Source: Candidatus Omnitrophota bacterium (GTDB lineage Bacteria > Omnitrophota > Gorgyraeia > Zapsychrales > JANLHA01). Taken from it: a DNA stretch of 32,000 nucleotides. The position numbers and the translations under genes are program-made. Every line of letters begins with the position of its first letter. The stretch's first letter is position 1. Of the stretch, positions 1 through 32,000 are shown piece by piece. The DNA lies in NCBI GenBank assembly GCA_963662715.1, contig OY759724.1, forward strand, positions 1,890,001 through 1,922,000, written 5' to 3'. The notes beneath the pieces are model-generated. The model made no database searches. It worked only from the letters and a program-made list of their open reading frames with translations, and was not told the DNA's origin.

Positions 1-85
1 GCTGGAAGAAAGCCAAGGCAGCGGCGGCTGCCAGTCAGGCAGAAAGTTCATAATAAGCTGGTTCATGCAAGCTTAAGGAGGAACT

Positions 86-475
86 GTGTGCCAAGAATTT
101 AGCGGGATGGACCGCAGGAAACATCCCCGGACAGAAGGAAATATCCCTGTTAAGATTTACAGCGATGATTTTGATGTCGTGACGGAAACGAAAAATTTAA
201 GCCGTGCAGGGGTGTATTGTCAGGTCGATAAGTATATTGAACCCATGACAAAGTTAAATATCCACCTGCTCCTTTCCTGTAAGAAAGACGGTAAGATTAC
301 GACAAAGAAGGTGTCTTGTCAGGGTGTTATTGTGCGCACCGAGTCCGTGCCTGGAACGGATATTTTTAATGTCGCGATATACTTTAATGAAATCAAAGCG
401 AGAGACGCGGAAAATATCGCGGACTTTGTTGAAATCATGTTGGATAAGAATTCCGACACCTCAGAGTGTTCATAA
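86..475 (+). CDS. PilZ domain protein (c-di-GMP-binding type)
   Basis: 129-aa ORF. RRKHPR (RxxxR) followed by NLSRAG (D/NxSxxG) are the two PilZ signature motifs. GTG at 86 lies just after AAGGAGG (75-81); ATG at 107 is an alternative start. Confidence 0.8.
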   Translation: MCQEFSGMDRRKHPRTEGNIPVKIYSDDFDVVTETKNLSRAGVYCQVDKYIEPMTKLNIHLLLSCKKDGKITTKKVSCQGVIVRTESVPGTDIFNVAIYFNEIKARDAENIADFVEIMLDKNSDTSECS

Positions 476-535
476 TAACGGAATATCGACAGGCTGTTTT
501 CTGTCTTTGCGTTTCCTTACATTTGGGAGTTTTAT

Positions 536-703
536 ATGGAAAGCGTATTGAATTTATCTCCGGCTCAAATGGTTTTTATGATGCTTTTACAAATGTGGAT
601 TTTTGTGATTTTCCCGGTTATTATCATTAAGAAGTTGAACTATATGACCGATCTGCTGGAAGGTCTTTATGTGGATAATGAGCAAGATGCCGGATCTATT
701 TAG
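536..703 (+). CDS. small hypothetical membrane protein (55 aa), below the ORF-track size cutoff
   Basis: ATG 536 is preceded by GGGAG (525-529). It translates to MESVLNLSPAQMVFMMLLQMWIFVIFPVIIIKKLNYMTDLLEGLYVDNEQDAGSI, with stop TAG at 701-703. There is one hydrophobic helix followed by KK. The ORF fills an otherwise empty gap in a compact plus-strand gene string. Confidence 0.4.
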   Translation: MESVLNLSPAQMVFMMLLQMWIFVIFPVIIIKKLNYMTDLLEGLYVDNEQDAGSI

Positions 704-750
704 GGATACCTGATCCTGTCGTTCGTCCCCTCCAAATTATTACTTCTGCC

Positions 751-1479
751 ATGATTGAGATCCTGTACGAAGATGATGATTATATGGTTTTTAACAAACC
801 GGCGGGTCTTCTCGTCATCCCTTCTCCCCGGCAAACGACGAATACTCTGCTTCATCTTGTCAACAGGATGAAGCAGCCCTTCGGCAAAGATTCTGCTCAA
901 ACGAATGTCGTCGCGGATAAGCGCAAACTGTATCCGTGCCATCGGTTGGACCGGGAAACTTCGGGGGTTATTCTTTTTGCCAAAGGGAAACGGAATCAGA
1001 AAATCATGATGGAATCTTTTCGCCGGCAGGAGGTGAAGAAAACTTACATTGCTTTTGTCCGGGGCCGGATTGCTCCTCTCCGGGGACGGATTGCCCTGCC
1101 CGTGAAAGACCGTTATGCCAAGGCCACGGTCAGCGCCGGTAAAAAAAGCGGCCATTTTGGGCAGATATCCCGGCCGGTTGAAAAAGATGCCGTAACGGAA
1201 TATTCTGTTTTGTCCGTGCTTGAATCTTTTTCCGTGATTCAGGTTTTTCCCAAAACAGGCCGTAAGAATCAGATCCGTATTCATTTTAAAAATATCGGAC
1301 ACCCTCTTTTGGGGGAACGGGTCTATGCTTTTCGAAAGGATTTTCCTTTGCATTTCAAGCGTTTGGCTTTGCATGCACAAACCTTGAACTGGAAACATCC
1401 CGTGTCCCGCAAAAGAATCAATGTGCGGGCGCCTTTGCCGGATGATATGCAGCAATTCTGGGACAAATATAAGACTTAA
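751..1479 (+). CDS. RluA-family 23S/tRNA pseudouridine synthase (no S4 domain)
   Basis: 242 aa. Contains the HRLDRETSGVILFAK catalytic-Asp motif and the C-terminal LHA..L motif typical of RluA/RluD-type synthases. Confidence 0.85.
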   Translation: MIEILYEDDDYMVFNKPAGLLVIPSPRQTTNTLLHLVNRMKQPFGKDSAQTNVVADKRKLYPCHRLDRETSGVILFAKGKRNQKIMMESFRRQEVKKTYIAFVRGRIAPLRGRIALPVKDRYAKATVSAGKKSGHFGQISRPVEKDAVTEYSVLSVLESFSVIQVFPKTGRKNQIRIHFKNIGHPLLGERVYAFRKDFPLHFKRLALHAQTLNWKHPVSRKRINVRAPLPDDMQQFWDKYKT

Positions 1480-1490
1480 AATATCTCTTT

Positions 1491-1820
1491 ATGAAAGGAC
1501 GGTACGGTTTGGATGCGATAACAGAAAAAAAGACTCTGAATGAATGGGCTGAACTATGCCATGCGATTGCCAGAGAGAAGGGGTTCTGGGATGAAGAAAG
1601 GAACATCGGTGAGGCCCTGATGCTGATTGTGACTGAACTGGCGGAAGCCATGGAAGCCCACCGGACGCAGGACGATGAGAATTTCAGGGAAGAGATCGCC
1701 GATACCTTTATTCGCTTGCTGGATCTTTGCGGGGGCCTTAAGATAGATATTGAAGGGGAGATTGAAAAGAAATCATTGAAAAATAAAAAGAGACCGTATA
1801 AACACGGAAAGATTTGTTGA
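1491..1820 (+). CDS. MazG-like nucleotide pyrophosphohydrolase (small all-alpha NTP-PPase)
   Basis: 109 aa. EALMLIVTELAEAMEAHR and EEIADTFIRLLDL resemble the paired EExxE/D metal-binding helices of MazG-like proteins. Confidence 0.65.
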   Translation: MKGRYGLDAITEKKTLNEWAELCHAIAREKGFWDEERNIGEALMLIVTELAEAMEAHRTQDDENFREEIADTFIRLLDLCGGLKIDIEGEIEKKSLKNKKRPYKHGKIC

Positions 1821-1896
1821 TCTTACGGGACCCTAATATCAGCGGAAGATCAGCCTGGGGGTATCATCCTTGTCCTGATTTGAGGTTTTTAAAGAT

Positions 1897-2370
1897 ATGC
1901 TGACAAAAAAATTGAGTGTGTTTATCTTTATTCTGTTCTTTGGATTTTGCGGCTGCGCCAAAAATTACGTGCCGCATTATCTTCAGAAACACCACCCGTA
2001 TATCCGCCGCTTTCACGGGAACTTTGAACTGTCCCGGACGGCCGTGACACAGGCTCTGCAGGATATGGGATGGACGATCTCCGAAGAGACGGAACCGGAG
2101 GTTTATGAACACCATCCTTATAACGACTTGGACGCTCAGCAGATTCTTTTGATTACAGACAAGAAAGAGATAAAGTCCTTCTGGGGACGGCGGTATTCCA
2201 TCGTTAATGTGTTTCTTCGGCATAAAAATAATGTCTCGGAAATAGAAATACGTATTATGAAGGGCCATTCCGTGTGGCTTAAGGAATTCCGGCGTTACCG
2301 TGATGATAAAACGGCCGACCGTCTGTTTGAAAGCATCGAACAAACGCTGGGGGGCAAGACCGTCCAATAA
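1897..2370 (+). CDS. hypothetical secreted protein or possible lipoprotein
   Basis: 157 aa. N-terminal signal-like segment KKLSVFIFILFFGFCGCAK with Cys residues at its end (not a canonical lipobox). No family recognised. Confidence 0.55.
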   Translation: MLTKKLSVFIFILFFGFCGCAKNYVPHYLQKHHPYIRRFHGNFELSRTAVTQALQDMGWTISEETEPEVYEHHPYNDLDAQQILLITDKKEIKSFWGRRYSIVNVFLRHKNNVSEIEIRIMKGHSVWLKEFRRYRDDKTADRLFESIEQTLGGKTVQ

Positions 2371-2437
2371 GGGCTGAGCGTGGATATGCCGCTTCACGGT
2401 GCACTCCCGCATCAGCCGCAGGCAATATCTATCCCTT

Positions 2438-4453
2438 ATGGAAAAATTCATACTTAAAAGCCCGTTTCGTCCTGTCACCGAACAAAGCGGCGCTATCGAT
2501 AAACTGGTCGCGCAGGTTGCGCAGGGGCAAAAAGCGCAGGTTTTGTTGGGGGTGACAGGAAGCGGCAAGACGTTCACTCTCGCCAACATGATCGAACGGC
2601 TTAACCGGCCGGTTCTGGTGATTTCCCATAATAAGACCCTGGCGGCTCAGCTTTACAGTGAGTTTAAAGGTTTTTTCCCGGACAATGCGGTTGAATATTT
2701 TGTCAGTTATTATGATTACTATCAGCCGGAAGCGTATATCCCGCAAACCGACCTCTACATTGAAAAGGATGCTTCCATTAATGACCGGCTGGACCGTCTG
2801 CGCCTGGCCGCGACAACCTCTCTTATGACGCGCCGCGACGTATTGATCGTGGCCAGCGTTTCCTGCATTTACAATCTCGGTTCTCCGGAGGATTATCGGG
2901 AGCGGCTGCTTTTTATCGAGAGCGGCCAGACGATGGACCGGGACGAGTTCATTAAACAACTCGTTGATATCCAATATGAACGCAATGATTATGATTTCTC
3001 CCGGGGAAAGATCAGGGCGCGCGGGGATGTCGTTGAAGTTTTTCCCGCCTACCGGCAGGACGCCTTAAGGATAGAATTTTTTGGCGATGACATTGAAAAA
3101 ATTTACCAGATGGATCCGCTGACCGGGGAGGTCAAGACCGTTCTTAAGAAGGTTGCCATTTATCCGGCCAAACATTTCATCGTGTCTTCTCCCCGGATTG
3201 AAGCGGCCTTGCAAGAGATTGAAAGCGAGCTTGAAGAGCGGGTCGCCTTTTTTAAACAGCAGGGGAAGCTGCTGGAAGCGCAGCGCTTGAATGCCCGGAC
3301 ACGTTTTGATATGGAGATGCTGAGGGAGATGGGCTATTGTCACGGGATTGAAAACTATTCCCGGGCCCTGTCCGGCCGGCCGCCGGGCAGCAGGCCGTAT
3401 TGTTTGCTGGACTATTTCCCGGAGGACTTTCTTGTTTTGATTGATGAATCTCATGTGACGGTCCCGCAGCTCAACGGGATGTATGAGGGCGACCGGGCCA
3501 GAAAAAAAACACTGGCCGAGTACGGGTTCCGGCTGCCTTCGTGTCTGGATAACCGTCCGTTGCGCTTTGAAGAATTCCTGCAGATTATCCGGCAGCGTGT
3601 CTATGTGACGGCCACTCCCGGCCCTTTTGAGTTCAAAGACAGCGGCGGGCAAACCGTTGAGCAGATCATCCGGCCGACGGGAATTATGGACCCGCCGATC
3701 ATCGTGAAGCCGACAGCCGGTCAGGTGGACGATCTGGTCGCGGAGACGCAGAAGCGGGCCCGGCGCAATGAAAGGGTTCTGGTTACGACTTTGACCAAGA
3801 GGATGTCCGAGGATTTAGCGGAATATTTACAAGAGCAGGGCATCAAGGTAAAATATTTGCATTCGGATATTCACACCATTGACCGGGCGAAAATCCTGCA
3901 GGATCTGCGGATAAAAAAATTTGACTGTTTGGTCGGCGTCAATCTGCTCAGAGAGGGGCTGGACCTCCCGGAAGTGTCCCTTGTGGCTATTTTTGATGCC
4001 GATAAACAGGGGTTTTTACGGTCCAAGACGTCCCTGATACAGGTGTCCGGCCGGGCGGCCAGGAATATTCATGGGCAGGTCATTATGTATGCGGACACGA
4101 TAAGCGCGGCCATGCGGGAGGCTATCCATGAATGCGAACGGCGCCGGGAAATTCAGGAGGAGTTTAACCGTAAACACAACATTACTCCGCGAACCATTGA
4201 GAAAGCCGTGACGCAGGGTATTGCCGATCTGGCCTATGAAGAGGCCGAAAAATTTGTCTGGGAGACGGCCGGGCAGGATGAGGCTGAATTCAATATCGCC
4301 AGCACCATAGCCGAGTTGGAACGGCAGATGGAACTGGCGGCCCGCAATTTACAATTCGAAAAAGCCGCGTTTCTTCGTGACCGGATTAAAGAACTGCAGG
4401 AAGGCGTAATCCCGGAACCGGAGCCCGGCCGGAAGAAAAAACACAGGCCCTGA
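2438..4453 (+). CDS. uvrB: excinuclease ABC subunit B
   Basis: GVTGSGKT Walker A, helicase motifs and a C-terminal UVR coiled-coil ([14 protein letters not shown]). I prefer ATG 2438 ([12 protein letters not shown]...), which gives a typical length of about 671 aa, over the track's GTG at 2399. Confidence 0.95.
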
Positions 4454-4504
4454 GGGCTTGCCCCCGGAGCGGGATGCTCCGGGGTATATAAGGAGTTGCA
4501 GAAC

Positions 4505-5332
4505 ATGACGGGGAAAAGCCATTTTAAGGGAAAAAATTATTATCTTATTGCTGTTGATATCGGCAATACGAGTATTCATCTGGCTGTTTTAAGAGGCGCC
4601 CGCCTTATCGCCGCAGAGGTGATTTCTTCCGGGCTGAAGCATAATGACATCAAGAAACGCATCTTGTCCATTTACCGGGTCTGGCTGAAACGATATCCCC
4701 AAATAAACGGGATTATGATTTGCAGTGTGGTTCCGGCTTTGACGCGGAAAGTCAAAACATTTTCGCAAACGGGCTGTTCGAAGACAATCCCGGTTGTCGT
4801 CATCGGAAAAGACATTGTCCCGCCGATTAAGAACCGGTACGCCATTCCTGCTCAGGTCGGTCAGGACCGTCTCGTGGTCGCTTTTGCGGCCAAATGGATT
4901 TATCAGCCTCCGTTGGTTGTCATTGATCTGGGGACCGCAACGACATTCGATGTTGTTTCGAAGAACGGGGATTACCTGGGAGGGCTTATCGTGCCGGGCA
5001 TTGAACTGTCCGTCAAGGCGCTTGCCCGGAATACCGCGTTATTGCCGCAGGTCAACATCCGCAAACCGAAAAAACTGATTGCGAATAATACAGAAGAAAG
5101 TATCCTGGGGGGATTATATTACGGCCATGCCGAAATGATTAAGGGCATCACCCGGCAGCTTAAGCGCCGGATTTCTCCGCGGACAAAAGTGATCCTTACG
5201 GGGGGGTATGTCGGTTTGTTTAAGCCGTGTCTTAGGCAGAATGTCGATTATGTGGATCACAATCTTATTTTTAAGGGAATGAGCTTGTTGTGGAAGCTGA
5301 TTTGCACCGCGGGGTTTCTTAAAGATAGGTGA
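4505..5332 (+). CDS. coaX: type III pantothenate kinase
   Basis: LIAVDIGNTSIHLAV and VIDLGTATTFD are ASKHA-fold motifs typical of CoaX. ATG 4505 lies 9 nt after AGGAG (4491-4495), so it is preferred over the TTG at 4496. Confidence 0.9.
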   Translation: MTGKSHFKGKNYYLIAVDIGNTSIHLAVLRGARLIAAEVISSGLKHNDIKKRILSIYRVWLKRYPQINGIMICSVVPALTRKVKTFSQTGCSKTIPVVVIGKDIVPPIKNRYAIPAQVGQDRLVVAFAAKWIYQPPLVVIDLGTATTFDVVSKNGDYLGGLIVPGIELSVKALARNTALLPQVNIRKPKKLIANNTEESILGGLYYGHAEMIKGITRQLKRRISPRTKVILTGGYVGLFKPCLRQNVDYVDHNLIFKGMSLLWKLICTAGFLKDR

Positions 5333-5353
5333 TTCTTTTCTTCAGTCCCTTCC

Positions 5354-5381
5354 CAGGGAGGTTATCCGCTCCCTGTTTTTC
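5354..5381 (+). terminator. rho-independent terminator after coaX
   Basis: CAGGGAG (5354-5360) pairs with CTCCCTG (5369-5375), followed by TTTTT (5376-5380). Confidence 0.65.
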
Positions 5382-5414
5382 TCGTCGATAAAATAATCTT
5401 TTTGAAAATAATGC

Positions 5415-5441
5415 TTGACAATAAAGGGGAATTTTTATAAA
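5415..5441 (+). promoter_or_regulatory. sigma70-like groESL promoter
   Basis: TTGACA (5415-5420) and TATAAA (5436-5441). The 15-nt spacer is shorter than optimal. The CIRCE element abuts directly downstream. Confidence 0.5.
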
Positions 5442-5468
5442 TTAGCACTCTGCTAAATAAAGTGCTAA
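5442..5468 (+). promoter_or_regulatory. CIRCE operator (HrcA binding site)
   Basis: TTAGCACTC-N9-AAGTGCTAA, compared with the consensus TTAGCACTC-N9-GAGTGCTAA (one mismatch). It lies about 55 nt upstream of groES. Confidence 0.9.
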
Positions 5469-5524
5469 ACAGGAAACAGGCATTAACCGAAACCCATTTA
5501 ATAATATTTTAAGGAGGTGCTGAG

Positions 5525-5821
5525 GTGAATATCCAACCATTAGCCGACCGAATTATCGTCAAACCATTAGCGGCAGAGGAAAAGACTAAGGGCGGGATCG
5601 TGCTGCCTGACACGGCAAAAGAAAAGCCTCAAGAAGGAGAAGTTGTGGCTGTCGGAAAAGGCAAAGTCCTGGATAACGGGAACGTTCAAGCTTTGGAAGT
5701 TAAAGTGGGAGATCATGTCCTTTACGGAAAGTACAGCGGAACAGAGATTACGACCCGGGAGGGGGAAGAAGTTTTTATCATGCGGGAGGACGACGTATTA
5801 GCTATTATTAAAAAGAAGTAA
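5525..5821 (+). CDS. groES: co-chaperonin GroES
   Basis: 98 aa with the typical PL.DR..VK......T.GGI.LP pattern. GTG start lies after AAGGAGG (5511-5517). Confidence 0.95.
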
Positions 5822-5906
5822 TCCTCACAGGGTGGCATCACGGAACAGTATCCGGGTGTCCGGATTCCCTGCATGCTTTTGGAAATAATTGGTGTATAAA
5901 TGCTGA

Positions 5907-7571
<1,665 letters not shown>

Positions 7572-7600
7572 TATCCGTTTCCCAAGAAAAACTGAAAAAA

Positions 7601-7627
7601 GGCAAGGACATGTCCTTGCCTTTTTTT
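7601..7627 (+). terminator. rho-independent terminator after groEL
   Basis: Perfect palindrome GGCAAGGACA/TGTCCTTGCC (7601-7620) followed by T7 (7621-7627). An A-run upstream suggests it could act in both directions. Confidence 0.85.
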
Positions 7628-7646
7628 CTTCCTTTTCACATTATTA

Positions 7647-7675
7647 TTGACATTATTCCCTAATTCCATTATATT
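7647..7675 (+). promoter_or_regulatory. sigma70-like promoter upstream of the IMPDH-like gene
   Basis: TTGACA (7647-7652), a 17-nt spacer, then TATATT (7670-7675). Confidence 0.55.
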
Positions 7676-7743
7676 AATGCAATTAATGAAAATGGGGTTT
7701 TTAATTTCTATTAAATCAATAATAATTAGGAGGTTTAAGGTAT

Positions 7744-8904
7744 ATGGCAGAATGGATTGGCATAGGTCGAAGGGCAAGAAGGTGTTATGGATTTGATGAA
7801 ATAGCCCTGGTGCCCGGAATGGTTACCGTTAACCCCAATGAAGTTGATACGACTTTTAAATTGGGAGGCATGAAATTCAATGTTCCTATCTTAGCCGCAG
7901 CCATGGATGGTGTTGTGAACGTGAAGTTTGCGATTGCCATGGGAAAATTGGGTGGTATTGCCGTTCTAAATCTGGATGGCGTGCAGACCCGTTATGATAA
8001 CCCTGAGGAGGTTCTGACCGAAATAGCAAATGCCACGCCGGAAGATGCGACAAAACTGGTGCAAAGCATTTATCTTAAACCTGTTAAGGAAAAATTGATC
8101 GCAACCCGGGTTGAGGAGATCAAGAAGGCCAATGTCCCGGCTGTTGTCAGCTGTATCCCTCAAAACGCCAAGAAATATGGCCAGATTGCCAAAGAAGCCG
8201 GCTGTGATATTTTTACCGTACAATCAACGGTCGCAACAGTTAAGCATATTTCAACAGAATACAAAGTCCTTGATTTGGAGAAGTTTTGTGCATCCATGAA
8301 AATCCCGGTTGTTATCGGCAACTGCGTAACTTATGCTATGGCTCTCGAATTGATGGAGATCGGGGCTTCTGGCATTTTAGTCGGGGTCGGCCCCGGGGCG
8401 GCGTGCACAACACGCGGTGTTCTGGGTATCGGCGTCCCGCAGATAAGCGCTACGGTTGATTCCGCTGCTGCAAGAGATTTTTATTACAAGAGAAAAGGAA
8501 AATATGTTCCGATTATTACTGACGGCGGCATGAGGATCGGGGGGGAAATCTGCAAGGCCTTTGCCGCGGGTGCGGATGCCACGATGGTGGGCTCCGCTTT
8601 TTCCAAGGCGGAAGAAGCTCCGGGGCAAGGCTGTCATTGGGGTATGGCAACATCACATGCGAACTTGCCGAGAGGAACGAGGATTCGTGTCGGCACAACC
8701 GGGACATTGGAAGATATCCTGTTCGGCCCGGCCAAAGTTGATGACGGTTCCCAGAATTTGGTCGGAGCTTTAAAGACATCCATGGGGTCTTTGGGCGCCC
8801 GAAATATAAAAGAAATGCATGATGTTGAGATTATTATTGCCCCCTCGATTCAGACCGAAGGGAAGGTGTTCCAGGTCGGGCAGCGGGTTGGGATGGGGAA
8901 ATAA
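7744..8904 (+). CDS. IMP dehydrogenase family protein, short CBS-less GuaB3-like type
   Basis: 386 aa. The N-terminus MAEWIGIGRRARRCYGFDEIALVPG resembles the GuaB3 / IMP_DH_rel_2 group. The catalytic-loop-like GVGPGAACTTRGVLGIGVPQ retains Cys. No Bateman/CBS insertion is present. RBS AGGAGG at 7729-7734. Confidence 0.75.
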   Translation: MAEWIGIGRRARRCYGFDEIALVPGMVTVNPNEVDTTFKLGGMKFNVPILAAAMDGVVNVKFAIAMGKLGGIAVLNLDGVQTRYDNPEEVLTEIANATPEDATKLVQSIYLKPVKEKLIATRVEEIKKANVPAVVSCIPQNAKKYGQIAKEAGCDIFTVQSTVATVKHISTEYKVLDLEKFCASMKIPVVIGNCVTYAMALELMEIGASGILVGVGPGAACTTRGVLGIGVPQISATVDSAAARDFYYKRKGKYVPIITDGGMRIGGEICKAFAAGADATMVGSAFSKAEEAPGQGCHWGMATSHANLPRGTRIRVGTTGTLEDILFGPAKVDDGSQNLVGALKTSMGSLGARNIKEMHDVEIIIAPSIQTEGKVFQVGQRVGMGK

Positions 8905-9059
8905 CGTTTTCTTATATTTCAGATACAAGATAGTCGGCAGCAAAAGAATTGATGGCCGCGTTGCGGCCTGTCCGAACGGGTGTTTTTCGGGAGAGAGACC
9001 CATATAATTTGAGGAAGGGGTCTTTTTAGTTTCAAAGTCAGTTAAACAAGGTGGTAAAA

Positions 9060-10784
9060 ATGAGAAAAGCAACAAAAAAATCCCAGGCAAAAAAAATACC
9101 TAAGAAAAAACAGACGGCCGCTTCTTCCCGCTCAAGATTGGAAACCAAAGTTTTCAAAAGGAAGGTGGTTAAGAAGAAAAAGCCTTTAAGGATAAGATTG
9201 CCCAAAGGTAAGAGTAAATTTACCGTGAAAATTACCAAGCCGCGCCATAAAGATCTTATCCTTGTTCTGGATTTTGGATCACAATACACTCAACTCATAG
9301 CCCGCCGGATTCGCGAAAACAAGGTCTTCAGCAAAATCGTCCCGTTCAATATTAATCCGGAAAAGATCCGCAAACTTAATCCTAAAGGACTTATTCTTTC
9401 CGGAGGACCGCTGAGTGTTTATGATAAGAATGCCCCTCTTCCTGACCCGGAAATATTTAAGATGGGGCTGCCGATTTTAGGTGTCTGCTACGGCTTGCAG
9501 GCGATCGCGCATATGTTTGGAGGGAAGGTCCAGAAGAGCAAGGAACGGGAGTTCGGCCAGGCGGAACTTTTTGTCGACAGCAATAAAGACCTTTTTGCCA
9601 ATATGCCGACAAATTTGACCTGTTGGATGAGCCATTCCGATATGCTGACGAAACTGCCGGCGGGATTTGTTTCTATCGCGCACACATTGAATGCTCCCAT
9701 GGCGGCTATGGCTAACAGGAATAAAAGGATTTTCGGGGTCCAATTCCACCCGGAGGTCGTTCACTCGCAAAGAGGCACCCAGGTGCTTATCAATTTTGTT
9801 TATCAGATTTGCGGCTGTTTGCCGCGCTGGACTATGGACAAATTCATCAACTCTTCCATGAAGCAGGTGCAGGAGACGGTCGGCAAAAAGAAAGTCGTCC
9901 TGGGGTTAAGCGGCGGGGTAGACTCTTCGGTGACGGCGATGTTAATGCAGAAGGCCATCGGGAAACAGCTGACCTGTATTTTTGTCGATAACGGTCTTTT
10001 ACGGAAGAATGAAGTGTCGTCCGTGCAAAAAACGTTTAAAGGTAATTTTAAAATGAACCTTGTCATCGTCGATGCGGCCAAGCGGTTCATGACCAGGCTG
10101 AAAGGCGTTGAAGACCCGGAATTGAAACGGAAAATCATAGGCGAGGAATTCATTAAAGTTTTTCAGGAAACGGCCAGGAAAATTAAGAAAGTGGAGTTCC
10201 TGGCCCAGGGGACTTTGTATCCCGATGTCATCGAGTCGATGTCTCCGCTCGGAGGGCCTTCAGCCGTCATTAAAAGCCATCATAACGTCGGCGGCCTTCC
10301 GAAGAGTTTGAAATTTGAACTCATCGAACCTTTGCGGGAATTGTTCAAAGATGAGGTCCGGGTGATCGGTAAGCACCTGGGGCTCCCGGACTCTCTTATT
10401 CACCGGCAACCCTTTCCCGGTCCGGGTTTGGCTGTGCGCATTATCGGCGAAGTCACCGAGGAGCGTGCCGCCATCTTGCGGGAGGCGGATGAGCGTGTTC
10501 TGGAAGAAATCAAAAAGGCCGGCTTGTACCAGGAAATCTGGCAATCTTTTGCCGTCCTTTTGCCGATAAAAACCGTTGGCGTTATGGGGGACCAGCGGAC
10601 CTATGAAAATGTGATTGCGATCCGCTGTGTGTCCAGTGTGGACGGGATGACGGCGGATTGGGTCAAGCTTCCCTACGAACTTTTAGGCAAAATCGCCAAC
10701 CGGATCATCAACGAAGTGTCCGGCGTCAACCGGGTTGTCTACGATGTCAGTTCTAAGCCGCCATCGACAATAGAATGGGAATAA
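9060..10784 (+). CDS. guaA: GMP synthase (glutamine-hydrolysing) with a Lys-rich N-terminal extension
   Basis: GATase catalytic [10 protein letters not shown]-PPase P-loop [11 protein letters not shown], and C-terminal [11 protein letters not shown] 9060 lies 5 nt after AAGGTGG (9048-9054). An alternative internal GTG at 9225 would give a canonical protein of about 519 aa. Confidence 0.9.
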
Positions 10785-10860
10785 ATTTCATCTTCTGCCC
10801 GTTATCTTTCCTGCCGACGACTGCTTAGCCCCGTTTCATTTTATCCGTTGAGAAATAATG

Positions 10861-10869
10861 TGATATAAT
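10861..10869 (+). promoter_or_regulatory. possible extended -10 promoter for dnaE
   Basis: TGATATAAT (TGnTATAAT) lies 60 nt upstream of the dnaE ATG. No good -35 at proper spacing. Confidence 0.35.
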
Positions 10870-10928
10870 AAACGCCGGTGCTCAGGCACAGTGTTTAGAG
10901 TTTTAACGGCGTCATGGGTTAATATCTT

Positions 10929-13900
10929 ATGAAGTACCACGCAGATTTTGTCCATCTTCATGTTCATACGCAATACAGCCTTCTTGACGGCGCCTGCCGT
11001 GTCAAAGAGCTCGTCAAGAAAGCCGCCGAATACAAACTGCCCGCCTTGGCCATGACCGACCACGGGAATTTATTCGGGACGGTCGACTTTTATCAGACAG
11101 CTGTCAAGCACGGGGTCAAACCGATTATCGGCTGTGAAACATATATTGCCCCGAACAGCCGTTTCGATAAAGGGCCCCAGCAGGCCAGCCCTTCGCACAT
11201 TGTCCTTTTAGCCAAAGATGAAAACGGTTACCGGAACCTCATGAAGCTTGTGTCCTCCGGGTACCTGGAAGGTTTTTATTACCGGCCGCGTATCGACAAA
11301 GACATCCTTTCCGAATACCGTGAGGGGCTTATCGGGACATCCGCCTGCCTGAAAGGCGAAGTGGCGCAGAAACTTCTTAAGGAGGATTACCAGGCCGCTT
11401 TGAAAACCGCCGATGAATACCGGCAGATTCTCGGCCCGGAGAATTTTTACCTGGAATTAATGCAGCACGGAATTCCCGAACAGAAGACCGTTAATGAAGG
11501 CTTGATGAAAGTCTCCCTCGACTTGGGTATCCCCTGTATCGTTACGAATGACGTGCATTATCTGGAGCAGTCGCAGGCCAAGGCCCATGAGGCTTTGTTG
11601 TGTATCCAGACCCAGTCTTTTTTGAACGACCCCAATCATATGCGGATGAAATCCGACCAGTTTTATTTTAAAGATCCCGAACAGATGAAAAGGGAATTCA
11701 GCTGGGCCCCGGACGCCCTTACCCGGACGCTGGAAGTGGCCGATAAATGCAACCTGCAGCTGCGTTTCGATCAGTACCATCTGCCCCATTATGATATCCC
11801 CGGAGGGGCCACAAAAGAGGATTTCCTGAAGGACCTCTGCCTGGAAGGGATTAAGAAGAGGTTCGGCGCGATCAATCCTCAGATCCAGGAACGGCTGGAT
11901 CATGAGTTGGCCATTATCAGGAAGATGGGGTTCATTTCTTATTTCTTAATTGTGTGGGATTTTATTCATTATGCCAAGCAGCGCGGCATCCCCGTCGGGC
12001 CAGGCCGGGGGTCGGCCGCGGGAAGCCTGGTGAGCTATTTGATCGGGATAACGGACCTGGACCCCCTGAAATACGGATTGCTTTTTGAACGGTTCCTCAA
12101 CCCCGAACGTTCCGGGATGCCGGATATCGACATAGATTTCTGTTTTGAACGGCGGCCGGAGGTTATTGAATATGTCACGAATAAATACGGGAAAGATAAT
12201 GTCGCCCAGATTATCACGTTTGGAACGATGCAGGCCAGAGCCGCGATCCGTGACGTGGGGCGGGTGATGAGCGTGCCTTATGCTGACGTGGATAAACTGG
12301 CGAAAATGATCCCCTCGGAACCCGGGATTACGATTGATCATGCCCTGCAGATCGAACCGCAGCTCAAGAAAGCCGTGCAGGAGGATCAAACCGCCGCCGA
12401 AGTCCTGGAAACGGCCCAGGTCCTGGAGGGCCTGAACCGGCACGCGTCCATTCATGCTGCGGGCGTTGTGATCGGCGACCGGCCGTTGACGGAATATGTG
12501 CCGCTGTTTAAGACTGCGGACGGACAGGTGACGACGGGATTTTCGATGAACGGGATTGCGAAGATCGGCCTGCTGAAAATGGATTTCCTGGGGCTGCGCA
12601 CGTTAACCGTGATTGATAAGGCGGTAAAACTCGTGCAGGAGCGCCACAACATCGATCTTGATATCAGCCGGATCCCGTTGAACGACAAAAAGACGTTTCG
12701 TCTTTTGGGGGATGCGAACAGTTTCGGGATCTTCCAGCTGGAAAGTGCCGGGATGCGGGAACTTTTGAAAAAGATCCGGCCGAACCAGTTTGAAGATCTG
12801 ATCTCCATCCTGGCCCTGTACCGTCCGGGCCCCATGGGCAGCGGGATGTTGGATGATTTTATCAAAAGGAAAAGAGGCGAGATCCAGGTCAAGTACCCTC
12901 ACCGCAAGCTGGAATCCATATTGAAAGAGACGTTCGGAATCATCATTTTTCAGGAACAGGTTATGCAGATGGCGAGTATCCTGGCGGGATTCAGCATGAC
13001 GCAGGCCGATCATCTCCGAAGGGCTATGAGTAAAAAGATCCCGGAGGTTATGGAGGAGATTCGGAGAAGTTTTGTCGAGGGATGCCAGAAGACCTCTTCC
13101 ATCAAAGAGGGGGAGGGAAATAAACTTTTCGATTTGATCGATTATTTTTCCGGCTACGGTTTTAACCGCAGTCATTCGGCGGCGTATGCCTTGATTTCCT
13201 ATCAGACGGCGTATTTGAAGGCCAATTATCCCGTAGAATTCATGTGCGCTCTGCTGACCTGCGAGAAGGATAATACGGATAAAATTGTTGAATACGTGAA
13301 GGAATCAGAACAAATGGGCATCACGGTTCTGCCTCCGGATGTGAATGAAAGCGTCACGGAATTTAATGTCGTGGACGACCATACGATTCGTTTCGGCCTT
13401 CTGGGCGTTAAAAATGTCGGACAGACGGCGATAGAATCCATCGTTGAGAAACGGAACGCAGACGGCCTTTATCAAAGCCTTTATGATATGTGTGAACGAG
13501 TGGACCTGCGCCTCGTTAACCGTAAAGTCATAGAGAGTTTGATCAAAAGCGGTTCCTGTGACTGTTTTAAAGTGCTCCGTTCTCAGTTGATGGCTGTTGT
13601 TGAGCAAGCCCTGGATACGGGGGCTAAAGCGCAAAAGGATAAGGCTTCGGGGCAGTTTTCATTTTTCAGCATGGACAATGATGCCGCCGGATTTAAAAAC
13701 GGGAAAGAGACTCTTCCGGATATCAGGGAATGGCCGCAGAATGAGATTTTGGCTTATGAAAAAGAGGTCCTGGGGTTTTATATCTCCGGTCATCCTTTAG
13801 CGCATTATCACGCGGAAATCCGGGAATTCGCTGATTTTACCACCAAGACATTAAGGCAAGCCACAGAAGGGCAGGAAGTCAAAATAATAGGTATTATTAA

Positions 13901-14366
13901 TAGTATTAAATATACTACTACCCGTAAAACCAACGAGCGGATGGCGATCATAAAATTTGAAGACATGGAAGGGGGGATTGAAATTGTCGTGTTCCCTTCA
14001 ACTTATCAGTCTGTAGCTCCGACTCTGGTGGAAGGCCAGGTTGTTGTGATTGTCGGCCGGGTTAATTTCCGTGATGATGTCCCCGGGCTGGTGGCTAATG
14101 AAATAAAAAAGATCGATGAGATATATAAAGTTATCAAGGCCATCAAAGTTGATTTGTCCGGGCTGGATGAAAAGTGTTTGGAAAAACTTAAAGGGAAGCT
14201 CTCTCTCTCGCCGGGAAAAACTCCGGTTTATTTGAATTTGAATACTAAATCACGAAAAAGTGTCCAAATTCTTGTAGGAGAAGATCTTTTTGTAACACCT
14301 AATGAAATTTTGATGAATGAAATTAAAGATTTGATCGGGGAAAGCCGGTTAAAAGTCAATGTTTGA
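10929..14366 (+). CDS. dnaE: DNA polymerase III alpha subunit
   Basis: 1145 aa. N-terminal PHP motif FVHLHVHTQYSLLDGA, the GSAAGSLVSY and PDIDIDF polymerase-core motifs, and a C-terminal OB region. Confidence 0.97.
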   Translation: MKYHADFVHLHVHTQYSLLDGACRVKELVKKAAEYKLPALAMTDHGNLFGTVDFYQTAVKHGVKPIIGCETYIAPNSRFDKGPQQASPSHIVLLAKDENGYRNLMKLVSSGYLEGFYYRPRIDKDILSEYREGLIGTSACLKGEVAQKLLKEDYQAALKTADEYRQILGPENFYLELMQHGIPEQKTVNEGLMKVSLDLGIPCIVTNDVHYLEQSQAKAHEALLCIQTQSFLNDPNHMRMKSDQFYFKDPEQMKREFSWAPDALTRTLEVADKCNLQLRFDQYHLPHYDIPGGATKEDFLKDLCLEGIKKRFGAINPQIQERLDHELAIIRKMGFISYFLIVWDFIHYAKQRGIPVGPGRGSAAGSLVSYLIGITDLDPLKYGLLFERFLNPERSGMPDIDIDFCFERRPEVIEYVTNKYGKDNVAQIITFGTMQARAAIRDVGRVMSVPYADVDKLAKMIPSEPGITIDHALQIEPQLKKAVQEDQTAAEVLETAQVLEGLNRHASIHAAGVVIGDRPLTEYVPLFKTADGQVTTGFSMNGIAKIGLLKMDFLGLRTLTVIDKAVKLVQERHNIDLDISRIPLNDKKTFRLLGDANSFGIFQLESAGMRELLKKIRPNQFEDLISILALYRPGPMGSGMLDDFIKRKRGEIQVKYPHRKLESILKETFGIIIFQEQVMQMASILAGFSMTQADHLRRAMSKKIPEVMEEIRRSFVEGCQKTSSIKEGEGNKLFDLIDYFSGYGFNRSHSAAYALISYQTAYLKANYPVEFMCALLTCEKDNTDKIVEYVKESEQMGITVLPPDVNESVTEFNVVDDHTIRFGLLGVKNVGQTAIESIVEKRNADGLYQSLYDMCERVDLRLVNRKVIESLIKSGSCDCFKVLRSQLMAVVEQALDTGAKAQKDKASGQFSFFSMDNDAAGFKNGKETLPDIREWPQNEILAYEKEVLGFYISGHPLAHYHAEIREFADFTTKTLRQATEGQEVKIIGIINSIKYTTTRKTNERMAIIKFEDMEGGIEIVVFPSTYQSVAPTLVEGQVVVIVGRVNFRDDVPGLVANEIKKIDEIYKVIKAIKVDLSGLDEKCLEKLKGKLSLSPGKTPVYLNLNTKSRKSVQILVGEDLFVTPNEILMNEIKDLIGESRLKVNV

Positions 14367-14424
14367 AGTGTTTTCCTGGGCTTTTTACCGCAAATCAGAG
14401 CTGATGTTCCGTTATAAAATATCC

Positions 14425-14453
14425 TTGACATCCTAACATCCTGTTGATACTAT
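14425..14453 (+). promoter_or_regulatory. sigma70-like promoter for the HU/IHF gene
   Basis: TTGACA (14425-14430), a 17-nt spacer, then TACTAT (14448-14453), with TG at 14445-14446 (extended -10). Confidence 0.55.
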
Positions 14454-14477
14454 ACTTAGGATTAGGAGGTGAATTAA

Positions 14478-14750
14478 ATGACAAAAAAGGATATCGTTTT
14501 AAAAATAACCGATATGACCGGCATCAAGCAGGTGGATGTCAAAACGATCGTCCAAAAGACTTTTGACGTCATCGTTGAGAGCTTGGTTCGTAATGAGAAA
14601 GTCGAATTACGCAACTTCGGAGTTTTCAAGGTGAAAGAACGAAAAGCCAGATTCGGACGAAATCCCAGAACAGGTGAAAGTGTTCCTGTTCCACCGCGAA
14701 AAGTTGTTGTGTTTAAGCCTGGTTTGGAGATGAAGCAAAGGATAAAATAA
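14478..14750 (+). CDS. HU/IHF-family nucleoid DNA-binding protein
   Basis: 90 aa. Contains the RNFGVFKVKERKARFGRNPRTGESVPVPPRKVVVFKPG beta-arm motif. RBS AGGAGG at 14464-14469. Confidence 0.9.
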   Translation: MTKKDIVLKITDMTGIKQVDVKTIVQKTFDVIVESLVRNEKVELRNFGVFKVKERKARFGRNPRTGESVPVPPRKVVVFKPGLEMKQRIK

Positions 14751-14826
14751 TTTCCTTTTGCAGATTTTGTCATGGTTGCTTATATTTATAAGCACCACTT
14801 TAGATAATTTATATTTATGTCTAAAG

Positions 14827-14854
14827 GGCGGAGGATGATATATCCTCCGCCTTT
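14827..14854 (+). terminator. probable terminator after the HU/IHF gene
   Basis: 10-bp stem GGCGGAGGAT (14827-14836) / ATCCTCCGCC (14842-14851) with a 5-nt loop, followed by only TTT. Confidence 0.5.
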
Positions 14855-14871
14855 AAGATTAATAGTCCCTT

Positions 14872-16176
14872 ATGGTTAAAAAATTTTCTATTCCCAGAGG
14901 CACAATAGACATTTTGCCGGAGGAAGCAGCTTTAAGGCAGAAGATTGAGGGGGTTTTTAGAACTTGTCTGCGTGCATACGGTTATAAGGAAATCCGGACT
15001 CCCGCTTTTGAGGAAACAGCCCTTTTTATCCGTTCCATCGGGGCAACGACAGATGTCGTGCAGAAACAGATGCTTCAGTTGGCCGCGCAAGGTCCTGATG
15101 AGGACGTCCCGCGTTTAAGCGGTTTGTCCCTGCGCCCGGAAGGAACGGCTGCCGTGGCCCGCTCTTACATTGAGCATAGCCTGGATAAACAGGAACAGCT
15201 GTCGAAGTTCTACTATATTTGTCCTATGTTCAGAGGTGAACGGCCGCAGAAAGGGCGTCTCCGGCAGTTTCATCAGGCCGGGGTTGAAGTGATGGGGCCC
15301 CAGTCGTCTTCTCCGTACCTGGATGCAGAAGTCATAACCCTGAGTGTCCGTTTACTGAATCTGCTGGGGCTTGAAAACTTCCGCCTGAAAATCAATTCTT
15401 TAGGAACCAAAGAAGATAAAGAAAACTTTTCCCGTATCCTGCGGGAAAAATTAGCGCCCCGCAAACAGGATTTATGCCAGGATTGCCAGAGCCGTCTGCA
15501 GCGGAATGTTTTCCGTATCCTTGACTGCAAGCACAAAGCATGCCGGGCGATTGTTAAAAAACTGCAGATCAGCGACAGCCATTTATCCCCGGAAAGCCGG
15601 CAGTATTTTCAGCAGGTTTGCCGTATTCTTGACCAGCTTAATATCCGTTATGAACATGTTCCGTCCATGGTGCGGGGACTGGATTATTATACCCATACGG
15701 TTTTTGAGATTTCGGATGAATCTTTAGGCAGTCAGGATGCCTTGGGCGCCGGCGGCCGTTACAATAGCCTTATACGCGACCTGGGGGGGCCGGAGATTGA
15801 TGCTGTGGGTTTTGCCCTGGGGATTGAGCGCATTATTCTGGCTTTGCCGGAAGACCGGAAACGCGCGACCCCGGAGACCGCGGATGTTTTTCTGGTGGCT
15901 TTAAATGAGTCCTGCCGGGACAAGGCTGTGGAAATCCTTTATGCTTTGCGCCATGCCGGCATAGCCAGTGACATGAGTTACCGCAGGGCGTCGGTTAAAA
16001 GCCTCATGCGGCAGGCAGATAAAAGCGGGGCGCGTTTTGTGATGATTTTAGGTGAAGATGAACTGGCTAAGGATGTTGTCACGCTCAAAGATATGATTCA
16101 GGGAGAACAGAAAGAAGTGCCGTGTTCGGAGATTGAACAGGCTGTCCGTCAATATATTCTTCAAAAGAAAGGTTGA
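14872..16176 (+). CDS. hisS: histidine--tRNA ligase
   Basis: 434 aa. Contains PRGTIDILPEE, FRGERPQKGRLRQFHQ (motif 2) and GGRYNSL plus GFALGIERI (motif 3). Confidence 0.95.
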   Translation: MVKKFSIPRGTIDILPEEAALRQKIEGVFRTCLRAYGYKEIRTPAFEETALFIRSIGATTDVVQKQMLQLAAQGPDEDVPRLSGLSLRPEGTAAVARSYIEHSLDKQEQLSKFYYICPMFRGERPQKGRLRQFHQAGVEVMGPQSSSPYLDAEVITLSVRLLNLLGLENFRLKINSLGTKEDKENFSRILREKLAPRKQDLCQDCQSRLQRNVFRILDCKHKACRAIVKKLQISDSHLSPESRQYFQQVCRILDQLNIRYEHVPSMVRGLDYYTHTVFEISDESLGSQDALGAGGRYNSLIRDLGGPEIDAVGFALGIERIILALPEDRKRATPETADVFLVALNESCRDKAVEILYALRHAGIASDMSYRRASVKSLMRQADKSGARFVMILGEDELAKDVVTLKDMIQGEQKEVPCSEIEQAVRQYILQKKG

Positions 16177-16185
16177 GATTGTATT

Positions 16186-17577
16186 ATGTTAAGAACACAT
16201 ACTTGCGGAGAATTAAGAAAAGAACATAAAGACCAGATCGTAACGCTGTGCGGATGGGTGCATAGGCGGCGGGACCATGGTAAATTGATTTTTATCGATA
16301 TCAGGGACCGCTACGGCATTACCCAGGTTGTTTTTGTGCCTTCGGTCAGCCCGGAAGCCCATGATCTCGCGCAGACTTTAGGTCCTGAATATGTCGTTAA
16401 GATTACCGGGAAAGTCGGCGTGAGGCCGCCGAAAAACGTGAACCCGGATATCCCCACCGGAGAAACCGAACTCTGTGCGGAAGGATTGGAAATTTTAAAT
16501 GCGAGCCAGGTCCCGGTTTTTGAAGTGGACGATCAGGCGGAAGTCTCCGAGGAACTGCGCCTGACTTACCGTTATCTGGACATCCGCCGGCCGAAGTTGT
16601 TGAACTCTTTGATCCTCAGGGATCAGTTGTGTTCGGTTCTAAGAAATTTTCTGCACCAGCAGAAATTCCTTGAAGTTGAGACGCCTGTCCTGACGAAGTC
16701 CACCCCGGAAGGGGCCAGGGACTTCCTCGTGCCCGCCCGGCTGAACCCCGGCCATTTTTACGCTTTACCGCAGTCGCCCCAGCTTTTTAAGCAGATGCTG
16801 ATGGTCTCGGGCATTGACCGGTATTATCAAATCGTCAGGTGCTTCCGGGACGAAGACCTGCGGGCTGACCGCCAGCCGGAATTTACTCAGCTGGATATGG
16901 AGATGTCTTTTGTCTCCGAAGAAGATATTTTCTCGGTGACCGAAGACATGTTCCGGACCGTTTTTAAGGAAGTTTTGGGCATGGACCTGCCGACGCCTTT
17001 CCCGCGCATGTCCCACGCCCAGGCCATGGAGCAATACCAGTCAGATAAACCCGACGTCCGCAAACACGATAATGAATTTGCGTTTCTTTGGGTTGTGGAT
17101 TTCCCTATGTTCAAATATAATGATGAAGAACAGAGATGGGAGAGCGAGCATCATCCTTTTACTTCCATGAAAGAAGCAGACTTATGCTATCTTGAAAGCG
17201 AGCAATATGATAAAATAAGGGCAATGTCTTATGACCTGGTTTTAAACGGACACGAAATCGGCAGCGGATCGGTCCGTATTCACCGTAGAGATATTCAAAA
17301 AAAGGTGTTTGAAATTATCGGCTTGGACAAGGAAGAAATTGAGAAACGTTTTGGTTTCCTTTTGAGAGCATTTGAATTTGGCGCGCCCCCTCATGCCGGG
17401 GTGGCTTACGGGATTGACCGCATCGTCAGTATTTTAGCCGGGTTAGACTCGATCAGAGACACCATTGCTTTTCCTAAAACGCAAAAAGGGACATGCTTGG
17501 TTACGGACGCCCCTTCCAGTGTCGGAGAGCGGCAGTTGGCCGAGTTAGGTGTTATGACTCTTAACCAAGATCAATAA
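16186..17577 (+). CDS. aspS: aspartate--tRNA ligase, bacterial type but lacking the GAD insertion domain
   Basis: 463 aa. Bacterial-type N-terminal OB fold, FYALPQSPQLFKQ, FRDEDLRADRQPEFTQLD and GAPPHAGVAYGIDR. SDKPDVRKHDNEFAFLWVVDFPMF joins directly where bacterial AspRS normally carries an insertion of about 130 aa. Confidence 0.9.
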   Translation: MLRTHTCGELRKEHKDQIVTLCGWVHRRRDHGKLIFIDIRDRYGITQVVFVPSVSPEAHDLAQTLGPEYVVKITGKVGVRPPKNVNPDIPTGETELCAEGLEILNASQVPVFEVDDQAEVSEELRLTYRYLDIRRPKLLNSLILRDQLCSVLRNFLHQQKFLEVETPVLTKSTPEGARDFLVPARLNPGHFYALPQSPQLFKQMLMVSGIDRYYQIVRCFRDEDLRADRQPEFTQLDMEMSFVSEEDIFSVTEDMFRTVFKEVLGMDLPTPFPRMSHAQAMEQYQSDKPDVRKHDNEFAFLWVVDFPMFKYNDEEQRWESEHHPFTSMKEADLCYLESEQYDKIRAMSYDLVLNGHEIGSGSVRIHRRDIQKKVFEIIGLDKEEIEKRFGFLLRAFEFGAPPHAGVAYGIDRIVSILAGLDSIRDTIAFPKTQKGTCLVTDAPSSVGERQLAELGVMTLNQDQ

Positions 17578-17615
17578 GCCAAACATTTAAAGGTTAATAC
17601 CAGGAGGTGAACATA

Positions 17616-18209
17616 ATGTTCAGAACAATGAGTCGCGGGATCAGTATCCTTATTATTATGGTGTTGCTGGCCGGATGTGCCGGATCAGGCTCAGCGATCC
17701 GTACGCGTTCTTATGTTGTGGAGAAAGAACGTGTTGACCAGAACATGGAGGGCGGCAACTACGGATACATTTTCGGAACTCCCGTGCCGGAAGACCGCAG
17801 CAGCTATAAAAAGACGCGGGAAGTTTATGTCTTGGAATTTACGAAAGAAGATGTTGATGAACAGGAAGAGAGTTTTGATACGTTATTGCCTCCGCCCCCG
17901 CCCCGGCCGCAAGTGACAAGCACGCCTCCGCCCCGCCGGGAACCCCGCCGGGAACCGGTTGACGAATATGACGCGATCAGCCTTCCCAACTTCGATGACG
18001 ATATCCCCGAGAGTGAGCCGGAACCGGTCATGCGCGCGATGGATTATACGGATTATACGATCCAGAAGAATGATACGCTGCAGAAGATCTCCAAGAAGTT
18101 TTATGATACATACCGTAAATGGCCGCAGATCTATGAAGCCAATAAGGACAAAATTAAAGATCCGAACCGTATTAAACCGGGCGTGACCATCCGTATCCCT
18201 GCCGAGTGA
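17616..18209 (+). CDS. LysM-domain lipoprotein with a Pro-rich linker
   Basis: Canonical lipobox LLAGC. Pro-rich PPPPPRPQVTSTPPPRREPRREP. C-terminal LysM YTIQKNDTLQKISKKFY...IKPGVTIRIP. ATG 17616 lies 8 nt after AGGAGG (17602-17607). Confidence 0.85.
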   Translation: MFRTMSRGISILIIMVLLAGCAGSGSAIRTRSYVVEKERVDQNMEGGNYGYIFGTPVPEDRSSYKKTREVYVLEFTKEDVDEQEESFDTLLPPPPPRPQVTSTPPPRREPRREPVDEYDAISLPNFDDDIPESEPEPVMRAMDYTDYTIQKNDTLQKISKKFYDTYRKWPQIYEANKDKIKDPNRIKPGVTIRIPAE

Positions 18210-19168
18210 TGGAAAAGATATTATATTTAGACAGTATCCGGGACCTGCAGGTCCTGTGCGGCCAGTACGACCAGAATCTGAAATTAATCGAACATGAGCT
18301 GAAAGTCCGGCTTGTCAGGAACGACAACGGGCTTAAGGTTATCGGGAAAAAAGATCAGGTTCAGAAGGTCAGCGAACTGGTCGATTATCTGTTGAGTATT
18401 GCTGCCGACGGACGGGAGGTCAAAAAAAGAGATATCTTCTACGCCCTGCAGCTGACGAAACCGGAAAAGGGCGTTGATTTCAAACGCCTTTCCAAAGAGA
18501 AAATCGAGGTCCCCACCAAGGGGGGCTTGATCACCCCCAAAACCAAAGGCCAGATAGAATATATCGAGGCGATCAAACGGTACGATATTGTTTTTGGCAT
18601 CGGCCCGGCCGGGACCGGAAAAACGTATTTGGCCATGGCGATGGCGGTCAATGCTTTAAAGAAAGGTCTCATCCGCCGCATCGTCCTCACCCGTCCGGCG
18701 ATCGAAGCCGGGGAAAACCTGGGATTTCTCCCCGGGGACATGATCGAAAAAGTCCTGCCGTATTTGCGCCCTCTTTATGATGCCCTTTATGACATGATGG
18801 ACCCTGCCAAAGTGGAGCAGTATACGGAACAGGGCATTATTGAAGTGGCTCCTTTGGCCTTTATGCGCGGCCGCACGTTAAACGATGCTTTCGTTATTCT
18901 GGACGAAGCCCAGAACAGCACGCCGTTTCAGATGAAGATGTTTCTGACCCGCCTGGGTTTTGATTCGAAAACCGTCATTACCGGAGACGTGACGCAGAGC
19001 GATCTCCCCAAAGGAAAACAAATAGGATTGGTCCACGCCCAGAAAATTCTTCAGGGGATCGAGGGGATCAAATTCATTGAATTGACCTCCGAGGATGTCG
19101 TGCGGCATGAACTGGTCCAGAGGATTATTGAGGCCTACAGCCGCAGTGAAAGGGAGGATTTGTCCTGA
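18206..19168 (+). CDS. phoH: PhoH-family ATPase
   Basis: 320 aa. Walker A GPAGTGKTYLAMA and Walker B FVILDEAQN. Its start has a 4-nt ATGA overlap with the upstream gene. Confidence 0.93.
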   Translation: MMEKILYLDSIRDLQVLCGQYDQNLKLIEHELKVRLVRNDNGLKVIGKKDQVQKVSELVDYLLSIAADGREVKKRDIFYALQLTKPEKGVDFKRLSKEKIEVPTKGGLITPKTKGQIEYIEAIKRYDIVFGIGPAGTGKTYLAMAMAVNALKKGLIRRIVLTRPAIEAGENLGFLPGDMIEKVLPYLRPLYDALYDMMDPAKVEQYTEQGIIEVAPLAFMRGRTLNDAFVILDEAQNSTPFQMKMFLTRLGFDSKTVITGDVTQSDLPKGKQIGLVHAQKILQGIEGIKFIELTSEDVVRHELVQRIIEAYSRSEREDLS

Positions 19169-19192
19169 TAGCCGGGATAAGGATTTTGTCTT

Positions 19193-20674
19193 ATGAAAGA
19201 ATTCATTCAGTCACATGTTTCCTTTAAAGATGCGATTCTGATTATTTTCACGCTCCTGCTGCTTATCGTCTTCTGCCAGGTGGTCGGCTTTTCGCTGATT
19301 ATTCCTTTCCTGCTGCTTTTCCTCGGTGTGCAGATCTTTTTTCTGCAGAAAGCCGACTATCGTCTGTTCCTGCAGTTAGGTCTGCTGTTGTCCTTGAACG
19401 TGGCCGGGACGAACTATCTCATGCAGCACACGAGCATTTCCCCGTTTTTTGTCCCGGTGGCCGCTTTTTCGATGCTGGTGATTCTTCTGTACAATGATAC
19501 GGTTCTGGCTTTTATCATGGCCTTTCTCACCAGTGTCATAACGAGCCTGCTTTTGAACAACAGCCTTTACGCGATGGAAGGCCGGGCTTTGATGGGCAGC
19601 GAACTGGAGATCATGCTGATTTTTTTCCTGGGAAGCCTCGCCGCGGTGTATACGGTCAAGGAAGCCCGGACCAGGGGGAGTATTATAGCGACGGGAATTT
19701 ACGTGGCCATTATTCAGGTCGTGGCGTTTTTGCTGTTTCATCACGAAACGGACCTGCTCATCAACCGGGAATTCTATTCCAAATATATTTATCCGCTGGC
19801 GATCAACGGCGTTGTTTCTTCTTTCGTCGTTATGGCGACTTTAAAAGTTTTTGAAACCTGGTTCGGCGTCTTAACGAATTTCAGTCTGCTGGAATTGACG
19901 GATTTCAATCAGCCGCTCTTAAAACGCATGATTCTGGAAGCCCCGGGCACTTACCATCACAGCCTCGTTGTGAGCAATATCGCCGAAGCGGCTTCAGACG
20001 CGGTCGGGGCCAATGCCCTGCTGACGCGCGTCGGGGCTTATTATCATGACGTCGGGAAGATGGTCAAGCCGGAATACTTCACCGAAAACCAGCAGGTCGG
20101 GCGGAACAAACACGATTTCATTGAGCCGAATGTCAGCCGGCTCGTGATCCTTAACCATGTCAAAGAAGGCCTGGAACTGGCCAAAAAATATAAACTCAAT
20201 CCCGTGATTTATTCTTTTATCGTTCAGCACCACGGGACAGGCCTCATGTATTATTTTTACCAGCGGGCCCTGGAGGACGCCGAAGACCAAACCTCGGTCA
20301 AAGAGGAAGCGTTTCGTTACCCGGGGCCGAAACCGCAGAGCAAGGAAACGGCCATCGTGCTTTTAGCCGATTCTGCGGAAGCTGCGACCCGGTCTTTGGA
20401 CGACCCGACGCCCAAAAAGATTGAAGAACTTGTCCGGAAGATTATCAATAATAAGTTTATCGACGGGCAGCTGGATGAATGTGATTTAACCCTTAAAGAA
20501 ATTGAACTGATCGCGCAATCATTCACCCGGGTTTTGAGTGCGATGTACCACAGCCGGGTGAAATATCCGGAAAAGAAGAATGGCAGTGACAGTCGAAATC
20601 AGAAATCAGCAGAGAAGAATCCCCCTCCACCTCCATCCGGTCGACCGAATCATCAAGACGGTTCTGCAGGCTGA
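19193..20674 (+). CDS. 7TM-HD membrane phosphohydrolase (PgpH/YqfF-like), short form
   Basis: 493 aa. Multiple N-terminal TM helices, then an HD domain (HHSLVVSN...YYHDVGK). It sits in the classic phoH-pgpH-ybeY neighbourhood. The long extracellular N-terminal domain of full-length PgpH is absent. Confidence 0.8.
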   Translation: MKEFIQSHVSFKDAILIIFTLLLLIVFCQVVGFSLIIPFLLLFLGVQIFFLQKADYRLFLQLGLLLSLNVAGTNYLMQHTSISPFFVPVAAFSMLVILLYNDTVLAFIMAFLTSVITSLLLNNSLYAMEGRALMGSELEIMLIFFLGSLAAVYTVKEARTRGSIIATGIYVAIIQVVAFLLFHHETDLLINREFYSKYIYPLAINGVVSSFVVMATLKVFETWFGVLTNFSLLELTDFNQPLLKRMILEAPGTYHHSLVVSNIAEAASDAVGANALLTRVGAYYHDVGKMVKPEYFTENQQVGRNKHDFIEPNVSRLVILNHVKEGLELAKKYKLNPVIYSFIVQHHGTGLMYYFYQRALEDAEDQTSVKEEAFRYPGPKPQSKETAIVLLADSAEAATRSLDDPTPKKIEELVRKIINNKFIDGQLDECDLTLKEIELIAQSFTRVLSAMYHSRVKYPEKKNGSDSRNQKSAEKNPPPPPSGRPNHQDGSAG

Positions 20675-21059
20675 AGGCATTGTTCAGGCGGAACTTTCGG
20701 TCGTCTTTGTTACGGACACTCAAATCCGAGCTTTGAACAAAACGTATCTTCGTCATGACGGACCGACTGACGTGCTGGCCTTTGATTTAAGCGGACCGTT
20801 ACTCCCGGAGGGGAAGGGGACGCCCCGGCGGCGGAACATAAAATCCCTGGAAGGGGAGCTAGTTATTTCGACGACAACGGCGGCCCGTCAGGCGAAAGAA
20901 TATCAGACCAGCCCTTTTCAGGAAGTGGCTTTATATCTTGTGCACGGCATTCTTCACTTGTGCGGATATGATGACCATTGCCAGAGAGATATCAGTAAAA
21001 TGCGCAAGAGAGAACGGGAATTGATGGAGCTGCTGGGAAGAAAGAAATATTTGGCATAG
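20580..21059 (+). CDS. ybeY: rRNA maturation endoribonuclease YbeY
   Basis: 159 aa with the zinc motif HGILHLCGYDDH. Its start overlaps the upstream gene by 95 nt in another frame. Confidence 0.9.
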   Translation: MAVTVEIRNQQRRIPLHLHPVDRIIKTVLQAEGIVQAELSVVFVTDTQIRALNKTYLRHDGPTDVLAFDLSGPLLPEGKGTPRRRNIKSLEGELVISTTTAARQAKEYQTSPFQEVALYLVHGILHLCGYDDHCQRDISKMRKRERELMELLGRKKYLA

Positions 21060-21066
21060 GATATAA

Positions 21067-21212
21067 AGAAAGAAGCAGGGCGTTTTCCCTGCTCAGACAG
21101 TCCTCGCTGCGGATGTTTTCCTGCACGAGAGTGAAACATCCGGCTGCGGAACTCGCGATGAAAAACCCCCTGCTTCTTTCAGGGGTAGTGAGGATGGCGG
21201 AGGCCGCCTTTT
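21067..21212 (+). other. structured intergenic segment (candidate small RNA, attenuator or complex terminator)
   Basis: 12-bp long-range pairing AAAGAAGCAGGG (21067-21078) / CCCTGCTTCTTT (21168-21179). It competes with a local hairpin AGCAGGG/CCCTGCT (21073-21092). There is an inner 9-bp hairpin CGGATGTTT/AAACATCCG, and a terminal GGCGG-agg-CCGCC-TTTT at 21196-21212. Confidence 0.3.
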
Positions 21213-21316
21213 GTCGGGTACGGAGGATGCAAGATATTATGCCAGGAAAAGAGGAAAGCAGGGAGTTTTCCCTATAGCGTAGCTGAGTGCCTGGGGCAGC
21301 AAAGAGGGTGTAGGGG

Positions 21317-22048
21317 ATGATTATAAAAACCCAAGGAATTGTTTTAAAGTCTTTCGATTTCCGGGAGACGAGCCGTATCGCAACTTTTTTTACCAGGGAG
21401 CAAGGGAAAGTCAGCGGTGTTTTGAAAGGGATCCGCAAGGATCACCGCAAATTCGGCTCCAGCCTGGAGAGATTCAGCGAGAATGACATTGTTTACTATC
21501 AGTATAGAAATTCCGACCTGCATCTTATCAGCCAGTGCGACCTGATCCGGTATTTTCTTGCGGTCCGCCAGGACCTTAAAAAGTCTTTGGCCGCAAGTTA
21601 TATCCTGGAACTGGTTTATATTGTTATGCCTCCGGAAGAAGTGAACAAGAACGTCTATCAGCTGATGCTGGACTTTCTGGCGGCATTGGAAGAGACGACA
21701 GATATCAACCAGCTTGTTTATATTTTTCAGATCAAAATGTTGTCTTATTCCGGTTTCCGCCCGCATCTGGATGCGTGTTTGAAATGCAAGCGGGAAGTTT
21801 CCGGAACGGTCAAATTCAGTCCCCAGGAAGGCGGGCTGATCTGCTTGAAATGCCGCTCTGCCGACCCCAATATCCAGATGATTTCTCAGGGGACGGTGTC
21901 TTCGATCCTTCATGTCGAGAAAAGCGACTGGGCGGGGTGCCTGAGATTAAAGTATTCTCCTTTTGTCCAAAAAGAGTTAAAATATATACTAAATAATTTT
22001 CTGGTGTTTCATTTAGGGAAAAAAATCCGTTCAGCAAAATATGTCTAA
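21317..22048 (+). CDS. recO: DNA repair protein RecO
   Basis: 243 aa. The N-terminal OB pattern MIIKTQGIVLKSFDFRETSRI is typical of RecO. Zn-finger CLKC...CLKC. Confidence 0.9.
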   Translation: MIIKTQGIVLKSFDFRETSRIATFFTREQGKVSGVLKGIRKDHRKFGSSLERFSENDIVYYQYRNSDLHLISQCDLIRYFLAVRQDLKKSLAASYILELVYIVMPPEEVNKNVYQLMLDFLAALEETTDINQLVYIFQIKMLSYSGFRPHLDACLKCKREVSGTVKFSPQEGGLICLKCRSADPNIQMISQGTVSSILHVEKSDWAGCLRLKYSPFVQKELKYILNNFLVFHLGKKIRSAKYV

Positions 22049-22134
22049 TTAGAAGTCCTTTCAAGACCTCTCCTCGATGAATCCGGTTCCGCAAGGAGGT
22101 CTTGGGACGGCTTCCCATGGAAAAGGAGTCAAGC

Positions 22135-22821
22135 ATGAGAAGAAAAGCACAGGGATTAATGAGTATTTTATTTGTTTTGACGCTGCTGACAGGCGCCTCC
22201 GCGGCCGAAGCGCAGGAGGGATCCCCCATCCTGGATGCCGCTCAGCAGGCTTTAATGGAAAAAACACTGCAGAGCGGGACCCTGGATATTTTTGATGCAG
22301 AGAGTAACCAGGTGAGAAATTTGCAGAGGATCAAGGTTTCCGATCAGGTGACCCGTCAGGATGATGGGCATGTGGTGCTCGCTGATTACCGGGATATCAA
22401 CACCGGTGATATTGTGGAAATTGAAGTCATCGTTGTCGAGGACGGGGCTGATTATCAGGCCGAAGATATAAGGATTAAAGGGGTCAAAGCGTTGGAAAAA
22501 GATGAATCGCTTAAAGATAAAGAGTATACGGATGAAGAGATCCAGGCGTTCATGCGCAATGCTCTGGAGAAGCAGGGGCAGTTCACTGACGGCAAAATCA
22601 TGCTGTTTGACGAGGATGCCGCCAAGATGCGGAACCTGGAATTGCTGGAACTGAAAGACGAAGTCCGCCGCATGGGTATTTTCTACAACTGCCGGGGCCA
22701 GTTCCGTGATGCGGACAGCGGCGACCTTTTGGGGATTGACGTTTCTGTTGAAAACAAAGACGGGGTTTTGATGATGCAGGCGCTGCGCATCAGGAATGTC
22801 CGTAAAGCCCCGAAAGAGTAA
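22135..22821 (+). CDS. hypothetical secreted protein with two tandem homologous domains
   Basis: ATG 22135 lies 6 nt after AAGGAG (22123-22128). Signal peptide MRRKAQGLMSILFVLTLLTGASAAEA. Two halves align to each other (..D..S/A...RNL... ...D..GD...I.V.V.. ...IRI..V.KA). Confidence 0.7.
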   Translation: MRRKAQGLMSILFVLTLLTGASAAEAQEGSPILDAAQQALMEKTLQSGTLDIFDAESNQVRNLQRIKVSDQVTRQDDGHVVLADYRDINTGDIVEIEVIVVEDGADYQAEDIRIKGVKALEKDESLKDKEYTDEEIQAFMRNALEKQGQFTDGKIMLFDEDAAKMRNLELLELKDEVRRMGIFYNCRGQFRDADSGDLLGIDVSVENKDGVLMMQALRIRNVRKAPKE

Positions 22822-22896
22822 ACCTGCGGCCCTTCGGGCGGTCTTAACGGATTTTGCACTCGCGGCCGGACGCCCTATGGTGAATTTAAATATGAA

Positions 22897-22934
22897 GGGC
22901 AGGTGAGGAGATTTCCGCTCACCTGCCCTTTTTG
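22897..22934 (+). terminator. rho-independent terminator
   Basis: GGGCAGGTGAG (22897-22907) pairs with CTCACCTGCCC (22918-22928), followed by TTTTT. Confidence 0.85.
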
Positions 22935-23005
22935 ATTAAGAGGCGTCCCGTAAGGATGGCGTTTCTGCCCCGACTATTGGGTGAGCCCGAAGAAAAAGGT
23001 GTGTT

Positions 23006-24052
23006 ATGGAAAACAAAATTTTATTTTTTGATACCAAGCCTTACGACAAGAAATCTTTCGAAGAAAGTAATGAGCCGTTTCATTATGAAATAACTTATTT
23101 GAAGACCCATCTCAACCAGGAAACGGCCAAATTTGCCTCGGGCTATCCCAGTGTGTGCGCTTTTGTGAATGACGAGATTGACGCTTCGGTGATCAGGATT
23201 CTTAAACAGGAAGGGGTGAAGCTTATCGCTCTTCGCAGTGCCGGGTATAATAACGTGGATTTAAAGGCCGCGTATGATAACCGGCTTCATGTTGTGCGTG
23301 TGCCCGGTTATTCCCCGCATGCCGTGGCCGAGCATGCCGTGGCCCTTATGCTGACGCTCAACCGCAAGACACACAAAGCGTATTTCCGGACGAGGGACGG
23401 GAATTTTTCCATTAACGGATTATTGGGGTTTGACATGCACCGGAAGACCGCCGGCGTTGTGGGCACCGGACAGATCGGCCTGTGTCTTATTAACATCCTG
23501 CGGGGTATGGGGATGGAAATCTTGGTTTACGACCCTTACCCTAATAAAATTCTGGAGGGCAAGGAAGGGGTTTCTTATGTCGATCTGCCGGAGCTTTACA
23601 GACGGTCTGATGTGATTTCCCTGCACTGTCCTCTGACCACTGCGACCCATCACATGATCCAGGAAAAAAGCATAGCCCAGATGAAAGACGGCGTCATGCT
23701 GATTAACACCGGGAGGGGAAAGCTTATAAAAACAACGGCGCTTATCTCGGGTCTTAAACAGGGGAAGATCGGCTCGGCCGGCCTGGATGTTTATGAGGAG
23801 GAGCACGAATACTTTTTTGAGGATTTTTCCTCCTCTTTAATCAGCGATGATCTTTTGGCCCGCCTTTTGACATTCCCGAATGTGCTGATCACGTCTCATC
23901 AGGGTTTTTTCACCCGCGAGGCGCTGGCGAATATTGCCGACACAACCCTGCGGAACATTTCCGCTTTTCTCAAGGGGGAATTTATGGAGAATGAAATTTG
24001 CTATAGATGCGGGAACGTCTGCCGCAAAAAGCAGGGGAAAAGGTGTTTTTAA
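23006..24052 (+). CDS. ldhA: D-lactate dehydrogenase / D-isomer-specific 2-hydroxyacid dehydrogenase
   Basis: 348 aa, collinear with the LdhA pattern (KPYDKK..., VRVPGYSPHAVAEHAVALMLTLNRK, GVVGTGQIG). It carries an extra C-terminal Cys-rich tail of about 17 aa. Confidence 0.85.
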   Translation: MENKILFFDTKPYDKKSFEESNEPFHYEITYLKTHLNQETAKFASGYPSVCAFVNDEIDASVIRILKQEGVKLIALRSAGYNNVDLKAAYDNRLHVVRVPGYSPHAVAEHAVALMLTLNRKTHKAYFRTRDGNFSINGLLGFDMHRKTAGVVGTGQIGLCLINILRGMGMEILVYDPYPNKILEGKEGVSYVDLPELYRRSDVISLHCPLTTATHHMIQEKSIAQMKDGVMLINTGRGKLIKTTALISGLKQGKIGSAGLDVYEEEHEYFFEDFSSSLISDDLLARLLTFPNVLITSHQGFFTREALANIADTTLRNISAFLKGEFMENEICYRCGNVCRKKQGKRCF

Positions 24053-24070
24053 CGCGGGGGGAAATTTAAC

Positions 24071-24694
24071 ATGAACACTCCTTTCAACAGAGAAACAATA
24101 CACCGTTATCTGAGCCGGACCGTTATCTTGTTTTTTTTCCTGTTCTGCCTGTCCGCGTCCCGAGGGGAGGCCGTGGAAGAATACCGCATCGATCCGGGGC
24201 CGTCGCATATTAAAGGTTCTATCAAATACAGCGTTGTGGGCCGGTATCACGCGGAGTTCAATAAATTCTCCGGCGTCCTTTATTACGACCCTGCCCAGAA
24301 GAAACTCGTCGGAGTAAGCCTGACGATCGAAAACGCATCCCTGCAGTCCAGGTTCGACAATTTAGACCGGATCGTGCAGTCTCCCCGGCTGCTGTACGTC
24401 GAAAAATACCCCACGACCACGTTTCATAGCAAATCCATGGTCCCGGTTGAGAAGAATAAATATATTGTTACCGGGGATCTGAGCCTTCACGGCGTTACCC
24501 GGGAGATCTCTTTCCCTTTCTCAGCCGAAGGGCCTTTGCCGAAGGATGCGCCTGCCGGCATTTCGGCTAAAGGGCTCTGGATTATCCCCCGCAAGGATTA
24601 TGATATCTATTGGCATGAAATTTTAGACAAGGGGGGGATATTGGTCGGGAATCATTTGAAGGTCGATTGGGAAATTCATGCTTTTAAGGAATAA
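24071..24694 (+). CDS. YceI-family periplasmic polyisoprenoid-binding-like protein
   Basis: 207 aa. Signal peptide, then IDPGPSHIKGSIKY...FNKFSG and TGDLSLHGVTREISFPF, both typical of the YceI domain. Confidence 0.8.
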   Translation: MNTPFNRETIHRYLSRTVILFFFLFCLSASRGEAVEEYRIDPGPSHIKGSIKYSVVGRYHAEFNKFSGVLYYDPAQKKLVGVSLTIENASLQSRFDNLDRIVQSPRLLYVEKYPTTTFHSKSMVPVEKNKYIVTGDLSLHGVTREISFPFSAEGPLPKDAPAGISAKGLWIIPRKDYDIYWHEILDKGGILVGNHLKVDWEIHAFKE

Positions 24695-24888
24695 CGCCTT
24701 TTTTCTCCGGTTCATTGGCCGGACGGATTGATGTTGTCCGGGGCATTAGTCGCCGGAACGACGGCGCCCTGGGACAGAAGCTGTCCGGGCACGATATTAT
24801 GACGAACACGGCCGTGTAAAAACAGCGACCCTGACGGCCGGGATTTTCATTTATCTATTTTTTGCCGTTAATTTTTAGGGAGGATTTT

Positions 24889-25421
24889 ATGCGGAAAATA
24901 AAAGAGCAGATATTATATGAAGGCCAATGGCTCGTTCTTCTGGAATCGGCGAGCAGGGCGAGGAAGTGCTTTGGGAGAGCATACGGCGCAAACGGCATGG
25001 CCAGAGCATTATTGTTATCGCGAAAATGGTCCCTTCGCAACGGTATATCCTTATCAAACAGTTCCGGCAGACTTTAAACGGGTATGTCATCGGTTTCCCG
25101 GCCGGCATCTCCTATTCTGATGCCCGTCACGGCCTGCAGGAACTGAAAGAAGAAACCGGATTCATAGGACAGATCATCGAAGAAAGCCCGGTCCTGAAAG
25201 CGACGATCGGGCTTATTGATGAGGATTGTCAGGTGATTACAGTGGACGTTGATGAACGTCATCCGCAGAACCAGGCTCCCGTGCAAGACCTGGATTCTTC
25301 CGAAGAGATCGAAGTGCTGGTGCTTCCTAAAGATGAAATCAAAACAGTTCTGCTCCGGGAACAGGAAAACGGAACCCATATCGCTGCCGGTGTCTGGTAT
25401 ATTTTCGGATTGTCCGTTTGA
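24889..25421 (+). pseudogene. NUDIX hydrolase (ADP-ribose pyrophosphatase-like) with an apparent -1 frame break near 24943-24950
   Basis: A strong RBS GGGAGG (24878-24883) and ATG 24889 open MRKIKEQILYEGQWLVLLE, a typical NudF-like N-terminus. That frame runs into unrelated sequence and stops at 25077. The Nudix fold continues in the -1 frame (IGEQGEEVLWESIRR...QELKEETGF) to 25421. Confidence 0.7.
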
Positions 25422-25624
25422 GGTCATTGCCTCTTAAACAGCGGGAGCTGTCCCAAACAAAATTATCGTATTTTTTTTAACCTTCCGTTTTAACCTTTAT
25501 ATTTTCAGATTCTTTTTGCACATTTTGGCGATATTTTTTTACAGATCGTGTGGACGAATGTTTTTAAAATATTGTTTAAAAACAAGAAATTTTTCTGTTC
25601 GTTAAGCTTGGCTTGATTTCCTGC

Positions 25625-25644
25625 CTAATGTTATACGTCGTTCC
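25625..25644 (+). repeat. 20-nt direct repeat, copy 1, containing a core-site-like GTTATAC
   Basis: CTAATGTTATACGTCGTTCC matches 25951-25970 at 18 of 20 positions. GTTATAC is identical to the R' box of attC3. Confidence 0.6.
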
Positions 25645-25950
25645 TGAATAACAAAGAATAAAACACAAAAGCGTCTTTTGTTAAAATTAAATAGCTGAAA
25701 ATGGTCATTTTTTTAGATAATTAAGCTATTTTATCTCAAAAAGTTAAGTCTATTTAACTTGTTTGCGTATTTTTAAGGATACTTAAATAAATAATTAAAG
25801 CGACTTGATGATTAATGCGGAAAAATATTGGAAAATGTCAATAAATGTCAGCTTAAGGGCGCCTGAAGCCATTGACAATATTTGAAACATCAGTTAAAAA
25901 GAAGAAGCAATACTATAATTATCCATATATTTTTATTTTATAAAAATTTA

Positions 25951-25970
25951 CTAATGTTATACGACGTCCC
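25951..25970 (+). repeat. 20-nt direct repeat, copy 2, containing a core-site-like GTTATAC
   Basis: CTAATGTTATACGACGTCCC, lying 326 nt downstream of copy 1. Confidence 0.6.
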
Positions 25971-26052
25971 AATTAACGGTATAATTAAGGGCAAATGCGA
26001 CTTTGTTGCCGTAAAGCTGGCGCGAAAACAAGCATTTTTCAAATAAAATAAG

Positions 26053-26128
26053 GTATAATGAAAAAAACACACCAAGGGAAGGGAACGAAATCCCCGCCCT
26101 TAGTCACGACGTAGAATAATTGTTATGT
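26053..26128 (+). repeat. possible degenerate attC (attC0) or attI-like junction ending in the first cassette boundary
   Basis: 76 nt from GTATAAT (one C-to-T change away from GTATAAC, the complement of the GTTATAC at 25956) to GTTATGT (26122-26128). There is an internal imperfect stem CCAAGGGAAGGGA / TCCCCGCCCTTAG. Only the R' end is well supported. Confidence 0.3.
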
Positions 26129-26688
26129 GTAAAATTATGAAAAATAATGGAATAAAAATATTTGGATTAGTTTTGTTGCTTATTGCATGGGGCGCTGATT
26201 ATTTCATACTTTCAAAAGCAAAAGAAAATCTGAAAAAAATTGAATTTGCGGTCGTAAATAGTGGGATCGTTGATAATAGCTCAAAGCTAAATTTTATAAA
26301 ATATATAGAGCAAGAAAGAATTGAACCCAAATTATTGAGTCTTTCATACAGGGATAAACTTGAGGGCATTGCAGCTACAACTCTACTTTTAAAACAATCT
26401 GGAATCAAACCTGACTCGATAGATTCAAACCTCCTTAATGAGATCAACGCATTATTAAGATTTGTTAATACCGCATATGACAATGGCTCTTCTTTGGAGC
26501 CAAAAGACATACAAAGGGATATTCGACATGAGATAGTTGTTCTCGAAAATCGAGTTCATAAATACCTCACTAAATGCCTAAAACAATCGAAGGATAAATA
26601 TAAAATATGGGATATTGTTTTTGTGGCAATGTATAGCATTGGAACAATTTTTTTGATTATCGGAGAAACTAAAGAAAAAAACACATAA
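26125..26688 (+). CDS. cassette 1: hypothetical 2-TM membrane protein
   Basis: 187 aa. N-terminal helix IKIFGLVLLLIAWGADYFIL and C-terminal helix IWDIVFVAMYSIGTIFLIIG flank a helical region of about 130 aa. ATG 26125 lies inside the R' box, and ATG 26137 is an alternative start. The TAA stop lies inside the R'' box CATAAC. Confidence 0.6.
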   Translation: MCKIMKNNGIKIFGLVLLLIAWGADYFILSKAKENLKKIEFAVVNSGIVDNSSKLNFIKYIEQERIEPKLLSLSYRDKLEGIAATTLLLKQSGIKPDSIDSNLLNEINALLRFVNTAYDNGSSLEPKDIQRDIRHEIVVLENRVHKYLTKCLKQSKDKYKIWDIVFVAMYSIGTIFLIIGETKEKNT

Positions 26689-26744
26689 CAAATCGTTCCA
26701 AGCGGAGCCAAAAGAGCGCGCGCTTGAGCTCTGGCGTTATGCAA
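26681..26744 (+). repeat. attC1 recombination site (about 60 nt)
   Basis: R'' is ACACATAAC (26681-26689) and R' is GTTATGCAA (26736-26744). The imperfect internal stem GTTCCAAGCG / CGCTTGAGC has one unpaired base. Confidence 0.7.
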
Positions 26745-26762
26745 GAAATAGAAAGGTAAAGG

Positions 26763-27710
26763 ATGATAGAAAAAGTTGATTTGCTCACAAGAGACAACTT
26801 GACTCGTCATATTAAAAAAAAGATCTCAAATTTATCCGAAATCTCAGACCTTGTTCCTACCAATCAAAATCTACTAATTTTGAAATCATTTTTGCCGCTT
26901 ATTGTAGCCTATTTCGAAGCATCTATAATTGATACTATAAAAGAATATTCATTGGCCAGACCTTATGAAATCGTAACATCAAAGAATGTAAAAGAGATAT
27001 TAAATGATAAGCGTTTCACACAAAATAGGGATAATTTTGAGGAAAAACAATTTGAAGAATACGTCTTAGAAGAATATCTTTCTCAGATCGAAAATCAATG
27101 CCTTAAAGATAAGATTAAGAAGCTTGGTGATTTGTTGCAAATAAAAGTTGACCTTGGTGACGAAAGCTGGGAGCAGATCAAAGAAATAGTCGCAAGAAGG
27201 AATTGTTTGATACACAATGATTTAATTGCAAATGAGGTTTATTTTAAGCAAGCTGGAGCACAAGCGAAAAAGACGTTAAAGATAGACATTCCATATCTTT
27301 TGGCGACTATTCAAATAGTGTCTACCTTTCTTTCGAAAATTCAAAAGAATATAGATGAAAATTATGGTTCAAATTCAGAAGTTGCCGCAATAGAGCGATT
27401 ATGGAATTATTTTTTTGAAGGTCAGTTTAAATTGAAGTTTAATGATTGTTGGCAAGAAGAAAGAGGACACGTTAGCTATAAGGGGCCGCAATTGGAAGGC
27501 TTGAAAGATTGCCATTCGCCGCGGACTATTTTTTTGTGGTCTGCATGGATGTCTTTTTTCAATGGTAGTGATCTAAAGAATTTTTATTCGATATTTTCTC
27601 TTAGCGAAGAAGAAAGGGAAATTTATTTAAATAAATTTATTTTCTTGATGAGATGCTTTGAGAAAATAAGTTTTCAATCTTTTAAGGTTCATATTTATGA
27701 TAAAAAGTAA
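26763..27710 (+). CDS. cassette 2: HEPN-like protein (RiboL-PSP/Abi-type Rx4H motif) with an unknown C-terminal domain
   Basis: 315 aa. EIVARRNCLIHND (R146-x4-H151, nt 27198-27215) lies at the end of an all-helical N-terminal half, as in HEPN nuclease domains. The C-terminal region of about 110 aa (Trp/Phe-rich) is not recognised. Confidence 0.45.
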   Translation: MIEKVDLLTRDNLTRHIKKKISNLSEISDLVPTNQNLLILKSFLPLIVAYFEASIIDTIKEYSLARPYEIVTSKNVKEILNDKRFTQNRDNFEEKQFEEYVLEEYLSQIENQCLKDKIKKLGDLLQIKVDLGDESWEQIKEIVARRNCLIHNDLIANEVYFKQAGAQAKKTLKIDIPYLLATIQIVSTFLSKIQKNIDENYGSNSEVAAIERLWNYFFEGQFKLKFNDCWQEERGHVSYKGPQLEGLKDCHSPRTIFLWSAWMSFFNGSDLKNFYSIFSLSEEEREIYLNKFIFLMRCFEKISFQSFKVHIYDKK

Positions 27711-27736
27711 TTTTGTTAATGATTTTGTTAAATTAA

Positions 27737-27800
27737 TTGCATAACAAACGCGTCCAGCGGACGCCGCTATGCGCCGCCAATGATGTGCAAGCGTTATGCT
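27737..27800 (+). repeat. attC2 recombination site (about 61 nt)
   Basis: R'' is TTGCATAAC (27737-27745) and R' is GTTATGCT (27793-27800). The GC-rich imperfect palindrome includes GCGG(A)CGC / GCGCCGC with a bulged A. Confidence 0.65.
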
Positions 27801-27817
27801 AAAAACTTGGAGAAAAA

Positions 27818-28519
27818 ATGAGTGAATCTGAAGAAATTGCTAAGGCTATCCAGCAGTCGGCCAAACTTGGAGAAAAGGGGTTAGATGTCGCAGAGAAAGC
27901 CGGTGGTTTCATTGCTAAAGTATTTAAGGAACCCATATCTGAAGTTAGTGGCCTAATTACAGACAAACTAAGGTTTGTACGTTGGAGAAGACTTGTTAAG
28001 ATGTCAGATGAAGTTAATCAGATTCTCATTGAAAAAGGAATCAATGAAACAAAAGCTGTTCCACCAAAATTAGCACTTCCGATTTTTGAGGACTCTTCAC
28101 TTGAAGATGACCAAGATATTCAGTCTTTGTGGAATCATCTCTTAGCAAATGCTATGAATCCTGAGTTTAATGATGAAATCAGGTTTGGCTTCATTGATAT
28201 GATTAAAAACATTACCGGAACCGAAGCACAACTACTTAATTCATTCTATGAAATTTTAAAAAGAGAAAATAAGCTTAATCCAGTTGAAAATATAAATCAA
28301 TACACTCTTACCAAAGAGCAGTTGATTCAAATTCTAAATATCTCAGTATCCAAATATGTGATATCAGCCCATAATTTGATGAGGATGCAATTGATTGAAC
28401 CTGCAATTCTAACCGGGGGTATTAGAATGGGATCGGAACCAGTTACAATATACAAAGGAATCGATGTTATTACTTTAACCCCTCTAGGTGTTAAGTTTAT
28501 TGAAGCTTGTATCAAATAA
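27818..28519 (+). CDS. cassette 3: Abi-alpha / DUF4393-like protein (abortive-infection-associated family)
   Basis: 233 aa. LITDKLRFVRWRRLVKMSDEVNQILIEKGI...PPKLALPIFEDSSLEDDQDIQSLWNHLLANAMNPE matches my recollection of the DUF4393 pattern (..W...N......A...L...G....P.KL..P.LE.AS.E.D..LQ..WA.LLA.A..). RBS GGAG at 27808-27811. Confidence 0.6.
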   Translation: MSESEEIAKAIQQSAKLGEKGLDVAEKAGGFIAKVFKEPISEVSGLITDKLRFVRWRRLVKMSDEVNQILIEKGINETKAVPPKLALPIFEDSSLEDDQDIQSLWNHLLANAMNPEFNDEIRFGFIDMIKNITGTEAQLLNSFYEILKRENKLNPVENINQYTLTKEQLIQILNISVSKYVISAHNLMRMQLIEPAILTGGIRMGSEPVTIYKGIDVITLTPLGVKFIEACIK

Positions 28520-28600
28520 AGCATAACAATCGCATTCAGAGCGAATTCACCCGCCGCTCCTTCGTCGCTCTGGGTGAATCGCCTGATGCCTGCGTTATAC
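28520..28600 (+). repeat. attC3 recombination site (about 80 nt)
   Basis: R'' is AGCATAAC (28520-28527) and R' is GTTATAC (28594-28600). Unpaired 4-nt spacers (AATC / CTGC) flank the stem. The left arm 28532-28552 pairs with 28572-28589, leaving three unpaired left-arm bases, as expected for attC extrahelical bases. Confidence 0.8.
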
Positions 28601-28612
28601 TAAAGGAGAGCA

Positions 28613-32000: not shown

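Follow-up and report, generated by a model that had tools for sequence, protein, structure and literature searches.

A chromosomal attC array in Candidatus Omnitrophota (contig OY759724.1) carries a single-gene mobile cassette, here called cassette 2, whose only product is a protein of 315 amino acids with two parts. The N-terminal two thirds are predicted, from their sequence, to form a ribonuclease domain of the HEPN superfamily (RiboL-PSP-HEPN type), in which R146, N147 and H151 are the putative catalytic residues. The remainder is a C-terminal domain that is restricted to this family and always joined to this HEPN domain. What is new is this C-terminal domain and its fusion to HEPN; the HEPN type and single-gene HEPN cassettes were already known. 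There is a little more than an even chance that the protein is an effector of abortive infection or growth arrest, in the form of a HEPN RNase that needs no partner and stays latent until triggered. All positions refer to the window, that is, the whole 32,000-nt stretch of DNA that was analysed, and the gene, its parts and the two flanking sites are given on its forward (+) strand.

The cassette is delimited by two attC-type sites, both identified by pattern matching, and in the ssDNA folds of both the cores pair. The site of the upstream cassette (26683–26742; R'' ACATAAC ... R' GTTATGC) provides the 5′ boundary through its R' core, and the site of cassette 2 itself occupies 27739–27799 (R'' GCATAAC ... 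R' GTTATGC). The complementarity between the cores is 6/7 in the upstream site and 7/7 in the downstream one. The window contains two matches to the pattern TAACAA-N(30-60)-GTTATGC (26686–26742 and 27742–27799), against a chance expectation of 0.02, and they bracket the ORF exactly. If the crossover falls between the G and the TT of each GTTATGC core, which we take from established integron biology, the cassette would span 26737–27793 (1057 bp), with a leader of 26 nt, a single ORF and an attC that belongs to it. The initial annotation had described a single gene with attC sites on both sides and no partner, and this description stands, since the two core-matched sites leave room for no further gene.

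A third attC-type site lies at approximately 28521–28599, with a ssDNA folding energy of z = -2.75 relative to shuffled sequences. The folding energies of the two flanking sites are no better than those of shuffles (z -0.05 for the upstream site and -0.75 for the downstream site) and, being unexceptional, leave the attC call to the core motifs, the geometry and the boundaries of conservation among homologues. In alignments A4 and A5, similarity among the homologues starts at (G)TTATG, and the stop codon falls inside TCATAAC in nine of the ten aligned loci. Three loci (L009, L018 and L019) diverge directly after the attC. Conservation that runs from the GTTATG core to a stop codon inside the next TCATAAC marks the unit as a mobile cassette with one gene. 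A strict test demanding core pairs with 6 of 7 positions matched was passed by just 4 of 19 loci, compared with 10.7% in controls, so that an attC is not demonstrable for every copy and the conservation boundaries have to be relied upon. A palindrome-based attC detector was also tried on the loci and was discarded as too crude, as it mostly reported generic palindromes.

The first 25.4 kb of the window contain core genes, including uvrB, coaX, dnaE, hisS, aspS, phoH and recO. The AspRS of the window shares 84–86% identity with proteins from Omnitrophota MAGs. The cassettes have a GC content of 0.33–0.38 versus 0.50 in the adjoining core genes. Neither an integron integrase nor an attI was found within the 32-kb window, where the sole recombinase is an IS110-family transposase. 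The array continues past the window end and is, as far as can be seen, of the CALIN type (a cluster of attC sites without an integrase). The neighbours are cassettes of Abi or toxin–antitoxin type: in the window they encode Abi_alpha/PDC-S47 and PIN, and next to the homologues at their own loci AbiEi, RelE, NYN, Fic and ParDE are found.

The ORF (26763–27710) starts with ATG, six nucleotides after a Shine-Dalgarno-like GAAAGG (26751–26756), and encodes the HEPN domain followed by the family-specific C-terminal domain. Its predicted catalytic Rx4H motif, R146-N-C-L-I-H151, is encoded at 27198–27215, with the R146 codon at 27198–27200 and the H151 codon at 27213–27215; both the length of 315 aa and the position of this RNCLIH segment had been given correctly in the initial annotation. 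A promoter scan of the cassette leader showed no sigma-70-like promoter (no enrichment over shuffles), and the gene may thus be poorly expressed in place.

The HEPN domain comprises approximately residues 10–200 (26790–27362), as delimited by the Pfam match and the secondary structure of the model. The match to Pfam HEPN_RiboL-PSP (PF18735) has an E-value of 1.7e-7 and a score of 31.8 bits, above the gathering cut-off of 28.4, which bears out the earlier description of the protein as HEPN-like. It aligns residues 17–159 with model positions 6–166 of 191, including the motif. Three other Pfam matches appear at E up to 10, all of them at E 0.25–0.37 and far below their own cut-offs. PF18735 is reached at E < 0.01 by just 5 of the 19 family members, and the family therefore sits at the edge of PF18735. 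Conservation of the motif is complete: none of 48 homologues deviates at R146, N147 or H151, nor does any of 19 sequences down to 23% identity, and in this extended set they are the only invariant polar residues of the family.

The AlphaFold2 model (pLDDT 85.6, pTM 0.84) consists entirely of helices as far as residue 200, as had been anticipated for the N-terminal half from the sequence. Helix 1 (10–33) and helix 2 (37–65), the latter with the conserved D57 and E61, are followed by a helical insert (67–125), by helix 3 (134–151), which ends in the Rx4H motif, and by a kinked helix 4 (154–163 and 176–200). This topology agrees with the description of HEPN domains, in which helix 2 carries an acidic residue, helix 3 ends in the motif and an insert may separate these two helices (PMC3710099). 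On the question of a HEPN core in the predicted structure, the helix topology fits, but Foldseek found no significant HEPN match in the PDB. With the whole model as a query, the best E-value was 0.2, the matches being 14-3-3 and designed helical proteins, with the HEPN domain of RnlA at E 4.7. Similarly, the full-length profile HMM found no PDB sequence at E up to 10.

It could be argued from the lack of significant fold and sequence matches in the PDB, and from the position of most family members under the Pfam threshold, that the assignment is wrong and that Rx4H is peculiar to this family, whose helical fold would be unrelated to HEPN and would have another function. This explanation is highly improbable. 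The PF18735 match lies above its cut-off and covers 160 of the 191 model positions, motif included; five members match this profile independently; and both the topology and the conserved acidic residues of helix 2 fit HEPN. The HEPN call is based on profile, motif and helix topology, and fold matching plays no part in it. A 220-aa solo protein from locus L013 (hhalign probability 93.6%) has the motif IRNCLIHND and lacks the C-terminal domain, which indicates that the HEPN half is a separable module.

The C-terminal domain (residues 203–315; 27369–27707) was delimited from alignments and the model, and consists of helices and a β-hairpin at 230–239. Its invariant residues are mostly aromatic (W214, F218, F226, W230 and F266), with the addition of S252. 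The earlier observation that the last 110 residues or so could not be recognised proved accurate, with no match in Pfam, in PDB sequences or among PDB folds. The region is likewise unmatched in NCBIfam, PHROGs and PADLOC, and its profile gave one chance-level match to PDB sequences (IleRS, E 0.045). NCBIfam had no match at all, and the sole PHROGs match was weak and of unknown function (E 0.0037). Foldseek with the model of this domain (pLDDT 79) found nothing significant in the PDB: the matches, at E 3.9–6.7, are at noise level, and RnlA is the top one (E 3.9). A degenerate second HEPN domain was considered for this region and ruled out by an hhalign comparison of the N- and C-terminal halves (probability 0.1%).

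An HMM search detected the domain in 13 of 1.84 billion cluster representatives, always at the C-terminal end. Each full-length representative examined carries the same HEPN half, and the remaining matches are short fragments. The domain shows no catalytic-looking motif; for this reason, its most likely role is to hold the nuclease in a latent state, to sense a trigger or to bring about assembly. The two halves are under equal purifying selection, with a dN/dS of approximately 0.23 in each of them; values for the unsaturated homologue pairs range from 0.16 to 0.40.

The family comprises approximately 53–55 full-length homologues, all from uncultured or anaerobic bacteria, with a rare and patchy distribution over five phyla (Omnitrophota, Thermodesulfobacteriota, Latescibacterota, Auribacterota and Bacteroidota). 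No relative was found in a tblastn search of 50,697 phage and 72,556 plasmid records, with the 315-aa protein and the divergent member P0064 as queries, or in a scan of IMG/VR. The patchy distribution over phyla bears on the idea that the protein is a non-toxic accessory for RNA binding or RNA processing, or a ligand-binding HEPN protein not used in conflict. Some HEPN proteins do have housekeeping or binding roles (PMC3710099). However, the rare and patchy spread, the invariant catalytic R-N-x3-H, the presence of the gene only in mobile cassette or toxin–antitoxin arrays and a low GC content foreign to the host all argue against such a role, which is quite unlikely here.

HEPN toxins are often paired with MNT or other antitoxins, and the cassette might accordingly encode one component of a two-part system, the other being an antitoxin in trans, the adjoining Abi_alpha cassette, or a small RNA or peptide encoded by the leader. 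A conserved leader of approximately 125 nt in a subgroup of the homologues, and two ORFs located directly upstream at locus L004 with no obvious attC between, are compatible with this arrangement. However, all-against-all BLAST of the neighbours within 3 kb revealed no partner gene common to 20 loci, Abi_alpha is not adjacent to the gene at other loci, and conservation limited to the cassette shows that the gene moves alone. A partner elsewhere is therefore very unlikely, and the partner-less status proposed at the outset is sustained by the single ORF of the cassette together with the 20 loci without a conserved neighbour. A type III-like RNA antitoxin was also rejected, as the cassette has no tandem or internal repeats and a leader of only 26 nt. 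Rfam gave no match.

A self-contained effector is the preferred reading. In its favour count the profile match, the invariant motif, the separable HEPN half, the constant pairing of the two domains under equal selection, the lack of a conserved neighbour, the cassette-limited conservation, the Abi or toxin–antitoxin cassettes nearby, the low GC content and the published single-gene HEPN cassettes. Against it count the lack of a significant HEPN fold match, the marginal place of the family in PF18735, the PADLOC result, the absence of relatives from the phage, plasmid and IMG/VR searches, and the lack of an evident promoter in the cassette and of an integrase in the window. We infer RNase activity, dimerisation, a trigger, a role for the C-terminal domain and an anti-phage phenotype, which would combine in the following way. 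Read-through transcription would supply the 315-aa protein at a low level, and, if other HEPN enzymes are a guide, the active site would probably arise from the pairing of two copies. Phage infection or a related stress would activate the otherwise inactive protein, which would then cleave cellular or phage RNA, and growth would stop.

Alternatively, the protein could be an RNase toxin of the stress-dormancy or addiction type without a specific link to phages, slowing translation under stress or penalising the loss of the array. Anantharaman et al. 2013 (PMC3710099) proposed this role for HEPN integron cassettes. Classical toxin–antitoxin cassettes (PIN, RelE and ParDE) are often found as neighbours, and the premature stop in homologue L029 is what would be expected of a costly gene. 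Addiction, however, depends on an unstable antidote, of which there is no sign here or among the conserved neighbours; moreover, tested single-gene HEPN cassettes of a comparable kind behaved as phage defences. A phage-independent toxin is accordingly rather unlikely. As for the defence role put forward in the initial annotation, it gained nothing from PADLOC, which found no known defence family and gave just weak matches to IetS (3e-4) and RTasHEPN (0.029).

Compact anti-phage systems are now known to be stored in integron cassette arrays, and to our knowledge almost all of the tested ones belong to Vibrio or to clinical mobile integrons. Esos, Taranis (AbiJ-like) and the AbiU2-HEPN cassette of V. 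mimicus are single-gene anti-phage cassettes from Vibrio chromosomal integrons, with reported phage resistance that is accompanied, when the multiplicity of infection is high, by growth arrest or lysis (bioRxiv 10.1101/2024.07.02.601686; 10.64898/2026.03.17.712381). Cassette 2 resembles them as a one-gene integron cassette in which a HEPN domain is the sole recognisable feature. It differs in having no Abi_C, AbiJ or AbiU2 profile match (Esos being compared by description only), in its extra C-terminal domain and in its hosts, which are not Vibrio but Omnitrophota and other anaerobes. The 'Integron cassette HEPN' family of Gammaproteobacteria (PDB 3jrt), known since 2013 (PMC3710099), also consists of a HEPN domain carried as an integron cassette. 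However, no PDB chain showed similarity to the protein at E up to 10 and 3jrt is absent from the Foldseek matches, so that both the HEPN family and the architecture are different.

RiboL-PSP-HEPN is a bacterial family distantly related to AbiD/AbiF that has been catalogued since 2013 (Anantharaman et al. 2013, PMC3710099). Its name derives from contexts in which the HEPN domain is fused to an endoRNase L-PSP domain or is encoded in an operon with ParB (PMC3710099). The cassette protein shares with it the profile match, the Rx4H motif with N after R and the acidic residue in helix 2. In contrast, a Pfam search found no endoRNase L-PSP domain in the 315-aa protein, which has neither this fusion nor a conserved ParB operon and bears its own C-terminal domain instead. 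A faint HTH_ParB match was seen on the upstream gene of the L001–L003 locus.

The lactococcal AbiD, AbiD1 and AbiF proteins (Abi_2) are single polypeptides of approximately 340–370 aa with a HEPN nuclease domain that produce abortive infection alone. The cassette protein is similarly a single polypeptide with a predicted HEPN nuclease domain, but it has no Abi_2 or AbiD/F profile match in Pfam or PADLOC, and its non-HEPN part is unrelated to theirs as far as testable. More generally, the models for AbiD/F, AbiJ, AbiU2, AbiV and AbiA-CTD gave no match in either database. With the HEPN–MNT pairs and with RnlA/LsoA, it would share the use of a HEPN RNase as a growth-arresting effector, as predicted here, but it has no MNT, RnlB or Dmd-like partner gene.

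The proposal of a new one-protein cassette is consequently retained for the C-terminal domain and the fusion, and not for the HEPN half, catalogued since 2013, or for the principle of single-gene HEPN phage-defence cassettes, which have been published. The cassette pairs a catalogued type of HEPN nuclease with a domain absent from other architectures in the HMM search, and it does so in uncultured anaerobes. If active, it would add to the known one-gene HEPN defences and provide a compact system of 315 aa, free of any partner, in which to study how one polypeptide restrains HEPN toxicity; if inactive or merely toxic, it would be one more hypothetical cassette protein.

Finally, a more specific reading is possible, though doubtful: the C-terminal domain may be an undescribed sensor or autoinhibitory module that turns the HEPN RNase into a one-polypeptide abortive-infection system. 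The cassette would then be a minimal model of a lone HEPN nuclease held in check and triggered without a partner. In that case, the two-domain fold of the viral protein A0A8S5NVI2 would be the sign of a larger family, invisible at the sequence level, that passes between phages and cassette arrays. A0A8S5NVI2 (311 aa, uncharacterised, Siphoviridae sp. ctiPM17, from BFVD) is the only significant structural match of the cassette protein and, judging from the models, appears to share its whole two-domain architecture. At 18% identity the relationship is undetectable by sequence, whereas the structural match has an E-value of 1.1e-6, a probability of 1.00 and a TM of 0.59/0.60 over 310 columns.

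The HEPN protein (315 aa) is encoded on the + strand by an ORF at 26763..27710, which starts with ATG and carries a Shine-Dalgarno-like GAAAGG 6 nt 5´ of it. The RNCLIH motif (R146–H151) is encoded at nt 27198-27215, exactly where the initial annotation had placed it. The pattern TAACAA-N(30-60)-GTTATGC is found twice in the 32-kb window (26686-26742 and 27742-27799), with 0.02 matches expected by chance, and the two sites bracket the ORF. Together with the adjoining bases they read ACATAAC...GTTATGC and GCATAAC...GTTATGC, and both heptamer pairs are, judged by sequence, the complementary inverse core and core of attC sites. Integron crossover occurs between G and TT of the core GTTATGC. With the crossover placed at this point in each core, the HEPN cassette would span 26737-27793 (1057 bp), comprising a 26-nt leader, the ORF and its own attC, with no space for a second gene; the claim that attC sites flank the gene on both sides and that the cassette holds no partner is borne out. 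A third attC-type site (~28521-28599) closes the next cassette, which encodes an Abi_alpha protein. This third site folds more stably than shuffled sequence as ssDNA (z −2.75); the folding of the two sites flanking the HEPN ORF is no more stable than that of shuffled sequence (z −0.05 and −0.75).

The HEPN character of the N-terminal half, previously read from its motif, is supported by profile search. Residues 17-159 match positions 6-166 of the 191 of Pfam PF18735, HEPN_RiboL-PSP (E 1.7e-7), with 31.8 bits against a curated cut-off of 28.4 bits. The protein is classed as a HEPN superfamily member and, going by the Pfam threshold, as one of PF18735. A search of NCBIfam gave zero matches, and PADLOC yielded weak local matches alone (IetS, 3e-4 over 70 aa; RTasHEPN, 0.029). 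An AlphaFold2 model, built from a 48-sequence input (pLDDT 85.6, pTM 0.84), predicts helix 1 at aa 10-33, helix 2 at aa 37-65, bearing the invariant D57 and E61, a helical insert at aa 67-125, helix 3 at aa 134-151, with H151 as its last residue, and a kinked last helix at aa 154-163 and 176-200. In the published description of HEPN domains, Rx4-6H ends helix 3, an acidic residue lies in helix 2, inserts between helices 2 and 3 are frequent and helix 4 is sometimes kinked (PMC3710099); the predicted helix order is consistent with this description. Since Foldseek with the full model found no significant matches in the PDB, and a profile search of PDB sequences found none, the basis of the HEPN assignment is the Pfam profile together with motif and topology. 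Only 5/19 family members reach PF18735 at E < 0.01, which places the family at the periphery of PF18735. Furthermore, a 220-aa protein from an uncultured Enterobacteriaceae MAG (locus L013) has IRNCLIHND and aligns to query residues 50-157 (hhalign probability 93.6%) without the C-terminal domain, indicating that the HEPN half is a separable module.

A search of 5.8 billion clusters identified 53 relatives, all metagenomic, with identities of 40-71%. Of these, 47 are full-length (315-327 aa, query coverage 99-100%) and six are shorter (224-308 aa). A broader profile added two relatives, from Paucidesulfovibrio gracilis DSM 16080 and Pseudodesulfovibrio sp. F-1. Among species-representative genomes, the carriers belong to Omnitrophota, Thermodesulfobacteriota, Latescibacterota, Auribacterota and Prolixibacteraceae, a rare and patchy distribution. 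In the 48-sequence alignment, R145, R146, C148, H151, N152 and D153 are invariant. With the addition of four divergent members (23-24% identity), the invariant residues are R146, N147, H151, W214, F218, F226, W230, S252 and F266, so that the conservation of Rx4H, on which the initial annotation depended, extends to these members and the catalytic-type R-N-x3-H is the sole invariant polar motif of the family. For pairs with unsaturated synonymous change, dN/dS ranges from 0.16 to 0.40, and the median values for the N-terminal (0.228) and C-terminal (0.227) halves denote equal constraint. A homologue at another locus (L029, 1458-2416) is cut short by a stop after 188 codons; homologous sequence carries on past it, and the copy is likely inactivated.

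The C-terminal region had been described as unrecognised, and it stays so after searches of Pfam, PHROGs and PDB sequences, none with a clear match, and after a PDB fold search with a separate model of the domain (pLDDT 79), with no significant match. A profile of residues 203-315 retrieved 13 proteins from 1.84 billion cluster representatives: eight (256-325 aa) that carry the domain C-terminally, and five short fragments (49-129 aa). The domain was found neither with another partner nor alone as a complete protein among these representatives, and the divergent members P0059, P0061, P0062 and P0064 all retain R-N-x-L-[ILV]-H upstream of it. Because the invariant residues are mostly aromatic, and S-P-R and C229 are lost in the divergent branch, the domain appears to be structural or binding rather than catalytic. 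Comparison of the two halves of the protein ruled out that the domain arose from the HEPN half by divergence. For the protein as a whole, one significant structural relative was identified: A0A8S5NVI2, an uncharacterised 311-aa protein from a siphovirus metagenome contig (E 1e-6, TM 0.6 over 310 columns, 18% identity), a relationship undetected in sequence searches.

The lack of a partner holds beyond the window. When ORFs (≥60 aa) lying within 3 kb of the gene at 20 distinct loci were compared all-against-all by BLAST, no common neighbour was found, the lone exception being an unrelated pair in two loci. In a 322-aa subgroup, nucleotide similarity has an abrupt 5´ limit at (G)TTATG, 36 nt upstream of the ATG. 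Another subgroup (L016, L023, L026, L027) has GTTATG ~125 nt upstream of the ATG, followed by a conserved leader. This leader reads partly as the C-terminal end of a peptide, finishing in ATDIERKKVNFIDQV and a stop, and in L026 contains stop codons that break this reading; a promoter carried by the cassette, a leader peptide and the remains of an upstream gene are possible explanations. At the 3´ side, the stop codon sits within TCATAAC in 9/10 aligned loci, and L009, L018 and L019 have a near-identical palindromic site in common (z −5.5 in L009), with divergence directly past it; this boundary is the sequence pattern that recombination of integron cassettes is expected to leave. Downstream, just 4/19 loci pass a strict 6-of-7 core-pair test, against 10.7% of control segments, and the Omnitrophota copy with 71% identity (L001) no longer has a recognisable downstream site. 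Not every family copy is demonstrably still a cassette. The neighbours at other loci are conflict genes (AbiEi, DUF4238, RelE, NYN, Fic, and also ParD and ParE). In a Thermodesulfobacteriota MAG (L004, 4581-5959), two ORFs of 265 aa (DUF7669 and NucS_C) and 194 aa lie closely upstream of the homologue and are not conserved beside the gene at other loci.

Within the window, positions 1-25.4 kb are core chromosome, with + strand genes for pseudouridine synthase, uvrB, coaX, IMPDH, dnaE, hisS, aspS, a LysM protein, phoH, an HD-domain membrane protein, recO, 2-hydroxyacid dehydrogenase and YceI. The AspRS encoded there shares 84-86% identity with Candidatus Omnitrophota MAG proteins. Co-oriented cassettes occupy the window from ~25.5 kb on, where GC falls from ~0.50 to 0.33-0.38. 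Neither an integron integrase nor attI is present in the window, and the array is therefore of the CALIN type (an attC cluster without integrase), as far as visible. The HEPN cassette is preceded by a gene for a 187-aa protein with hydrophobic N- and C-terminal segments (26125-26688, +) and followed by the 233-aa Abi_alpha gene (27818-28519, +; PF14337, E 1e-21), whose product matches PADLOC PDC-S47 (E 7e-13), a candidate single-gene system. Next comes a gene for a 196-aa protein (28613-29203, +); like the 187-aa protein, it has zero Pfam or PADLOC matches. Further along, a small VapB-like antitoxin ORF (30926-31122, +) overlaps the gene of a PIN-domain toxin (31119-31514, +; PF01850, E 4e-11). 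This pair forms a two-gene cassette, and the attC-like sites around it are longer and of a different type (30785-30858). In kind, the Abi_alpha cassette resembles 'Belisama', an Abi-alpha-like cassette published from V. cholerae. AT-rich non-coding DNA separates the last core gene from the first cassette ORF, and in it the 20-nt sequence CTAATGTTATACG(T/A)CGT(T/C)CC, holding a GTTATAC core, is present as a direct repeat at 25625-25644 and 25951-25970, the copies being 326 nt apart; the repeat has no integrase nearby and could represent a cassette that lacks an ORF, or what is left of an attI-like site.

Here an obligate, family-specific C-terminal domain is joined to a HEPN-family domain whose catalytic motif is invariant, in a gene that has no partner, moves as a cassette, is under purifying selection and lies among Abi and toxin-antitoxin cassettes. 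By analogy with HEPN enzymes and published cassettes, the protein would dimerise to form a composite RNase site and be held latent, the C-terminal domain being the prime candidate for a part in restraint, assembly or the sensing of a trigger; phage infection or stress would then lead to RNA cleavage and growth arrest. This working mode would resemble that of single-protein HEPN Abi systems. RiboL-PSP-HEPN has been described as a distant relation of AbiD/AbiF, single-protein lactococcal Abi systems, and dormancy induction has been proposed for HEPN integron cassettes (PMC3710099); a cassette from V. mimicus whose protein has an AbiU2 HEPN domain is reported to confer resistance to T4 and T7 (bioRxiv). 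These analogies support a role in defence or growth arrest. The protein is quite probably an RNA-targeting conflict effector, of either defence or toxin type, and the narrower assignment as a defence or abortive-infection effector is slightly favoured. It differs from known systems in several respects: the features that name RiboL-PSP-HEPN (L-PSP fusion, ParB operon) are missing, none of the AbiD/F, AbiJ, AbiU2 and AbiV models of Pfam and PADLOC is matched, there is no sequence relation to the 'integron cassette HEPN' 3jrt, and the gene does not form a HEPN-MNT pair. Defence cassettes with a single HEPN gene are an established concept (bioRxiv 10.1101/2024.07.02.601686; 10.64898/2026.03.17.712381); the C-terminal domain, its obligate fusion to HEPN and the presence in cassette arrays from phyla of uncultured anaerobes are new.

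The array also contains two copies, 99% identical, of an IS110-family element (DEDD_Tnp_IS110 and Transposase_20), at ~29217-30470 (transposase 29385-30437, minus strand) and from 31527 to the window end. Each is inserted immediately past TAACAA(C/G) of an attC site, the remainder of the first interrupted site picking up at ~30470-30545, and the element looks like a member of the attC-targeting IS1111 subgroup. The IS end downstream of the transposase (29240-29260, 31550-31570) contains GTCAAGCATAAAATAGAAAGG, which agrees at 17/21 positions with the R´ core and leader of the HEPN cassette, GTTATGCAAGAAATAGAAAGG (26736-26756), and 16 nt of the IS segment are identical to the leader of the L001 homologue, GCATAAAATAGAAAGG (5975-5990). 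This likeness could be due to chance or could reflect a target-mimicking guide segment in the non-coding end of the IS.
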